UHGV virus genome: UHGV-0113369
Length of the DNA: 10,854 bases
Origin: a virus
Reading direction: 5' to 3' (one strand)
Numbering within the stretch: position 1 is the stretch's first letter; each line of letters opens with the position of its first letter. Of this stretch, positions 1-10,854 are shown piece after piece. The translations under genes were made by a program, and so were the position numbers. The notes beneath the pieces were generated by a model. That model was given only the letters and a program-made list of their open reading frames with translations, did not search any database and was not told the origin of the DNA.

Positions 1-47
1 GGGAGTAATATTTTGGTAAGGCTTCAAGGTTCATGCTCGTTCTCCAC

Positions 48-1043
48 TTACGCCAATACGCCAATTGCCAGCGCACGATCGATAAAACGAAATATCAGCT
101 CCAGCTGAGAGCCATACTTCTCTTCAAATGCCACGGTATCCGCATGCAGCTCGTCGTGATGCTTTCTGCACAAAGGCAACACAAAGAGGTCATGCGCTTT
201 TGTACCCATTCCACCCTGACCGTGGCCTATCAGGTGGTGGGGATCATCAGCAGGCTTTCCACAACATGCACACGGCTGTGTCTTAACCCAGCGCGTGTAC
301 TTTTCATTAACCCAGCGGCGGCGTTTTGGGCGTAACATAAAAGACTCCGGCGACTCCGGATCCACTTTCAGCGCCAGCACCTTTTTCGCCTTATCCTGGA
401 TGATGCTGGTGGCAGGAACCGAAGGCACAAGGTCACTTTCCCGGGTGACAGACGGCACAACAGGCTTCGGTAATCTCAGTGCCTTACGGGCTGCACTTTC
501 CGGTAAGGCATCCGCCAGGTCATTACGAATCAGCCACCAGCACAGTTCCGGCATTGTCACGGCATGGTTATCATCAAAACCGAGATCCAGACGGACTACA
601 GACAACACCCAGCGGGCACAGTTATCCGTTGCCATTGATTCCAGCCGTTCCGTGAACTGATCGCGCAGCTGGTTATCGCAGTGCCAGCACAGACGGATCG
701 CGCCCGGCGCGTGTCGCATTGTGGTCATGTTCTCGCTGTGCCAGTCGGAATGAGGCCACTGGCAGCCTTTTTCACGAAGTAACCAGCTTTCAAGACATTC
801 CACGCCACCAGCACGACGGATCACTGCCTCATTGCGGAACACGGCCCTAACGGCAGGATCATCCGCCAGCGGTTGTGATGCCGCCGGAACGGCACCACTG
901 GCGAAAGATGAATAACGTTCCGGCTCAGGCTCCAGCAGGACACGCCCCTGCATAAACAGGGGCATCAGCTCTGAACCTGGTCTGAACAATACAATCCCCA
1001 TACGCGGGGCTATTTCAGGGGTCAGTAGTGCTCTCACGGTCAC
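48..1043 (-). CDS. DUF968-family prophage protein (YdfU-like) with C-terminal Cys/His cluster
   Basis: 331-aa ORF. C-terminal CACCGKP...HHLIGHGQGG...CRKHHDELH cluster resembles an HNH-like zinc-binding motif. Start is GTG at 1043, immediately after the upstream gene's TGA (1047-1045). Family assignment is from memory of DUF968 prophage proteins. Confidence 0.55.
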   Translation of the reverse strand: MTVRALLTPEIAPRMGIVLFRPGSELMPLFMQGRVLLEPEPERYSSFASGAVPAASQPLADDPAVRAVFRNEAVIRRAGGVECLESWLLREKGCQWPHSDWHSENMTTMRHAPGAIRLCWHCDNQLRDQFTERLESMATDNCARWVLSVVRLDLGFDDNHAVTMPELCWWLIRNDLADALPESAARKALRLPKPVVPSVTRESDLVPSVPATSIIQDKAKKVLALKVDPESPESFMLRPKRRRWVNEKYTRWVKTQPCACCGKPADDPHHLIGHGQGGMGTKAHDLFVLPLCRKHHDELHADTVAFEEKYGSQLELIFRFIDRALAIGVLA

Positions 1044-1044
1044 C

Positions 1045-1854
1045 TCAATGAACGGTATCGAGCAGCTTTAACAGCTCAGGGAATCGGGATTCGAAGAAAT
1101 GCGGCTGCGTCTCACGCGGATTTGCGGGACTGGTGATGTTCTTGCCGAACATGCAGCCTTTCGCCGTCAGCGACCAGAATTTTTTGATGTTGTTAATCCC
1201 GGTACGGCTGTATCGTTCGCGCTGCTCGACGATCCCCAGCTTCACCATCTGGTGATATGCCTGATTAGCCGTCAGGCGGATACCATACTGCTTCAGCAGT
1301 GCACTCAGCGACAGCGTCGGGCGGCTTGAGCCATCAGGCGCGTCAGCAGGTGCATCAATGGCATAGCGCGGTGCCAGATTCGGTAAGCCAACAGCCTCCT
1401 GGAGTTTCTGACAGGCCCCAAGCACAGATGAGTTAGACAGATTTAACTCCCGGCGCATAAAGTCCAGCAGAATCACGCCAGCCTGCATCTTGTCAGCAGC
1501 CTGTCCGGATAATTTTTCCGGTGCGCTGGTTACCATATCGAAAGTACGGATCACCTTCAGATGGAATGACGGGCTGATCCACATTGCATAGGCATACACC
1601 AGTTCCTTGCAGACATACGTTCCCCGTTCATTTCCCCCATGAATCACACTCACCGGGTCAACACCCAAATTCTGGGTGTTGGTTAATTCATGAACAAGCT
1701 CAACAGTTTGTTGGCTGGAAAGAAACTTTCCTGGCTCCTTGGTTCTGGCATTTGCACCAGATGCTACTGCTGCGCGATGCAGATCGTTCAGGCTGTAACG
1801 CCCATAAGCATCACGACGAACTTCAATACCATCAATGACCATCAGATTATTCAT
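1045..1854 (-). CDS. KilA-N domain protein (antirepressor/Roi-like DNA-binding protein)
   Basis: 269-aa ORF. N-terminus MNNLMVIDGIEVRRDAYGRYSLNDLHRAAVASG is typical of KilA-N domains. Strong RBS AAGAGGAGAAA upstream of ATG at 1854. Confidence 0.6.
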   Translation of the reverse strand: MNNLMVIDGIEVRRDAYGRYSLNDLHRAAVASGANARTKEPGKFLSSQQTVELVHELTNTQNLGVDPVSVIHGGNERGTYVCKELVYAYAMWISPSFHLKVIRTFDMVTSAPEKLSGQAADKMQAGVILLDFMRRELNLSNSSVLGACQKLQEAVGLPNLAPRYAIDAPADAPDGSSRPTLSLSALLKQYGIRLTANQAYHQMVKLGIVEQRERYSRTGINNIKKFWSLTAKGCMFGKNITSPANPRETQPHFFESRFPELLKLLDTVH

Positions 1855-1873
1855 ACTTCGTTTCTCCTCTTAA

Positions 1874-2263
1874 TCAGGCGGCTGCACCCGCCGTTTTCTC
1901 GTACTTACTGATAGTGATTTCGACCTTCCCTTCCGGGATAACCGGCCCCCACTCCACCAGCATTCTTTTCACCTGGCTGTCGTCCACCCACACACCCGCG
2001 TGGGTCAGGGCGTCAAACAGCGCCTTGTTATAGTTGTCCAGATCGCGGATCCGGTTATCCGGAGGAAACAACACGATCTCCACTGAAGCTGGTGCCGACG
2101 TTGGTTTCGGCAGACGACGTAACTGCTCAATGATGGCTGCACACGCTGCGCTCTGGAATTTTCGCCCCGCCGCGCTTATCAGGCTCTTACCTGCAAGCGC
2201 CCCTTTGTTGGGGTGTCGCCAGTACGTGTTCACGCTGGGCGGAAAAGGCAGTATTAGCTTCAT
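1874..2263 (-). CDS. rusA: RusA-family Holliday junction resolvase
   Basis: 129-aa ORF with RusA hallmarks (PPSVNTYW, RDLDNYNKALFDALT, VWVDDSQV), alignable by eye to E. coli RusA (120 aa). ATG at 2263 overlaps the upstream TGA (ATGA). Confidence 0.85.
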   Translation of the reverse strand: MKLILPFPPSVNTYWRHPNKGALAGKSLISAAGRKFQSAACAAIIEQLRRLPKPTSAPASVEIVLFPPDNRIRDLDNYNKALFDALTHAGVWVDDSQVKRMLVEWGPVIPEGKVEITISKYEKTAGAAA

Positions 2264-2586
2264 ACTTTCAGGCCCCTCTCATGTAACCAGTGGGCTGCAC
2301 GCAGCCTGGCGTTTGCCTCACCGGCAAGCAGTGCGCGGATAATCCCGACCGCCTCGCTGTCGTCGTCCTTCACCGCGGTATGAAGCGTGATGCCCCGGGC
2401 CACGCCACGCTTTATCGTGATGACGCCTTTTTTCTCCAGTGCGCGAAGATGCTCCACCGCTGCATTCACTGAACGGTATCCCAGCATGGTTGCCACCTCC
2501 TGATTGGTTGGCGGGAAGCCACGTTCTTTCTGATAAGAAATCAGCATATCCAGCACCTGCTGCTGGCATTGAGTTAACGTCGTCAT
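2260..2586 (-). CDS. LexA N-terminal-like winged-helix DNA-binding protein (no S24 peptidase domain)
   Basis: 108-aa ORF. Residues 1-70 (QQQVLDMLISYQKERGFPPTNQEVATMLGYRSVNAAVEHLRALEKKGVI) closely parallel the LexA DNA-binding domain (RQQEVFDLI...[36 protein letters not shown]). No Ser/Lys peptidase domain. ATGA overlap with the methyltransferase stop. Confidence 0.7.
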   Translation of the reverse strand: MTTLTQCQQQVLDMLISYQKERGFPPTNQEVATMLGYRSVNAAVEHLRALEKKGVITIKRGVARGITLHTAVKDDDSEAVGIIRALLAGEANARLRAAHWLHERGLKV

Positions 2587-3236
2587 GCCGCCATCTCCCT
2601 GACCAGTTTTTCTGCCTGCTGGCGAACCTGCGCCAGAAAGGCCTCACCACATGCCTCAAGTTCATCGCGCCCGATGTAGCTGATTGCCGGTCCCTTCCAG
2701 GTCTTGTCGAAAACAGCAATAGCACCAGCGAAGAAAGCGCCTGTCGGCACCTGCTTCTCATCCTTCGGGATAAACCAGGCAGGCAGTTCAAAACCAATAC
2801 GCCCGCGAATAAAAGCAATATGATCTGCATCTTCCGGCCACCACACTTCGCTGGTGGCAGCTTTGATCAGGAAAACATAGCGCCCGCCTTTATCACGCAT
2901 GGCACTGGCATGCTTCATGATGTAACGCATGCCGGTGATGTATTGCCCCTCATGCTGACTGGCGCGGCTGTATGGGGGATTACCAAAGGCAGCACCTTTA
3001 AGCTCCGCAAGGCGTTCTGACCAGTCATGCGCCAGCGCGTTGTCTTCCGCCGTGTAATACGCAGCACATTTGGCGTTATCACCGTCAGTGAACAGATCCA
3101 GAACAAACGGGCCAAACAGGGTGTTAATTCCCCAGAAAATGTTGTCCGGCGTGCGCCACTGATCGCCCACTTCCTTCAGTTCATGGGCTGGTTTGTTCCG
3201 CAGTTCCGCCAGCGCCTGGCAATATTTATTACTCAT
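2583..3236 (-). CDS. Phage N6-adenine DNA methyltransferase (Dam-like, NPPY motif)
   Basis: GNPPYSR catalytic motif and overall resemblance to phage Dam-type methyltransferases. Start chosen as the ATG at 3236-3234, which overlaps the upstream TAA (TAATG). An in-frame upstream start at 3269 is possible (ORF track 2583..3269). Confidence 0.8.
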   Translation of the reverse strand: MSNKYCQALAELRNKPAHELKEVGDQWRTPDNIFWGINTLFGPFVLDLFTDGDNAKCAAYYTAEDNALAHDWSERLAELKGAAFGNPPYSRASQHEGQYITGMRYIMKHASAMRDKGGRYVFLIKAATSEVWWPEDADHIAFIRGRIGFELPAWFIPKDEKQVPTGAFFAGAIAVFDKTWKGPAISYIGRDELEACGEAFLAQVRQQAEKLVREMAA

Positions 3237-3724
3237 TAAGCCCCCACGTAATTCCCTGAGAGATACCACTCTTCACCTGATGCAGCCCGCTTACTGCTTT
3301 TCCGTAAACACCGTTCACGACGCGCCAGAAAATTGTTTCGTTCTGGCTGGGAGTGGCTTTCACGGAATGCCGCCATCCACACCGTTGCAGCACGACGGTA
3401 TAAGCCCCTCGACTCCAGTTCTTCAGCCTGGCGGGTCAGGCACAAAATCACCCGGGGGTCGTTAGTGCCGACATAGAACTTGCGCACAGGTCTGGTTTCA
3501 CGAACTGGTTGTGGTTCCGGCTCCTGCGCTCTCTCAGTCAGGCGCGAGAAATGTCTGCGTGTATCTCCTTCACAACGGTGAGCCACACGCCCACTCTGAC
3601 GTAACTTGCTTGCTGACTGCAGAACGCGCTGCCGTGAGTAACCTGCAAAAGCATCCGCAATGTCTCCGGAAGTACACCCCGGATGGGCTTCAATGAATTT
3701 CTGAACTTCATTCAAAAGACTCAT
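3236..3724 (-). CDS. Small regulator: N-terminal winged-helix domain fused to ANR/PerC-like C-terminal motif
   Basis: 162 aa from ATG 3724 (SD-like AGGGGG 5-6 nt upstream); a GTG at 3730 overlapping the rep stop is an alternative. C-terminal RRAATVWMAAFRESHSQPERNNFLARRERC fits the W..A...ER...R.ERC pattern I associate with ANR/PerC-family regulators. Assignment is from memory and tentative. Confidence 0.4.
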   Translation of the reverse strand: MSLLNEVQKFIEAHPGCTSGDIADAFAGYSRQRVLQSASKLRQSGRVAHRCEGDTRRHFSRLTERAQEPEPQPVRETRPVRKFYVGTNDPRVILCLTRQAEELESRGLYRRAATVWMAAFRESHSQPERNNFLARRERCLRKSSKRAASGEEWYLSGNYVGA

Positions 3725-3726
3725 GA

Positions 3727-4668
3727 TCACCCCCTGAATCCTGCCGGGATCTGGCTGTAGTCCACGTTGTCGTAACTGGATTTGAAGTACGGATCTTCAC
3801 GTTTTTCTGTGTATGTGCTGACGGACGGCGATAAGCGCAGGGAAAGCTCATCCCATTTTTCCCGCAGCTTCGACGGGCTGAGCACGTTACGGCACCAGAA
3901 CGGATCGCGGCTGACGCGGCTGTACATCTCGCAGATTTGTTTGTGAGTACGACCATCCTGCACACACATCAGGCGAATTTCGTTTGCCCAGGCTGTCCAG
4001 TTCGGTTCTTTGGGACGAACCACCTCGCCGTCACATTCGGCAGCCTGCTCGTACAGGGCGATGATTTTTTTCCAGAGCCACTGTGCGCAGGTCAAATCAT
4101 CCTGCGTTCCCCACTGGCGCTTTTTAGGGCTGAATACAACCGCATCAGGATGGCGAGTTAAAAAATCCTGTTCAGCCGTCTGCGTGTCCGGTTGCGAAGC
4201 GTCCGGACGAGAAGGTTTTTTATCTGACGGTTCATGTTTTGATTTTACTGACGGATCCCCGCCAGATTCTGACGGGTGAAAACCCGCTTTTTTGCCAGAT
4301 TTCGACGCATCAAATTTTGACGGGTCAGATTTTGATGCGTCAGATTTTGACGGGTCAGAATCTGACAGTTGAGAAAATGCCGCTGCCTGAAGCTTCGCAA
4401 CGTTAAGCTGATAAACATTCGACGCATTGCGGTTACCCTGGCGACGCGCCTTACGCGTTAACCAGCCTTCTGCTTCCAGCCGTGCGATAGCCGTTCTGAC
4501 GGTACTCATCCCCGCGCCAATCTGACGGGCAATGGTTTCAATTGATGGCCAGCACACACCTTCGTCATTACTGAAATCAGCCAGGCGGGCCATAATTGCC
4601 ACGCTGGATAATTTCATGCCTGACGCAGCGCAACCATCCCATACATAGCCGGTTAATTTAGTGCTCAT
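3727..4668 (-). CDS. Phage replication initiation protein (N-terminal HTH, lambda O-like role) with internal pentapeptide repeats
   Basis: 313-aa ORF. N-terminal 90 aa look like a winged-helix/HTH replication-initiator domain. Central low-complexity repeat DPSKS/DASKS/DPSKF/DASKS is encoded by a 15-bp tandem DNA repeat. RBS GAGG 6 nt upstream of ATG 4668. Confidence 0.7.
   Translation of the reverse strand: MSTKLTGYVWDGCAASGMKLSSVAIMARLADFSNDEGVCWPSIETIARQIGAGMSTVRTAIARLEAEGWLTRKARRQGNRNASNVYQLNVAKLQAAAFSQLSDSDPSKSDASKSDPSKFDASKSGKKAGFHPSESGGDPSVKSKHEPSDKKPSRPDASQPDTQTAEQDFLTRHPDAVVFSPKKRQWGTQDDLTCAQWLWKKIIALYEQAAECDGEVVRPKEPNWTAWANEIRLMCVQDGRTHKQICEMYSRVSRDPFWCRNVLSPSKLREKWDELSLRLSPSVSTYTEKREDPYFKSSYDNVDYSQIPAGFRG
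4220..4368. repeat. Iteron array (candidate origin of replication) inside the initiator gene
   Basis: Four to five contiguous 15-bp units YCAGATTTTGACGGG at 4295-4368, another copy at 4262-4276, and degenerate copies near 4222-4254 (TATCTGACGG, TTTTACTGACGG). This parallels lambda ori iterons lying within gene O. Confidence 0.6.
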
Positions 4669-4677
4669 GACCGACCT

Positions 4678-5016
4678 CTATTTCCCTGAATTTACGACGA
4701 AACTGTTCGAGCGGGCTGAAGCATTCATGCTCATAGCCTTCGCGGAGGTAGATAACCCGTTGTGTTTCCGGTTCCCAACGAATGACTCTGACGGGCACTC
4801 CGTAGTGATCTTTGAACCAGCGGTTAACTTGTCGCAAAGGACTGTCTCCTTCTGCCGGTTGAAATCACCCACAGCCCACTCTGCAAAGCTGTGGGTTACA
4901 ATTTCCCTGTCACCTGGTACATTTACTGCATAGCAATACTCCACCTTCGCTTTTCCACCCGGTACAGGAAGCGCAATCAGTTGCGAGCGACGGTAGTGTG
5001 TTGTTAAACTGTTCAT
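4678..5016 (-). CDS. Hypothetical protein (uncertain coding status)
   Basis: 112-aa ORF whose ATG (5016-5014) overlaps the CII-like stop (ATGA). No recognisable motif. It contains an 8-bp GC-rich hairpin (4868-4895) and is overlapped by an antisense plus-strand ORF. Confidence 0.3.
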
Positions 5017-5597
5017 GCGTTAGTTTCTCCACAACCAGAAGCAATCGACGCCACGACGCCCGGAGCTGCACACTCGCGGGCGTTACTCTTTTCCGGCGCA
5101 CAAAAAACACGAAATAACAGTGTTAAATGCTCCTGCCACTTCGCCATTACTTGGTAGCTGTTCTCTTCGATTTGCTCACGCTCAGCTTGGTCAATAACTC
5201 CATCAGCAGTTGCCTTGCGTAAGTACTGGGAATGCTTGCCAATCCATTCTATTGACTCCATCAGCCGCTGATTAATGTCACCATTGTCAATGTCATCAAT
5301 GACCACCAGCGGCACAAACACCCCATTACTACGACGGGCTATTGCATCCGTTACATGCCTGGTACCACTGGCATCCTGTAAAACCATGGCCCACTCAAGT
5401 GGAAAAATTTGATCCCCACCGCTACGCAGTCTGTTATGCAATTGATCTTTCGCTGGGGTGATATCATCAGATTTATACAAACCAAGAATTTCCGCTGCTT
5501 CCTCATAGCCATGAGGTAAATCAGCAATCGTTCTTCGTATTGCTGCCACCAGCCATGCTGGTTGCTTATCAACTTTCCATTCAGGTTCTTTACCCAC
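5013..5597 (-). CDS. CII-like lysogeny regulator (CP76/YdaT-type), GTG start
   Basis: 194-aa ORF immediately downstream of the cro-like gene, the position of lambda cII. GTG start at 5597 with GAGG 7 nt upstream. Family assignment is by recollection of Phage_CP76-type proteins and is tentative. Confidence 0.45.
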
Positions 5598-5633
5598 GTT
5601 TAAGCCTCATATCTGTGGTTTCTGTAAATCGAT

Positions 5634-5834
5634 TTATCCATTAGATTTTTCATAAAGCTCAGGTTTAAATGGCAACCGTCCGCAAGTTCTATATGCAGCC
5701 TCTGCTGCACGTCCTTTTGGAATTAACTGGCCAGGACGGTTTCGCCACTGATAAACGGCTTCAGTTGTTATGCCGAAAAAAGCAGCAACTTTCTCAATGC
5801 TGCCGAAGTAGCTTTCGATATCGTCAGTCGTCAT
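5634..5834 (-). CDS. cro: Cro-like repressor
   Basis: 66-aa basic protein divergent from the CI gene. Strong RBS GGAGG 4 nt before ATG 5834. Some resemblance to lambda Cro in the central/C-terminal region (AVYQW...GRAAEAAYRTCG). Confidence 0.6.
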   Translation of the reverse strand: MTTDDIESYFGSIEKVAAFFGITTEAVYQWRNRPGQLIPKGRAAEAAYRTCGRLPFKPELYEKSNG

Positions 5835-5931
5835 ATGCCCTCCAAACTAAGTTTTATTAGATGTTAATTATCAATCTATCTTAGGTCAATAAAAACTAAG
5901 ATTACTTAGTAATTAAAGAAATGGTGCTCCT
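5835..5931. promoter_or_regulatory. Immunity-region OR: divergent pR/pRM promoters with AACTAAG-type operator palindromes
   Basis: AT-rich 97-bp spacer between divergent cro-like and cI genes. 11-bp palindrome AAACTAAGTTT at 5844-5854 and 16-bp palindrome ACTAAGATTACTTAGT at 5895-5910. Candidate pR on the minus strand: -35 TTGACC (5889-5884), 17-bp spacer, -10 TAACAT (5866-5861). Confidence 0.55.
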
Positions 5932-6558
5932 ATGGAAACGGTTGGTCAGCGTATAAAAGCTCTGAGAAGAGTTACCAGAACGTCCCAGAAAGAATTGGGT
6001 AAATTTTGTGGAGTAAGTGACGTTGCTGTGGGGTACTGGGAGAAAGACATCAATGTCCCTGGTGGGGAAGCACTTTCAAAATTAGCGAAGTTCTTCAATA
6101 CGTCAATAGATTACATTCTTTATGGTGCGGAGTTTGAAGGCAAACTCGTCACAAACATGCGCAGAGTTCCTGTAATCTCGTGGGTTCAGGCTGGGCAGTT
6201 TACTGAGTGCAGGACAGCAGAAGTGTTTAGTGAAGTAGACAAGTGGGTAGATACATCATTAAAGATTGGTGATAACTCATTTGCATTGGAGGTTAAAGGC
6301 GACTCCATGACTAACCCTAACGGCCTCCCAACAATACCAGAAGGCGCAACAGTGATTGTAGATCCTGATGCAGAGCCCCGGCATGGAAAAATAGTCATCG
6401 CTAGACTTGATGGAACAAACGAAGCCACAGTAAAAAAATTAGTTATCGATGGCCCTCAAAAGTTTTTAGTGCCATTAAATCCCCGGTACCCCAACATCCC
6501 GATCAATGGTAATTGCCTCATCATTGGTGTAGTCAAAGGAGTTCAATACGAACTCTAG
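5932..6558 (+). CDS. cI: CI-type prophage repressor (HTH_XRE N-terminal domain + S24 LexA-like autopeptidase domain)
   Basis: 208-aa ORF. N-terminal HTH (QKELGKFCGVSDVAVGYWEKD). C-terminal S24 peptidase motifs (EVKGDSMTNP with catalytic Ser; KKL with catalytic Lys). Divergent from the cro-like gene. Weak or absent SD, consistent with a near-leaderless pRM transcript as in lambda. Confidence 0.9.
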   Translation: METVGQRIKALRRVTRTSQKELGKFCGVSDVAVGYWEKDINVPGGEALSKLAKFFNTSIDYILYGAEFEGKLVTNMRRVPVISWVQAGQFTECRTAEVFSEVDKWVDTSLKIGDNSFALEVKGDSMTNPNGLPTIPEGATVIVDPDAEPRHGKIVIARLDGTNEATVKKLVIDGPQKFLVPLNPRYPNIPINGNCLIIGVVKGVQYEL

Positions 6559-6576
6559 CCCCCCTTTTCTCTAACC

Positions 6577-6613
6577 AAAACACCGAACTAAGAAAAGTTT
6601 GGTGTTTTCTCTT
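6577..6613 (+). terminator. Putative intrinsic terminator downstream of cI
   Basis: Stem AAAACACCGAAC (6577-6588) pairs with GTTTGGTGTTTT (6597-6608) including one G-U; 8-nt loop; followed by TTTTCTCTT. Stem is A/U-rich so strength is uncertain; it may instead be part of the OL operator region. Confidence 0.4.
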
Positions 6614-6640
6614 GCCATTAAAACTAAGTTAAGTTAGATT
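6612..6640 (+). promoter_or_regulatory. Candidate pL-like promoter overlapping an OL-like operator
   Basis: -35 TTGCCA (6612-6617), 17-bp spacer, -10 TAGATT (6635-6640). The spacer and -10 contain AAACTAAGTTAAGTTAG, the same AACTAAG motif seen in the cI-cro intergenic operators. Confidence 0.35.
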
Positions 6641-6742
6641 TTATATCAAAGATAACGAACAGGTAGGACGCCCACGAAGTAGCCGCCGGTGGCGTATGAA
6701 TGACCGGATGATTCGTTAAATACTATGTGTAAGAGAGCGCAA

Positions 6743-6946
6743 ATGAACCGTTATTTCACATGCTCGTTTTGTGGCGCAAACGAGCTGCAGGCAAAAAAAA
6801 TCATCGCCAAAGGCGGAAAAGATGAAGTTGCTATCTGCTCTGAGTGCGTAGTCTTGTGTGTCGGGGCATTAATCGATATCAGCACAACTATTCAGTTCAC
6901 ACCAAATGAGAATGCGCCTTTAGATGCGCGGAAATCTGGAGGTTAA
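6743..6946 (+). CDS. Free-standing ClpX-type C4 zinc-finger (ClpX N-terminal ZBD-like) small protein
   Basis: 67 aa from ATG 6743 (RBS AAGAGAG 5 nt upstream). CSFCG...KIIAKGG...ICSECVVLC aligns by eye with the E. coli ClpX N-terminal zinc-binding domain ([30 protein letters not shown]). No AAA+ ATPase domain follows. Confidence 0.6.
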   Translation: MNRYFTCSFCGANELQAKKIIAKGGKDEVAICSECVVLCVGALIDISTTIQFTPNENAPLDARKSGG

Positions 6947-6954
6947 AGAACAAA

Positions 6955-7230
6955 ATGAAAGTCCAGATTTTAAACAATAGTGGTGAAGTCGTTTGGTCAT
7001 ACGACATAGCCGCTACTGTAGATCAGAGCGGCGATAGCTGGACCAATGGGAAACATCAGATTATGGCTGGAGTTGTGTTCTCTTTACGCCGTGCTTTAGA
7101 ACAGGCTGAAGTCTTTCCATCAGACCCTGAATGGAAATGGCCTTTTTCTATTTGTCCAAATTCGGAGAGTACATTTCAGAAAATTGGTCAGAAAGTCGCA
7201 CTCGAAGAGCATCAGCCAACTGTTTCCTGA
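6955..7230 (+). CDS. Hypothetical protein (91 aa)
   Basis: ORF with GGAGG 11 nt upstream of ATG 6955. No recognisable motif. The last ~27 codons overlap the convergent 81-aa gene, so the true 3' end is uncertain. Confidence 0.4.
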   Translation: MKVQILNNSGEVVWSYDIAATVDQSGDSWTNGKHQIMAGVVFSLRRALEQAEVFPSDPEWKWPFSICPNSESTFQKIGQKVALEEHQPTVS

Positions 7231-7393
7231 TTTTTTCAGGTAACTCGTCGGCATCGCAGAAACAACAACGCTCGATCATGTTGAAAGCTGATTCGTAGAA
7301 CTGTTTTTGCTGAGTGTCGCTGAGACAGGAAAAGAGCGACGTTACGATGATTTTATTAATTGCATTATCAAGTTCTTTTTCATCAAAAGTCAT
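7148..7393 (-). CDS. Hypothetical protein (81 aa), convergent to neighbours
   Basis: ORF with good RBS (AAAAGGAAAA, 7-8 nt spacing) before ATG 7393. Acidic/helical-looking sequence with a CCFC motif. Opposite orientation to the surrounding plus-strand genes. Confidence 0.5.
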   Translation of the reverse strand: MTFDEKELDNAINKIIVTSLFSCLSDTQQKQFYESAFNMIERCCFCDADELPEKIRKQLADALRVRLSDQFSEMYSPNLDK

Positions 7394-7646
7394 TTGATTT
7401 TCCTTTTATGTATACGGGCTTAAAAGGATACCACCGAGCCTGAAGTGGTGAAAAGACAGGCACATAACAGCTAAGTATTTTCAACCAGAGAGAATCCTTA
7501 GCGTTGTGGTGAATGCGGCTCAGCGCACGCGGGTTAAGGTTGAGGCTGACAGTCGACCTTCTGTGGATACCCACCCGCCTGGTGTGCAACCTTCGCCAGG
7601 CACCGGGAGGCACCCGGCACCACAACTTTATGCTGTGTGTAGTCTT

Positions 7647-7693
7647 GGCGGTACCAGCTTGTACCCTTGCTTCCGGCTGGTACCGTCCTTTTT
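7647..7693 (+). terminator. Intrinsic terminator-like hairpin in the leader upstream of the yfdP-like gene
   Basis: Perfect 10-bp stem CGGTACCAGC (7649-7658) / GCTGGTACCG (7676-7685), extendable by G-C and G-U pairs, loop ~15 nt, followed 3 nt later by TTTTT (7689-7693). Confidence 0.5.
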
Positions 7694-7782
7694 ACAAAAC
7701 AGAGAAGAGCATCACCGGACGACGGGCTCATAACCCAATCCATCCGGGCGGCAGTCACCGCAGGTGTTCTTCTCTGTTTTGT
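7694..7782. repeat. 20-bp imperfect inverted repeat pair flanking 49 bp
   Basis: ACAAAACAGAGAAGAGCATC (7694-7713) is the reverse complement of GGTGTTCTTCTCTGTTTTGT (7763-7782) apart from two G-T positions. The enclosed segment is GC-rich. Confidence 0.55.
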
Positions 7783-7830
7783 GGAGAAACTAACCGACCT
7801 TGCAGGGTCGATATGATGAGGAGCAGCAAA

Positions 7831-8193
7831 ATGGCTAGCGAACGCAGTACTGATGTGCAGGCATTTATCGGGGAGCTGGACGGCGGCGTATTTGAAACCA
7901 AAATCGGCGCAGTTCTCAGTGAAGTCGCTTCCGGTGTGATGAACACGAAAACCAAAGGTAAGGTCTCGCTCAACCTGGAAATCGAACCGTTTGATGAGAA
8001 CCGAGTGAAAATCAAACACAAACTCTCATATGTTCGCCCGACTAACCGCGGGAAAATTTCCGAAGAAGACACCACCGAAACGCCGATGTATGTCAATCGC
8101 GGTGGTCGCCTGACTATTCTGCAGGAAGACCAGGGACAGTTACTGACTCTTGCCGGTGAACCTGACGGAAAACTCCGCGCAGCAGGTCGTTAA
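7831..8193 (+). CDS. yfdP: YfdP-like prophage protein (120 aa)
   Basis: RBS AGGAG 7 nt upstream of ATG 7831. Length (120 aa) and position immediately upstream of a yfdQ-like gene match my recollection of CPS-53 yfdP. Upstream in-frame ATGs at 7813/7816 lack an RBS. Confidence 0.5.
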   Translation: MASERSTDVQAFIGELDGGVFETKIGAVLSEVASGVMNTKTKGKVSLNLEIEPFDENRVKIKHKLSYVRPTNRGKISEEDTTETPMYVNRGGRLTILQEDQGQLLTLAGEPDGKLRAAGR

Positions 8194-8258
8194 TATCGTT
8201 TTTAATTAACTGATTATTTATCTCATCACTGAATATCTTTATATAGTGAGGACTTATT

Positions 8259-9083
8259 ATGTCTCAGAACTTAGACGCAACCGCAATTAATCAAATCCAT
8301 GCCCTTATTTCTGCTCAGGGTGTTAATGAAATTATCAGTAAGATTGGTGCCGATGCTGTGGCATTGCCTGAGAATTTCCGCATTCATGATCTGGAAAAAT
8401 TTAATTTAAATCGCTTCCGTTTCCGTGGTGCGCTTTCCACTGCCAGCATCGATGACTTTACCCGTTATTCTAAAGATCTTGCAGATGAAGGCACCCGCTG
8501 CTTTATCGATGCTGATAATATGCGTGCCGTCAGTGTGCTTAACCTGGGTACTATTGATGAACCAGGTCACGCAGATAACACCGCCACACTCAAACTGAAA
8601 AAGACAGCACCGTTCTCTGCTCTGTTGTCTGTTAACGGCGAGCGTAACTCCCAGAAGTCACTGGCAGAATGGATTGAAGACTGGGCCGACTATCTTGTGG
8701 GCTTTGATGCTAATGGTGACGCTATTCAGGCAACAAAAGCGGCTGCGGCGGTCCGTAAAATCACGATTGAAGCAAACCAGACCGCTGATTTTGAAGATAA
8801 TGACTTCAGCGGCAAACGCTCCCTGATGGAGTCTGTCGAAGCGAAGACCAAAGACATTATGCCAGTGGCATTTGAATTTAAATGCATTCCGTTTGAAGGT
8901 CTGAAAGAACGTCCGTTTAAATTACGCCTCAGCATTATCACTGGCGATCGTCCGGTACTGGTTCTGCGCATTATTCAGCTGGAGGCGGTGCAGGAAGAAA
9001 TGGCTAACGAATTTCGTGATCTGCTTGTTGAGAAATTCAAGGACAGCAAAGTAGAAACCTTTATTGGTACTTTCACCGCCTGA
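8259..9083 (+). CDS. yfdQ: YfdQ-like DUF2303 family protein (274 aa)
   Basis: 274-aa ORF with RBS GTGAGGA upstream. Length and gene order (before an HD-domain yfdR-like gene) match the CPS-53 yfdQ/yfdR arrangement as I recall it. Confidence 0.65.
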
Positions 9084-9095
9084 TTTCATTACTGC

Positions 9096-9117
9096 AAATG
9101 CCCCTGCGGGGGCATTT
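9096..9117 (+). other. GC-rich hairpin between yfdQ-like and yfdR-like genes (possible attenuator or mRNA-stabilising stem)
   Basis: AAATGCCCC (9096-9104) / GGGGCATTT (9109-9117) with 4-nt loop TGCG, then ATGG. No clean U-tract. Confidence 0.3.
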
Positions 9118-9210
9118 ATGGAAACGTAATTTACTCAATAATCGCCGGATGGTGAGGGATTCTTTTTACCAGAATTCAGCGCGGTGCAGCGCATATACGT
9201 GGAGAACAAA

Positions 9211-9747
9211 ATGTCATTTATTAAAACTTTTTCCGGGAAGCATTTTTATTATGACAGGATAAATAAAGATGACATCGTTATTAACGATATCGCGGTTTCC
9301 CTTTCAAATATCTGTCGCTTTGCAGGACATCTTTCACACTTCTACAGCGTCGCCCAACATGCGGTTCTTTGCAGCCAGCTGGTGCCGCAGGAATTTGCTT
9401 TTGAAGCGTTAATGCATGATGCAACAGAAGCGTATTGCCAGGACATTCCCGCACCACTGAAACGCCTTCTTCCTGACTATAAACGGATGGAAGAAAAAAT
9501 AGACGCCGTAATCCGTGAGAAATACGGGTTACCCCCGGTTATGAGTACGCCCGTGAAATATGCCGATCTCATCATGCTGGCAACCGAACGCCGCGATCTC
9601 GGGCTTGATGATGGCTCTTTCTGGCCTGTACTGGAAGGTATCCCGGCAACAGAGATGTTCAAAGTTATTCCACTGTCGCCAGGCCATGCCTATGGGATGT
9701 TTATGGAACGTTTTAACGAGTTATCGGAGTTACGCAAATGCGCATGA
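9211..9747 (+). CDS. yfdR: HD-domain 5'-deoxynucleotidase (YfdR-like, 178 aa)
   Basis: From ATG 9211 (RBS GGAGA). HD-domain metal-binding residues (H...LMHDATEAY...D). Length matches my recollection of E. coli YfdR. Confidence 0.7.
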   Translation: MSFIKTFSGKHFYYDRINKDDIVINDIAVSLSNICRFAGHLSHFYSVAQHAVLCSQLVPQEFAFEALMHDATEAYCQDIPAPLKRLLPDYKRMEEKIDAVIREKYGLPPVMSTPVKYADLIMLATERRDLGLDDGSFWPVLEGIPATEMFKVIPLSPGHAYGMFMERFNELSELRKCA

Positions 9748-10337
9748 ATGTTTTCGAAATGGAAGGGTTTCTTCGCGGGAAATGTGTACCGCGAGATCTG
9801 AAAGTGAACGAAACAAACGCTGAATATCTGGTGCGTAAATTTGCTGAAGCGGAGGCCAAGATTTCGGCTCTGTACGAAGACCACCAGAAAGCGATTGAGT
9901 CAATTAAGCAGGCTGATGCAGCTGTTAAGTTGGCACACGAGAAGTTTTCAGCACTGGCAGCGGAGAATGCTGGGCTGAATAAATTTATCGCACAGAGTTG
10001 CTACGTGTTTGATGGCGAGCAGGATGAAATATCTGATGCGTATATCTGCGCAACAGATGGAGGGATGCCGCAAACACCAGCCACCGATGCTTTCCTGGCT
10101 GAAGTGAAGACTGAAGCACGCAAGGAGGGCGCTTACTTTGTGGCGAACAGAATGCTGGCTGCCTGGGAAGCTGGTTTTATTGATGATACTGCGAAGAACG
10201 CCGCGGATATTGCCAGGATGATTATTACCTCTACTGAGTTTATGGCTAATGCGCCGGAAGGCGATTTTGACCGCTCATTCTCTGATGGCGTTCTAGAAGA
10301 TATCGCCGACCAGCTTCGCAAAGGAGGCAACCAGTGA
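9738..10337 (+). CDS. Hypothetical protein (199 aa; yfdS-like position)
   Basis: ORF whose start overlaps the yfdR-like stop (ATG 9738; GGAG 9 nt upstream). N-terminal region looks coiled-coil-like. No motif recognised. Confidence 0.45.
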   Translation: MRMNVFEMEGFLRGKCVPRDLKVNETNAEYLVRKFAEAEAKISALYEDHQKAIESIKQADAAVKLAHEKFSALAAENAGLNKFIAQSCYVFDGEQDEISDAYICATDGGMPQTPATDAFLAEVKTEARKEGAYFVANRMLAAWEAGFIDDTAKNAADIARMIITSTEFMANAPEGDFDRSFSDGVLEDIADQLRKGGNQ

Positions 10338-10633
10338 GTGTATATCTTATTGATAAACGTCGACGTGGGCAACAAATACCATCTGTTGGAATGCCGAATC
10401 ACACATGGTTTTGCGTACTTGATATCGATGGTATGGATGCGTTGGTTGACACTCGTCATTACTGCGATACCGCAACAGCTACTCCGGCGAAAGCAAAGAA
10501 AATGGCTGCTCTGATAGAAAACTGGACTCCACCTGATGGTTGGTGCAATGGGAATGATCGAGATTGGCATGAAAAAATGAAGGGCTATATCTGCGATTTC
10601 TTACGTAAATGCAACGGCTTCAGGGTGATGTGA
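10334..10633 (+). CDS. Hypothetical Cys-containing small protein (99 aa), GTG start
   Basis: Strong RBS AAGGAGG 6 nt upstream of GTG 10334, which overlaps the upstream TGA (GTGA). Several Cys/His residues (C..C, HYCD, WCNG) suggest possible metal binding. Confidence 0.45.
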   Translation: MSVYLIDKRRRGQQIPSVGMPNHTWFCVLDIDGMDALVDTRHYCDTATATPAKAKKMAALIENWTPPDGWCNGNDRDWHEKMKGYICDFLRKCNGFRVM

Positions 10634-10634
10634 T

Positions 10635-10854
10635 ATGACAAAAATTAACTATCAGGCACTGCGTGCTAAGGCAGAAAAAGCAACGTGTGGTGAGTGGTCG
10701 CTCGAATATGGAGAGAGCCGATTTGATGGTGATGATGCGCTAATTCATCGCGAGGCTGCTGGATATATTCCCATTTGCAGAATTGAAGGAGCGCATCCTG
10801 AAAGCGGTTTCGATGAAGATTTCCAAATGGAACAGCAGGCCAATGCTGAATTCA
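10635..10854 (+). CDS. Hypothetical protein, 5' fragment running off the window (possibly Ead/Ea22-like)
   Basis: ATG 10635 directly after the upstream stop. N-terminus MTKINYQALRAKAEKATCGEW resembles my recollection of Ea22-like early-left proteins. No stop within the window. Confidence 0.35.
   Translation, partial: MTKINYQALRAKAEKATCGEWSLEYGESRFDGDDALIHREAAGYIPICRIEGAHPESGFDEDFQMEQQANAEF

Follow-up and report, generated by a model that had tools for sequence, protein, structure and literature searches.

The gene at positions 2260-2586 (minus strand) of the window, by which is meant the whole 10,854-nt stretch of virus genome UHGV-0113369 that was analysed, is best explained as encoding a functional small phage regulator, in which a LexA-derived winged helix-turn-helix is retained and the S24 domain is replaced by a two-helix hairpin. 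The best reading of its function, advanced tentatively, is that the protein acts as a RecA-proof surrogate of LexA and binds dyads of the LexA type. RecA* cannot inactivate the protein because it has no peptidase domain.

Domain Content and Predicted Structure

The open reading frame encoded 108 aa from an ATG start, with a GGAG Shine-Dalgarno sequence read 8-9 nt upstream of the ATG. Pfam LexA_DNA_bind (PF01726) matched residues 1-65 with profile positions 1-65 of 65 (E = 2.9e-19; 69 bits against a cutoff of 23.7), and a phmmer search of the PDB aligned residues 2-70 with E. coli LexA's N-terminal domain (1lea; E = 6e-16). Identity to residues 1-70 of E. coli LexA was ~51-52%. The AlphaFold2 model (pLDDT 77) fitted LexA in its DNA complex (3jso) with 1.2 Å rmsd over 66 residues (52% identity), and Foldseek returned the LexA N-terminal domain (1lea and 3jso) with 1.2-1.5 Å rmsd over 66-68 residues (51-52% identity). 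Structure prediction and comparison with the LexA DNA-binding domain, which the preliminary description had proposed as a check, gave the same winged-helix fold, at 1.2 Å. The winged helix-turn-helix comprised residues 1-68 (2383-2586, minus strand), with helices at residues 6-22, 28-35 and 40-52 and a beta hairpin at 56-59 and 65-68 (AlphaFold2, Foldseek). The recognition helix, residues 40-52 (VNAAVEHLRALEK; 2431-2469, minus strand), was located from the HMMER alignment to LexA.

The S24 domain was absent: PF00717 did not match the protein, and the chain stopped at residue 108 with rusA coming next. No Ser/Lys catalytic dyad was present in the protein, and the NCBIfam LexA equivalog (TIGR00498) reached 70.7 bits against a cutoff of 110.95, with only model positions 1-91 of 203 matched. 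The preliminary claim that the first ~70 residues mimic the LexA N-terminal domain and that no S24 peptidase domain follows was borne out by the full-length PF01726 match, the 1.2 Å structural fit, and the lack of both S24 domain and dyad. In the model, a hairpin of ~30 residues stood where LexA has its S24 domain. It spanned residues 74-103 (2278-2367, minus strand; AlphaFold2), with helices at 74-87 and 93-103 and pLDDT of 84-86, and is a candidate dimerisation element. Ala88-Gly89 in the tail (LLAGE) aligned with the LexA cleavage site (VAAGE). Cleavage in trans at A88-G89 by CI or LexA was rejected for lack of conservation of the Ala-Gly pair: close relatives had K or N in place of G89, and distant ones lacked the motif.

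The contact residues of LexA helix 3 were those listed in PMC13416735, which cites Knegtel 1995. Four of the five were kept (S39, N41, A42 and E45) and E44 was replaced by V; K53 and R64-G65 of LexA were also kept, and R28 and P40 were replaced by N and V, respectively. In the alignment of relatives, position 44 was never acidic anywhere in the family, and helix-3 positions 42-45 differed between lineages. Residue 45 was L or I in relatives P0172 and P0189, whose operons carry canonical SOS boxes; hence the boxes in these operons, surely host-LexA sites, need not be bound by the paralogue. Conservation of the key LexA contacts, to which the preliminary description had tied its proposal, therefore stood for four residues and failed at E44 and, across the family, over positions 42-45. 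Binding of SOS boxes by the LexA-like protein is plausible.

Family, Distribution and Selection

Residues 1-108 matched PHROG 362 over profile positions 1-106 of 106, tail included (E = 4.2e-59), making the protein a full-length member of this family; the diverged relatives P0172, P0189 and P0137 also matched PHROG 362 over their full length. PHROG 3502 was a secondary match only, over the DNA-binding domain (E = 4.4e-15). Of 5426 complete E. coli genomes, 2233 (~40%) carried the gene, which also occurred in phages SfV, SfII and mEp460 and in several Stx2 phages. The best match to the window within the complete E. coli set covered 86% of it, with 97% identity. Relatives occurred in Escherichia, Shigella, Citrobacter, Salmonella, Cronobacter, Enterobacter, Kosakonia, Cedecea and Klebsiella. 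The family is thus common and already catalogued. The label of PHROG 362, "transcriptional repressor", is an annotation, and repressor activity is putative; likewise, the database label "LexA family transcriptional regulator/repressor" derives from homology alone. In the literature on enterobacterial homologues no experimental study was found, mentions being at the annotation level (e.g., Stx-phage pham 237).

Relatives with as little as ~40% identity retained both the tail and the length of the protein, A97 and L101 being invariant among them. Across 45 alleles there were 51 synonymous and 11 non-synonymous codon variants and no internal stops, and residues 21-54 had no non-synonymous variation. 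It is a genuine gene, and purifying selection acts on it.

Position in the Early Operon

The prophage is lambdoid, and the LexA-like gene belongs to its early lytic operon. The operon was headed by cro (5634-5834; P22_Cro Pfam match), which together with a promoter-like site at 5861-5889 occupied 5634-5889 (minus strand). This site was the only promoter-like one upstream of the operon in a promoter scan, and no intergenic gaps occurred from cro to the DUF968 gene. The site is probably PR, from which the LexA-like gene would be transcribed. A CI-type immunity repressor was encoded at 5932-6558 (plus strand; HTH_3, PF01381, and Peptidase_S24, PF00717, E = 1.6e-27); as predicted from its domains, CI would be RecA-cleavable and would set the timing of expression of the LexA-like gene.

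Immediately upstream lay a gene for a phage Dam-type N6-adenine methyltransferase (2583-3236, minus strand; PF05869, E = 1.2e-45), its ATG at 3236 being assigned as in the annotated phage ON470603.1 (99.8% identity). Downstream, all on the minus strand, were rusA, encoding a RusA Holliday-junction resolvase (1874-2263; PF05866), a KilA-N domain gene (1045-1854; PF04383) and a DUF968/HNH-like gene (48-1043; PF06147, E = 2.8e-81), which was the final conserved gene of the block ahead of antiterminator Q. Q lies beyond the window edge and follows the DUF968 gene in ON470603.1 and NZ_CP128255.1. Four-nucleotide ATGA overlaps joined the Dam stop to the LexA-like start (2583-2586) and the LexA-like stop to the rusA start (2260-2263). 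Such overlaps were the rule along the whole operon, and so are not special to the LexA-like gene. The translational coupling between methyltransferase and rusA that had been proposed earlier was correct as to both overlaps; it was generic to the operon, and the conserved neighbours were rusA, DUF968 and Q, not the methyltransferase. Among the downstream neighbours rusA was the most conserved, lying downstream by at most one gene in 9 of the 10 diverged lineages. PADLOC assigned neither the gene nor its neighbours to a defence system, beyond generic methyltransferase models, and Rfam had no match in the window.

SOS Boxes in the Window and in Related Loci

The window contained no perfect SOS box, and its best matrix score was 13 bits; matches with one mismatch numbered 5, against 3.7 expected, which is chance level. 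The closest colinear prophage (L103) had no SOS box either. The search for LexA-box-like sites in the prophage that the preliminary description had proposed thus gave only chance-level matches in the window and no SOS box in L103, so that any box target of the window copy would be elsewhere in the cell.

Diverged relatives differed in this respect from the window. In the branch with an N-terminal extension (~40% identity), the operon that carries the gene was headed by canonical SOS boxes of 21-27 bits in all four lineages (L097, L099, L004 and L102). Boxes of at least 20 bits have a chance rate of 0.0012 per 10 kb, and the experimentally validated dinI box of Gifsy-2 (PMC3121763) scored 24.3 bits with the same matrix. 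Boxes of at least 18 bits numbered 56 in 80 E. coli viral loci with the gene and 0 in 80 DLP12-type rusA loci without it, and perfect CTGT-N8-ACAG sites with an AT-rich spacer numbered 55 and 0, respectively. The enrichment consisted of three distinct sites only, at the KilA-N promoter (TACTGTATTTATGAACAGTG), in the cI linker (TACTGTTTTTAYATACAGTA) and at the start of a late methylase (TACTGTAAAAATAAACAGTG), two of them within coding sequence. The first, at +764 relative to the start of the LexA-like gene, preceded the KilA-N gene in 13 related E. coli loci and was absent in the window. With only three distinct sites, in related mosaic phages, the enrichment may reflect module linkage. A fourth recurrent perfect CTGT-N8-ACAG (GGCTGTAAGTAACCACAGAG; 27 loci) was treated as a chance occurrence; it falls within a 381-aa ORF that lies upstream of the gene, and its spacer is not AT-rich.

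Proposed Mode of Action

As a RecA-proof LexA surrogate, the protein would act as follows. In the lysogen the LexA-like gene would be silent, and its product would be made with the delayed-early lytic genes after CI cleavage; in the diverged relatives it would be made directly from a LexA-repressed promoter. In both settings the protein would appear as host LexA is being destroyed. A dimer mediated by the hairpin would bind LexA-type dyads of CTGT-like half-sites, the spacing of which could differ from that of LexA, since the dimer would be built without the LexA C-terminal domain, and would once more repress LexA-controlled promoters while the SOS response and lytic growth proceed. Its targets might be antirepressor or KilA-N, dinI-type and methylase modules, in the same prophage or in co-resident ones, and possibly also SOS genes of the host. 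The expression from PR, the tail-mediated dimerisation, the sites bound and the repression are elements that we infer. As precedents, N-terminal fragments of S24 repressors still bind DNA (PMC10584840), and phage GIL01 reshapes LexA control, thereby outcompeting a co-resident prophage (PMC9700832).

A further step, doubtful and rather less probable than the dyad binding itself, is that the surrogate re-occupies SOS boxes, curtails the SOS response of the host (mutagenic polymerases, SulA, colicins, toxins) and silences the LexA-controlled antirepressors of rival prophages, with the induced phage gaining priority over co-resident phages. Should the protein indeed bind SOS boxes, the SOS response would be reshaped by a gene that is very common in prophages; that response drives mutagenesis and persistence, the release of toxins and colicins, and prophage induction, of Stx prophages and others. 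In that case the gene would also be a simple genetic handle on the hierarchy among co-resident prophages.

Alternative Explanations

The main rival, which is possible and on balance unlikely, is a lineage-specific phage transcription factor in which the LexA fold has come to recognise a separate operator, not an SOS box, activating or repressing phage genes (for example, Q or late-gene timing) and leaving the SOS regulon untouched. A precedent exists in gp6, which is homologous to LexA but truncated, has a distinct binding site and switches on late promoter P3 (PMC6182141). The never acidic position 44 and the lineage-dependent variation at 42-45 would be expected from diversified specificity, and the lack of an SOS box in both the window and L103, together with the constant placement of the gene, in diverged phages, immediately before rusA, DUF968 and Q, is consistent with such a factor. 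However, no candidate operator was obtained: the sole intergenic CTG-N10-CAG in the window (10659-10674) was unremarkable, and inverted repeats around Q and in the late region of ON470603.1 yielded no recurrent candidate. Furthermore, the E. coli clade retained four of the five LexA contact residues, and operon context and co-occurrence tied the gene to SOS boxes. Should an operator of its own be bound instead, the protein would be one more phage timing regulator and a Gram-negative parallel to GIL01 gp6.

The proximity of rusA (usually with overlapping stop and start in the 9 of 10 lineages that have it at most one gene away), and the presence of DUF968 after it wherever the contig was long enough, would also agree with a DNA-binding accessory of the RusA/DUF968 recombination or nuclease module, which would target or modulate junction resolution and not transcription. 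This is improbable: lineage L099 had the LexA-like gene and no rusA, the 80 DLP12-type rusA loci lacked the LexA-like gene, overlapping genes were the rule throughout the operon, and the residues conserved in the protein (S39, N41, K53, R64) were those of a winged helix-turn-helix that reads sequence.

Control of the upstream methyltransferase, in the manner of the C proteins of restriction-modification systems, is more improbable still. The window and 5 of the 10 diverged lineages had a methyltransferase gene as the immediate upstream neighbour, and these upstream enzymes came from different families (Dam, PF05869; PF00145; PF00145 with PF02086). But the gene occurred with no methyltransferase in L002, L101, L004, L099 and L102, and in L097 a terminator and an SOS promoter separated the two genes. 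The LexA-like gene is downstream of the methyltransferase, whereas C genes of restriction-modification systems are usually upstream, and the slot upstream of the LexA-like gene is a common insertion point for phage methyltransferases.

The preliminary description had also suggested inactive heterodimers with host LexA. Similarity of the N-terminal domain, the sole point in favour of such a dominant-negative partner, is outweighed to the extent that the idea merits very little credence: the dimer interface of LexA is its C-terminal S24 domain (PMC8565304), which the LexA-like protein does not have, its tail is a different, helical element, and it would be made when LexA is already being degraded. 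A functionless, decaying remnant of a captured lexA, to which the shorter length and the alignment of the first tail helix with the LexA hinge and cleavage loop (LLAGE and VAAGE) might point, is effectively refuted by the strong synonymous excess and absence of stops in 45 alleles and by the conservation of length and tail to 40% identity across nine genera.

Comparison with Known Systems

The E. coli LexA N-terminal domain (1lea, 3jso) and the window protein had in common the winged-helix fold, S39, N41, A42 and E45, K53, and R64-G65. Unlike LexA, the window protein lacked the S24 peptidase and dimerisation domain, the catalytic Ser and Lys and a conserved Ala-Gly, and had a helical hairpin of its own; it is also phage-encoded and would be expressed only on induction.

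GIL01 gp6, from a Bacillus tectivirus, was the only characterised protein of this kind found. It is likewise phage-encoded, consists of a LexA DNA-binding domain only and is made early in the lytic programme. In contrast to the window protein, gp6 has 66 aa and no tail and comes from a Gram-positive LexA; it recognises a site other than the LexA box and acts as a transcriptional activator (PMC6182141). BLASTP gave no alignment between the two proteins, and the best family for gp6 was PHROG 3502, with a weak match to PHROG 362; the two belong to separate families.

The LexA-controlled dinI-antirepressor-irsA operon of Gifsy prophages (PMC3121763) shared its layout with the Type-B relatives (L099, L097, L004 and L102), in which a terminator and an SOS box were followed by dinI or another small SOS-related gene, a small protein, the next gene and nin/Q, the LexA-like gene being at the irsA position. 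The window gene differed in not being behind an SOS box (none reached 14 bits) and in lying within the PR operon of a phage whose CI is cleavable. Identity of the LexA-like family with Gifsy IrsA was ruled out, irsA of Gifsy-2 (STM1020) encoding a DUF1367 protein with no similarity to it. Identity of the small upstream protein of the Type-B loci with GftA was also ruled out, the former belonging to PHROG 1813 and the latter to the unrelated PHROG 4847.

In non-cleavable LexA (lexA3 Ind-) and in the N-terminal domain of S. aureus phage CI (PMC10584840), a DNA-binding domain stays on its operator despite active RecA*, and this persistence is the functional analogy behind the mechanism proposed here. 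These are mutants or cleavage products of full-length repressors, whereas the window gene is dedicated and selected and has its own C-terminal element. The ecological role proposed for it is that of GIL01 gp7, which keeps LexA-controlled promoters shut after DNA damage and restrains a co-resident prophage; gp7 differs in not being a LexA homologue and in acting by binding host LexA (PMC9700832).

Fold and DNA-contact residues of the LexA-like protein

The LexA-like gene (2260-2586, minus strand; MTTLTQCQQQVLDMLISYQKERGFPPTNQEVATMLGYRSVNAAVEHLRALEKKGVITIKRGVARGITLHTAVKDDDSEAVGIIRALLAGEANARLRAAHWLHERGLKV) is an ORF of 108 aa, and a GGAG ribosome-binding site was read 5' of it. Pfam LexA_DNA_bind matched residues 1-65 of the product from end to end (E 2.9e-19), the best solved relative was the N-terminal domain of E. 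coli LexA (residues 2-70; E 6e-16), and PHROG 362 ('transcriptional repressor') was matched over the full length (E 4e-59). The AlphaFold2 model (pLDDT 77) had three helices and a beta hairpin, and 66 of its residues (52% identity) superposed at 1.2 A on LexA bound to DNA (3jso). No S24 peptidase domain followed in the 108-aa protein, which fell short of the 110.95-bit cutoff of the NCBIfam LexA equivalog, scoring 70.7 bits and matching no more of the model than positions 1-91 of 203. Database matches, superposition and sub-cutoff score bore out the preliminary description of a LexA DNA-binding domain without the autocleavage domain.

The LexA DNA contacts listed in a passage of PMC13416735 citing Knegtel 1995 are S39, N41, A42, E44 and E45. 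The protein has S39, N41, A42, V44 and E45, and differs at position 44 alone. Across the family S39, K53 and R64-G65-I66 were invariant and N41 nearly so, position 44 was never acidic, and positions 42-45 differed between lineages (recognition segment RSVNAAVEHLR in the window, and SSPNAAAEHLK, SSSNAVLLHLR and RSQNTVFIHLR in relatives P0137, P0172 and P0189, respectively). Judged from these residues, DNA binding is very likely retained; within the E. coli clade a specificity identical to that of LexA is plausible, but it cannot hold for the whole family.

In the model, residues 69-75 formed a low-confidence linker, followed by helices 74-87 and 93-103 (pLDDT 84-86). Relatives at 40-52% identity kept both length and tail, with A97 and L101 invariant. 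Because an amphipathic hairpin of 30 residues is unable to bury a hydrophobic core alone, this one would serve as a dimerisation element in place of the LexA C-terminal domain. The HMMER alignment to LexA reached the hinge and cleavage loop (LLAGE versus VAAGE in LexA), which suggests descent from full-length lexA. The Ala-Gly pair of LLAGE was not conserved among relatives, so cleavage is not under selection.

Distribution and selection

Of 5426 complete E. coli genomes, 2233 carried the LexA-like gene at 95-100% identity; it was also present in phages SfV (orf42), SfII, mEp460, 1720a-02 and phiSTEC1575 and Stx2a/Stx2c phages. Phage annotations name it LexA-like, LexA family regulator or, wrongly, 'SOS-response repressor and protease'. 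The 81 copies comprised 45 alleles, and 37 of the 52 sites that varied were third codon positions; codon variants were synonymous in 51 cases versus 11 non-synonymous, no allele had a stop codon, and residues 21-54 had no amino-acid change. The gene is real and under selection.

When 1.84 billion representative proteins were searched exhaustively, full-length relatives (40-52% identity) were recovered from prophages of Cronobacter, Enterobacter, Kosakonia, Cedecea, Klebsiella and Salmonella. Phage proteins that comprise a LexA DNA-binding domain and nothing more are numerous. Many representatives of 140-350 aa (P0131, P0133, P0148, P0151, P0152, P0156, P0160, P0164 and others) were matched by the query in two separate stretches; they have two tandem LexA DNA-binding domains, and are possibly covalent pseudo-dimers. 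Four proteins of 168-185 aa (P0024, P0092, P0098 and P0120) matched both Dam (PF05869) and LexA_DNA_bind, and look like frameshift or deletion fusions over the ATGA junction in some genomes.

Operon context

The gene lies in a gap-free minus-strand run comprising cro (5634-5834), a CII-like gene (5013-5597), an O-like replication gene (3727-4668), a PerC-family, YfdN-like gene (yfdN, 3236-3724), Dam (2583-3236), the LexA-like gene, rusA (1874-2263), a KilA-N gene (1045-1854) and, last, a DUF968 gene (48-1043). Both the near-identical phage ON470603.1 and the closest colinear prophage have antiterminator Q next. Homologues of PerC/Pch, which prophages encode, activate the LEE virulence genes of EPEC and EHEC. 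Dam starts at GTG 3269 (228 aa) in the mechanical ORF list versus ATG 3236 (217 aa) in related annotated phages; the ATG overlaps the PerC-like stop (TAATG), and PADLOC model PDLC03263 matched positions 1-217 of 217. The LexA-like start overlaps the Dam stop (ATGA, 2583-2586) and its stop overlaps the rusA start (ATGA, 2260-2263). The overlaps behind the proposed translational coupling are real, but not special, because neighbouring genes of this operon generally share their stop and start codons in this way.

The only promoter-like site found upstream of the operon by the promoter scan adjoined cro. CI (5932-6558; HTH_3 and S24 domains) is divergent from the operon, and the LexA-like gene would be off in the lysogen, with expression from PR once CI has undergone RecA-stimulated cleavage. 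An ORF of 73 aa (6725-6946, plus strand), 167 nt downstream of cI and on its strand, had only a ClpX C4-type zinc finger (PF06689, E 1.2e-10), and its equivalent in a related prophage is named 'ClpX C4-type zinc finger protein' in RefSeq; it might be a ClpX N-domain decoy that the lysogen makes together with CI. ClpXP degrades lambda O and fragments of LexA. In S. aureus phages, ClpX removes the N-terminal fragment of CI (PMC10584840).

Among diverged relatives, rusA was within one gene downstream of the LexA-like gene in 9 of 10 lineages, and DUF968 and Q were downstream in every lineage with a long enough contig. The upstream neighbour varied: it was Dam, an unrelated methyltransferase of C5 or D12 type, a small ORF or a replication gene. 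What is conserved is therefore a block of the LexA-like gene, rusA, DUF968 and Q, in which an Ant or KilA-N gene may stand between rusA and DUF968; the methyltransferase is an optional insert.

SOS boxes

Boxes were scored with a matrix built from E. coli SOS boxes, on which the experimentally validated Gifsy-2 dinI box had 24.3 bits; shuffled sequence gave 0.0012 boxes of at least 20 bits per 10 kb. Where the protein has an N-terminal extension (branch of P0137, P0172, P0189, P0228), the LexA-like gene belonged to an operon that starts with canonical LexA boxes: TACTGTTTATATATACAGTG in locus L097 (26.4 bits), TACTGTTTATTTATACAGTA in front of dinI in L099 (27.0 bits), ACCTGTACATTCATACAGTA in L004 (21.0 bits), and tandem boxes in L102 (the stronger, 26.3 bits). 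In all four, a small gene (dinI or another) came after the box, then a PHROG 1813 protein, then the LexA-like gene. In L102 (2242-2597), the ORF of 95 aa that followed the tandem boxes had a Pfam match to RecA_C (RecA C-terminal domain) and occupied the slot held by dinI in L099 and the Gifsy prophages, and therefore may be another phage modulator of RecA. A further strong box in L004, an Enterobacter prophage (10164-10183, TACTGTTTTTATATACAGTG, 24.9 bits), between a lysozyme gene and a minus-strand ORF of 202 aa, may mark a LexA-controlled moron.

The gene set comprised 80 viral contigs with a near-identical LexA-like gene (±5 kb; 751 kb), and the control set 80 equally mosaic loci around DLP12-type rusA (L105-L184; 691 kb), none with the LexA-like gene. 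Boxes of at least 18 bits numbered 56 in the gene set, in 46 loci and at three sites, and none in the 691 kb of the control set. Perfect CTGT-N8-ACAG with an AT-rich spacer occurred 55 times versus 0. With any spacer it occurred only twice in the control set, versus about 10 expected in random equiprobable sequence, a shortage that could be avoidance or a composition effect.

Site 1 was a strong box (TACTGTATTTATGAACAGTG; 13 loci, e.g., 5765-5784 of L019) in a rusA/KilA-N spacer of about 160 nt, and the KilA-N gene there is therefore likely LexA-controlled and antirepressor-type; the window equivalent (about 1855-1873) is a spacer of only 19 nt with no box. Site 2 was a near-consensus box (TACTGTTTTTAYATACAGTA; 21 loci, e.g., 546-565 of L019) in a cI allele, in the part coding for the linker between HTH and S24; the 230-aa CI-type repressor differs in immunity type from the window CI. 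Site 3 was a perfect box (TACTGTAAAAATAAACAGTG; about 20 loci) that overlapped codons 3-9 of the gene for an N6_N4 DNA methylase, in the late region shortly downstream of Q. The box was common to E. coli phage ON470603.1 (L008, 22133-22152) and a Salmonella prophage (L097, 7739-7758), whose flanks were also 90% identical, so its conservation gives no independent support. Site 3 lies beyond the left window edge, and the closest colinear prophage lacks the methylase. The search for LexA-box-like sites put forward in the preliminary description gave no strong box in the window or in that prophage. The co-occurrence is suggestive and not rigorous, because it involves only three distinct sites, two of them within coding sequence, in phages that are related to one another.

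Possible function and comparison with known systems

A LexA wHTH fold, no cleavage machinery, selection, placement in early-lytic or SOS operons and association with SOS boxes were observed. Tentatively, the preferred reading is a RecA-proof LexA surrogate, which would dimerise through the hairpin, bind LexA-type dyads and repress. It would appear while host LexA disappears, and would close LexA-controlled promoters again. Consistent with a surrogate, N-terminal fragments of S24 repressors keep DNA binding (PMC10584840), and GIL01, a Bacillus tectivirus, holds back a co-resident prophage through LexA control (PMC9700832). The main rival, a regulator with its own operator, is somewhat less likely; its precedent is gp6 of GIL01, a LexA homologue in truncated form, which has a non-SOS binding site and turns on a late promoter (PMC6182141). 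Poisoning of LexA by inactive heterodimers, as first proposed, is unlikely and was not supported, since LexA dimerises via a domain missing from the window protein (PMC8565304). Synteny, and nothing else, speaks for a role with RusA and DUF968, which is improbable, and for control of the methyltransferase, which is more improbable still. The selection data exclude a dead remnant.

The family is catalogued and already known at the annotation level; no functional study of it was found in the literature. Added here are the conservation of the C-terminal hairpin, the gene's fixed place upstream of rusA, DUF968 and Q, the operons of relatives that an SOS box heads, and the SOS-box co-occurrence. 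The surrogate reading would be of considerably greater interest if it held.

The SOS-box-headed operons have the same layout as the LexA-controlled dinI-antirepressor-irsA operon of Gifsy (PMC3121763), and the L004 immunity repressor, like the Gifsy repressors, has no S24 domain. IrsA was rejected as the LexA-like protein because Gifsy-2 STM1020 is a DUF1367 protein. gp6 of GIL01 belongs to a separate family (PHROG 3502) with no BLASTP similarity to the window protein (PHROG 362), and LexA has therefore been truncated in parallel.

Follow-up and report, generated by a model that had tools for sequence, protein, structure and literature searches.

In phage lambda, the replication origin occupies the central part of the initiator gene O, where direct repeats with internal dyads are followed by an AT-rich region, and the repeats are translated between the N- and C-terminal regions of the protein. 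The N-terminal part of O sets the specificity for ori, and the C-terminal part sets the specificity for the partner. In theta plasmids of the RepA, pi, and TrfA type, direct repeats beside an AT-rich region are bound by a winged-helix initiator; these iterons have about 17–22 bp and a spacing of roughly two turns, and are found outside the rep gene, usually together with DnaA boxes. Classical iterons measure about 19–23 bp, that is, roughly two helical turns.

Stx-phage variants with 6 iterons instead of 4 have 13 additional amino acids in the protein (PMC7466680). The record of phage P22 annotates a rep_origin at codons 118–166 of its initiator gene, gene 18, with four dyad-symmetric repeats of about 20 bp and then an A-rich repeat. 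In SPP1, the direct repeats and the AT-rich unwinding element of oriL are inside gene 38, whose product G38P, a replisome organizer, binds them (PMC6316719).

The stretch of DNA analyzed here (the window, 10.8 kb) comes from an SfII/SfIV-like lambdoid prophage and covers about a quarter of its roughly 40 kb. Our comparisons indicate that positions ~4216–4368, within the linker-coding part of the prophage's own initiator gene, are probably its replication origin, because conservation of the repeats found there is at the level of DNA, not of protein. It would be a lambda-like embedded origin in a different initiator family; in-gene origins were already known in lambda, P22, and SPP1. The initiator gene, its parts, and its neighbor are the following:

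3727–4668, minus strand: initiator gene, O-like, HTH_36 type, 313 aa (open reading frame and translation, Pfam, PHROG)
4378–4668, minus strand: coding region of the N-terminal winged-helix domain, aa 1–97, the presumed iteron-binding module
4192–4377, minus strand: coding region of the disordered linker, aa 98–159, which holds the entire proposed origin (pLDDT)
3730–4191, minus strand: coding region of the C-terminal part, aa 160–313, an exchangeable module (pLDDT, PHROG)
4658–4837, minus strand: DUF4222 gene (Pfam DUF4222, E 8.6e-19)

The protein belongs to the HTH_36/PHROG 391 group by both profile and fold: it matched PHROG 391 ("replication initiation O-like") with an E of 3e-135 and Pfam HTH_36 at aa 23–70 with an E of 4e-11, and its N-domain has a winged-helix fold that resembles the N-terminal domain of DnaD. 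It is 99% identical to SfIV gp41 and to the SfII "O protein family" product. Unlike lambda O, this HTH_36 winged-helix initiator had no match to PF04492 (Phage_rep_O) at E ≤ 0.01. P22 gp18 is a member of PF04492 (E 7e-38) and has no significant similarity to the initiator (BLASTP E 0.47). In the linker, pLDDT is below 50 over aa 101–158 (about 30), with no predicted secondary structure. The C-domain is helical, with pLDDT of 76–97 over aa 160–280 (most blocks above 90) and 44–65 in the tail after about aa 280; a motif of this C-terminal tail, VDYSxxPxGFR(G/S), is conserved. The C-domain matched PHROGs 2357, 2514 (DnaD-like helicase loader), and 4880 (replisome organizer), the last being also the description of SPP1 G38P, and its presumed role is the recruitment of the host replication machinery.

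The start of the initiator gene overlaps the DUF4222 gene by 11 nt, and DUF4222 was the constant neighbor of the initiator in the annotation around the E. coli and plasmid matches listed. Downstream are PerC-like, Dam, LexA-like, RusA, KilA-N, and DUF968/HNH genes. Among these downstream genes, none directly following the initiator is a cognate helicase-loader or helicase gene, unlike lambda, with its P-type loader, and P22, where a DnaB-like helicase gene (gene 12) follows. A further difference is seen in SPP1, which encodes a loader (gp39) and a helicase (gp40) of its own, has oriR as a second origin, and infects a Gram-positive host. The absence of a helicase loader partner counts against the origin reading.

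The proposed origin is made up of tandem units, two boxes, and an AT-rich tract:

4291–4365, minus strand: five tandem 15-bp iteron-like units, U1–U5 (coding-strand unit TCARAATCTGAC+3)
4365–4351, coding (minus) strand: U1, TCAGATTCTGACCCG
4350–4336, coding (minus) strand: U2, TCAAAATCTGACGCA
4335–4321, coding (minus) strand: U3, TCAAAATCTGACCCG
4320–4306, coding (minus) strand: U4, TCAAAATTTGATGCG
4305–4291, coding (minus) strand: U5, TCGAAATCTGGCAAA
4272–4258, coding (minus) strand: degenerate U6, TCAGAATCTGGCGGG, 18 bp past U5 (pattern match at 4262–4272)
4241–4257, minus strand: box GATCCGTCAGTAAAATC, with codons near-invariant in the family (per-codon information)
4216–4233, minus strand: box GAACCGTCAGATAAAAAA, family consensus GATCCGTCAGATAAAA
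4216–4250, no strand assigned: AT-rich tract, A-rich on the coding strand, candidate DNA-unwinding element (AT scan of the gene)

Tandem Repeats Finder reported a period of 15 at 4296–4359 (4.3 copies, 81% matches) and, for the same array, a period of 30 with 88% matches. A repeat-family search gave six copies at 4260–4375 with spacings of 33, 15, 15, 15, and 15; the window has no further direct-repeat family with at least three copies. The direct repeats at 4258–4365 stand between the DNA-binding and the partner-binding domains, as in lambda, and exceed the minimum of three to four expected of an origin of that kind. The family consensus, from a logo of 279 units in 67 loci, is TCA RAW TYT GAC nCn; the core, (G)TCAR-N3-YTGA(C), is roughly dyad-symmetric, so that each unit has an internal dyad. 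With at most one mismatch, TCARAWTYTGA had five matches in the 10.8-kb window (0.96 expected), all inside 4262–4365, and five matches anywhere in the window were obtained in 2 of 200 shuffles; the array is unlikely to have arisen by chance. The units are in frame and encode the peptide S102-DSDPSKSDASKSDPSKFDASKS-G125. Lambda's units are about 19 bp with spacers and those of P22 have a spacing of 20–24 bp, whereas the units here are 15 bp long and abut. A 15-bp abutting period is shorter than that of classical iterons, which counts against the origin reading, and because it is so short there is little room for a dimer on each unit.

The degenerate U6 falls within the block conserved as DNA, and two more CCGTCAG boxes, read on the coding strand, are at 4254–4248 and 4230–4224. 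Exact CCGTCAG copies also occur at 4496–4502 and 4522–4528, in the winged-helix coding region; these were rejected as iterons, as their third positions are not conserved and both are missing in phiNP. The box at 4241–4257 reaches 2.0 bits per codon at GAT, CC(G), TCA, and GTA and has a conserved GATC at 4254–4257. It is retained in the P0095 subfamily; the P0036 subfamily retains its GATCCGTCAGTA part, and the sequence beyond differs. The GATC in the consensus of the box at 4216–4233 is missing in the window, where the codon for E146 is GAA.

The AT-rich tract, about 35 bp long, is on the C-terminal side of the repeats and is the most AT-rich part of the gene. In 55 of the 67 loci, the AT-richest 30-mer of the whole gene is located just past the array, with an AT content of 73–80% in the examples printed. 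At about 70–80% AT over about 30 bp the tract is modest, also beside that of lambda, and this counts against the origin reading. It appears shorter and weaker than lambda's. The candidate origin is proposed on the basis of sequence comparison. The position of the P22 origin relative to the N-domain is the same as here. A plasmid-type iteron origin does not fit repeats that recur every 15 bp within the gene, and the window has zero DnaA boxes.

A first-pass annotation of this DNA had placed tandem 15-bp repeats inside an initiator ORF, at 4220–4368, in a linker between an N-terminal HTH and a C-terminal domain. The repeats are there, as five units and a degenerate one, and those coordinates cover the whole conserved element, which we put at about 4216–4368. 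PHROG 391 and HTH_36 bear out the identification of the initiator as O-like, and the linker is indeed disordered, with a winged helix before it and a helical region after it. The consensus given, YCAGATTTTGACGGG, is a plus-strand reading, and the gene is on the minus strand. The term "pentapeptide repeat" is correct for the literal five-residue period and not for the PF00805 fold, for which there was no Pfam match in this disordered region. The analogy with lambda is valid as architecture (PMC7466680; rep_origin inside gene 18 in the P22 record).

Codon usage in the 279 units from 67 Enterobacterales loci was set against the rest of the same genes. The first Ser of the unit is TCA in 270 of 279 cases (97%), and TCA makes up 16% of the Ser codons elsewhere. 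Lys is always AAA in the units (182/182; 63% elsewhere), and TCT accounts for 189 of 207 second Ser codons (91%; 9% elsewhere). Residue swaps within the units (K/D/E/N and S/F/P) leave the bases RAW and TYT intact, and the core TCAGAATCYGA is kept even where the peptide shifts from SKSDA to SESER. The N-domains of the 67 loci are saturated at synonymous sites.

The single-copy block that follows the array behaves in the same way. In this alignable part of the linker, third-position information was 1.39 bit, versus 0.63 bit in the N-domain. Codons for the same residue were identical in 88% of cases versus 42% in the N-domain, and codon identity was higher in the block than in the N-domain in all 66 loci compared (Wilcoxon p = 1.6e-12), which span many Enterobacterales genera, including Proteus and Providencia. 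Nucleotide identity was 0.85 in the block and 0.73 in the N-domain. This constraint does not come from concerted evolution, because single-copy sequence cannot be homogenized in that way. In the P22 control, the annotated origin was 0.72–0.92 identical versus 0.80–0.82 for the N-domain, a weaker and mixed signal; the control works only in part, and the conservation metric is therefore not a calibrated origin detector. Sequence comparison indicates that the repeats are constrained as DNA and not as peptide. The first-pass annotation had held that conservation of the linker protein and not of the repeat DNA in homologues would speak against an origin; the opposite was found, with the DNA more conserved than the protein and third positions nearly invariant. 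The copy-number variation in 15-bp steps that it proposed to look for among relatives was also observed.

Array length varies in such steps from roughly 3 to 10 units. Relative to the window, the array of strain MS 69-1 is 30 bp shorter and that of strain p10B 15 bp longer (96–98% identity), and linker lengths in 120 protein clusters were 35, 45, 50, 55, 60, 65, and 70 aa. Since the period is a multiple of three, gain or loss of a unit leaves the reading frame intact.

In the loci examined, the 15-bp array always accompanies this N-domain while the C-domains are exchanged, which matches the specificity split of lambda O. PhiNP and most other genera have the same N-domain and array with a different C-domain, which in phiNP is replaced by a TIGR02220 domain. 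The O-like initiators of mEp460 type (Stx2c phages, Lys8385Vzw, and others in the match lists) have the same gene position and design and the same C-domain (96.6% identity over window nt 3727–4226), joined to an N-domain that is about 39% identical and to different repeats. In their linker, an A-rich 12-bp triple repeat comes after five to six direct repeats; unlike the array here, the direct repeats have a 23-bp period and the core GGTCAyTTTGACC, are out of frame, and give no regular peptide repeat. Distant homologues in general have different repeats in the same position with periods not divisible by three (mEp460, 23 bp ×5; L081, 22–23 bp ×3; L083, 22 bp ×5). These can only be DNA elements, because periods of 22–23 bp cannot encode a peptide repeat. 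Diverged N-domains are paired with diverged 15-bp units (GAC CCG TCA AAT ATT; CCA GAA TCT GAA CGT), and the unit of the P0036 subfamily, GTCAA-ATA-TTGAC, has perfectly complementary 5-nt arms. The way in which N-domain and repeat type are linked and vary together is indirect support for binding of the repeats by the N-domain. In the phiP27 record, the N-domain is 62% identical to that of the initiator. The "P27" of PMC7466680 was discarded as an experimental precedent, since its O protein is lambda-like, two substitutions from lambda O.

If ~4216–4368 is the origin, replication may begin as follows. Early rightward transcription (cro, a cII-like gene, DUF4222, and then the initiator) would yield the initiator, whose winged-helix domain would bind the 12–13-bp cores (G)TCAR-N3-YTGA(C). 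The bound cores would stand head-to-tail every 15 bp, on five good units and the degenerate copies, and the resulting nucleoprotein complex would destabilize the adjoining A-rich tract with its GATC. The exchangeable helical C-domain would then draw in the host helicase machinery. The linker sequence would be free to follow the DNA sites because the peptide it encodes is a disordered tether.

The array could instead consist of initiator-binding sites with a regulatory job (autorepression or a roadblock of initiator transcription, copy control, or titration), and replication would start elsewhere in the prophage. The comparative evidence agrees with this in that it establishes the conservation of a cis element and its linkage to the N-domain, not a replication start; the AT-rich tract is modest, and since only 10.8 kb, that quarter of the prophage, is in view, an origin could lie elsewhere. 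We nevertheless consider a purely regulatory array unlikely: in-gene repeats with an AT-rich tract are the origin in each characterized relative of this design, namely lambda and Stx phages (PMC7466680) and SPP1 oriL (PMC6316719), and are annotated likewise in the P22 record, the window has no second repeat array, and the AT-richest part of the gene consistently adjoins this one. A slippage-prone, low-complexity linker, with repeats left behind by recent duplication and concerted evolution and without any role as DNA, would account for the period in multiples of three, the disordered peptide, and the whole-unit changes in copy number, as replication slippage predicts. The codon, third-position, single-copy, and homologue evidence already largely refutes it, and we hold it to be very improbable. 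Codon choice is fixed over 67 loci with synonymously saturated N-domains, the bases persist where residues change, even in charge (K, D, E, N), the adjoining single-copy block is equally constrained although slippage cannot homogenize it, and the 22–23-bp repeats of distant homologues occupy the same position.

It is just as hard to accept that the linker DNA is conserved as a joint at which lambdoid phages swap N- and C-modules, and is young or homogenized rather than constrained. Module boundaries do fall at the C-terminal edge of the element, at codons S153–D161 (roughly 4186–4210): mEp460 has the same C-domain from the boundary on, phiNP is similar to about Q159 and then diverges, and the GATCCGTCAGTA box is common to subfamilies with differing tandem units. 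However, the element was seen solely with this N-domain type among the loci examined, mEp460-type repeats are entirely different, and the conservation, present in all 66 loci compared from many Enterobacterales genera, follows individual bases, in a periodic motif with dyad symmetry, and does not form a uniform block. It is extremely unlikely that the constraint is imposed by a second reading frame or by RNA, be it through an overlapping gene, an antisense transcript, or mRNA structure. ORFs in other frames exist at 4245–4427 (minus strand, 60 aa) and 4239–4406 (plus strand, 55 aa), but in all 67 loci stop codons interrupt four of the five alternative frames, and just 16 loci have the fifth one open, so overlapping ORFs were ruled out. 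On the antisense strand, a terminator-like hairpin and its T6 run are at 4273–4286; neither is conserved in the family, and the hairpin was not counted as part of the element. No Rfam gathering score was reached; the best was 30.7 bits against a threshold of 97, and the sole match, a sub-threshold one to a microRNA model, is due to the palindromic repeats.

A more speculative and rather doubtful extension of the embedded-origin reading is an "initiator-solo" replicon, in which a single phage protein and an in-frame array of abutting 15-bp units suffice and host DnaB–DnaC is recruited directly. The conserved tail VDYSxxPxGFR(G/S) could then be the docking peptide, and slippage would jointly tune origin strength and tether length through the multiple-of-three period. 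Such a mode of origin evolution, if real, is closed to the 22–23-bp iterons of the sister families. In the plasmid search (PLSDB), no small natural replicon bearing this gene alone was found, which counts against the origin reading. The matches, uninformative as to sufficiency, were prophages on megaplasmids, phage-sized circles, or one 16-kb lambdoid fragment, which has a different variant and a gene annotated "ATP-binding protein".

The literature searched contained no binding, footprint, or ori-cloning results for this initiator family and no description of its origin: the SfIV genome paper lists merely a "replication module orf41-45", and the yfdO papers are silent on any origin. With the proposed origin narrowed to about 150 bp, ori-cloning and prophage-induction studies have a concrete target, and so does annotation, in which genes now named "helix-turn-helix domain-containing protein" could be recorded as initiators with an internal origin. 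The locus would also be a clean example of dual coding, with DNA-binding sites that set the sequence of a disordered linker, and synonymous-site conservation beside a winged-helix domain may offer a simple computational prediction of origins. The initiator type is very common: the segment of N-domain and linker was present in 1,575 of 5,426 complete E. coli genomes (at least 80% coverage), and the type is spread over many Enterobacterales genera. Among phages that convert Shigella serotypes, SfII and SfIV have it, as does SfV according to the SfIV paper, and it is present in the CPS-53 remnant of K-12.

We consider it likely that the element, the linker-coding DNA at about 4216-4368, is the replication origin of this prophage. 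The first-pass annotation had read it as origin iterons within the initiator gene, and this interpretation gained support from codon choice, linkage to the N-terminal domain of the initiator (N-domain, aa 1-97) and origin-like anatomy, all of them sequence evidence.

The window, only part of the prophage, is the early-right region of a lambdoid prophage resembling SfII and SfIV. Its initiator gene was 98-99.5% identical to genes in Shigella phages SfII and SfIV and several Escherichia coli phages.

Features of the early-right region
5889-5861, minus: pR-like promoter
5634-5834, minus: cro
5013-5597, minus: ymfL, cII-like gene
4658-4837, minus: DUF4222 gene, 59 aa (Pfam E 8.6e-19)
3727-4668, minus: initiator gene
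5932-6558, plus: cI repressor gene

Past the initiator, the minus strand encodes PerC-like, Dam, LexA-like, RusA, KilA-N and DUF968/HNH proteins, in that order. No helicase or helicase-loader gene was present among these downstream genes (window 48-3730), and the replication module seems to consist of the initiator alone. The DUF4222 gene shares 11 nt with the start of the initiator gene, is annotated next to it in the listed matches from E. coli and plasmids, and may encode a functional partner. The SfIV record has in its place a 339-nt ORF (4678-5016, minus) in a different frame and without a Pfam match, probably a mis-annotation.

Pfam assigned the initiator a single domain, the HTH_36 winged helix (aa 23-70), with weaker matches to related HTH families, the DnaD N-terminal domain and RepC. 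In PHROGs the whole protein fell in family 391, "replication initiation O-like" (E 3e-135), and its C-terminal half also matched "DnaD-like helicase loader" and "replisome organizer". In an AlphaFold2 model based on 48 homologues, aa 1-97 form a confident winged-helix domain, aa 101-158 are disordered (pLDDT ~30) and aa 160-280 form a confident helical domain. Over the last 76 nt of the gene (3727-3802), identity was 96-97% with the ends of "replication protein O" genes from Stx2 and other phages, whose DNA is otherwise unrelated. The peptide at the terminus, VDYSxxPxGFR(G/S), also occurs on the unrelated TIGR02220-type C-terminal domain (C-domain) of phage phiNP; this ending may serve as a short docking motif or signal translational coupling.

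The tandem 15-bp units claimed inside the initiator ORF were recovered by Tandem Repeats Finder (4296-4359, period 15, 4.3 copies, 81% matches) and by a repeat search of the window, which gave six in-register copies. The motif TCARAWTYTGA (at most one mismatch) occurred five times in the window against 0.96 expected, always within 4262-4365.

Repeats and boxes of the element
4365-4351, minus (coding): unit U1
4350-4336, minus (coding): unit U2
4335-4321, minus (coding): unit U3
4320-4306, minus (coding): unit U4
4305-4291, minus (coding): unit U5
4272-4258, minus (coding): U6, degenerate unit
4257-4241, minus (coding): box GATCCGTCAGTAAAATC, after U6
4233-4216, minus (coding): box GAACCGTCAGATAAAAAA

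On the coding strand, U1-U5 all consist of TCARAATCTGAC plus three bases; the unit core, (G)TCAR-N3-YTGA(C), is roughly dyad-symmetric, and an abutting 15-bp period is unusual for iterons. The proposed peptide repeat stood, as the in-frame units encode SDSDPSKSDASKSDPSKFDASKS (aa 102-124), but its strand had to be corrected to minus, the strand of the gene and hence of the peptide frame. These residues fall within the modelled disorder, which agrees with the predicted linker between an N-terminal HTH and a C-terminal domain. No second array of at least three copies was found in the window. The heptamer CCGTCAG occurred 12 times in the window (0.92 expected; matched in none of 200 shuffles). 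Of these, seven fall outside both the proposed origin and the winged-helix region (1164, 1269, 3082, 3818, 4788, 8162 and 8527) and share no extended similarity.

We fetched 80 loci with N-domain relatives, one genome per species, and 67 of them, from many Enterobacterales genera, had an intact gene of the initiator type. All 67 had about 2 to 9 recognizable pentapeptide units followed by a conserved single-copy block (consensus FDPSESGGDPSVNSKQDPSDKKPS; FHPSESGGDPSVKSKHEPSDKKPS in the window). Codon use was compared between 279 cleanly parsed units from these loci and the rest of the same genes. The first Ser was TCA in 270/279 units (16% of Ser codons elsewhere), Lys was AAA in 182/182 (63% elsewhere) and the second Ser was TCT in 189/207 (9% elsewhere). 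Across the 279 units, residue changes (K, D, E or N; S, F, P or T) left the bases RAW and TYT unchanged, and third codon positions carried 1.78, 1.22 and 1.51 bits. Some sub-lineages encode SESER or SERPE, yet keep the core TCAGAATCYGA or CAGAAWCTGA.

The single-copy block exceeded the N-domain in third-position information (mean 1.39 vs. 0.63 bit) and nucleotide identity (0.85 vs. 0.73). Same-residue codons were identical in 88% of cases in the block and 42% in the N-domain, with the block higher at 66/66 loci (Wilcoxon p = 1.6e-12). A P22 control marks the conservation metric as suggestive, not calibrated. Codon-by-codon inspection showed N-domain four-fold sites to be essentially randomized; it follows that these lineages are old and that selection acts on linker DNA. 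Codon choice and codon identity gave the reverse of a linker conserved as protein over unconserved repeat DNA, the result that the first-pass annotation had set as a refutation.

Slippage would not explain the constraint in the block, because it is single-copy and cannot be homogenized in this way. An overlapping gene was rejected, with stops in four of the five alternative frames at all 67 loci and the fifth open in only 16, and no match of the element to a known RNA family reached the Rfam gathering score. The spacer of the element contains an intrinsic-terminator-like hairpin (4273-4286), CGGGTGAAAACCCG followed by CTTTTTT (4273-4295, plus), antisense to the initiator; it was not conserved in other family members and was discarded as the source of the constraint. 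A recombination joint, where module swapping would produce the high DNA identity, stays a rival because domains do swap at the C-terminal edge of the element. We regard it as very improbable, since among the loci examined the element was found only with the N-domain type of the window, and the conservation follows a periodic, dyad-symmetric motif, not a uniform block.

In Citrobacter phage phiNP and most other genera, the window-type N-domain and array are joined to a TIGR02220-type C-domain, and the DNA is visibly closer to that of the window across array and linker than across the winged-helix region, which has many synonymous differences. Phage mEp460 joins the C-domain of the window (DNA 96.6% identical over 3727-4226; junction SRPDASQPD by protein alignment) to a different N-domain, and its linker has five to six 23-bp direct repeats (core GGTCAyTTTGACC), then an A-rich 12-bp triple repeat. 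Distant homologues (N-domains 34-41% identical) have their own repeats at the equivalent position, with periods of 22-23, 22 and 18 bp; a period not divisible by three cannot reflect a peptide repeat. Altered 15-bp units occur in two subfamilies (proteins ~55-57% identical): GAC CCG TCA AAT ATT, which yields GTCAA-ATA-TTGAC, its 5-nt arms perfectly complementary, and CCA GAA TCT GAA CGT; both retain the GATCCGTCAGTA box. Across these pairings, repeat type follows the DNA-binding domain, as expected of a cognate initiator and iteron pair. The phiNP and mEp460 loci place a mosaic junction at about 4186-4210 (codons S153-D161), on the C-terminal margin of the element, where C-domain modules recombine with modules of N-domain plus array. 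The N-domain of the window is found with two or more C-domain types, and its C-domain with two or more N-domain types.

In 55/67 loci, the most AT-rich 30-mer of the gene immediately follows the array on its C-terminal side (TAAAATCAAAACAWGATCCGTCAGATAAAA; 73-80% AT in examples; window 4216-4250). This tract is modest; mean A content of the coding strand peaks at about 49%. In the family consensus, the AT-rich portion of the element includes two conserved GATC sites; the window retains one (4254-4257) and has lost the other through GAT to GAA at codon E146 (4231-4233). Together with the phage's own Dam methylase gene (2583-3269), these sites hint at methylation-sensitive origin control.

N-domain, iterons, A-rich tract and C-domain follow the same order in lambda (PMC7466680) and in P22. 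The P22 GenBank record annotates rep_origin at codons 118-166 of gene 18; in that stretch we found four dyad repeats of ~20 bp spaced 20-24 bp apart and then an A-rich repeat. SPP1 oriL is inside gene 38 (PMC6316719), and P1 oriL is postulated inside repL (PMC9948254); these cases show the in-gene design to be general. The initiator falls outside the lambda O Pfam family, but the element would work like a lambda-type in-gene origin. Our literature search returned no binding, unwinding or ori-cloning report for this initiator family, and a PLSDB search found no minimal natural replicon carrying the gene. As another case of a known design, the element is of moderate interest; its value lies in a clean dual-coding signal and the commonness of an uncharacterized replicon, whose type was present in 1575/5426 complete E. 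coli genomes.

Copy number changed in 15-bp steps, as the first-pass annotation had anticipated: near-identical alleles had two units fewer in E. coli strain MS 69-1 (-30 bp) and one more in p10B (+15 bp), and linkers in 120 protein clusters measured 35, 45, 50, 55, 60, 65 and 70 residues, or about 3 to 10 units. The five-unit allele is dominant (one cluster of 5414 members vs. 87 for the three-unit allele). There is a known precedent in Stx phages, which carry six iterons and whose protein is 13 residues longer than that of lambda (PMC7466680). A few E. coli alleles (P0015, P0016, P0018 and P0019; 274-287 aa) have most or all tandem units deleted, apparently between repeated motifs, and may belong to origin-defective prophages. 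The K-12 cryptic prophage CPS-53 (KpLE1) has a truncated copy (NC_000913.3, 2473251-2473586) that covers window 4100-4435 and keeps the repeat array without most of the winged-helix domain.

Follow-up and report, generated by a model that had tools for sequence, protein, structure and literature searches.

A heptamer, AACTAAG, recurs on both sides of a cI repressor gene in a 10,854-nucleotide stretch of viral DNA (UHGV-0113369; "the window" below is this whole stretch), which raises the question of whether the repeats are the operators of that repressor and, if so, what kind of immunity region they belong to. A first-pass annotation, made from the letters alone, had proposed that the copies define OR and OL in the manner of lambda, that pL lies directly after cI without rex-like genes in between, and that cI is read from a leaderless pRM transcript. 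We find that the sites are, with a probability of roughly 0.85 as judged from sequence comparison, the operators of a P22-immC-like lambdoid prophage immunity region of the mEp460 type; both their identity as operators and the position of pL directly after cI are well supported by this comparison.

Results

Genes of the immunity region

The cI gene (5932-6558, + strand) encodes a repressor of 208 aa with an N-terminal HTH_3 and a C-terminal Peptidase_S24 domain (Pfam). The protein is 47% identical to P22 C2 over its full length, and its PDB matches include the N-terminal domain of P22 C2 (E = 6e-10) and the C-terminal domain of lambda cI (E = 4e-28). Divergent from it lies a cro-like gene of 66 aa (5634-5834, - strand), the first gene of the rightward early operon, whose product matches Pfam P22_Cro (PF14549; E = 4.4e-11, 42.8 bits against a cutoff of 30.2) and whose Shine-Dalgarno (SD) sequence, GGAGGG (complement of 5838-5843), is strong at -9.8 kcal/mol. 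The immunity region is 99.5% identical at the DNA level to that of phage mEp460. No operator study was found among the titles listed for papers that mention mEp460, in which the phage appears to be named as a prophage-prediction hit.

Enrichment of the repeat beside cI

AACTAAG occurs exactly four times in the window, at 5845-5851, 5894-5900, 6586-6592 and 6622-6628, all on the + strand and within 1-2 nt of the four ranges given by the first-pass annotation. Counted over the whole window the heptamer is enriched, with 0.84 copies expected and four or more reached in 1 of 200 shuffles, and all four copies fall within the 263 bp of non-coding DNA beside cI (5835-5931 and 6559-6724). When these two regions were simulated 20,000 times with a first-order Markov model of their local composition, three copies arose twice and four copies never. 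The palindromes reported around the heptamer are likewise real: the one at 5896-5909, CTAAGATTACTTAG, is perfect, and those at 5847-5860 and 6624-6637 have one mismatch each. AACTAAG forms the left half of an 18-bp pseudo-palindrome, AACTAAG-N4-CTTAGTT, whose left half-sites are the better conserved.

Placement of the sites on the promoters

An operator PWM that was trained on orthologous loci only, and that was used to score every 18-mer of the window, returned OL1, OR3, OR1, OL2 and OR2, in this order, as the top five. The three OR sites are laid out along pR, which a promoter scan places on the - strand at 5861-5889 (-35 TTGACC at 5889-5884, 17-nt spacer, -10 TAACAT at 5866-5861) with a predicted start at about 5854. 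OR1 (5845-5862, AACTAAGTTTTATTAGAT; PWM score 20.9, rank 3) covers this start together with the final 2 bp of the -10, a placement relative to pR that is the same as that of P22 OR1, and is kept in all orthologs. OR3 (5894-5911, AACTAAGATTACTTAGTA; 21.1, rank 2) lies beside cI, contains a perfect 16-bp palindrome (5895-5910) and holds the hexamer TAAGAT (5897-5902). OR2 (5869-5886, TATCAATCTATCTTAGGT) is degenerate, and its score of 4.0, although rank 5 in the window, is by itself not significant against background. It is found in the pR spacer with a 3-bp overlap with the -35, exactly 24 bp from OR1 and 25 bp from OR3 (23 and 25 bp in P22). Two Rahnella orthologs (L012 and L025) have a clearer palindrome, CTAATCTTTATTAG, at the same position, and CTTAG of OR2 is changed to CTTTG in 94%-identical E. 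coli variants.

On the other side of cI, the scan predicts pL at 6612-6640 on the + strand (-35 TTGCCA at 6612-6617, 17-nt spacer, -10 TAGATT at 6635-6640), starting at about 6647-6648; the orthologs have TTGACC or TTGACA together with TAGATT. OL1 (6622-6639, AACTAAGTTAAGTTAGAT; 24.6, rank 1) sits in the spacer, and its right half-site runs into the -10, which agrees with the earlier remark that the 6622 copy overlaps a candidate -35/-10 pair. It is invariant in the E. coli variants and kept in the orthologs. The remaining copy belongs to a probable OL2 (6586-6603, AACTAAGAAAAGTTTGGT; 12.9, rank 4), with a perfect left and a poor right half-site. As had been proposed, pL would lie directly 3' of cI with no rex-like genes between them, an arrangement that the P22 record also has, with OL and pL after c2; the first genes after pL encode a ClpX-zinc-finger-like protein and then a small ORF without a Pfam match. 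The site list of the first-pass annotation stands for its four copies, but it overlooked the degenerate OR2 and the fact that the 6586 copy is embedded in a hairpin.

Conservation of the sites and co-variation with the recognition helix

The comparison set consisted of 20 orthologous loci and the window, with cI 63-90% identical and hosts from Enterobacter to Proteus. Over these loci the operator sites are kept while the surrounding DNA has diverged. The flanks of cI, 8.9 kb in all, hold 58 matches to CTAAG-N4-CTTAG with at most one mismatch, and 92 kb elsewhere hold 6; wherever an orthologous locus has both OR1 and OR3, they are 49 bp apart; and the pR hexamers, GGTCAA and TAATAT/TAACAT, are kept as well. 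OR3 is the top-conserved non-coding element of all 20 loci, and the 21-33 nt that separate it from the ATG are fully divergent. The Rouxiella orthologs have the OR sites and lack the downstream OL; not every member of the family therefore has an OL. This comparison lends strong support to the proposal that the AACTAAG-bearing sites bracket cI as OR and OL.

The operators also change with the recognition helix of the repressor, which reads VSDVAVGYWEKD in the window as against VSNVAISQWERS in P22. Repressors with the GY helix (the window and its orthologs) go with the half-site CTAAG. Photorhabdus and Xenorhabdus homologs, which share the SQ helix VSHVAISQWE with P22, retain the P22-type half-site TTAAG in operators of the form TTAAG-N4-CTTAA, and Proteus and Morganella homologs with the TG helix VNRVTVTGWE have GTAGG-N4-CCTAC, their half-site being GTAGG or GTAAG. 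Each class of repressor is without the motifs of the other classes in its own repressor flanks. Within this C2-family series the helix changes track operator positions 2-3, and the positions of the sites stay fixed. These data bear on a quite different reading, in which AACTAAG would be no repressor site but an AT-rich repeat that arose by chance, an element that goes with promoters, or a recombination linker where modules meet. The regions are indeed AT-rich and the copies all point in one orientation. However, the single orientation follows from the heptamers being left halves of pseudo-palindromes, simulations of local composition never yielded four copies, and the motif shifts with the recognition helix over three classes and e14 without a shift in position, all of which makes a role unrelated to the repressor very improbable.

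The copy in the cI terminator

The hairpin around the 6586 copy (6577-6608, + strand) has a 13-bp stem and a U-rich tail, folds at -15.6 kcal/mol (z = -4.4, with none of 200 shuffles equally stable) and is probably the intrinsic terminator of the cI transcript; e14 has a terminator at the equivalent place. The copy spans both stem and loop of this hairpin, the right half-site reads GTTTG and agrees with CTTAG at only 3 of 5 positions, and a Kosakonia ortholog (L008) has CTAAT at the position of the copy. The heptamer could be nothing but a part of the terminator, whose hairpin alone could account for the conservation of OL2, and OL would then have OL1 as its one functional site. We regard this as rather unlikely, given that the OL2 score exceeds the 95th percentile of the null maximum (9.0) and that its distance to OL1, 36 bp, matches the 35 bp between OL2 and OL1 in P22. 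In addition, CTAAG in the hairpin loop is kept across genera despite diverged flanking sequence, and Yersinia, Providencia and Proteus orthologs have full, clear palindromes at the OL2 position, 33-34 bp from OL1, with the terminator separate from them. OL2 is a probable second operator of pL.

Start of the cI transcript

The cI ATG has no convincing SD, as had been noted before. GGUG, 5 nt upstream of the ATG, gives the strongest pairing to the 16S 3' end, at -2.8 kcal/mol versus -9.8 for cro; the corresponding values are -1.4 for P22 c2 and -4.3 for e14 ymfK. GGTG is kept in several enteric orthologs, where it may be a weak SD or a discriminator. Two positions for pRM have to be weighed. The promoter may be colinear with that of P22, with its -10, TAAGAT, inside OR3 (5897-5902), a start at about 5908, a leader of about 24 nt in which GGUG (5923-5926) would be a weak SD, and OR3 acting in autorepression. 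The P22 record has the same -10, TAAGAT, in the left half of OR3 and a start 6 nt downstream; no ortholog departs from TAAGAT in OR3, at a place where OR1 and OL1 have CTAAGTT; a leader of variable length and sequence would fit the unconserved stretch between OR3 and the ATG; and SD-like elements are present 5-9 nt before the ATG in many orthologs. However, the conservation of TAAGAT is inseparable from that of the operator, the SD-like elements might belong to an establishment transcript of the pRE type, and the design would be awkward, with a weak promoter placed under the strongest operator and activated via the weakest, OR2. We give this arrangement just short of an even chance.

Alternatively, the cI mRNA may be leaderless or nearly so, like the repressor mRNAs of lambda cI, e14 ymfK, racR and dicA and as the first-pass annotation had it, with a -10 AATGGT (5920-5925), a start no more than about 3 nt from the ATG, and the repressor at 5894-5911, centred at -29.5, as activator. 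In lambda pRM the -10 is followed by 6 nt and then by the ATG of the leaderless cI, and this -10-N6-ATG geometry would be that of the window and also of e14 (TTTAAT-TTCGTT-ATG). The ymfK mRNA of e14 was mapped as leaderless by dRNA-seq (PMC4681348). The weak SD is comparable to those of P22 c2 and e14 ymfK, nATGGT-N6-ATG is also present in four orthologs (L008, L012, L024 and L025) and TAGGAT-N6-ATG in one from Yersinia (L017), and the site at 5894-5911 is within 1 bp of the placement of P22 OR2 relative to the annotated P22 pRM start. On the other hand, AATGGT agrees with TATAAT at 3 of 6 positions and is not accompanied by a -35, the motif is missing in about half of the orthologous lineages, and several of these have SD-like sequences (e.g. 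AGGAG in L013, -7.4 kcal/mol). The distance from the counterpart of this site to the ATG furthermore ranges from 28.5 to 41.5 bp among the orthologs and is therefore a poor fit to a face-dependent activator. We give a leaderless transcript odds somewhat below even.

A structured RNA in the pL leader

Adjoining the operator region, and separate from the operator assignment, the pL leader contains a structured RNA (6654-6717, + strand) made of an outer helix P1 (6654-6659/6712-6717) that encloses an inner hairpin P2 (6686-6690/6703-6707), with an invariant strand, AGGACGCCCACGAAGTAGC. Over 105 distinct variants 94.6% of cells are paired, against 64.7% in shuffled controls, and pairing in slid controls did not exceed 45%. 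Of the 11 pairs, 10 show compensatory changes on both sides. The fold of the single sequence is no better than that of shuffles (z = -0.16), and the structure is visible only through covariation. Rfam gave no match in 5400-7300 (E up to 1) or in the whole window (gathering thresholds), no tRNA was found, and a literature search for the invariant 18-mer was without result. The RNA is shared by many heteroimmune enterobacterial prophages (e14, SfV, SfII, ST64B, ZF40, mEp237 and that of the window), and in many immunity types it is located at a near-constant distance from a pL-kind promoter. A boxA follows the element in 11 of 106 related loci. Neither a consistent terminator nor a conserved first gene was found after the element, the downstream genes being mosaic.

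Several known elements were considered and rejected as its identity. HK022 putL is an RNA of about 65-70 nt immediately after pL in a lambdoid phage without N-type antitermination there (PMC9378689), and it resembles the leader RNA in size and in its place directly downstream of pL. However, putL taken from the genome is dissimilar beyond short strings and folds differently, into two side-by-side stem-loops rather than an outer helix around an inner hairpin; the covariance model has no copy in HK022 or P22, and there is no second copy after pR. The lambda sRNA PreS/LPR1 maps between ea10 and ral at tL2a. As for nut-type antitermination at pL, no boxA within 2 mismatches is present anywhere in the window.

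Discussion

At the level of sequence, our analysis establishes that the sites exist and are enriched, where they stand relative to the conserved promoter hexamers, that they are conserved, and that they co-vary with the recognition helix of the repressor. From these we infer that the repressor actually binds there, along with an affinity order, cooperativity and the candidate positions of pRM. In such a switch, cI dimers, and presumably Cro too, would bind the 18-bp AACTAAG-N4-CTTAGTT operators. Repressor at OR1 (pR start and -10), OR2 (spacer and -35) and OR3 (beside cI) would turn pR off, and repressor at OL1 and OL2 would turn pL off and silence the leftward early operon, until RecA-stimulated self-cleavage of the S24 domain leads to derepression. 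The best-conserved and strongest site is OR3, whereas OR3 of lambda is weak, and the regulatory logic may therefore differ from that of the textbook switch.

With a layout almost exactly that of P22 and a different DNA code, this immunity type had not been described before but is of an ordinary kind, a heteroimmune member of the P22-type switches. What the work offers is a testable operator map and the half-site code AACTAAG-N4-CTTAGTT for an immunity type that includes phage mEp460 and is present in about 500 of 5,426 complete E. coli genomes. The helix and half-site series should be useful for annotating prophage immunity, for predicting heteroimmunity and as a system for specificity swaps. 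The understanding of such switches is left unchanged, and the leader RNA is the more open question. While the switch itself is conventional, the pL transcript would begin with an undescribed RNA of about 64 nt in the place of N and nut, which might conceivably, though we think it on balance doubtful, be a new cis-acting leader element, for example one that antiterminates without any factor, like HK022 put, or one on which a factor of the host or the phage docks. As a lesser possibility, the strongest operator of this lineage, at 5894-5911, might activate a leaderless pRM and so turn the usual logic of a weak OR3 around.

The first-pass annotation had taken lambda as its model. Its operators on both sides of cI hold, but the right model is P22, with a C2 repressor 47% identical to cI and 18-bp AAG-N4-CTT operators, and not lambda. 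The window and lambda are alike in the divergent cI and cro, a tripartite OR, an OL that controls pL beyond cI, a self-cleaving S24 C-terminal domain and a weak or absent SD of cI. In contrast, the lambda operators are 17 bp long, are unrelated in sequence to the sites described here and, measured from pR, lie about 16 bp farther upstream; lambda has rexA and rexB between cI and OL, where the window has none; and the N-terminal domain of the window cI is not lambda-like.

The window has the hallmarks of the P22 type, namely a C2-family repressor, a Cro of the P22_Cro family, three 18-bp OR sites and OL/pL directly 3' of the repressor gene. It shares with P22 immC 18-bp pseudo-palindromes with an AAG-N4-CTT core and four central bases, and a pR that is colinear with the annotated P22 pR (TTGACT-16-GATAAT), its -35 overlapping OR2 by 3 bp and its -10 overlapping OR1 by 2 bp. 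The geometry of pL is likewise that of the annotated P22 pL, and in both OL1 extends from the spacer into the -10 (P22 OL1 is AATTAAGAAGTCTTAAAT followed by T). The immunity specificity is not that of P22, as the half-site is AACTAAG rather than ATTTAAG, and the region is therefore that of a heteroimmune relative. In the P22 operator, positions 2-7 and 12-17 are contacted by the repressor, and a change of T3 to C abolishes specific binding (PMC4267663); C at position 3 of the window half-site fits a heteroimmune relative. Further differences concern OR3, which is the best site rather than the weakest and stands 20 bp farther from the ATG than its P22 counterpart, and OR2, which is degenerate here, unlike in P22. 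Two OL sites were found in the window, a third not being evident, whereas P22 has three, and OL2 is fused with the terminator, unlike in P22. The window also lacks nutL boxA/boxB and gene 24 (N), and its leader has a different conserved RNA.

The e14 prophage of E. coli K-12 (ymfL, ymfT/croE, ymfK/cohE, ymfJ) shares its gene order with the window and places terminator, pL and operator behind the repressor gene in the same way; the conserved RNA is found in its pL leader too. However, its repressor N-terminal domain and its Cro are unrelated to those of the window, and its operators read ATGTAC-N7-GTACAT.

Predicted operators on both sides of cI

The 10,854-base window contains the heptamer AACTAAG four times and no more (starts at 5845, 5894, 6586 and 6622, all on the + strand), against 0.84 expected, and every copy lies either in the cro-cI intergenic region (97 bp) or in the 166 bp 3' of cI. 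Simulation of these two AT-rich flanks under a first-order Markov model never gave four copies (0/20,000). The first-pass annotation had placed the heptamer on both sides of cI, partly within palindromes, and its enrichment over the window is borne out, with coordinates shifted by at most 1-2 nt. The palindrome CTAAG-N4-CTTAG is perfect at 5896-5909, has one mismatch at 5847-5860 and 6624-6637, and two at 6588-6601.

The region encodes a repressor of 208 aa (5932-6558, +), in which HTH_3 and Peptidase_S24 domains are recognised, and, by domain match, a P22_Cro-family protein (5634-5834, -) and a CII/CP76-like (YmfL-family) protein (5013-5597, -). The repressor is 47% identical to P22 C2 over its full length, its N-terminal domain resembling that of C2 (E = 6e-10) and its C-terminal domain that of lambda cI (E = 4e-28). 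Phage mEp460 has an immunity region 99.5% identical to this one, and among 5,426 complete E. coli genomes, 510-518 contain the region at no less than 80% query coverage.

The P22 GenBank record puts OR1-3 between c2 and cro and starts pRM 4 nt upstream of the c2 ATG; directly 3' of c2 it has OL1-3 and pL, then nutL and gene 24. With c2 read on the top strand, P22 OR1 (ATTAAAGAACACTTAAAT), OR2 (ACTAAAGGAATCTTTAGT) and OR3 (ATTTAAGATGACTTAACT) align with AACTAAGTTTTATTAGAT (5845-5862), TATCAATCTATCTTAGGT (5869-5886) and AACTAAGATTACTTAGTA (5894-5911) in the window, at centre spacings of 23 and 25 bp in P22 and 24 and 25 bp here. Predicted pR (TTGACC-17-TAACAT, 5889-5861, - strand; P22 TTGACT-16-GATAAT) overlaps OR2 with its -35 by 3 bp and OR1 with its -10 by 2 bp, exactly as in P22. 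On the other side, P22 OL1 (AATTAAGAAGTCTTAAAT, between TTGACC and TAAATT) corresponds to AACTAAGTTAAGTTAGAT (6622-6639, between TTGCCA and TAGATT), the right half-site supplying part of the pL -10 in both, and OL2 (6586-6603) lies 36 bp from OL1, compared with 35 bp in P22. Given this colinearity, the four heptamers would be the left half-sites of predicted OR1, OR3, OL2 and OL1; OR2 lacks the heptamer, being too degenerate.

A half-site weight matrix trained on orthologous loci only, with the window excluded, ranked the five P22-predicted sites as the top five of 10,837 positions (OL1, 24.6; OR3, 21.1; OR1, 20.9; OL2, 12.9; OR2, 4.0). The next-best score was 0.9, and the maximum score of a simulated window had a 95th percentile of 9.0. 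Phylogenetic footprinting covered the window and 20 loci, one genome per species, with repressors 63-90% identical, from Enterobacter, Kosakonia, Kluyvera, Serratia, Rahnella, Yersinia, Rouxiella, Providencia and Proteus. The 8.9 kb flanking the repressor genes held 58 copies of the motif (up to one mismatch) and the remaining 92 kb held 6, and OR1 and OR3 were 49 bp apart in every locus with both sites.

The motif also varies with the recognition helix. Helix VSDVAVGYWEKD in the window and its orthologs goes with CTAAG-N4-CTTAG, the P22-like helix VSHVAISQWEKE of Photorhabdus/Xenorhabdus with TTAAG-N4-CTTAA (24 in 2.1 kb of flanks, 0 in 18.5 kb elsewhere), and VNRVTVTGWEKG of Proteus/Morganella with GTAGG-N4-CCTAC (16 in 1.7 kb of flanks). 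No class's motif was enriched in the repressor flanks of another among these three homolog classes. P22 repressor contacts operator positions 2-7 and 12-17, leaving the central four bases uncontacted, and T3 to C abolishes its specific binding (PMC4267663). The window half-site differs from that of P22 at positions 2 and 3, with C at position 3.

The OL side and pL

The 6586 copy lies inside a 13-bp hairpin (6577-6608; -15.6 kcal/mol, z = -4.4) with a U-rich tract after it, in all likelihood the cI terminator; prophage e14 has a terminator in the same place. By position, this copy is the OL2 counterpart. Yersinia, Providencia and Proteus orthologs carry a full palindrome 33-34 bp upstream of OL1 and a separate terminator. 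In the E. coli-type lineage this putative OL2 has merged with the terminator, and its left half-site is the only good one. We consider it fairly likely that the 6586 copy is a functional OL2.

Other copies were seen nearby. In E. coli variants of this immunity region that are 94% identical (042, ET791 and Ec-050; L003, L004 and L005), the AACCAAA of window 6573-6579 reads AACTAAG, a fifth copy lying 13 bp 5' of the one in OL2; this may be chance or a third half-site of OL. A third operator-like palindrome (CCAAGACAACTTAG, CTAACAAAACTTAG) is present in Providencia and Proteus loci (L019, L020/L021) about 22 bp beyond OL1, 3' of the pL -10, where the window has none; the number of OL sites thus varies within the family.

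That pL directly follows cI, with the downstream heptamer overlapping its -35/-10 pair, had also been proposed, and is supported both by P22 homology and by a conserved leader element downstream of it. A strong sigma-70 promoter precedes this element in about 90 distinct upstream contexts; the promoter's -10 mostly ends 13-16 nt upstream of the element, and the palindromes in the promoter spacer differ by immunity type.

Start of the cI transcript

The cI ATG had been described as having no convincing Shine-Dalgarno sequence. Indeed, the candidate GGUG (5923-5926) is weak, at -2.8 kcal/mol compared with -9.8 for cro; P22 c2 (-1.4) and e14 ymfK (-4.3 kcal/mol) have comparable values. Two models fit the sequence. 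The transcript may be leaderless, with a predicted -10 (AATGGT, 5920-5925) followed by 6 nt and the ATG. Lambda cI has this geometry, and nATGGT-N6-ATG recurs in several enteric orthologs. The e14 geometry is also identical, and ymfK mRNA was mapped there as leaderless (PMC4681348). Alternatively, pRM may be colinear with that of P22, whose -10, TAAGAT, lies within OR3 and is invariant in window-type OR3 (5897-5902). Since OR3 and the ATG are 20 bp further apart than they are in P22, transcription would then start near 5908 with a leader of about 24 nt. Several orthologs have real SD-like sequences (e.g. AGGAG in the Yersinia locus L013), and the OR3-to-ATG distance varies by more than one helical turn, as a leader of free length would allow. 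The OR3-to-ATG sequence itself diverges completely among orthologs.

A structured RNA in the pL leader

Just 3' of the predicted pL start lies a conserved structured RNA of about 64 nt (6654-6717, +), single-copy in the window. Conserved copies are found within other immunity contexts in more than 1,400 further E. coli genomes, in e14, and in phages including SfV, SfII, SfIV, ST64B, ZF40 and mEp237, unannotated in all of them. In heteroimmune enterobacterial prophages and phages, where it is widespread, the element always comes right after a promoter under repressor control. P1, an outer helix (6654-6659 with 6712-6717), and P2, an inner hairpin (6686-6690 with 6703-6707), both with abundant compensatory changes, enclose the invariant strand AGGACGCCCACGAAGTAGC. 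Across 105 distinct variants, 94.6% of P1/P2 cells are paired (64.7% shuffled, at most 45% in slid controls), 10 of the 11 pairs change on both sides, and the covariation score is 0.72 versus 0.18. It had no Rfam match, and comparison rejected both HK022 putL and lambda PreS as its identity. No consistent terminator or boxA was found after it, the downstream genes being mosaic.

The predicted pL transcript of the window starts ATCA...CAGGTAGGACGCC (6647-6675), related to ATCAGCAGGACGC, with which the pL leaders of P22 (L085, 1386-1360, -) and lambda (L208, about 204-180, -) begin; because of this likeness, the leader element may be an expanded relative of their 5' leader. We know of no function assigned to this string. 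In all three, the 5' end of the pL transcript can fold into a small hairpin whose loop is AGGAC.

Neighbouring genes

The product of the first gene after pL (6725-6946, +) is 73 aa long and contains a ClpX C4 zinc-finger domain (E = 1.2e-10). Orthologs begin at the second ATG (6743; MNRYFTCSFCG...), so the true start may lie 6 codons downstream of the annotated one; related loci encode 121-aa versions. Further along, 7394-7830 holds no convincing gene, and the 226-aa ORF 7513-8193 has no Pfam match. Its C-terminal part is probably the counterpart of yfdP, the gene that immediately precedes yfdQ (8259-9083 in the window) in related E. coli loci. The early-right operon encodes a protein with a PerC-like transcriptional activator domain (3236-3730, -; E = 7.4e-09) and a 108-aa protein (2260-2586, -; Pfam LexA_DNA_bind, E = 2.9e-19) that is a LexA DNA-binding domain alone, without the S24 cleavage domain, and could modulate SOS or LexA-box genes.

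Comparison with known switches

The operator and pL reading of the cI flanks is well supported by these comparisons. The e14 layout is the same as that of the window, although the N-terminal domain of its repressor and its Cro are unrelated, and its operators, located in OR and within the pL spacer (L002, 1659-1728 and 2465-2483), are ATGTAC-N7-GTACAT. HK022 has similar ATGTAC...GTACAT-type repeats between cI and putL (L207, about 860-820, - strand), which suggests an operator type common to both. The locus is a conventional P22-type immunity switch, with a heteroimmune specificity for which we found no earlier description.

Follow-up and report, generated by a model that had tools for sequence, protein, structure and literature searches.

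The ClpXP protease sets the fate of lambda O, MuA, the Mu repressor, sigma-S, UmuD', antitoxins, and ssrA-tagged proteins, and the Mu repressor and MuA are classic clients of ClpX. Several phages are known to inhibit AAA+ proteases of their host: lambda cIII targets FtsH, while T4 PinA and T7 gp4.5 target Lon. Lambda RexB affects ClpP-dependent turnover of lambda O and of antitoxins. To our knowledge, none of cIII, PinA, gp4.5, and RexB reproduces the substrate-docking domain of the protease on which it acts. Stand-alone Clp N-domain proteins are known from plants, as ClpT1/T2. In ClpX, substrates and adaptors dock on the N-terminal zinc-binding domain (ZBD), in which Phe16 and Ile46 make up a hydrophobic pocket that binds lambda O, trigger factor (TF), SspB, and RssB (PMC7804408). 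When supplied free and in trans, the ClpX ZBD inhibits RssB-mediated degradation of sigma-S by ClpXP in vitro (PMC7226468). In cyanobacteria, the same Pfam domain (PF06689, zf-C4_ClpX) occurs as an accessory part of sigma factors (PMC11119718). Our literature search found no characterized function for a stand-alone or phage-encoded ZBD protein, in agreement with the first-pass annotation of the locus described here, whose author was aware of no characterized phage function of this type. Neither did it find a phage protein that inhibits ClpX or targets its substrate selection.

We analyzed a 10,854-nt stretch of the viral genome UHGV-0113369 (hereafter, the window), which corresponds to the early region of a lambdoid prophage (SfV/ST64B type) from E. 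coli. It contains a cI-like repressor gene on the plus strand (5932-6558; HTH_3 and Peptidase_S24 domains, PF00717 with E 1.6e-27 and PF01381 with E 3.5e-9), the product of which is named 'LexA family protein' by PGAP. A P22-Cro-like gene (5634-5834), a YmfL/CP76-type cII gene (5013-5597), and an HTH_36 initiator gene (3727-4668) lie on the minus strand; genes for YfdP, YfdQ/DUF2303, and an HD hydrolase are found to the right of the repressor gene. Inside the initiator ORF, at positions 4296-4359, the 15-nt unit CAGATTTTGACGGGT is repeated 4.3 times in tandem. These repeats are probably origin iterons, as in lambda O, and they account for a spurious Rfam match to mir-5880 at this gene. Directly downstream of the repressor gene, ORF 6743-6946 (plus strand, stop codon included) encodes a stand-alone ClpX-type zinc-finger protein of 67 aa, MNRYFTCSFCGANELQAKKIIAKGGKDEVAICSECVVLCVGALIDISTTIQFTPNENAPLDARKSGG, which carries the signature CSFCG...ICSECVVLC and belongs to phrog_5259 (E 4e-31), a family with the entry 'function unknown'.

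The earlier assignment of this protein to zf-C4_ClpX is correct. Pfam PF06689 matches residues 6-40 with 41.6 bits against a gathering score of 27 (E 1.1e-10), and a phmmer search of PDB sequences returned ClpX chains only, with the E. coli ZBD entries 2ds5 and 1ovx on top (E about 3e-4). The lack of an ATPase module was likewise borne out: against the two NCBIfam ClpX equivalogs the protein reaches 25.8 and 22.8 bits, far under their cut-offs of 359 and 371, and the matches are confined to the first 43-48 profile positions, so that the AAA+ module is absent. An AlphaFold2 model built on 16 homologues has a mean pLDDT of 75.5; residues 1-50 are confident, and the tail (51-67) is disordered, with pLDDT <55 from residue 51. 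Among solved structures, the model matches only the ClpX ZBD (2ds5, 2ds6, 2ds8; probability 1.00), with a TM-score normalized to the target of about 0.8 and an rmsd of 1.4-2.1 A; other folds give no significant match. The 67-aa protein is thus predicted to have the treble-clef fold of the ClpX ZBD.

The cysteines that were first read as zinc ligands are kept in homologues. Cys7, Cys10, Cys32, and Cys35 (predicted ligand codons at 6761-6763, 6770-6772, 6836-6838, and 6845-6847, plus strand), together with Cys39, are invariant in the 16 sequences, down to 36% identity, and the CxxC...CxxC cysteines line up with those that act as ligands in the E. coli ZBD. We infer that the protein binds zinc. 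The Pfam alignment, the invariant columns, and the secondary structure of the model place the ZBD core at residues 4-45 (6752-6877); its C-terminal helix comprises residues 33-50 in the model. Residues 46-67 (6878-6943) form a variable C-terminal tail, predicted to be disordered from pLDDT, and both the lengths and the sequences of the tails vary among family members. In the phage protein the tail includes TIQFTP, which weakly resembles a phi-x-phi-x-F motif of some relatives. The protein has a net charge of 0, two Arg residues, and no arginine-rich motif.

ORF 6743-6946 is a real gene, as indicated by a dN/dS of about 0.1-0.3 with saturation at synonymous sites. Purifying selection acts on the ZBD core (dN about 0.2, dS saturated), and omega for the gene is 0.12-0.31 where computable. 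The start at 6743 is favored over the ATG at 6725, because it is preceded at a distance of 5 nt by a Shine-Dalgarno-like AAGAGAG (6731-6737, plus strand, read from the sequence) and because PGAP annotates the same 204-nt CDS. Frameshifted or Cys10-less copies of the gene were found in several E. coli genomes (e.g. H66 and H67) and in P0008; the frameshifted copies appear as 203-nt matches without annotation, and a plasmid copy reads 'CPLLVA'. Hence, the gene is dispensable in some resident prophages.

A distance of 184 nt separates the stop codon of the repressor gene from the start of the ZBD gene. At 6577-6608 (plus strand) an inverted repeat with 92% complementarity could form a terminator-like hairpin with 13-nt arms and a 6-nt loop, followed by TTTTCTCTT, which would end the repressor transcript. 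Clear GC hairpins with T-runs occur at the same place in other immunity modules, and SfV has an annotated terminator there. A promoter scan revealed a candidate sigma-70-like pL promoter, TTGCCA-17-TAGATT, at 6612-6640 (plus strand, 9/12 matches). Its spacer holds a putative operator, AACTAAGTTAAGTTAG (6621-6636, plus strand), a motif of which two more copies, at 5845 and 5893, lie between cI and cro; the form AACTAAG...TTAG is common to the pL spacer and the repressor-cro intergenic region. Being located behind a terminator and a repressor-controlled pL, the ZBD gene would be an immediate-early lytic gene in the N position. It thus appears to be the first gene of a repressor-controlled leftward operon, in the place of lambda N and not of rexAB. 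The first-pass annotation had put it where lambda carries rexAB or N, as the first gene after pL and adjoining the repressor gene. The promoter and terminator layout upholds the latter statement; as to the former, N stands, given a pL promoter with an operator, and rexAB falls, given the terminator in between. As read from the sequence, the same terminator hairpin and operator-bearing promoter speak against rexAB-like expression in the lysogen.

This arrangement is widespread. In 80 IMG/VR loci with the ZBD gene, we found the order repressor gene, terminator, promoter with the palindromes of the respective immunity module, leader, ZBD gene. It is maintained behind at least eight unrelated immunity modules, among which the ZBD alleles are 98-99% identical. 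Salmonella and Enterobacter prophages also keep the ZBD gene in the first place after the repressor gene, with pL operons that differ. In four Enterobacter prophages (L211, L212, L216, L217) the gene is the first after an S24 repressor gene, the leader RNA is absent, and the operons downstream vary, with ParB-like genes among others. In the Enterobacter and Salmonella loci alike, the ZBD gene is overlapped at its 3' end by a small antisense ORF.

Comparative analysis and covariation revealed a structured 5' leader of the pL transcript at 6655-6716 (plus strand). An outer 5-bp helix, P1 (6655-6659 / 6712-6716), encloses a 5-bp hairpin, P2 (6686-6690 / 6703-6707), with an invariant 12-nt loop, GGCRUAYGAAnn. 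Among 53 records of phages from many genera (Escherichia, Shigella, Salmonella, Pectobacterium, Pantoea, Yersinia, Klebsiella, Citrobacter, Providencia, and Aeromonas), the leader shows 81-97% identity and is far more conserved than the surrounding genes. It is present in SfV, SfII, SfIV, ST64B, ZF40, and mEp460, as well as in >120 IMG/VR contigs. Compensatory changes affect 5/5 pairs of P2, with at least 8 stem versions and 96% of cells paired, and the covariation score is 0.419 versus 0.124 in shuffles (0/500 reach 0.419). The single-sequence fold has no excess stability (z = 0.01), so that the structure is shown only by the comparative analysis. No Rfam family matches the leader (E up to 1). 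A put site was ruled out with a covariance model, which has no match in HK022, and the paper on the mEpimmI nut site, which deals with another phage group, does not describe a leader of the 6655-6716 type. There is one copy of the leader per genome, and it occurs independently of the ZBD gene.

Farther down the operon, Rfam STnc100, a gammaproteobacterial sRNA, matches 7473-7696 (plus strand) with 43.4 bits, just below the gathering score of 47 (E 7e-7). No convincing ORF was found in this stretch, and its 3' end consists of a hairpin and a T run (about 7640-7692), which together resemble a terminator within the pL operon; in SfV, a terminator is annotated at the matching place. Since an STnc100-like region with a terminator-like hairpin lies downstream, cis-acting antitermination by the leader is worth testing.

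We then looked at which genes follow the leader, using about 112-120 IMG/VR contigs chosen solely by the presence of the upstream pL leader. The first ORF is the ZBD gene in only 12-13 of them (about 11%), a 73-aa phrog_1744 protein in 24 (about 21%), and a p91 (phrog_3195) protein in 13 (about 12%). The remaining contigs carry many unrelated small ORFs, many of them singletons, and none of the alternative first genes scanned against PHROGs is assigned a function. In SfV, the leader is followed directly by a homologue of p91, which is the next gene of the window (6955-7230). The place after the pL leader (6717-6955 in the window) is a hypervariable accessory-gene slot, and the earlier view of a hotspot beside the repressor gene agrees with these counts as far as variability is concerned.

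The p91 ORF (plus strand, 91 aa) and an ORF of phrog_3311 (7148-7393, minus strand, 81 aa) converge with an overlap of 83 nt. Both are conserved, and PHROGs give neither family a function. p91 accompanies the ZBD gene in 6/10 cases and is present in 11/71 cases without it; each of the two genes also occurs alone.

A further proposal was that the 67-aa protein stabilizes the phage's own initiator (3727-4668). The same type of initiator is found in 5/8 ZBD-positive versus 59/73 ZBD-negative leader-bearing contigs, and the type of cII shows no association with the presence of the ZBD gene in leader-bearing contigs either. The ZBD gene is missing from most phages that share the pL leader and the types of initiator and cII. 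The gene is therefore optional, has no tie to a particular repressor, and is no obligate partner of the initiator. Since it is optional and unlinked to initiator type, the proposal is disfavored, and it is further weakened by near-identical ZBD alleles that adjoin unrelated immunity modules. A specific partnership with the phage initiator or with cII thus found no support in these contigs.

A free-standing ZBD, the feature highlighted by the first-pass annotation, is not unusual. RefSeq/PGAP already calls the protein 'ClpX C4-type zinc finger protein' (WP_001083098.1). Of 5,426 complete E. coli genomes, 131 (2.4%) carry the gene, which ST64B-like prophages of Salmonella also have very often; a 112-aa relative from Salmonella is listed for >13,000 assembly blocks. 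The close enterobacterial family comprises about 13 clusters at 50% identity (E <1e-18). Among 8,000 candidates, >4,000 short PF06689 proteins have E <1e-3, and many of the stand-alone members are tandem double ZBDs of about 95-105 aa. With stand-alone PF06689 proteins numbering in the thousands, a free-standing ZBD is not rare. A first word-index protein search gave only 15 close matches, and a scan of genome contigs gave only 2 distant loci. Overall, the 67-aa protein is an uncharacterized member of a known and already annotated kind.

The nearest relatives of the phage protein are other stand-alone ZBDs and not enterobacterial ClpX. ClpX proteins of E. coli, Listeria, and Neisseria score about equally against it (20.5-24.5 bits). 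Recent capture from the host clpX gene was not supported, as E. coli ClpX is no closer than ClpX of other phyla. An 'AIC' subtype is common to the phage protein and to short proteins of a Mu-like prophage, of another prophage, and of a Paraburkholderia island. The Mu-like prophage belongs to Oleidesulfovibrio (L214, 3404-4277), and the gene for its 'AIC' ZBD protein of 65-68 aa follows the repressor gene at a distance of 75 nt in the same orientation, between the repressor gene and repeated transposase-binding-like motifs at the end of the element. In two unrelated metagenomic bacteria (L218, 1929-4261, and L219, 1574-4306), genes for an ECF sigma factor, a 270-aa protein, a stand-alone Clp_N protein, and a tandem double ZBD form a conserved cluster. 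Its gene content suggests that free Clp N-domains may act together in a sigma/anti-sigma circuit.

What could such a protein do? We propose that it may be a decoy or competitor for ClpX docking, a reading argued by analogy to which we give a probability of about 35%. An immediate-early accessory gene would encode a paralogue of the ClpX N-terminal ZBD and nothing else. The gene would be silent in the lysogen and would be expressed with the first message from pL on induction or infection. The free ZBD-like domain would then engage partners that normally dock on the host ClpX ZBD, which may be adaptors (SspB, RssB), substrates that depend on the ZBD, or, through heterodimerization, the ClpX ZBD itself. 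As a consequence, the choice of proteins degraded by ClpXP would be altered early in lytic growth. The contact with ClpX partners and the effect on proteolysis are what we infer from the domain. The domain match and the predicted fold, which among solved structures are found with ClpX alone, favor this reading. The idea of a decoy has an in vitro precedent, because the authentic free ZBD blocks adaptor-mediated degradation. The timing set by the putative pL fits a host-takeover function, and the target is not immunity-specific, given the 98-99% identical alleles beside at least eight unrelated immunity modules. The context of distant stand-alone ZBDs, twice in Clp_N clusters and once in a Mu-like immunity region, suggests a connection to Clp biology.

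The details of the sequence point both ways. In favor of a decoy, Phe9, which corresponds to Phe16 of the ClpX pocket, is invariant in the phage family; the position of Ile46 (residue 42) is A/T/V/I/K/L, and the position of Tyr34 is always Ala (the 'AIC' motif). The hairpin loop has a conserved insertion of three residues (AKGGKDE versus AGPS in ClpX), and the polar helix positions Asp41, Asn44, and Arg48 of ClpX are hydrophobic in the phage protein. Judged by its sequence, the surface of the phage protein is not a faithful copy of ClpX, which counts against a decoy, and so do the absence of host-specific mimicry in the sequence comparison, the closer kinship with other stand-alone ZBDs, the use of PF06689 in sigma factors, and the many leader-bearing phages that lack the gene.

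These family-specific traits that ClpX lacks (the AKGGKDE loop, Ala for Tyr34, and the hydrophobic helix face) also favor a generic treble-clef interaction module directed at some other host or phage target, e.g. in transcription, division, or defense, and functionally unrelated to ClpX, with the likeness to ClpX reflecting ancestry instead of mimicry. That the ZBD fold is a general interaction module follows from its fusion to sigma factors: PF06689 occurs in those of cyanobacteria and is joined to Sigma70_r4 in P0240. The gene, moreover, belongs to an old clade of stand-alone ZBDs, and its slot holds many unrelated genes without assigned function. A generic module accounts less readily for the stand-alone ZBDs that adjoin stand-alone Clp_N in two independent loci, for the one in a Mu-like immunity region, or for the retained pocket Phe16; we regard it as nearly as likely as the decoy. 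Another view keeps ClpX as the partner. As an adaptor or anti-adaptor, the protein would dock on ClpX with its ZBD-like domain, for example by pairing with the ClpX ZBD, and bring or block a client with its variable tail, thereby promoting or redirecting degradation. A conserved domain with a flexible tail that varies between lineages agrees with this, as do the beta-strand-like motifs in several tails (IDITF, IDISFPDAP, ITVKFGDAP, EITKISL; here TIQFTP), which recall tethering peptides, e.g. the XB tail of SspB, or UmuD. However, the motif is weak, does not contain the basic residue of the ZBD-binding consensus LKxh, and is missing in some members, e.g. in the 57-aa protein of phage 118970_sal3, which makes an adaptor improbable.

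The order pL - structured RNA - first gene mirrors that of lambda pL - nutL - N, and small C4 zinc-finger RNA binders are known in phages (Mu Com). Together with the terminator-like hairpin farther down the operon, this raises the question of whether the protein is a nucleic-acid-binding regulator that acts on the upstream leader, either as an N-like antiterminator or as a Mu-Com-like translational activator. Yet 108 of 120 leader-bearing contigs do not have the ZBD gene, the SfV leader directly precedes a p91 homologue, and Enterobacter prophages have the ZBD gene without the leader. The leader is present once per genome, with none on the pR side, and the protein is neutral and has no arginine-rich motif. 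With leader and gene independent, the leader single-copy, and the protein not basic, we consider an N-like or Com-like regulator very unlikely. Expression in the lysogen as an exclusion or defense gene, similar to rexAB or other morons beside repressor genes, would agree with a location next to the repressor gene on the same strand, and the Mu-like prophage homologue, 75 nt downstream of its repressor gene, has no obvious promoter. In all enterobacterial loci, however, a terminator and a repressor-controlled promoter intervene, and we find such a role very hard to credit. PADLOC returned no match to a known anti-phage defense system for the 67-aa protein or for five neighboring proteins.

If the decoy reading is true, ClpXP would be re-programmed in lytic development, so that, for example, phage proteins are stabilized or protease-triggered toxin-antitoxin defense is blocked. 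A possible function would then also be at hand for thousands of unannotated stand-alone ZBD proteins, and the thousands of stand-alone ZBD and Clp_N-only proteins might be general trans-acting modulators of Clp substrate choice. A stronger version of the claim is that this is the first natural virus-encoded free copy of the docking domain of a host AAA+ protease to act as a competitive decoy, which titrates SspB, RssB, and lambda-O-like or Mu-type clients or poisons ClpX ZBD dimers; we consider it unlikely to hold in full. If the protein is not a decoy, the locus has one more accessory gene with a familiar domain. In any case, a bare copy of the ClpX docking domain that is predicted to appear at lytic onset is a concrete and cheaply testable candidate.

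Among known systems, the E. coli ClpX ZBD (1OVX, 2DS5-2DS8) is the closest to the phage protein, with the same CxxC...CxxC arrangement, about 42% identity over 38 aligned residues, a predicted treble-clef fold (rmsd 1.4-2.1 A), and Phe16 of the ligand pocket kept. The phage protein differs from ClpX in lacking AAA+, in having Ala for Tyr34, a 3-residue loop insertion, and a variable Ile46 position, and in its more hydrophobic helix and disordered tail. It is a member of the stand-alone PF06689 set (PHROG 5259, 20296, 12435), for which PGAP uses the same name and none of whose members was found to have a characterized function; most database members of this set, in contrast, are tandem double ZBDs of 95-140 aa in non-phage contexts. 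Clp_N-only proteins are alike in concept, in that a free N-domain of an unfoldase exists beside the full enzyme, and they adjoin double-ZBD genes in two loci; yet they have another fold, a ClpA/ClpC-type partner ATPase, and are not phage genes. Lambda N/nutL and HK022 put resemble the locus in being located directly downstream of pL, with a gene after a conserved structured RNA, whereas here the protein has no arginine-rich motif, and the RNA has no boxA/boxB, is single, and mostly occurs without the ZBD gene. With cIII, PinA, gp4.5, and RexB, the 67-aa protein shares the status of a small phage protein, in the case of cIII also a place in the pL operon, and, by analogy, a proposed logic of blunting a host protease. 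A decoy function, if demonstrated, would add a new form to the ways in which phages control proteases.

Follow-up and report, generated by a model that had tools for sequence, protein, structure and literature searches.

A conserved pair of convergent, overlapping genes at the head of a prophage early-left operon, with a possible excludon-like arrangement

Two small open reading frames that converge on opposite strands of a phage genome and overlap at their 3' ends raise two questions: are both of them genes, and does the overlap couple their expression? We address them for ORF91 and ORF81, which lie in a stretch of 10,854 nucleotides of the virus genome UHGV-0113369 (the window). Its sequence marks the window as the immunity region of an SfV/e14/CPS-53-type lambdoid prophage. 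The region shares 99% identity with prophages in E. coli chromosomes and 97-99% with Shigella phage SfV and the coliphages SKA5 and vB_EcoM-720R4, three viable phages that carry the ORF91/ORF81 pair. The flanking genes are those of a LexA-type repressor (named 'LexA family protein' by PGAP, the NCBI annotation), P22-Cro-like, ymfL/CII-like and O-like genes, yfdP, yfdQ (DUF2303) and yfdR. The features that bear on the argument are collected in Table 1.

Table 1. Positions and supporting evidence for the features discussed, in window coordinates
Feature	Position	Strand	Basis
cI-like LexA-family repressor (HTH + S24 peptidase)	5932-6558	+	Pfam Peptidase_S24 95.9 bits, HTH_3 37 bits
Rho-independent terminator of the repressor transcript	6577-6608	+	13-nt arms followed by a T-run; inverted repeat 92% complementary
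Putative oL/pL	6586-6644	+	Two operator-like repeats ACTAAG-N4-nTTAGn and promoter-like TTGCCA-17-TAGATT (6612-6640)
Conserved structured leader RNA, 5' end of the early-left transcript	6654-6717	+	Comparative alignment, RNAalifold
ClpX-type C4 zinc-finger (ZBD-like) gene	6725-6946	+	Pfam zf-C4_ClpX (PF06689) 41.6 bits, cut-off 27
ORF91 (SfV orf33, phrog_3195), 91 aa	6955-7230	+	ORF list
Dual-coding overlap, 83 nt	7148-7230	both	Plus strand encodes ...IGQKVALEE..., minus strand encodes ...ALRVRLSDQFSE...
ORF81 (phrog_3311), 81 aa	7148-7393	-	ORF list
S3 hairpin, ORF81 5' leader	7401-7428	-	Anti-SD UCCUUUUA (7428-7421) pairs with Shine-Dalgarno UAAAAGGA (7408-7401)
S1/S2 interleaved helices, upstream of S3	7430-7461	-	Covariation
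STnc100-like prophage sRNA with 3' terminator hairpin	7473-7696	+	Rfam RF02076

Both reading frames, with their overlap, are present in the list of open reading frames at the coordinates given in a preliminary description of this locus, and the plausible ribosome-binding sites claimed there were found for both: GGAGG, 12 nt before the ATG of ORF91, and AAGGA, 8 nt before that of ORF81. Both Shine-Dalgarno sequences are conserved. Spurious antisense reading frames of comparable size are frequent in the window, so the length of the two frames alone is not beyond chance. Selection was assessed on a gap-free alignment of five lineages with 57-64% protein identity. For the part that belongs to ORF91 only (6955-7147), its own frame has a pN/pS of 0.34 and no stops, compared to 0.46-1.82 and 10-25 stops in the other five frames; for the ORF81-only part (7231-7393), the values are 0.28 and no stops for its own frame, compared to 0.34-1.54 and 9-39 stops. 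Outside the overlap, 268 of 530 differences in ORF91 and 251 of 448 in ORF81 fall on the gene's own third codon position. ORF91 and ORF81 are both real genes under frame-specific purifying selection. As both are conserved at the protein level, over 12 lineages in all, the outcome that the preliminary description would have counted against itself, conservation of only one of them in related prophages, did not occur.

The comparison across lineages, which the same description had proposed, demonstrates that the pair is conserved together with its layout and its operon context. In 12 of 12 lineages examined, from Escherichia, Salmonella, Klebsiella, Yersinia and metagenomes, the two genes are convergent, overlapping and in the same relative phase. 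The DNA around divergent ORF91 homologues contained an intact opposite-strand ORF81 homologue every time and, in the reverse check, every ORF81 homologue was adjoined by an intact ORF91 homologue. The pair is kept in the distant members L023, L024, L030 and L032 (26-46% protein identity), and 12 of the 13 ORF91-family lineages retain ORF81. Among complete E. coli genomes, 425 of 5,426 (about 8%) carry the pair; where PGAP annotates the locus, it calls ORF91 in some genomes and ORF81 in others, but never the two together. The SfV record annotates only orf33, which is ORF91 (96.7% identical, with seven extra N-terminal codons in the SfV annotation); ORF81 is intact in SfV (98.8% identical) and unannotated.

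Within the overlap, codon position 3 of either gene faces position 2 of the other; codon-position periodicity is absent (74/91/73), and both frames have a pN of about 0.25-0.27. The rate of evolution in the overlap equals that in its flanks, with no extra conservation, and a nearly invariant block of 17 nt (AGTCGCnCTCGAAGAGC) within it encodes conserved C-terminal helices of both proteins, VALEE in ORF91 and ALRERL in ORF81. Its length across the 12 lineages ranges from 74 to 281 nt, set by where the plus-strand frame reaches a stop. Such variation in length, and evolution at the pace of the flanks, would fit C-termini that are loosely constrained and tolerate the overlap. Because the coding regions overlap, the full-length mRNAs of ORF91 and ORF81 must be complementary.

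Both translations are acidic (net charges of about -4 and -5 by residue count) and contain no hydrophobic segment. The earlier remark that neither has a recognisable motif is borne out: neither protein matched Pfam, NCBIfam or PADLOC above threshold, PDB sequence searches with profiles of both gave nothing credible, and the only families found are PHROGs of unknown function, matched over the full length of the profile (ORF91 to phrog_3195, E 4.4e-63; ORF81 to phrog_3311, E 3.1e-55). The ORF91 family is very small, with 18 representatives among 1.84 billion. Homology searches returned ORF91 relatives of 57-68% identity, and homologues with identities down to 41-46% occupy the same position, just 3' of the repressor and pL. 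The AF2 model of ORF91 (pLDDT 45) is unreliable and too poor for a structure search, and a literature search on the function of SfV orf33 found nothing. Relatives of ORF81 were found by profile search in Salmonella, Klebsiella and Yersinia (56-62% identity). Its AF2 model (pLDDT 74.5) predicts three amphipathic helices; Foldseek searches with this model against the PDB and BFVD gave chance matches alone (E of 1.2 or higher). We considered whether ORF81 has a conserved CCxC metal site and rejected this, a single cysteine being left in L030 and L032.

Where the two genes sit with respect to the lysogenic and lytic transcripts can be read from the sequences around the repressor gene. Hairpins with a T-run equivalent to the repressor terminator are present 3' of the upstream gene in SfV, L007, L009, L012 and L013. 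Repeat families and inverted repeats connect the cro-cI intergenic region (5844-5916) with 6586-6644, a promoter scan of the window marked the promoter-like site, and near-consensus promoters occur at the equivalent site in SfV, L009 and L013. We infer that the promoter pL lies at 6612-6640. The RNA leader that follows has a predicted three-helix fold of 14 pairs, seven of them with compensatory changes (RNAalifold). It is kept 5' of the ORF91 homologues of SfV, L007, L009 and L013, is not evident in L012, and is also found in phages of Klebsiella, Pantoea and Pectobacterium; the window contains one copy. The order of terminator, near-consensus promoter, leader of about 60 nt and ORF91 homologue is the same in SfV, L007, L009 and L013, which have different repressors, and an ORF91 homologue is always the first gene after the repressor block.

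With oL/pL following the cI terminator directly, the early-left (pL, lytic) transcript would begin with the zinc-finger gene and ORF91, and both would lie outside the lysogenic cI transcript; ORF91 should then be repressed in the lysogen. No terminator was found on the plus strand between ORF91 and the sRNA, nor on the minus strand within ORF91. ORF91 does not look like a lambda N-type antiterminator: its N-terminus (MKVQILNNSGEVVW) has no arginine-rich motif, the protein is acidic, and the early-left leader has no boxA-like CGCTCTTA. The sRNA gene downstream, the 'structured element' of the preliminary description, was matched over the full length of the Rfam model in a permissive search only, with 43.4 bits (gathering score 47; E 8.7e-8); at the gathering threshold, Rfam gave no match anywhere in the window. 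Conservation of the element is 94-99% across about 1,950 E. coli genomes; PGAP labels it ymfH or a frameshifted hypothetical protein.

The zinc-finger gene that precedes ORF91 is a less constant companion. It is present in 83 of the 425 E. coli genomes with the pair and thus missing from about 80% of carriers; it is absent from the SfV, O157, L028, Salmonella, Klebsiella and Yersinia lineages, the L028 prophage having an identical repressor without it, and is frameshifted in one clade in the A8 run at 6793-6800. In L023, a single metagenomic contig of 1.5 kb from sample SRR33454317, a zinc finger of the ClpX type (30.3 bits) and an ORF91 domain (42% identity, E 7e-25) are joined in frame within one ORF, and this fused gene is still convergent with an ORF81 homologue. 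The fusion hints at a functional tie of the zinc finger to ORF91, rather than to ORF81 or to a three-gene system. The suggestion that the three genes together form an accessory system fits poorly with the many carriers that lack the zinc finger; the part of it that stands is the link to ORF91. ORF91 domains also have another N-terminal domain, MEFKDLP, fused or adjacent to them in L024, P0065 and L033. A literature search on phage-encoded ClpX zinc-finger proteins found nothing.

On the minus strand, ORF81 is preceded by a structured leader of its own. The S3 hairpin is predicted in nine of nine ORF81 lineages, with UCCUUnn pairing to the Shine-Dalgarno sequence nnAAGGA, and position 6 of its stem is occupied by four different Watson-Crick pairs across lineages (U-A, C-G, G-C and A-U). 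The SfV record labels this site a putative plus-strand terminator, yet no U-run follows S3. With its ribosome-binding site sequestered, ORF81 may be translated poorly or only conditionally. Further upstream, the S1 helix (GCCUG at 7461-7457 with CAGGC at 7442-7438) is interleaved with the S2 helix (ACCACU at 7449-7444 with GGUGGU at 7435-7430). In the alignment, 95% of the cells of S1/S2 are paired and three pairs have double-sided changes, matched by none of 500 shuffles; the G-U pairs are valid on the minus strand only. S1/S2 may be a pseudoknot-like leader, or else an operator or a promoter spacer. Some 70 nt before the ATG of ORF81, homology between lineages stops, and S1, S2 and S3 all lie within this stretch. 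Applied to the entire ORF81 leader, RNAalifold recovered S1 alone, as MAFFT misaligned the variable loop; the sequences were hence folded one by one.

How ORF81 is transcribed is less clear from the leader. The sequence TGgTATCCT ranks first among sigma-70-like sites in 10 of 11 lineages, but it scores no higher than shuffled sequence, and a promoter at this site conflicts with S3 in the mRNA, since the anti-SD itself would serve as the -10 hexamer. A hairpin at 7430-7449 was tried as a minus-strand terminator and rejected, its U-tract not being conserved; it was also rejected as the spacer of an extended -10 promoter, as the would-be -10 hexamer forms the anti-SD arm of the covarying S3. No LexA box was seen by eye upstream of ORF81.

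The contents of the slot between the pL leader and the S1/S2 block differ among related prophages, and from the aligned loci these two elements are the boundaries of a cassette. Besides ORF91/ORF81 with their 83-nt overlap, the slot may be occupied by ymfJ/ymfI in e14 (3' overlap of 63 nt), by a 68-aa gene and an ECs1072-family gene (29 nt), by a lone minus-strand gene of 171 aa without overlap or, in L033, by an ORF91-family gene and an unrelated 92-aa gene (55 nt). The S1/S2 block is also found 5' of unrelated minus-strand genes in e14 (ymfI), L025-27 and L033, so that the genes behind it elsewhere are ymfI, the ECs1072-family gene, the 171-aa gene and the 92-aa gene. Pfam, NCBIfam and PADLOC gave no family for these alternative cargo genes. 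In L033, the breakpoint lies inside the former ORF81 region; since the minus-strand gene that faces the ORF91-family gene there is an unrelated one, ORF81 can be replaced, and the overlap does not have to serve regulation. Among the antisense genes that the slot can take as cargo, ORF81 is thus one alternative of several, and its tie to ORF91 is not strict. The view that the minus-strand gene runs against its operon as a moron would is strengthened by this slot of interchangeable, unrelated minus-strand genes, and the placement of ORF81, on the opposite strand within the early operon, is like that of sieB.

Several known loci share parts of this architecture. In the e14 prophage of E. coli K-12, a LexA-like repressor gene is likewise followed by a small plus-strand gene (ymfJ), an overlapping small minus-strand gene (ymfI) and a ymfH/STnc100-like element, and from the S2 helix outward, ymfI and ORF81 have identical upstream sequence. 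YmfJ and YmfI are also uncharacterised. BLASTP, however, finds no similarity between ORF91 and YmfJ or between ORF81 and YmfI, which belong to different PHROGs, and the ymfI hairpin leaves its Shine-Dalgarno sequence uncovered whereas S3 of ORF81 covers it. The e14 ymfJ RNA and protein are induced late in the SOS response, like intE, and ymfI is induced weakly (PMC11002266); the late induction of ymfJ agrees with ORF91 as an early-left gene. Because the e14 proteins are unrelated to ORF91 and ORF81, ymfI/ymfJ support the assignment by analogy only.

The sieB gene, a superinfection-exclusion gene expressed in lysogens, offers a second comparison. In Rac, lambda and P22, sieB is a separately transcribed gene and, like ORF81, lies against the direction of pL, just after the first small pL genes; SieB, however, is a membrane protein of about 160-190 aa, while ORF81 has 81 residues and is acidic, soluble and helical, with no similarity to SieB. 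In the excludons of Listeria, E. coli and S. aureus, convergent genes have necessarily overlapping transcripts, as they do here, and mutually exclusive expression through transcriptional interference and cleavage of duplex RNA is predicted (PMC12288877). The ymfI-ymfJ and sieB-ydaF pairs are among the convergent excludons that make up the K-12 core set, seen in 50% or more of 58 RNA-seq sets (PMC12288877), and as analogues they make the antisense interference proposed from the convergent overlap plausible. For ORF91 and ORF81, overlapping transcripts are predicted at the sequence level only, from the 83-nt coding overlap and the lack of a terminator-like site between or inside the genes. Classical excludons overlap in their untranslated regions, whereas here the coding regions overlap over 74-281 nt with both frames conserved. 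The pair is an uncharacterised new case of an already known architecture, that of convergent overlap and antisense cargo.

The reading that we put forward, and whose chances we consider evenly balanced, is an excludon-like switch in which an early lytic gene (ORF91) faces a swappable, separately expressed cargo gene (ORF81), the expression of the two being mutually exclusive. Its promoters, the timing of expression and the interference between the genes are inferred from the arrangement described above. The repressor transcript would end at its terminator, with oL/pL and the structured leader coming directly after, so that the zinc-finger gene, where present, and ORF91 would be silent in the lysogen and first made upon induction or infection. 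ORF81 would be a separate cargo gene, embedded in antisense at the head of the early-left operon behind S1/S2 and then S3. While pL is repressed, the minus strand could be transcribed and ORF81 made, with its occluded ribosome-binding site controlling the amount. Once pL fires, read-through, which would be needed for the downstream yfdP-yfdQ-yfdR-int genes, may collide with the transcription of ORF81, and the read-through RNA may form a duplex with the ORF81 mRNA; collision and duplex RNA together would shut ORF81 off while ORF91 is produced.

Alternatively, ORF91 may be an early lytic gene and ORF81 an unrelated moron, the two being independent neighbours whose overlap is a by-product of a compact genome and implies no coupling. 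We consider this unlikely. In its favour, the ORF91-family gene of L033 faces a different gene, of 92 aa, beyond a breakpoint in the former ORF81 region, other pairs or a lone minus-strand gene occupy the slot in sister prophages, the C-termini differ in length (hence overlaps of 74-281 nt) and the overlap is conserved no more than its flanks. However, 12 of 13 ORF91-family lineages retain ORF81, down to protein identities of 26-44%, the VALEE and ALRERL helices share one nearly invariant 17-nt block, and the full-length transcripts are complementary whatever the intent.

Long co-inheritance of the pair might also reflect a partnership between the proteins, with ORF81 as an effector expressed in the lysogen (for example an exclusion or regulatory factor) and ORF91, sometimes with a ClpX-type zinc finger, as its early-lytic antidote or modulator. 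Such an antidote would let the phage's own lytic cycle escape or dismantle the ORF81 effector; P22 sieB/esc and BstA/aba are self-immunity systems that provide analogues. ORF91 as the first gene from the predicted pL would fit this role, as would its acquisition of N-terminal domains (the zinc finger in L023; MEFKDLP in L024, P0065 and L033), and both proteins are small, acidic and soluble, like many phage inhibitor proteins. The physical overlap itself forces co-inheritance, though, L033 has ORF91 without ORF81, no defence family matches either protein and the ORF91 model is unusable. We judge a partnership improbable. Equally doubtful, to our mind, is a broader proposal that combines this idea with the excludon-like switch. 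It would make the early-left head of SfV/e14/Rac-type prophages an antisense platform, consisting of the pseudoknot-like leader and the anti-SD hairpin, that drives swappable lysogeny cargo and is silenced by pL read-through; ORF81 and ORF91, to which a ClpX-type zinc finger may be added or fused, would be an undescribed pair of effector and early antidote whose interacting C-terminal helices are encoded on opposite strands of the same DNA.

It is very unlikely that the pair, by itself or joined by the zinc-finger gene, constitutes a toxin-antitoxin or abortive-infection module, as had been suggested from its layout. The convergent overlap makes an antisense relationship obligatory, prophage defence genes are often located next to the repressor gene, and the ORF81 leader sequesters the Shine-Dalgarno sequence like the leaders of type I toxin mRNAs, in loci that also have two antisense transcripts. 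In type I loci, however, the antisense partner is a small RNA, whereas that of ORF81 is a conserved protein-coding mRNA under purifying selection, and ORF81 is not a short hydrophobic peptide and has no family match. Type II loci are co-directional, autoregulated operons; ORF91 and ORF81 converge on opposite strands, ORF91 being in the pL operon, and searches of Pfam, NCBIfam, PADLOC and the PDB related neither of them to an established family of toxins or antitoxins. No toxin-antitoxin or defence profile in the first three of these was matched, neither protein is hydrophobic or nuclease-like, and the zinc-finger gene is missing from most carriers. The two genes are not co-transcribed and are expected to be expressed in opposite states, unlike a toxin-antitoxin pair, which would make a steady supply of antitoxin impossible.

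That only one frame is translated and the other is a shadow kept open by the opposite-strand gene is scarcely credible: annotation pipelines do call one or the other and never both, and plus-strand read-through frames of 122-162 aa across ORF81 in some lineages are clear shadow extensions, but the overlap covers merely 83 of the 276 nt of ORF91 and 83 of the 246 nt of ORF81, the remaining two-thirds of each gene have their own third-position periodicity, low pN/pS and, in 12 lineages, zero stops, and the Shine-Dalgarno sequence is conserved for both.

The predicted position of pL, directly behind the repressor terminator, would make the zinc-finger gene and ORF91 the very first lytic genes in a large prophage group that lacks an N-like antiterminator, and so candidates for host-takeover or switch functions. 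That several unrelated antisense genes share a structured leader suggests that lysogeny cargo is controlled by a common device. One conserved gene of the pair goes unannotated in about 8% of complete E. coli genomes and in the reference phage SfV. Antiparallel overlapping genes with both frames conserved are rare and often disputed in bacteria; ORF91 and ORF81 provide a clean, comparatively validated case.

In one metagenomic contig (L023), a ClpX-type zinc finger and an ORF91-family domain are joined in a single open reading frame, which begins with a GTG codon and has a GGAGAG Shine-Dalgarno sequence upstream. This fusion, in one short metagenomic contig only, is a Rosetta-stone link between the zinc-finger gene of the window and ORF91, the plus-strand member of the convergent gene pair. 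Some lineages instead fuse the ORF91 domain to a second N-terminal domain, beginning MEFKDLP…, which has no Pfam match; at the related locus L033, these two domains are encoded by separate open reading frames with an ATGA overlap. The zinc-finger gene itself contains an A8 homopolymer, in which loss of one nucleotide causes a frameshift in H6-H20, E. coli prophages that are otherwise 98% identical. The frameshift could be phase-variable or plain decay.

Features in the window and at related loci (L- and P-numbers)
Feature	Location	Strand	Remarks
Operator-like repeat ACTAAGAAAAGTTTGG	window 6586-6603		within cI terminator hairpin (loop and 3' arm)
Structured leader, ~60 nt	window 6654-6717	+	conserved; directly 3' of inferred pL
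A8 homopolymer	window 6793-6800		inside ClpX-zinc-finger gene
Interleaved helices S1/S2	window 7430-7461; also L016, L025-L027, L033	-	covariation; G-U pairs valid on minus strand only
STnc100-like structured element	window 7473-7696	+	Rfam STnc100 match, whole model covered
ClpX-type C4 zinc finger and ORF91-family domain in one ORF	L023 101-661		Logan SRR33454317 contig
MEFKDLP… domain (~80 aa)	L024 4001-4579; L033 2229-2836; P0065		N-terminal to ORF91 domain
68-aa gene (+), convergent with 'ECs1072 family' gene, or lone 171-aa gene (-)	L025 1407-2019; L026 1387-1902		29-nt overlap in the convergent pair; alternative slot contents in E. coli prophages
Strong matches: C4 antisense RNA, 78 bits; isrK, 68 bits	L024 2124-2322	-	

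Upstream of these genes, an operator-like repeat lies within the terminator hairpin of the cI repressor gene; therefore, the DNA that the repressor is predicted to bind also serves to end the cI transcript. The leader that follows the inferred early-left promoter, pL, folds into three helices, with compensatory changes in seven of its 14 pairs. It has neither an Rfam match nor a boxA, and is common to prophages with differing repressors and to phages of Klebsiella, Pantoea and Pectobacterium (ZF40). It stands where antitermination sites of the nut or put kind lie, and the phages of this group lack an N-like gene. In the Yersinia locus L017, the leader is located 3' of the gene pair rather than 5' of it.

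The STnc100-like element, to which the note's title refers, matches the Rfam model with an E-value of 8.7e-8 and 43.4 bits, below the gathering score of 47. Its 3' end is a DicF-like terminator hairpin (7649-7685) followed by a T-run. PGAP labels the region ymfH or 'frameshifted hypothetical protein', and about 1,950 E. coli genomes out of 5,426 carry a conserved copy of the element. In the related prophage L024, the C4 and isrK matches adjoin a Phage_ASH/pRha gene; this is a putative P1/P7-type antirepressor control module within a Rac-like early-right region.

The slot between the pL leader and the S1/S2 block has contents differing from those of the window in E. coli prophages that share its repressor (L025 and L026); these contents gave no Pfam match above the gathering score and no PADLOC match. 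The S1/S2 helices, possibly an H-type pseudoknot, are conserved 5' of five or more unrelated minus-strand genes, and may act as a 5' UTR element, a promoter-spacer operator or a recombination joint.

Follow-up and report, generated by a model that had tools for sequence, protein, structure and literature searches.

What does the segment between the immunity region and yfdP encode in SfV-like lambdoid prophages? It is routinely annotated as protein. For the 10,854-nucleotide stretch of UHGV virus genome UHGV-0113369 analyzed here (the window), a sequence-only reading had proposed a structured non-coding element, for which it offered three functions: an antitermination RNA analogous to HK022 put, an attenuator or riboswitch-like leader controlling yfdPQR, or an independent small RNA (sRNA). 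We conclude that the segment is very probably a non-coding, STnc100-class structured RNA joined to an intrinsic terminator. Most likely, it is the non-coding center of the early-left (PL) operon in a lambdoid prophage of the SfV type, with an organization like that of the Qin dicF locus. Its build, a prophage sRNA with its terminator followed by an RNA-processing hairpin, is most likely dicF-like and falls within a known kind of element.

A chain of RNA structures upstream of yfdP

On the plus strand, positions 7470–7830 form a chain of RNA structures that folds far better than shuffled sequences and whose helices are retained among homologs via compensatory changes. The sequence-only reading had placed the element at 7494–7830; its structured character is borne out, but the start lies at 7470, and hairpin A and the 9-bp closing stem described below had been overlooked. 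The reported contrast in composition with the AT-rich immunity region is real: GC content is 0.55–0.585 across 7500–7800 versus 0.37–0.45 in the flanking immunity region. Folding, one of the checks proposed at the outset, gave −163 kcal/mol for the whole region (7460–7835) versus −124 ± 5.6 for shuffles (z = −7.1), and 0 of 100 shuffles equaled it. A single structure emerges from both the MFE and the centroid fold, and the z-scores of the modules run from −3 to −8.

Hairpin A (7470–7502, plus strand), a 13-bp stem with one mismatch (−10.4 kcal/mol, z = −4.8), is the 5′ boundary of the structured RNA and adjoins the closing stem of the core. A long hairpin is kept at this site in homologs and the sequences differ, as in ST64B (GAUAAGAG...CUCUUAUC), phiES15 (GAAGCGCAUU...AAUGCGCUUC), and Pantoea (GAGCACUUUGG.../AGUGCUCU). 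The STnc100-type core (7503–7626, plus strand) comprises five helices and a pseudoknot. P1, the 9-bp closing stem, pairs 7503–7511 (GTTGTGGTG) with 7618–7626 (CACCACAAC). P2 (7515–7530) carries the pentaloop UCAGC, P4 joins 7577–7584 to 7594–7601, and the two short inverted repeats that had already been recognized, GCGGGT/ACCCGC and CCGGG/CCCGG, prove to be P3 (7529–7534 with 7573–7578) and P5 (7603–7607 with 7613–7617; pentaloop AGGCA). In the pseudoknot, AAGGUUG at 7536–7542 pairs with CAACCUU in the P4 loop (7587–7593).

The ends of the core are common to more than 120 viral contigs, which contain 72 distinct cores. When the 11 closest core variants were aligned with MAFFT, the variable middle was structurally inconsistent, and per-sequence and cognate/non-cognate tests were used instead of column-based pair counts. 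The cognate pseudoknot pairing was better than all of 5000 permutations (0/5000 as good). An extension of P1 changes from GC to AU in 14 sequences, P2 and P3 show four to six double changes, and the close subfamily contains compensatory variants in P1, P3, P4, and P5. The invariant loops of the core suggest a specific macromolecular partner, which our model does not name.

The core is followed by a single-stranded linker (7627–7646, plus strand; UUUAUGCUGUGUGUAGUCUU) that is unpaired in all folds. Its motif, UGCUGUGUG(U/A)AGUCUU, is retained in E. coli, in Salmonella ST64B, in Cronobacter phiES15, and, despite a different core, in Citrobacter phiNP; it also precedes different terminators. In the Rfam alignment, the linker falls at the position of the DicF 5′ region. 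The linker, UGCUGUGUGUAGUCUU, is a candidate base-pairing seed and a likely RNase E entry site. A search for its targets inside the window returned the self match only.

Intrinsic terminator C (7647–7693, plus strand; −23 kcal/mol, z = −4.45) comprises a 13-bp stem (7647–7659 with 7675–7687), a 15-nt loop, and T5 at 7689–7693. The sequence-only reading had found this hairpin and its T5 and had counted 10–12 bp in the stem, which is too few. The stem, GGCGGUACCAG, is identical at 10 of 11 positions to GGCGGUAUCAG of DicF, and we model terminator C as a DicF-like hairpin module and the predicted 3′ end of an sRNA. Terminator stems vary among homologs; T5–T8 always comes next. Five U residues, as here, are short for a strong Hfq tail, which counts against the model.

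Hairpin D (7694–7782, plus strand) starts with the base right after the T5 of terminator C. Its 20-bp outer stem is the long-range stem previously described at 7694–7713 and 7763–7782, and its arms can be extended to 25 nt. Enclosed are a sequence-conserved hairpin (CCGGACGACGGGCUCAUAACCCAAUCCAUCCGG) and a variable second hairpin. The whole folds with −45.5 kcal/mol (z = −8.3) and has no Rfam match. Across 26 non-redundant homologs, 95.5% of cells are paired versus at most 49% in slid controls, and nine pairs show double changes; a T-run lies at most 12 nt upstream in 100 of 102 distinct contexts. The minus strand folds nearly as well (z = −6.9). Because the conserved U·G and G·U pairs would become A·C mismatches on the minus strand, hairpin D is assigned to plus-strand RNA; the terminator T-run and the Rfam matches lie likewise on the plus strand. 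In many homologs, the 3′ arm contains UGCUCUU, which resembles boxA. We rejected this boxA/nut candidate: the positions concerned change in concert with the 5′ arm (AAGAGCA/AAGGGCA/GAGAGCA), and thus the constraint is the helix.

The yfdP leader (7783–7830, plus strand) consists of the motif GGAGAAAC (7783–7790), hairpin E, and the Shine–Dalgarno sequence, followed by the yfdP ATG at 7831. Hairpin E and the ribosome binding site are present where they had been proposed, near 7794–7810 and at 7819–7823, but the hairpin has 6 bp rather than 5 (7795–7800 with 7805–7810, plus strand; loop UGCA, z = −3.45) and the Shine–Dalgarno sequence GAGGAG spans 7819–7824 (plus strand). A hairpin occupies the position of hairpin E in 44 of 48 distinct homologous contexts with differing stems (CGACC/GGUCG, GGCGG/CCGCC, GCGCC/GGCGU), and GCAG is found at its loop in 37 of the 48. 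Pantoea prophages have GGAGAAA and a hairpin with a UUGCAG loop directly 3′ of the core. An RNase III site listed inside K-12 "yfdP" (2473744) was set aside as irrelevant, since CPS-53 no longer carries the element upstream of yfdP. Taken over the whole chain, covariation across homologs, the second check proposed, supports P1, P2, P3, the pseudoknot, and hairpins D and E.

Resemblance to STnc100 and DicF

At Rfam gathering thresholds, the whole window yields no match. Below threshold, the STnc100 model (RF02076) aligns at full length with 7473–7696 at 43.4 bits (E = 4.3e-8), 3.6 bits under its gathering score of 47 and hence outside formal membership. Homologs score 35.1 (ST64B), 29.2 (e14), and 34.1 bits (Qin). 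The hallmark motifs of the family, GGTGAAT (7507–7513), the hairpin at 7603–7617, and CACCA (7618–7622), are present and are identical in the 72 distinct cores. The helices are supported by covariation (in the P1 extension, P2, P3, the pseudoknot, and the subfamily variants), and a terminator is present. Many other family members possess a TTGACA-17-TAAATT promoter immediately before P1 and then a single-stranded stretch and a terminator; these members are therefore sRNA genes. PasD, for which a relationship to STnc100 has been reported, binds Hfq and has been validated by northern blot in EPEC (bioRxiv 10.64898/2026.05.13.724894).

The DicF model (RF00039) matches 7634–7688 at 19.4 bits (E = 0.12), far from its gathering score of 48 and again outside membership. 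At the terminator slot of homologs, it gives 30.3, 29.1, 28.5, and 20.5 bits, all below 48, versus 76.7 bits for true dicF. The location is of the DicF type, in an early-left operon under repressor control, and an intrinsic terminator marks the 3′ end. In the window, the loop, CUUGUACCCUUGCUUCC, does not contain the ftsZ-pairing AGUUU(U/C)(A/U)CUCC; in one homolog (L140), AGUUUCUCUCC is perfectly complementary to the ftsZ start region. Duplexfold against the ftsZ start region gave no signal for the window, a result that is uninformative because the DicF positive control was itself not significant.

The early-left operon and the proposed mechanism

The gene order is cro, cI, operator-bearing promoter, small ORFs, element, and yfdPQR, with xis-int next in SfV, a phage 98% identical to the window over 7400–7840. 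The equivalent slot is filled in e14, ST64B, phiNP, phiES15, mEp460, and one Stx2a phage, and the element is matched in 2786 of 5426 complete E. coli genomes. The probable PL promoter (TTGCCA-17-TAGATT, 6612–6644, plus strand) overlaps an operator: the operator repeat AAACTAAGTTAAGTTAG lies at 6621–6644, with two further copies between cro and cI at 5844 and 5893. The cI terminator (6577–6608) is just upstream of PL. From the predicted PL start at ∼6647, the element begins ∼820–850 nt downstream, inside the repressor/operator-controlled early-left operon, and PL is the likely source of the element-bearing transcript. A crude consensus scan of 7394–7502 showed no sigma-70-like site that could serve as the element's own promoter, and 7394–7502 is not conserved among homologs.

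From these structures, their conservation and covariation, the family resemblance, and the operon position, we infer transcription from PL, cleavage of the transcript, dependence on and binding by Hfq, and action in trans, as follows. Once the cI-like repressor has been inactivated, PL transcription would proceed through two small ORFs into the element. Positions 7503–7693, the 191 nt from the start of P1 to the end of the T-run, would form a structured sRNA composed of the pseudoknotted STnc100/PasD-type core, the 20-nt single-stranded stretch, and the DicF-like terminator hairpin with its U tail. Most polymerases would halt at terminator C, which would release the sRNA and limit transcription into yfdP through xis-int. 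In read-through transcripts, RNase III would cut hairpin D, which starts by the terminator's last U; the same sRNA would be freed, and the downstream mRNA would receive a defined 5′ end just before GGAGAAAC, hairpin E, and the Shine–Dalgarno region. RNase E cleavage in the AU-rich linker may yield a shorter, DicF-sized form (∼60–65 nt). Finally, the sRNA probably acts in trans with Hfq via the conserved linker.

Hairpin D is proposed as an RNase III processing site by analogy. Specifically, DicF is produced by termination together with processing through RNase III as well as RNase E, its RNase III 3′ end lies 19 nt past the terminator, and it has a 190-nt long form (PMC5069750; bioRxiv 10.1101/2023.04.14.536235); an RNase III site lies in the dicF–dicB spacer (PMC5371410 Table S1). 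Of the two ends of DicF, the 5′ end is matured by RNase E and the 3′ end by termination or RNase III. The stem expected of such a site, a helix of ∼20–22 bp directly 3′ of the sRNA terminator, is present in the window as the 20-bp stem from 7694. We consider the full mechanism, from a PL-derived sRNA through termination and RNase III/RNase E processing to Hfq action in trans, moderately probable. Among the functions first offered, an sRNA is the best-supported reading, given the STnc100 match and the conserved terminator. It is, however, probably not independent, because it has no recognizable promoter of its own and sits ∼850 nt inside the operator-controlled PL operon.

Alternative explanations

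The element could act purely in cis, as an insulator or attenuator combined with a module for mRNA processing and stability: the terminator would throttle yfdP through xis-int, hairpins D and E would set the 5′ end and the translation of the mRNA, and the upstream RNA would have no function in trans. We regard this reading as fairly unlikely. A strong conserved terminator does precede the first gene, whichever gene that is (yfdP, sb37, an RdgC-like gene, or xis), the linker target search in the window came up empty, and hairpins D and E occur without the core in mEp460 and Stx2 phages. On contig L181, hairpin D directly follows the PL operators with no terminator between, and thus hairpin D also has a role independent of sRNA release. 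A purely cis role, however, leaves unexplained both the elaborate, covarying, pseudoknotted core and the preservation of the linker sequence across different cores and terminators, and relatives of the element are free-standing promoter-to-terminator sRNA genes or the Hfq-bound PasD. Of the two cis-acting leaders first suggested, the attenuator is correct only trivially, in that a strong terminator precedes yfdP; homolog alignments inspected by eye revealed no alternative antiterminator pairing for either arm. The riboswitch-like leader falls away, with no match to an Rfam riboswitch or cis-regulatory family.

Alternatively, a tRNA-like core could direct processing by RNase P or another tRNA-maturation enzyme, as in the phage P4 CI RNA and the P1 C4 RNA, with the released RNA regulating the same operon. 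The layout of the core is cloverleaf-like: the closing stem is followed, across a joint of 3 nt, by P2 in the manner of a D-arm, and the 5-bp P5 adjoins the 3′ strand of P1 without a linker. Moreover, contig L179 has a tRNA-like module (Rfam tRNA, 40 bits) whose acceptor stem, GUUGUGGUG/CACCACA, is the same as P1 and which lies behind a similar hairpin in the same leader, beside T-arm-like hairpins. The window core itself, however, matches none of tRNA, C4, and IsrK at E values as high as 10, and ARAGORN found no tRNA or tmRNA in the window; the P5 loop has 5 nt, not 7, and a 3′ CCA is absent. Complementarity of core or linker to the downstream operon sequence was not found, and free-standing family members begin at P1 and need no 5′ processing. 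We judge tRNA-like processing quite improbable and continue to favor an sRNA released by termination and RNase cleavage.

The suggested analogy with HK022 put, in which the core would bind its own RNA polymerase and carry it through terminator C and later ones, fares worse, and we consider it very improbable. Its appeal is that SfV-like phages have no N gene at the N position and an ORF-poor leader of 600–1000 nt, that xis-int expression requires passing a terminator, and that the invariant core loops point to a macromolecular partner. However, ∼850 nt separate the core from PL, whereas putL lies close to its promoter (PMC9378689). There is no putL/putR similarity, and blastn-short against the HK022 immunity region returned chance 8–13-mers only. 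Pattern and model searches found no second copy of the element in the window, PR side included. Members of the family are stand-alone sRNAs with promoters and terminators of their own, and PasD builds up as a discrete sRNA.

A better-placed candidate is the conserved leader RNA right after PL (6654–6717, plus strand), which lies outside the 7470–7830 element. Its motif occurs in 56 non-redundant copies, and the promoter that precedes each copy carries operators of a different immunity type. The motif shows 132 double-change cells versus 34.7 ± 4.4 in shuffles; it is also found upstream in 19 of 23 hairpin-D loci. Compared with the HK022 immunity region, the motif gave chance short words only; its covariance model detected neither putL nor putR, and a search found no PR-side copy. 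We regard this RNA as a better antiterminator candidate than the element and as one that bears on how polymerase passes terminator C.

Last, the segment could encode a YmfH-like protein or, from the ATG at 7513, an N-terminal YfdP extension. The sequence-only reading saw no credible ORF here; a coding signature is indeed absent, but an ORF at 7513–8193 does run in frame into yfdP, and in RefSeq the e14 copy is annotated YmfH and many other copies "hypothetical protein". Between the window and ST64B, substitutions fall evenly on the three codon positions (24/26/25), and the indels of 1, 1, 8, 15, and 20 nt are not multiples of three. The first part of the e14 ORF is in a different frame, no frame is free of stops in phiES15, mEp460, or Qin, and the 106-aa extension has no PHROG match. 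Literature searches found no RNA-level data on ymfH or yfdP. With a strong intrinsic terminator inside the supposed ORF and compensatory base changes that fit RNA helices, we give a protein next to no credence: 7470–7830 is not coding, and E. coli e14 "YmfH" is this RNA.

Implications

Assigning the element to RNA corrects the annotation and changes the reading of experiments with "ymfH" clones. Overexpression of e14 "ymfH", that is, of this RNA, reportedly triggers the toxin of a retron, retron-Sen2. The assignment also links three separately described prophage RNAs, STnc100, PasD, and DicF, to one modular early-left architecture, and it reveals that the dicF–dicB spacer of K-12 itself contains an STnc100-like core. 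Two conserved motifs without an Rfam match, hairpin D and the PL-proximal motif, are here defined in phages that lack the N antiterminator, and together they make the passage of early terminators in N-less phages directly testable.

A broader notion, unlikely as a whole in our estimation, is that the PL leader of N-less lambdoid prophages (SfV, e14, ST64B, phiNP, and some Stx2 phages) is an RNA-only control system. In such a system, 6654–6717 would represent a new class of processive antiterminators resembling put and would take polymerase past terminator C. The pseudoknotted core would be tRNA-like and would have a protein as its specific partner, be it a processing enzyme or a factor in host defense or anti-defense, and DicF, STnc100, and PasD would all stem from one modular leader architecture.

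Comparison with known systems

Both HK022 put and the element are structured RNAs encoded in the PL operon of lambdoid phages without N, and both have a terminator downstream. Put, however, is a two-stem RNA of ∼70 nt just past PL with a second copy past PR, it suppresses termination in cis via the β′ zinc-binding domain, and the architecture of the element differs. The 6654–6717 motif is like put in position, but its covariance model does not detect putL/putR.

In phage lambda, a large, RNase III-sensitive hairpin in the PL leader lies immediately upstream of the ribosome binding site of N, the first early-left gene. Hairpin D is likewise a large PL-leader hairpin before the ribosome binding site of the first early-left gene. 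The two have no sequence relation, and SfV-like phages lack N and nut.

The element matches the 206-nt STnc100 model end to end and, like STnc100, is carried by prophages of enterobacteria. Both have a GGUGAAU junction at the closing stem, a UNNGC loop on the first hairpin, a middle that is hypervariable, and a CCGGG-AGGCA-CCCGG hairpin that adjoins the P1 3′ strand; a spacer comes next and then an intrinsic terminator. The sequences of the first hairpin and of P3 are different in the element (the "GCGGC" subtype). Typical STnc100 copies are stand-alone genes of the late region, for example downstream of stx2 (PMC12370729), whereas the element, for which the crude scan found no promoter, lies in the early-left operon beside the immunity region.

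The closest counterpart in overall organization is dicF. Both elements lie downstream of a cI-like repressor and a promoter under operator control, between small ORFs and the first larger gene. In both, the sRNA 3′ end is a terminator hairpin with GGCGGUA(U/C)CAG, an upstream structured domain has a GUUGUGG... closing stem, an STnc100-like core is adjacent, and a stem of at least 20 bp comes right after the U tract; the 190-nt long form of DicF compares with the 191-nt span in the window. The order of modules differs. In Qin, a core variant precedes dicF (76.7 bits), and the 21-bp stem directly 3′ of dicF encloses a second, STnc100-like core (34 bits) before dicB; in the window, the core is followed by the DicF-like module and by a long stem that encloses unrelated hairpins. 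In sequence, hairpin D does not resemble the Qin stem; the two are parallel only in position and geometry. The ftsZ-pairing loop of DicF, AGUUUUACUCC, is not kept in the window. In itself, the element is a variation on known biology: most likely an sRNA of a prophage operon, generated by termination and RNase processing.

Genomic setting and fold

The GC-rich segment at 7470-7830 is a plus-strand chain of conserved RNA structures that lies in an operator-controlled operon and carries a strong terminator mid-chain. The window is a lambdoid immunity region, and Shigella phage SfV is 98% identical to it over 7400-7840. On the minus strand are genes for an HNH endonuclease, a regulator, and RusA, in that order, and for an O-like replication protein (3727-4668), a CII-like protein (5013-5597), and cro (5634-5834). 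The plus strand carries a LexA-type cI repressor gene (5932-6558), two small ORFs (6725-6946 and 6955-7230), the GC-rich segment, and then yfdP (ATG at 7831), yfdQ/DUF2303, and yfdR; in SfV, the operon goes on past yfdR to xis and int. This gene order places the segment in the "early-left" operon.

Two copies of an operator repeat (AAACTAAG...) lie between cro and cI (5844 and 5893), and a third is at 6621-6644. The third copy overlaps a promoter-like site, TTGCCA-17-TAGATT (6612-6640), which has the cI terminator hairpin just upstream and is probably the early-left promoter, PL. The predicted PL lies ~820-850 nt upstream of the element start. Transcription from PL has to pass head-on through a small minus-strand ORF (7148-7393; 81 aa, phrog_3311), which is antisense to the transcript and extends across the 3' end of the plus-strand ORF 6955-7230. 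E. coli K-12 e14 has the same antisense layout, with ymfI against ymfJ.

All helices named in the sequence-only reading are found. RNA folding of 7460-7835 gives -163 kcal/mol versus -124 +/- 5.6 for dinucleotide shuffles (z = -7.1). Specifically, the plus-strand chain comprises hairpin A (7470-7502, z = -4.8), a core (7503-7626, z = -3.1), a terminator with a 13-bp hairpin and T5 (7645-7693, z = -4.45), the long hairpin D (7694-7782, z = -8.3), and hairpin E (7791-7814, z = -3.45). Because hairpin A and a 9-bp core-closing stem (7503-7511 with 7618-7626), both unlisted in that reading, are added to its helices, the element starts at 7470.

An STnc100-type core

The 5' two-thirds of the element is an STnc100-type RNA just below the Rfam threshold: in a permissive scan, STnc100 (RF02076) aligns end-to-end at 7473-7696 with 43.4 bits (E = 4e-8; gathering score 47). 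Searching with the conserved core ends, GGTGAAT ... CCGGGAGGCACCCGGCACCA, yields matches in >120 viral contigs, which hold 72 distinct cores between them. Among these, the closing-stem extension is clearly compensated, with GC replaced by AU in 14 of 35 sequences. The first hairpin has stems of differing sequence under a constant UNNGC pentaloop, and the hypervariable middle is flanked by the two strands of a short helix.

Within the close "GCGGC" subtype (the window, Salmonella phage ST64B, phiES15, Qin, and Pantoea and Enterobacter prophages), every helix has compensatory variants. P1 varies between GUUGUGGUG/CACCACAAC and GUUGCGGUG/CACCGCAAC. P3, noted earlier as GCGGGT/ACCCGC, occurs as GGGU/ACCC, GGGG/CCCC, GGAA/UUCC, and GGGGAAA/UUUCCCC, and P5, noted as CCGGG/CCCGG, as CCUGG/CCAGG in Qin, UCGGG/CCCGA in Enterobacter, and GGUGG/CCACC in the homologous sequences L179 and L209. 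A pseudoknot joins AAGGUUG (7536-7542), just 3' of the P3 5' strand, to the P4 loop CAACCUU (7587-7593); phiES15 has AAGGCUG/CAGCCUU, and homolog L016 has an 11-bp version. Pairing with a member's own loop averages 7.8 bp versus 6.0 bp with other members' loops, and 0 of 5000 permutations attained the observed value.

STnc100 is described as a prophage sRNA whose function is unknown (bioRxiv 10.64898/2026.05.13.724894; PMC12370729), and PasD, an abundant, Hfq-bound, northern-validated EPEC sRNA, is said to share its ancestry (bioRxiv 10.64898/2026.05.13.724894). In many family members, a consensus promoter (TTGACA-17-TAAATT) ends a few bases before P1, and a single-stranded stretch and terminator follow the core; these members are thus ordinary sRNA genes. 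A crude consensus scan of 7394-7502 found no promoter-like site upstream of the window core, and the 80 nt upstream of this copy are not conserved among homologs. The window copy is most likely transcribed as part of the PL transcript. Eight contigs (L011, L022, L025, L037, L054, L072, L077, and L122) have a pair of STnc100-type cores, separated by 170-960 nt, whose variable middles differ as if diversifying specificity.

Another PL leader, in L179 (1797-1925 and 1930-2175), contains a module that resembles a tRNA (40 bits with the Rfam tRNA model) and has a 68-nt insertion; ARAGORN finds no tRNA in it. Its acceptor stem, GUUGUGGUG/CACCACA, is identical to core P1, and a similar hairpin precedes the module. 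T-arm-like hairpins (GGUUCGAUUCC) lie nearby and are also present in phiNP. Judged from its sequence, the L179 module hints that the core may be tRNA-derived or tRNA-mimicking.

A noncoding element annotated as protein

Taken literally, the earlier remark on the lack of an ORF does not hold, as ORF 7513-8193 exists and the e14 copy of the element is annotated YmfH, but there is no coding signal. Substitutions between the window and ST64B fall 24/26/25 by codon position, indels measure 1, 1, 8, 15, and 20 nt, several homologs have stops in all six frames, and the 106-aa extension of the ORF has no PHROG match. In e14, "ymfH" (L002 4079-4390) consists of core, terminator, and hairpin D. The annotated protein YmfH of E. 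coli K-12 e14 is this RNA element. The element is common: around half of complete E. coli genomes carry it, and its annotation as protein is a widespread error. Overexpression of ymfH is listed in a preprint among the triggers of the retron-Sen2 toxin RcaT, so an RNA may be what triggers the toxin. The P5 hairpin of the e14 copy has a 1-nt deletion and a G-to-A change, so this copy may be decaying.

Hairpins D and E

Hairpin D starts at the base that immediately follows the terminator T5. We gathered its homologs via the conserved inner hairpin and reduced them to 26 nonredundant copies, in which 95.5% of cells are paired versus <=49% with partners slid. At nine pairs, both partners have changed, e.g., G-C to C-G (11 sequences) and A-U to G-C (5). 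A U.G wobble persists at the base of the junction in 24 of 26, and further G.U pairs are present; these would be A.C on the opposite strand, so hairpin D is a plus-strand RNA. A T-run lies <=12 nt upstream in 100 of 102 distinct contexts, and in one contig, L181, hairpin D directly follows the PL operators. The L182 copy (9211-9337) combines a window-type 5' arm with another lineage's 3' arm, leaving mismatches, which looks like a recombination junction within the hairpin.

Hairpin D is followed by GGAGAAAC and hairpin E. The E slot holds a hairpin in 44 of 48 distinct contexts, with unrelated stems and GCAG at the loop in 37, and Pantoea prophages (L237/L238/L240) have the same motif and hairpin immediately after the core. 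Because the next gene varies (yfdP, sb37, an RdgC-like gene, or xis in e14), hairpins D and E are part of the leader rather than of yfdP. The element is joined to two conserved leader motifs without Rfam match. Ahead of the first early-left gene, whether or not hairpin D is there, GGAGAAA(C/U) followed by a (U/G)UGCAG-loop hairpin (window 7783-7810) appears repeatedly. The stretch GGAGAAACUA is also similar to the ftsZ start region GGAGAGAAACUA.

Antitermination and the leader RNA behind PL

The sequence-only reading offered an HK022 put-like antiterminator and an sRNA, among other possibilities, and was partly right; the sRNA-type interpretation is the best supported, and the put analogy is not supported, as the segment itself shows no put-like property. 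These phages lack an N gene and have a conserved terminator upstream of xis-int, and some (ST64B, phiNP, mEp460, and an Stx2a phage) have an ORF-free leader of 600-1000 nt. A 64-nt plus-strand leader RNA (6654-6717), with an invariant 24-nt center AGGCAGGACGCCCACGAAGUAGCC, begins ~10 nt after the predicted PL start. A promoter with operators of many different immunity types precedes all 56 nonredundant copies. Its two stems show strong covariation, with 132 double-change cells versus 34.7 +/- 4.4 in shuffles, and are 91% paired versus <=39% when slid. It has no Rfam match; its covariance model finds one copy per phage, only on the PL side, and does not detect HK022 putL or putR. The RNA also lies upstream in 19 of 23 loci carrying hairpin D. 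Solely by position, it is a candidate processive antiterminator. Two bolder readings, in which antitermination is an RNA-only system or the tRNA-like core has a partner specific to it, seem improbable to us.

On its PR side (L003 21-97, minus strand), ST64B encodes an IsrK/C4-type antisense RNA that scores 64.3 bits, which is above threshold. A c4 target-like match lies beside this RNA, and the antirepressor-like gene sb41 adjoins it. The phage has in it another RNA regulator, one that is unrelated to the element.

Proposed mechanism and comparison with dicF

We are confident that the element is a noncoding, STnc100-class structured RNA with a terminator. The full mechanism that follows is, in our view, somewhat better than an even bet. 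Upon derepression, PL transcripts would terminate at 7689-7693, yielding a small RNA of ~190 nt and restricting transcription into yfdP...xis-int. In read-through transcripts, RNase III would cut hairpin D, freeing the same small RNA and trimming the mRNA. RNase E, acting on the AU-rich linker, could generate a shorter, DicF-sized form. This linker, 20 unpaired bases (UUUAUGCUGUGUGUAGUCUU, 7627-7646) between core and terminator hairpin, is conserved despite a different core (phiNP) or a different terminator (phiES15). Given this seed-like pattern, we favor a trans-acting, Hfq-assisted role.

The terminator module resembles DicF and is not a family member. The terminator stem, GGCGGUACCAG, is one base off the DicF stem, and 7634-7688 aligns to DicF (RF00039) with 19 bits; the homologous slot scores 30.3 in L140, 29.1 in L179, and 28.5 in e14, all below the threshold of 48. 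The terminator loop of L140 (5588-5638, minus strand), AGUUUCUCUCC, is perfectly complementary over 11 nt to the start region of E. coli ftsZ, GGAGAGAAACU, a complementarity lost in the window loop. Some relatives may therefore, by sequence, remain DicF-type division inhibitors.

The dicF locus of Qin likewise lies in an early-left operon, there controlled by DicA, a cI-like repressor. Its upstream structured domain opens with GGUUGUGGC and closes with ...GUGACAACCCCGCUGCAAC, which also precedes the terminator in L138 and L140. A 21-bp stem (GUGAAUUUUGUGAUG.../...CAUCACAAAAUUCAU) begins immediately 3' of the dicF U-tract, enclosing a "GCGGC"-type STnc100-like core (34 bits, below threshold; E = 1e-5), with dicB next. 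In E. coli K-12, this core and stem lie in the dicF-dicB spacer (L234 2447-2587), where an rnc-dependent site is reported (PMC5371410 Table S1). RNase III makes one of the DicF 3' ends reported, 19 nt beyond the terminated end, and is needed for the 5' end of the 190-nt long form; RNase E is needed for the 53-nt form (PMC5069750; bioRxiv 10.1101/2023.04.14.536235). The published RNase III 3' end of 72-nt DicF maps inside the 21-bp stem. In the window, P1 start to T-run end spans 191 nt. DicF is not mentioned in the STnc100/PasD preprint (bioRxiv 10.64898/2026.05.13.724894). We conclude that the element is a small-RNA locus of the dicF type, with a body that falls, just short of the threshold, in the STnc100/PasD class.

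Follow-up and report, generated by a model that had tools for sequence, protein, structure and literature searches.

An Inverted Repeat in the Left Operon of SfV-like Prophages Closes a Conserved RNA Three-way Junction That Carries an Initiator tRNA Anticodon-arm Sequence

Genomic Setting of the Inverted Repeat

The window, that is, the whole stretch of 10,854 nucleotides analyzed here, comes from an SfV-like lambdoid prophage of Escherichia coli, with 100% identity over 501 bp to E. coli strain CE0021a and 98.4% identity to phage SfV. On its plus strand, a gene for a cI-type repressor (5932-6558) is followed by two small ORFs, an element resembling the STnc100/PasD family of small RNAs (7473-7696), an intrinsic terminator (7647-7693), and the inverted repeat that is the subject of this report. 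Beyond the repeat lie a GGAGAAA tail, a hairpin (hairpin 3), the ribosome-binding site of yfdP, yfdP itself, and then yfdQ and yfdR; in SfV the left operon runs on to xis and int, both of which begin about 2.5 kb downstream. The STnc100/PasD-like element was recognized by Rfam model RF02076 at 43.4 bits (E = 7e-07), just short of that model's gathering score of 47, and belongs to a family described as a prophage small RNA (bioRxiv 10.64898/2026.05.13.724894). An Rfam scan of the whole window returned only this match, upstream of the repeat. An obligatory partnership between the two was considered and rejected, as 105 of 136 sites with the STnc100 motif lack the element formed by the repeat and its core and only 31 are followed by it.

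The terminator consists of a 12-bp stem (7647-7658 paired with 7676-7687), a 17-nt loop, and a T-run (7689-7693), and the repeat starts 1 nt past that T-run. It is a tL1-like boundary between the immediate-early and the delayed-early left transcripts, and yfdP is the first delayed-early left gene in the window; its Shine-Dalgarno sequence GAGGAG (7818-7823) and coding region (start at 7831; 7818-8193 together, plus strand) are assigned from the ORF list, the RefSeq annotation of the identical E. coli locus, and PHROG 204. The delayed-early part of the left operon thus begins with the element, which lies 3' of the terminator and exists only in those early-left transcripts that read through it. 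A position at the head of terminator-gated operons suggests expression during lytic development. A preliminary description of this DNA, made from the letters alone, had placed the repeat within a leader. It does lie in one, which is untranslated, and 48 nt separate it from the start codon of yfdP (7831).

Fold of the Plus-strand RNA

By direct reading, the left arm (7694-7713) is ACAAAACAGAGAAGAGCATC and the right arm (7763-7782) is GGTGTTCTTCTCTGTTTTGT. The arms pair over 20 bp, two G·U pairs included, around a 49-nt core (7714-7762), which confirms that they are near-perfect reverse complements, as had been noticed, with G7709·T7767 and T7712·G7764 as the mismatched positions. A repeat search returned the same pair as 25-nt arms that are 84% complementary and separated by 39 nt. 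The plus-strand RNA from 7690 to 7786 folds at -49.3 kcal/mol (z = -7.3), against -23.3 +/- 3.6 for 200 dinucleotide shuffles, none of which is as good; the minus-strand fold is weaker, at -45.6 kcal/mol. The inverted repeat is accurate as first described and far beyond chance.

All features of the fold lie on the plus strand. The outer helix has the left arm as its 5' strand and the right arm as its 3' strand, both found by direct reading, by the repeat search, and by folding. Hairpin 1 (7715-7747) is built from a lower stem, CCGGA/UCCGG, a conserved internal loop, and an apical stem-loop, GGGCTCATAACCC (7724-7736), in which three G-C pairs close the loop CUCAUAA. Hairpin 2 (7748-7761; GCGG CAGUCA CCGC) was identified from the fold. 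Because the 49-nt core consists of two conserved hairpins, the structure as a whole is a three-way junction, spanning 7694-7782, or approximately 7690-7789 when a weak extension is counted, in which the GGAGAAA tail (7783-7789), conserved in the class-A variants defined below, can lengthen the helix through weak U·G and U-A pairs with the U-tract of the terminator. No start codon lies at Shine-Dalgarno distance after this tail. Hairpin 3 (7795-7810; CGACC-UUGCAG-GGUCG) is the second conserved hairpin of the leader.

Selection on RNA Structure across Prophage Lineages

Variants of the element were gathered by BLAST against phage genomes, by an exact-pattern scan of IMG/VR, and by a degenerate-pattern scan in which each GTDB species was represented by one genome, leaving 81 unique sequences once non-matching hits had been removed. 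The structure was tested on alignment A1, a MAFFT alignment of 26 diverse class-A sequences, class A being the type found in the window. A mixed-strand alignment, A2, was left out of the counts because it was contaminated by reverse-strand hits of the palindromic helix. In A1, 95.8% of the cells assigned to pairs form standard pairs, as compared with 36-49% when the partners are slid by 1-3 columns, and eight pairs overall show changes on both sides. The outer helix (A1 columns 5-24) is 95.2% paired and accounts for four of the pairs with double changes, among them a replacement of G-C by C-G at column pair 13/89, and hairpin 2 has such changes at two of its four pairs. A compensatory exchange can be seen between CAGAG/CUCUG in the window and CACAC/GUGUG in Kosakonia. 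The covariation score is 0.150, against at most 0.064 in the slid controls, and none of 500 shuffles reaches the observed values.

Cells with G·U pairs number 44 and those with A·C only 7, and a covariance model gives the plus strand 110 bits but the minus strand only 38. The G·U excess and the plus-strand score together indicate that selection acts on RNA of the plus strand, which is the operon's sense strand. Covariation, which the preliminary description had named as a means of deciding for a role in RNA, thus supports a fold of the plus-strand RNA, through the eight doubly changed pairs and the 44 to 7 ratio of G·U to A·C.

The same pattern extends through the parts of the structure. Among the 81 unique variants, the lower stem of hairpin 1 covaries, with G-C, U-A, or A-U at the third pair and G-C, A-U, or G·U at the fifth. 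Hairpin 2 differs among lineages in both sequence and length, from a 4-bp stem up to inserts of approximately 40 nt, and the variants with long inserts still fold as a hairpin there. In 65 class-A variants the outer helix has a median of 22 pairs and a range of 19-23. The expectation that the repeat would give an unusually long helix at the RNA level, and with it a possible target of RNase III, remains credible, with 20 pairs in the window and a length held at 19-23 bp by compensatory changes. The 20 pairs also correspond to the approximately two helical turns (at least 20 bp) of mostly Watson-Crick double-stranded RNA typical of RNase III substrates. In many class-A lineages, column pair 15/87 near the middle of the helix is mismatched, as C·C or C·U, and is the only such mismatch. 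Set within these drifting stems, approximately 22 nt of hairpin 1, YGACGGGCUCAUAAYCCAAUCCA, are nearly invariant, and this near-invariance spans at least 14 genera of Enterobacterales.

Conservation across genera combined with compensatory change indicates purifying selection on a fold that is not a cloverleaf. Purifying selection thus maintains the three-way junction in plus-strand RNA, and very probably the element functions as structured RNA and not as DNA. Rfam 15, run at high sensitivity over 7670-7830, gave no meaningful match at E values up to 10, and neither did a search of a Klebsiella version; apart from STnc100, these scans returned only spurious microRNA and riboswitch matches at E > 0.1.

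Distribution and Lineage-specific Architectures

With a 105-nt query, the element was found in 2810 of 5426 complete E. coli genomes, about half. Its prophage hosts include Escherichia, Shigella, Salmonella, Citrobacter, Enterobacter, Kosakonia, Leclercia, Phytobacter, Pseudescherichia, Pseudocitrobacter, Mixta, Erwinia, Pantoea, Buttiauxella, Klebsiella, and Raoultella, and it is also present in the Shigella phages SfV, SfII, and SfIV, in Salmonella ST64B, in Stx2-converting phages, and in e14 of E. coli K-12. Pattern matches in Advenella and Pedobacter are not recognized by the covariance model and were treated as chance; a match labeled “Chryseobacterium” has a typical enterobacterial sequence and is probably contamination.

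The surroundings of the class-A element are regular in placement and variable in sequence. In 76 of 79 unique contexts on the upstream side, a gap of 0-4 nt separates the end of a terminator T-run from the helix, and in 75 of those 76 a stable hairpin precedes the T-run; despite this constant placement, the terminator stems are unrelated between lineages. Downstream, a hairpin of the type of hairpin 3, with a U(U/G)GCAG apex and covarying stems, stands before the ribosome-binding site. Among 54 unique contexts, the best-scoring downstream hairpins have the loops UGCA (18) and GGCA (17), on stems that are unrelated to each other (for example, GGCGGU/GCCGCC and AGCGCCU/AGGCGCU). Partial matches to a K-turn, to boxA/boxB, and to pairing between a loop and the Shine-Dalgarno sequence were noticed by eye. 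The first gene after a class-A element may be yfdP (51-100% identity), a gene for an RdgC-like recombination-associated protein (PHROG 724), or a gene for a YfdR-like HD phosphohydrolase, and in e14 it is xis. Since any of these, or a holin gene, can take the place of yfdP, a leader specific to yfdP was rejected, and such variability argues against any gene-specific cis regulator.

The phages of Klebsiella and Raoultella (class B) represent a different structural solution. They have the same hairpin 1, GACGGGCUCAUAAUCCAAUCCA, followed by a hairpin 2; the lower stem of hairpin 1 reads CCUGA/UCAGG, which is compensatory relative to CCGGA/UCCGG. The outer stem is just 6-7 bp long (UGGCCUG/CAGGCCR) and is followed by CCA, giving an RCCA end. 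In 13 of 14 class-B loci, ARAGORN found a genuine tRNA gene (Asn, Arg, Thr, or Phe) just upstream, and where the gap between tRNA and element was checked it was 5 nt, equal to the gap between the tRNAs of the array. The class-B element is the final member of genuine tRNA arrays, and its Klebsiella and Raoultella versions approximate the acceptor stem, the CCA end, and the array spacing of a tRNA gene. In two annotated class-B phages the array lies in the leader of the late region, in one of them downstream of an annotated Q gene, and in both an intrinsic terminator lies between the element and the holin gene. The slot in the array, the RCCA end, and the terminator that follows point to a stable-RNA gene at these loci and not to an mRNA leader. 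A third arrangement is found at two Pantoea loci (L008 and L153), in which the outer stem is long and of unrelated sequence and the element comes directly after a terminator in the late leader.

Likeness to the Anticodon Arm of the Initiator tRNA

The apex of the conserved core, GGGCUCAUAACCC (7724-7736), is identical to positions 29-41 of the anticodon arm of E. coli tRNAfMet, whose sequence includes GUCGGGCUCAUAACCCGAAG (PMC8887418). With a 7-nt loop, U33, and a purine at position 37, GGG-CUCAUAA-CCC has the hallmarks of an anticodon stem-loop, of which only 3 bp of the stem are copied. This 13-mer occurs 212 times within the element and once elsewhere in 2.85 Mb of fetched loci. The single occurrence outside the element is in a Pedobacter locus, itself retrieved by pattern search. 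Loop variants count against the mimicry: CUCAUUA, with U at the position of tRNA nucleotide 37, is found in Salmonella ST64B and in a prophage of Klebsiella spallanzanii, and the defective e14 copy has UUAAUAA.

Similarity to tRNAs is restricted to these 13-14 nt. ARAGORN found no tRNA genes in the window and did not call the element in any of 16 loci, and the Rfam tRNA model gave no match to it. No D arm, T-loop, or cloverleaf is present in the element, and the loops of hairpin 2 are not T-loops. Global alignments with tRNAfMet, tRNAMet, tRNAIle2, and a phage tRNA-Met were no better than those of shuffled sequences, the anticodon arm excepted. No 7-bp acceptor stem with discriminator and CCA is found in the window, where the 20-bp helix is followed by GGAG. 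Identity as a tRNA gene was rejected on these grounds, the tRNA finders being silent and the likeness ending at the anticodon arm, apart from the RCCA of class B. As only three stem base pairs are copied, and as the flanking GAC and AAUCCA have no tRNA counterpart, the true ligand of the core may differ from the factors that read the tRNA itself.

Proposed Function and Competing Explanations

The reading that we prefer, to which we assign a probability of roughly 0.4, is that the inverted repeat is the closing helix of the conserved plus-strand RNA three-way junction and serves as a processing stalk for a core that mimics the initiator tRNA. The outer helix of 20-23 bp would be the stalk for a double-strand-specific nuclease, in enterobacteria most likely RNase III, and cleavage would separate the upstream small RNA and terminator from the delayed-early mRNA while releasing or presenting the two-hairpin core. 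That core would be the functional part, with hairpin 1 displaying the exact anticodon stem-loop of the initiator tRNA to a host factor that normally reads the anticodon arm of tRNAfMet; candidates include nucleases directed against tRNAfMet, such as VapC, toward which the core would play the part of a decoy, as well as MetRS, IF3, and the P site of the 30S subunit. Klebsiella and Raoultella would represent a second route to the same product, in which a tRNA-like last gene of an array, with an acceptor-like stem and an RCCA end, may be processed at that stem by RNase P and 3' trimming.

As the same core is found within a long helix in one lineage and between tRNA-type ends in another, the simplest interpretation is that both flanks are processing devices. 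From the geometry of the helix and this comparison of the two classes, a role as processing stalk seems about as likely as its absence, with the odds slightly against it. The invariance of the loop in turn suggests recognition by a factor common to all Enterobacterales, and that the mimicry of tRNAfMet is functional is a plausible though tentative proposal. An enteric VapC is known to cleave tRNAfMet (PMC10264068), and tRNA-targeting defenses and phage counter-measures are well documented (PMC10264068, PMC12445682). Even so, that the core is specifically a nuclease decoy is doubtful, and equally speculative is the fuller version of that idea, in which a decoy of the initiator tRNA anticodon arm, made by two interchangeable routes, shields initiation from VapC-type PIN toxins or reprograms it. 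The two routes would be excision by RNase III at the stalk from the read-through transcript and tRNA-type processing from an array; any effect of the core in trans, and the partner that it would meet, are inferences as well.

Explanations that deny the RNA a function can be weighed against the same observations. The repeat had first been taken for a possible miniature mobile element or a recombinase/integrase recognition site, and the 20-bp near-perfect terminal inverted repeats are real; moreover, the unit is a conserved island amid variable mosaic modules, and at one locus (L090) a lineage switch by crossover falls inside the conserved core. Apart from its terminal repeats, however, the unit behaves unlike a MITE in copy number, target-site duplication, empty sites, and breakpoints. 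A check for further copies found one per prophage at a fixed position: a search of the window with covariance model R1, which was constructed from the element, gives just one copy, genomes carrying the element have it at a median of one place and a maximum of five (105-nt query, complete E. coli genomes), and in most of the 155 fetched loci homologues of cI, yfdP, yfdQ, or yfdR flank it at fixed distances, with the yfdP start 100-130 nt past the core. A target-site duplication was looked for and not found, the flanks CCTTTTT and GGAGAAA sharing no direct repeat, and all 80 IMG/VR loci fetched through YfdP are occupied, so that no empty site exists among them. In mosaic relatives, similarity begins near 7645, taking in the terminator, and ends near 7790-7807, and no homology breakpoint coincides with the ends of the repeat. 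Core-type recombinase sites have short inverted arms around a 6-8-bp overlap and adjoin a recombinase gene or are served by its product, unlike these arms 49 bp apart, which in SfV are some 2.5 kb from int and xis, and selection here acts on RNA pairing. The compensatory changes and the G·U asymmetry are the signature of an RNA helix, and the Klebsiella versions keep the core without the long repeat. The preliminary description itself had held that a single-copy unit with no empty-site alleles and no target-site duplication, and covariation in its place, would tell against mobility; by that standard the mobile-element reading is already refuted, and we regard mobile element and recombination site alike as scarcely credible. 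Hardly more probable is a decayed tRNA pseudogene or a functionless remnant of a tRNA-derived attachment site, an origin suggested by the anticodon-arm identity to tRNAfMet and, in class B, by the adjoining tRNA genes and the RCCA end. Conservation with compensatory changes over many genera in a fold that is not a cloverleaf, a tRNA similarity of just 13-14 nt, and a location in a mid-operon leader far from int and att all speak against such a relic; decay of the loop is what the clearly defective prophage e14 shows. That the element is part of a protein-coding gene, as annotated, can be practically dismissed. Three ORFs overlap it (7506-7733, 7513-8193, and 7667-7816), K-12 e14 carries an annotated “ymfH” there, and RefSeq gives a “frameshifted hypothetical protein” for the prophage type of the window, but the ORF is obtainable by PGAP only through a frameshift, and base-pairing rather than codon position governs the substitutions. 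The element is 97, 98, 99, 100, 101, 116, 120, 122, 123, or 124 nt long, and as these indels are not multiples of three, coding is excluded; ymfH of K-12 and the “frameshifted hypothetical protein” of PGAP overlie non-coding RNA elements.

The remaining explanations accept a functional RNA and confine it to its own transcript. The main rival, less probable than the processing of a tRNA-mimicking core and on balance unlikely, holds that the element is a purely cis-acting 5'-UTR module for the first delayed-early gene, whether as a 5' stabilizer after processing, a barrier to Rho loading on an untranslated leader of ~140 nt, or a translational switch, and that its likeness to tRNAfMet is functionally meaningless. 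Analogues are known in the lambda N leader, which has an RNase III hairpin, and in the RNase III sites of T7 early mRNA; the element is always preceded by a terminator and followed by the first ribosome-binding site of an antiterminated operon, and hairpin 3 and GGAGAAA are conserved next to the Shine-Dalgarno sequence. A stabilizer or insulator, however, has no need of 22 loop and internal-loop nucleotides that stay nearly invariant from genus to genus as the stems diverge, the gene that follows is not conserved, and in Klebsiella the core is a member of a tRNA array with an RCCA end, followed in two annotated phages by a terminator. Improbable, too, is a cis-acting processive antiterminator like put of HK022, in which the nascent core would bind RNA polymerase past the first terminator and render it resistant to those further along the long left or late operon. 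A pair of neighboring stem-loops whose internal loops are conserved, placed where long, terminator-initiated operons begin, recalls put RNAs, which are ~70 nt long and consist of two stem-loops (PMC9378689), and family scans revealed no N-like protein among the small ORFs between cI and the element. Nonetheless, covariance model R1 has no match in the whole 40.7-kb HK022 genome at E values up to 10, the element follows the operon-gating terminator instead of preceding it, at least one Klebsiella phage has it in the late leader downstream of an annotated Q antiterminator, the Klebsiella element is flanked by tRNA-type processing signals, and a 20-bp closing helix is foreign to put. An Rfam scan of the early region of HK022 gave no STnc100 match.

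Relation to Known Systems

Several known systems share individual properties with the element; nearest to it in function are the RNase III hairpins of phage leaders and the anticodon-arm mimics or tRNA-like RNAs. Hairpins processed by RNase III in phage transcripts include the lambda N-leader site, the lambda sib/tI retroregulator, and T7 sites of the R1.1 type. Like these, the element places a roughly two-turn helix in a part of an antiterminated phage operon that is not translated; like sib, its structure is present only in transcripts that read through a terminator, whose U-tract can join the helix; and its central mismatch at column pair 15/87 recalls the internal loops of the T7 sites. 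Unlike them, it encloses a near-invariant two-hairpin core rather than a simple loop, and no sequence relationship exists. Mimics of anticodon arms and tRNA-like RNAs are represented by the operator of E. coli thrS, the tRNA-like structures of viruses, and RNAs C and D in the tRNA cluster of T4. The element resembles these in copying an anticodon stem-loop exactly and, in class B, in its acceptor-like stem, RCCA end, and slot in an array, yet it has no D arm, T-loop, or cloverleaf, its “anticodon” arm is extended, and the version in the window is without CCA.

Phage-encoded tRNAs that counter tRNA-targeting defenses form another point of comparison (PMC10264068; P2 OLD, PMC12445682). These are functional replacements in which loop mutations escape cleavage. 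The element is similarly a phage RNA with the anticodon arm of a host tRNA, and it occurs in Shigella, Salmonella, and E. coli, hosts in which VapC cleaves tRNAfMet. Unlike the replacement tRNAs, it keeps the host loop unchanged and cannot decode, which would leave it the part of a decoy or competitor; no such action of a phage RNA was found in the literature searched, most subscription journals lying outside its coverage. Like put of HK022, the element is a cis-encoded RNA with two stem-loops, situated close to where early operons of lambdoid phages begin and in a phage that lacks N, but it is not homologous to put, and it differs in lying 3' of the gating terminator and in having a closing helix and a tRNA-array variant. 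STnc100/PasD is its direct upstream neighbor in the window and has the terminator in common with it, but is a separate entity, the Rfam match stopping at 7696.

The element belongs to none of these systems and is rated here as a tRNA-mimicking structured phage RNA. Neither its core sequence nor the element as such is described in the literature searched, again with most subscription journals outside coverage. If the proposed reading is correct, a very common unannotated prophage RNA is a structured tRNA mimic, an RNA player is added to tRNA-targeting immunity and the phage counter-measures against it, and a single RNA core reached through two different processing routes has a natural example. 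Should the core act as a decoy, approximately half of E. coli genomes would carry an RNA-only device for anti-defense or translation control. Tractable phages for direct testing exist in SfV, ST64B, LLS, and mEp460. Against the preferred reading, the conserved GGAGAAA tail and hairpin 3 of class A, lying beside the ribosome-binding site, hint at a cis role in the mRNA leader of that class.

Neighboring RNA features of the leader

The repeat, the closing helix of a plus-strand RNA three-way junction, is immediately preceded on its 5' side by a plus-strand element with its own terminator that resembles the small RNAs of the STnc100/PasD family (7473-7696). Its Rfam match of 43.4 bits falls slightly under the gathering score of 47 for STnc100. 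The conserved motif of this family, CACCGGGAGGCACCCGGCACCA, is very common among IMG/VR prophage contigs, several of which carry two copies of it. Within the window, a second and weak STnc100-like match (9075-9254, plus strand; 19.8 bits, E = 0.8) is located between yfdQ and yfdR and ends on its 3' side in a hairpin followed by a U-run; it may represent either a second STnc100 copy that has diverged or a terminator within the left operon.

On the other side of the repeat, between it and the ribosome-binding site, lies a conserved plus-strand hairpin (7795-7810) with the apex U(U/G)GCAG, for which equivalents occur at matching positions in loci L130-L157. Its stems covary, as illustrated by the pairings CGACC/GGUCG, GGCGG/CCGCC, and GCGCC/GGCGC, and in other lineages the UUGCAG loop is often also found on hairpin 2 of the element itself. 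The U(U/G)GCAG hairpin may be a repeated protein-binding hairpin.

In the Klebsiella phages L003 and L004, a conserved stretch of ~60 nt (L003 3079-3165; L004 3079-3166) follows the tRNA-like version of the element on its 3' side and terminates in a strong intrinsic terminator. Rfam returned only noise over this stretch, which could constitute an additional late-leader small RNA.

Annotation and recombination of the element

Protein genes have been annotated over these RNAs. In the e14 prophage of E. coli K-12, ymfH (L009 2322-2633) covers the local copy of the element, the apical loop of which is mutated (GGGUUAAUAACCC), together with the adjoining upstream region, and a "frameshifted hypothetical protein" annotated by PGAP in the window's prophage type (L002 8107-8417) overlaps both STnc100-like sequence and the element. 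Both annotations are probably non-protein-coding.

A natural recombinant of the element is found in the mosaic relative L090 (9210-9333), in which a 5' arm of the window's type is joined to a 3' arm and hairpin 2 of another lineage, leaving a helix with two mismatches. The crossover point is inside the invariant core (part of hairpin 1), so that the core also represents a homology patch for mosaic exchange.

Other features of the window

A plus-strand ORF of 73 amino acids directly 3' of the repressor (6725-6946) has a match at E = 1e-10 to PF06689, the C4 zinc-finger domain of ClpX, and its predicted product is a small zinc-finger protein encoded in the immediate-early left transcript. A search for an N-like antiterminator in this SfV-like phage type found none. 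Within the minus-strand O-like replication initiator gene (3727-4668), an iteron-like array (4222-4370), which gave rise to a spurious Rfam match to mir-5880, comprises four or five copies of a GTCAGATTTTGAC-type repeat, each ~15 bp long, at 15-bp spacing, and is probably the phage origin.

Follow-up and report, generated by a model that had tools for sequence, protein, structure and literature searches.

The yfdP-yfdQ-yfdR block of a lambdoid prophage and the conserved structured RNA directly upstream of it

The gene module described here is the named yfdP-yfdQ-yfdR block of SfV/CPS-53-type lambda-like prophages and as such was already known. In K-12 it lies in CPS-53 (KpLE1) in the order yfdP-yfdQ-yfdR-yfdS-yfdT. 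The same block occurs in functional temperate phages, as orf32-orf31-orf30 in SfV and sb37-sb36-sb35 in ST64B, where cI lies upstream of it and xis/int downstream. K-12 YfdR binds domain I of DnaA in a Phe46-dependent manner (Noguchi & Katayama 2016, PMC4776307), the same patch that is used by DiaA, DnaB and SirA-type regulators, and competes moderately against DiaA and DnaB in binding to DnaA (PMC4776307). Multicopy yfdQ and yfdR together with either yfdS or yfdT block initiation at oriC (PMC4776307; restated in PMC12122000). yfdP was dispensable in this assay, loss of yfdQRST was without consequence in K-12, and the authors concede that the effect may be an artefact of overexpression (PMC4776307). 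Set beside the DnaA-targeting proteins lambda P, B. subtilis SirA, Dps and DiaA, YfdR has a functional likeness to a phage initiation inhibitor, but it shows no sequence or domain relation to them, being an HD enzyme that depends on co-expressed partners in vivo. YfdP and YfdQ were still without known function in a 2025 paper (PMC12315714).

On the RNA side, lambdoid early operons have leaders that are processed by RNase III or serve antitermination, such as the lambda N leader with nutL and putL of HK022. As in these, a long structured RNA separates the early-left promoter from the first conserved gene in the locus reported here. With the tRNA-like phage RNAs P1 C4, P4 CI and STnc100/PasD it has tRNA-like features in common.

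We analysed a window of 10,854 nucleotides, the whole stretch available of virus genome UHGV-0113369 (Table 1). The conserved structured RNA directly upstream of the yfdP block is the new result and the part worth following up. For the locus as a whole, we consider it rather probable that this is a prophage block with proteins directed at host replication, under the control of a pL promoter, a terminator and a leader.

Table 1. Positions of the features in the window
Feature	Position	Strand	Remarks
Candidate repressor-controlled pL	6612-6640	+	TTGCCA-17-TAGATT; promoter scan
STnc100-like sRNA element, sub-threshold	7473-7696	+	3' end is the terminator-like hairpin
Hairpin 1, intrinsic-terminator-like	7647-7693	+	Stem GGCGGTACCAGC / GCTGGTACCGTC, 17-nt loop, then UUUUU
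Three-way-junction leader RNA	7687-7790	+	104 nt; 23-bp outer helix around hairpins A and B
Leader hairpin A	7715-7747	+	Tip GGGCUCAUAACCC at 7724-7736
Leader hairpin B	7748-7761	+	Variable
Hairpin 3	7795-7810	+	CGACCU-UGCA-GGGUCG, directly upstream of the yfdP ribosome-binding site
yfdP ribosome-binding site	7818-7823	+	GAGGAG
yfdP	7831-8193	+	120 aa; obligate upstream partner of yfdQ
yfdQ	8259-9083	+	274 aa; DUF2303 family
9-bp spacer hairpin	9096-9117	+	AAAUGCCCC-UGCG-GGGGCAUUU; yfdQ-yfdR spacer; read directly from the sequence
yfdR	9211-9747	+	178 aa from ATG, the start in all annotations; HD-domain phosphohydrolase
199-aa mosaic ORF	9738-10337	+	First 45 aa match YfdS; remainder unrelated
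99-aa DUF7739 ORF	10334-10633	+	5 Cys; variable cargo
Ead/Ea22-like ORF (start)	10635-10854	+	PF13935, E = 7.9e-7; annotated ead/Ea22-like in related prophages

A widespread block with a variable distal part

All five predicted ORFs were present on the plus strand with the sizes that had been given for them, including the Cys-containing 99-aa product. The first three were 98-99% identical to CPS-53 YfdP, YfdQ and YfdR of K-12 (98.3, 98.9 and 97.8%, respectively) and to SfV orf32-30, which bears out the names in the original prediction. Its early-left placement also held, and the context is one of lambdoid immunity and replication genes. The locus is best taken as the pL-side, early-left yfdP-yfdQ-yfdR block of a lambdoid prophage of the SfV/ST64B/CPS-53 type, with mosaic cargo genes behind it. 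RefSeq and GenBank annotations show the same block.

The tight packing that had been claimed applies to the last junctions only, with overlaps of 10 nt between yfdR and the 199-aa ORF and of 4 nt between the 199-aa and 99-aa ORFs, and a gap of 2 nt before the next ORF. The yfdP-yfdQ and yfdQ-yfdR spacers measure 65 and 127 nt. The longer one contains a 9-bp hairpin, missed by the terminator scan, which may act as a weak terminator or stabilise the mRNA. The operon extends past 10633, where the Ead/Ea22-like ORF leaves the window.

Of 5426 complete E. coli genomes, 3653 carried part of the block, as did 266 phage records. In a synteny survey of 80 species loci, yfdP preceded yfdQ in 79 and yfdR followed yfdQ in 59, while relatives of the 199-aa ORF occurred in six and those of the 99-aa ORF in none. 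The five genes are therefore not co-conserved as one unit: yfdP-yfdQ is an obligate core, to which yfdR is a frequent accessory, and both distal ORFs represent mosaic cargo. YfdR was missing from the eight most distant yfdP-yfdQ loci, which indicates a core function of the pair that is independent of YfdR.

The distal part is where the window departs from its relatives. SfV DNA is 98.2% identical to the window over 7400-9841, and phage-wide DNA homology ends at about 9841, inside the 199-aa ORF. This ORF shares 89% identity with YfdS, but only in residues 1-45, and falls in PHROG families of unknown function. The 99-aa ORF belongs to DUF7739 (PF24881; 73.6 bits against a gathering score of 27), is 94% identical to a DUF7739 protein of E. 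coli FDAARGOS_1257 and gave no match to K-12 YfdT. Order and spacing of the first three genes are as in K-12, but K-12 YfdS (bar the first 45 residues) and YfdT are replaced by variable cargo in the window. SfV differs from the window too, with orf29/orf28 corresponding to YfdS/YfdT, and ST64B has other genes at this place. As a consequence, the published inhibitor set of yfdQ, yfdR and yfdS or yfdT is incomplete here. None of the five ORFs scored above cut-off in NCBIfam, and ARAGORN detected neither tRNA nor tmRNA.

The K-12 copy is a deletion remnant without an immunity region. It also lacks the whole leader, as homology to the window begins only 24 nt upstream of yfdP. This matters for a reading in which the block is a lysogen-benefit "moron" set for host stress tolerance or control of co-resident phages, and not a lytic function. 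CPS-53 deletions (whole prophage, yfdQ, yfdS) are cited in PMC4776307 as raising H2O2 or acid sensitivity, the yfdPQ transcript is detectable in K-12 and regulated by the host factor SrsR (PMC9181523), and production of YfdQ triggered plaque formation of phage SW1 (bioRxiv 413146). However, K-12 has a deletion joint at this place, which brought the SrsR boxes, in fact iterons of the O gene, beside yfdP, so that SrsR regulation does not apply to the block in the window. In intact prophages the block is preceded by a long leader and a terminator-like hairpin and, before these, by a repressor-controlled pL candidate, the layout of delayed-early lytic genes. We regard the moron reading as quite improbable.

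Promoter candidate, terminator-like hairpin and leader RNA

An operator-like site ACTAAGTTAAGTTAG (6623-6637) overlies the -10 element of the pL candidate. The motif ACTAAG-N5-TTAG was found only in the cro-cI spacer (5846, 5895) and in this candidate, with 0.01 occurrences expected by chance. From these features the promoter-like site would function as pL.

The terminator that had been predicted ahead of the block has a counterpart in hairpin 1, a GC-rich stem of 12-13 bp (7647-7687) followed by five U (7689-7693). Owing to its 17-nt loop it escaped the simple terminator scan. A U-run with a GC-rich stem of varying sequence was kept in most of 24 aligned loci. Many matches in E. coli and Stx phages begin at about 7645 of the window, suggesting that hairpin 1 travels with yfdP. 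Its U-tract doubles as the 5' end of the long helix downstream. The sequence that ends in this hairpin aligned with STnc100 (RF02076) over its full length (1-206/206), scoring 43.4 bits against a gathering threshold of 47 (E = 3.2e-8 in a 481-nt search). At the gathering threshold no Rfam family was detected in the whole window, nor was STnc100 in eleven other yfdQ loci. Antisense control after the manner of P1 C4 or P4 CI, with the STnc100-like core pairing to the leader or to the ribosome-binding site of yfdP, found no support, as the duplex energy was no better than that of shuffles.

The structured leader predicted for 7647-7830 was borne out. Region 7630-7850 folded at -97 kcal/mol (z = -6.3) and none of 200 shuffles did as well. 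The three-way-junction structure was conserved with covariation in 24 species, across genera: 17 of its 41 predicted pairs carried compensatory changes, and 97.2% of alignment cells were paired, versus 42-57% in slid controls and with 0/500 shuffles reaching the observed value. A covariance model, R1, scored 85-121 bits on the plus strand in 34 sources as compared to about 40 bits on the minus strand, and recovered the leader in SfV (111.5 bits) and ST64B (84.8 bits). No Rfam family covers this element; the likeness to STnc100 is sub-threshold and confined to the part upstream. An N-terminal extension of YfdP, in an in-frame ORF from 7513, could be ruled out, as the upstream sequence showed RNA-type covariation and indels of whole hairpins and not codon conservation. 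Between leader and gene, hairpin 3 kept its position and pairing in 24/24 loci, with an NGCA loop and with 96-98% pairing in the helices numbered 5 and 6 of the alignment.

The leader hairpin is identical over 14 nt to the anticodon arm of initiator tRNA (tRNA-fMet). In Klebsiella phages, a shorter form of the inner module was found immediately behind tRNA genes, in the leader of the late operon. The hairpin may bring in a factor that recognises tRNA and thereby control whether the early-left operon is expressed. Possible partners are RNase P, RNase III, MetRS, the 30S P-site together with IF3, and an anticodon nuclease. Pairing of the CUCAU loop with the yfdP start (AUGAG) was rejected, being possible in only about 14/24 loci and absent in the window. 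An antiterminator like put of HK022 was likewise set aside, as far as R1 can detect one: the model found nothing in the HK022 early regions (21000-33500 of the record, which should hold both early operons). The leader occurs once per prophage, without a pR-side twin. In the window, searches returned neither a second leader copy nor an N-like protein, and no boxB-like hairpin was seen at nut spacing.

Anti-defence genes are frequent in early phage operons and HD domains can hydrolyse signalling nucleotides. Together with the tRNA likeness this might speak for an anti-defence or superinfection system, in which YfdR degrades a defence signalling nucleotide or the leader hairpin decoys an anticodon nuclease. 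Nothing was found, in experiment or in context, to link the module to signalling nucleotides or defence, and the role in signalling nucleotides that had been suggested for it was not substantiated. None of the five proteins matched the PADLOC-DB models (E <= 0.01), a library of defence rather than anti-defence systems, and some of the 24 aligned loci carry the loop CUCAUUC instead of CUCAUAA. An anti-defence role thus appears very improbable.

YfdR and the YfdP-YfdQ pair

YfdR is the orthologue of K-12 b2361, aligning over all 178 residues and sharing its synteny; an alternative in-frame GTG at 9184 would give 187 aa. By its sequence it belongs to the superfamily of HD-domain metal-dependent phosphohydrolases. 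The closest solved structure was 2gz4 (Atu1052; E = 2e-13), with which the H...HD...D metal-binding motif (H50, H69-D70, D119) aligned. Conservation of the HD motif, proposed with the original prediction as a check, was clear: H69, D70, E73, D78 and D119 were invariant in 53 distinct homologues and H50 was kept in 52.

Such invariance, across homologues of 46-98% identity, argues that catalysis by YfdR is under selection. It fits the reading that YfdR is mainly a dNMP phosphatase, reshaping host deoxynucleotide pools or removing modified or signalling nucleotides, with YfdP and YfdQ as unrelated neighbours. PHROG and RefSeq both name it deoxyribonucleoside 5'-monophosphate phosphatase (phrog_318, E = 3e-111), it has the HDxxE...D signature in common with the E. 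coli HD-domain 5'-deoxynucleotidase YfbR, and a 2024 paper cites a phosphatase activity on CMP (PMC10870394). Yet deletion of yfdR left CMP yield unchanged in that work. The resemblance to YfbR is limited to the HDxxE...D core: YfdR did not reach the cut-offs curated for the YfbR families (PF12917, 24.2 versus 25.9 bits; NF003009, 19.8 versus 122 bits), and phmmer gave no match to YfbR structures. As cited in PMC4776307, Zimmerman 2008 found YfdR to be a weak nucleotidase with nucleotide affinities far below those of YfbR, and its function was called elusive. Remodelling of dNMP pools, as originally predicted, is for this reason the weaker reading, and we consider a mainly phosphatase role unlikely.

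For the partner proteins, profile searches gave firm family assignments. YfdQ is a DUF2303 protein (PF10065), its residues 7-272 aligning with positions 2-269/269 of the profile at 307.9 bits (cut-off 26.6), and matched phrog_210 with E = 3.6e-120. YfdP is a member of the YfdP family (PF27127), an assignment precomputed for all YfdP relatives listed (n = 120). No fold match to solved structures was obtained for either, and Foldseek against BFVD returned only DUF2303 or uncharacterised proteins for YfdQ. The claim that the partners are undescribed thus stands for YfdP and YfdQ; it does not for the module, whose YfdR-DnaA interaction and oriC inhibition were published and had been missed.

Genomic context hints at DNA metabolism. 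A gene for a 3'-5' exonuclease or SSB lay downstream on the same strand in 32 of the 80 loci, and directly after the block in several distant ones. Together with the strict co-conservation of the pair, this agrees with a reading in which YfdP-YfdQ, with or without YfdR, form an unrecognised module of recombination, repair or replication restart, in the position that exo/bet/gam or erf/abc occupy in lambdoid phages. Deletion of yfdQ, as cited in PMC4776307, gives weak sensitivity to MMS and H2O2, which points the same way. On the other hand, neither protein resembled Rad52/Redbeta/Erf/RecT, Gam or any nuclease in fold. The authors of the Genome Research 2025 paper note that phage ArgO145 has the cluster as well as a complete Rec module, and judge a recombination role unlikely (PMC12315714). 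We too hold a module of recombination, repair or replication restart to be unlikely. The pair may be a DNA-replication accessory of a new kind, made up of two proteins with novel folds. That this holds and that, at the same time, the leader represents an undescribed class of cis-regulatory or processing phage RNA mimicking tRNA-fMet is a joint proposal we put forward tentatively, as less probable than not.

Proposed course of events and meaning

In the reading we favor, of proteins directed at host replication, the block would be silent in the lysogen because cI represses the pL candidate and the terminator-like hairpin stops residual transcription. After induction, transcription would read through into the three-way-junction leader. 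A long perfect helix is the kind that RNase III cuts, and the double-stranded leader helix would probably be processed, for example by this enzyme, which may determine how stable the yfdP message is or how well it is translated. Host DNA replication would then be the target of the proteins: YfdR would inhibit through DnaA and/or hydrolyse dNMPs, while YfdP and YfdQ, as an obligate pair, would be an accessory of DNA replication or DNA metabolism. Initiation on the host chromosome would be held back while the phage replicates.

The operator-like motif common to the cro-cI spacer and the pL candidate is consistent with this course, as is the near identity of the proteins to those of K-12 and SfV, by which the published DnaA binding and initiation block may extend to the window. 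The exonuclease or SSB genes downstream, the linkage of yfdP to yfdQ, the presence of yfdR in 59/80 loci, the invariant HD residues, the stable and covarying leader fold, the lambdoid surroundings and the annotation of the block in RefSeq and GenBank are also in its favor. Against it stands that the published phenotype required multicopy expression and yfdS or yfdT, of which the window retains YfdS residues 1-45, and that the yfdQRST deletion was silent. yfdP was dispensable in the oriC assay, yet is the tightest-linked partner of yfdQ here. The independence of the core pair from YfdR, the lack of an N-like protein or second leader copy in the window and the uninformative fold searches of YfdP and YfdQ count against it as well.

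In conclusion, this block is among the most widespread gene sets of enterobacterial prophages, yet YfdP and YfdQ have no biochemical function assigned, and its one studied member, YfdR, targets the host replication initiator DnaA. With yfdP-yfdQ as the obligate unit and yfdR as an add-on, experiments should begin with the pair. All published work used the K-12 copy, a remnant without native leader and control region, which makes intact SfV- or ST64B-type prophages the right model. The covarying leader RNA has a hairpin that resembles initiator tRNA, is in physical linkage with the block and constitutes a testable candidate regulatory element.

The yfdP-yfdQ-yfdR module and its neighbours

The feature as first described is a known and very common prophage module, already named and with one member partly characterised. 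All five ORFs of the original prediction are present as described. A BLASTP comparison with the translated proteins of annotated records identified the first three as YfdP, YfdQ and YfdR, which are 98.3%, 98.9% and 97.8% identical, respectively, to their counterparts in E. coli K-12 CPS-53 and 97-99.6% identical to orf32, orf31 and orf30 of phage SfV. In Pfam, YfdQ is DUF2303 (E = 6.9e-92) and the 99-aa ORF is DUF7739, while the HD protein gave YfbR-like and HD_3 matches, both sub-threshold. PHROGs placed the latter in phrog_318, 'deoxyribonucleoside 5' monophosphate phosphatase', and the remaining proteins in families of unknown function; no NCBIfam profile matched above cut-off. By BLASTP, similarity between the 199-aa ORF and YfdS is confined to residues 1-45 of the ORF product. 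For the 99-aa ORF, BLASTP gave no counterpart in K-12 or SfV; a DUF7739 protein of another E. coli prophage shares 94% identity with it.

The predicted tight packing with overlapping starts and stops was seen at just two junctions, 10 nt being shared by yfdR/orf199 and 4 nt by orf199/orf99; yfdP and yfdQ are separated by 65 nt, yfdQ and yfdR by 127 nt. A hairpin in the latter spacer may act as a weak bidirectional terminator or mRNA-stabilising element that would lower yfdR expression relative to yfdPQ. The operon does not end at 10633, since a sixth, Ead/Ea22-like ORF runs on past the window edge.

Features of the control region and the yfdP operon (window positions unless a locus is named)
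Feature	Position	Strand	Remarks
O-like gene	3727-4668	-	iterons inside
11-bp repeats TCAGATTTTGA	4295-4365; 4262		15-nt spacing; five copies, then a more distant one
ACTAAG-N5-TTAG	5846-5860; 5895-5910		cro-cI spacer
ACTAAG-N5-TTAG	6623-6637		third copy
Promoter-like site (pL candidate)	6612-6640		just downstream of cI
ClpX-type C4 zinc finger ORF	6725-6946	+	73 aa; PF06689, E = 1.2e-10; first ORF after pL candidate
91-aa ORF	6955-7230	+	annotated
81-aa ORF (putative)	7148-7393	-	overlaps end of 91-aa ORF
Terminator-like hairpin	7430-7449	-	ACCACTTCAGGCTCGGTGGT + T-run; just upstream of 81-aa ORF
Possible promoter of STnc100-like element	~7456-7484		AAGACA-17-TATTTT
STnc100 match	7473-7696	+	full-length, sub-threshold
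Hairpin 1	7647-7687		stem; U-run 7689-7693
Outer helix of three-way junction	about 7688-7716 with 7763-7789	+	23 bp; 24-species alignment
Hairpin A	7715-7747	+	24-species alignment
Hairpin B	7748-7761	+	variable; 24-species alignment
Hairpin 3	7795-7810	+	then Shine-Dalgarno sequence, yfdP ATG
yfdP	7831-8193	+	120 aa
yfdQ	8259-9083	+	274 aa
Spacer hairpin	9096-9117	+	perfect 9 bp, AAAUGCCCC-UGCG-GGGGCAUUU
yfdR (HD protein)	9184-9747	+	187 aa from GTG; 178 aa from ATG at 9211, the start in every database annotation
199-aa ORF	9738-10337	+	
99-aa ORF	10334-10633	+	
Ead/Ea22-like ORF	from 10635	+	leaves window
SSB or exonuclease next to yfdQ, distant loci	L065 6887-7384; L074 6914-7399; L024 6945-7562; L078 7086-7694		

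Around the module lie the usual lambdoid genes of immunity and replication (cI bearing an S24 peptidase domain, Cro, CII-like protein, O-like initiator, PerC/YfdN, methyltransferase, RusA, KilA-N, DUF968). At the DNA level, part of 7400-10854 has a match in 266 phage records and in 3653 of the 5426 complete E. coli genomes; at least 80% of it is covered in only 10 genomes. Phage DNA homology usually ends at about 9841, within the 199-aa ORF. Residues 1-45 encoded by this ORF (9738-9872, overlapping the yfdR end) recur in YfdS and in a 139-aa FDAARGOS_1257 protein, and these three proteins encoded downstream of yfdR are otherwise unrelated, which places a mosaic recombination joint inside the gene at about 9841-9872.

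To assess co-conservation, one genome per species was scanned, yielding 80 loci with a YfdQ relative (42-99% identity), whose neighbour genes were scored by tblastn. A YfdP relative lay directly upstream of yfdQ in 79 loci, including Marinobacter, Photobacterium, Vibrio and Kistimonas, the lone exception being cut by a contig end. YfdR relatives followed downstream in 59 of the 80 and were missing by tblastn in every one of the eight most distant yfdQ loci. Relatives of the 199-aa ORF (6/80), YfdS (6/80) and YfdT (4/80) were few, and none of DUF7739 was detected in any of the 80. We therefore regard yfdP-yfdQ as an obligate pair, yfdR as a frequent Enterobacterales accessory and the distal ORFs as mosaic cargo. 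The co-conservation on which the original prediction had staked its module held for the pair and often for yfdR, but not for the 199-aa ORF or DUF7739.

Control region and leader RNA

The motif ACTAAG-N5-TTAG (0.01 matches expected by chance) occurs twice in the cro-cI spacer, a third time overlapping the -10 of the promoter-like site downstream of cI, and nowhere else. These sites are candidates for OR/OL and pL of the prophage, and the promoter-like site is plausibly a repressor-controlled pL. The predicted transcription unit would run from pL through the ClpX-zinc-finger ORF, the 91-aa ORF and 600 nt of non-coding sequence, which hold the leader elements, into yfdP. In lambda, N occupies the position held here by the zinc-finger ORF, whose product could be a decoy or adaptor in ClpX-dependent proteolysis. 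Given this anatomy, the conditional expression claimed by the original prediction is well supported at the sequence level. In K-12 CPS-53, the immunity region and the whole leader are lost: homology to the window begins only 24 nt 5' of the yfdP ATG (window 7812-7836, K-12 locus L003 9580-9610). Published K-12 work therefore used a copy lacking the native control region, which cannot serve as a model of it. O-gene iterons make up the yfdO-yfdP spacer of K-12 and are published as binding boxes of the host regulator SrsR (YgfI); the same repeats lie inside the O-like gene of the window, where they are probably phage origin iterons.

The terminator-like hairpin and structured leader behind the original claim are real, and they are the most informative part of the feature. 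The 7630-7850 fold has z = -6.3, and hairpin 1, the claimed terminator, carries a U-run. This hairpin is also the 3' hairpin of a match to STnc100, a prophage-associated sRNA family related to PasD, that was full-length but sub-threshold in a permissive Rfam scan (43.4 vs 47 bits, E = 3.2e-8). The ends of the STnc100-like core resemble those of a tRNA (GUGGUG...CACCAC), and a CCGGG-AGGCA-CCCGG hairpin lies beside the 3' strand. At the Rfam gathering threshold, the yfdP surroundings of 11 other loci gave no STnc100 match. Many E. coli and Stx-phage matches start at about 7645, so that hairpin 1 and everything 3' of it travel with yfdP.

Leader blocks retain 88-93% nucleotide identity in genera in which the YfdQ protein is just 55-60% identical (BLAST, 80 loci). 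An alignment of 24 species showed a three-way junction, and RNAalifold predicted 41 pairs, with compensatory changes in 17. Paired cells reached 97.2% vs 42-57% in slid-partner controls, double-change pairs 17 vs 3-7, and none of 500 shuffles attained the observed values. The covariance model R1 of this RNA (7687-7790) reached 85-121 bits on the plus strand for 34 sources, against some 40 bits on the minus strand. In Serratia, Yersinia, Proteus and Morganella it also matched over its full length, though more weakly, at the corresponding site upstream of yfdP; the HK022 early regions (L087/L088, record 21000-33500) gave no match. Neither gathering-threshold nor permissive scans returned an Rfam family covering the element.

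Hairpin A has a tip, CGGGCUCAUAACCC (7723-7736), that matches the anticodon stem-loop of E. coli initiator tRNA metY in 14/14 nt, the three G-C pairs among them, and the extended match is 17/19 nt. The outer stem of this hairpin covaries (CCGGA/UCCGG, CCAGG/CCUGG, CCGGG/CCCGG, UAGCGA/UCGCUA). The inner module also occurs by itself in Klebsiella phage RCIP0034 (L085 3009-3074), in the leader of the late operon, where the Q gene and two tRNA genes (tRNA-Asn/tRNA-Arg) immediately precede it. We infer that the long perfect helix would serve as a site of RNase III-type processing and that, once hairpin 1 is read through, the leader element would gate expression.

YfdR, DnaA and the function of the block

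YfdR is linked to replication by published work that the original prediction overlooked. The yfdQRST genes were isolated as a multicopy suppressor of hda-185 over-initiation (Noguchi & Katayama 2016, PMC4776307); extracts had an inhibitory effect on oriC replication in vitro, deleting the genes produced no phenotype, and the authors suggested a role in phage growth analogous to lambda P and pointed out the SfV homologues. YfdR has since been restated as a prophage inhibitor competing with DnaB for DnaA domain I (2025 eLife, PMC12122000). That the partner proteins are functionally undescribed is thus nearly true of YfdP and YfdQ, but not of YfdR and the cluster phenotype.

The HD motif proposed for YfdR is held across 53 distinct homologues (46-98% identical), with H69, D70, E73, D78 and D119 invariant and H50 present in 52; among solved structures, the HD protein Atu1052 (2gz4, E = 2e-13) comes closest. 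The catalytic site thus appears to be under purifying selection, which argues that an enzymatic role is retained beside any DnaA binding. Nucleotide-pool remodelling, the function originally envisaged, is less well supported than action on replication; a passage of PMC4776307 citing Zimmerman 2008 gives YfdR nucleotide affinities far below YfbR's.

The AlphaFold2 models were of moderate confidence (pLDDT 77.8 for YfdQ, 67.5 for YfdP), and in a Foldseek comparison with viral models all hits were DUF2303 or uncharacterised phage proteins, among them a Gordonia phage protein. In 32 of the 80 loci, an SSB or Rv2179c-like 3'-5' exonuclease is encoded downstream, on the same strand. Where yfdR is missing it sometimes directly follows yfdQ, the next gene in distant loci being SSB in Proteus and Kistimonas and the exonuclease in Sodalis and Photobacterium. 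These neighbours are a hint that the pair has to do with DNA metabolism. A cryptic recombination or repair function is likewise less well supported, a 2025 paper having judged yfdQ and yfdP, without known function, unlikely to be recombination genes (PMC12315714). The same grade applies to a lysogen-benefit and to an anti-defence function. PADLOC gave no match. YfdQ production is reported to trigger plaque formation of phage SW1 (preprint, bioRxiv 413146).

The best-supported account is a delayed-early block acting on host DNA replication, in which YfdR would bind DnaA domain I with its hydrolase site retained, YfdP-YfdQ would form an obligate accessory pair, and repressor, terminator and leader RNA would restrict expression. 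Its weaknesses are that the phenotype comes only from multicopy K-12 constructs needing YfdS or YfdT, both missing from the window, that yfdP was dispensable in the multicopy assay (PMC4776307), and that distant yfdP-yfdQ loci lack YfdR. All in all, the original observation was mostly right and its interpretation partly so; the leader RNA with its initiator-tRNA-like hairpin and the strict yfdP-yfdQ pairing merit follow-up.
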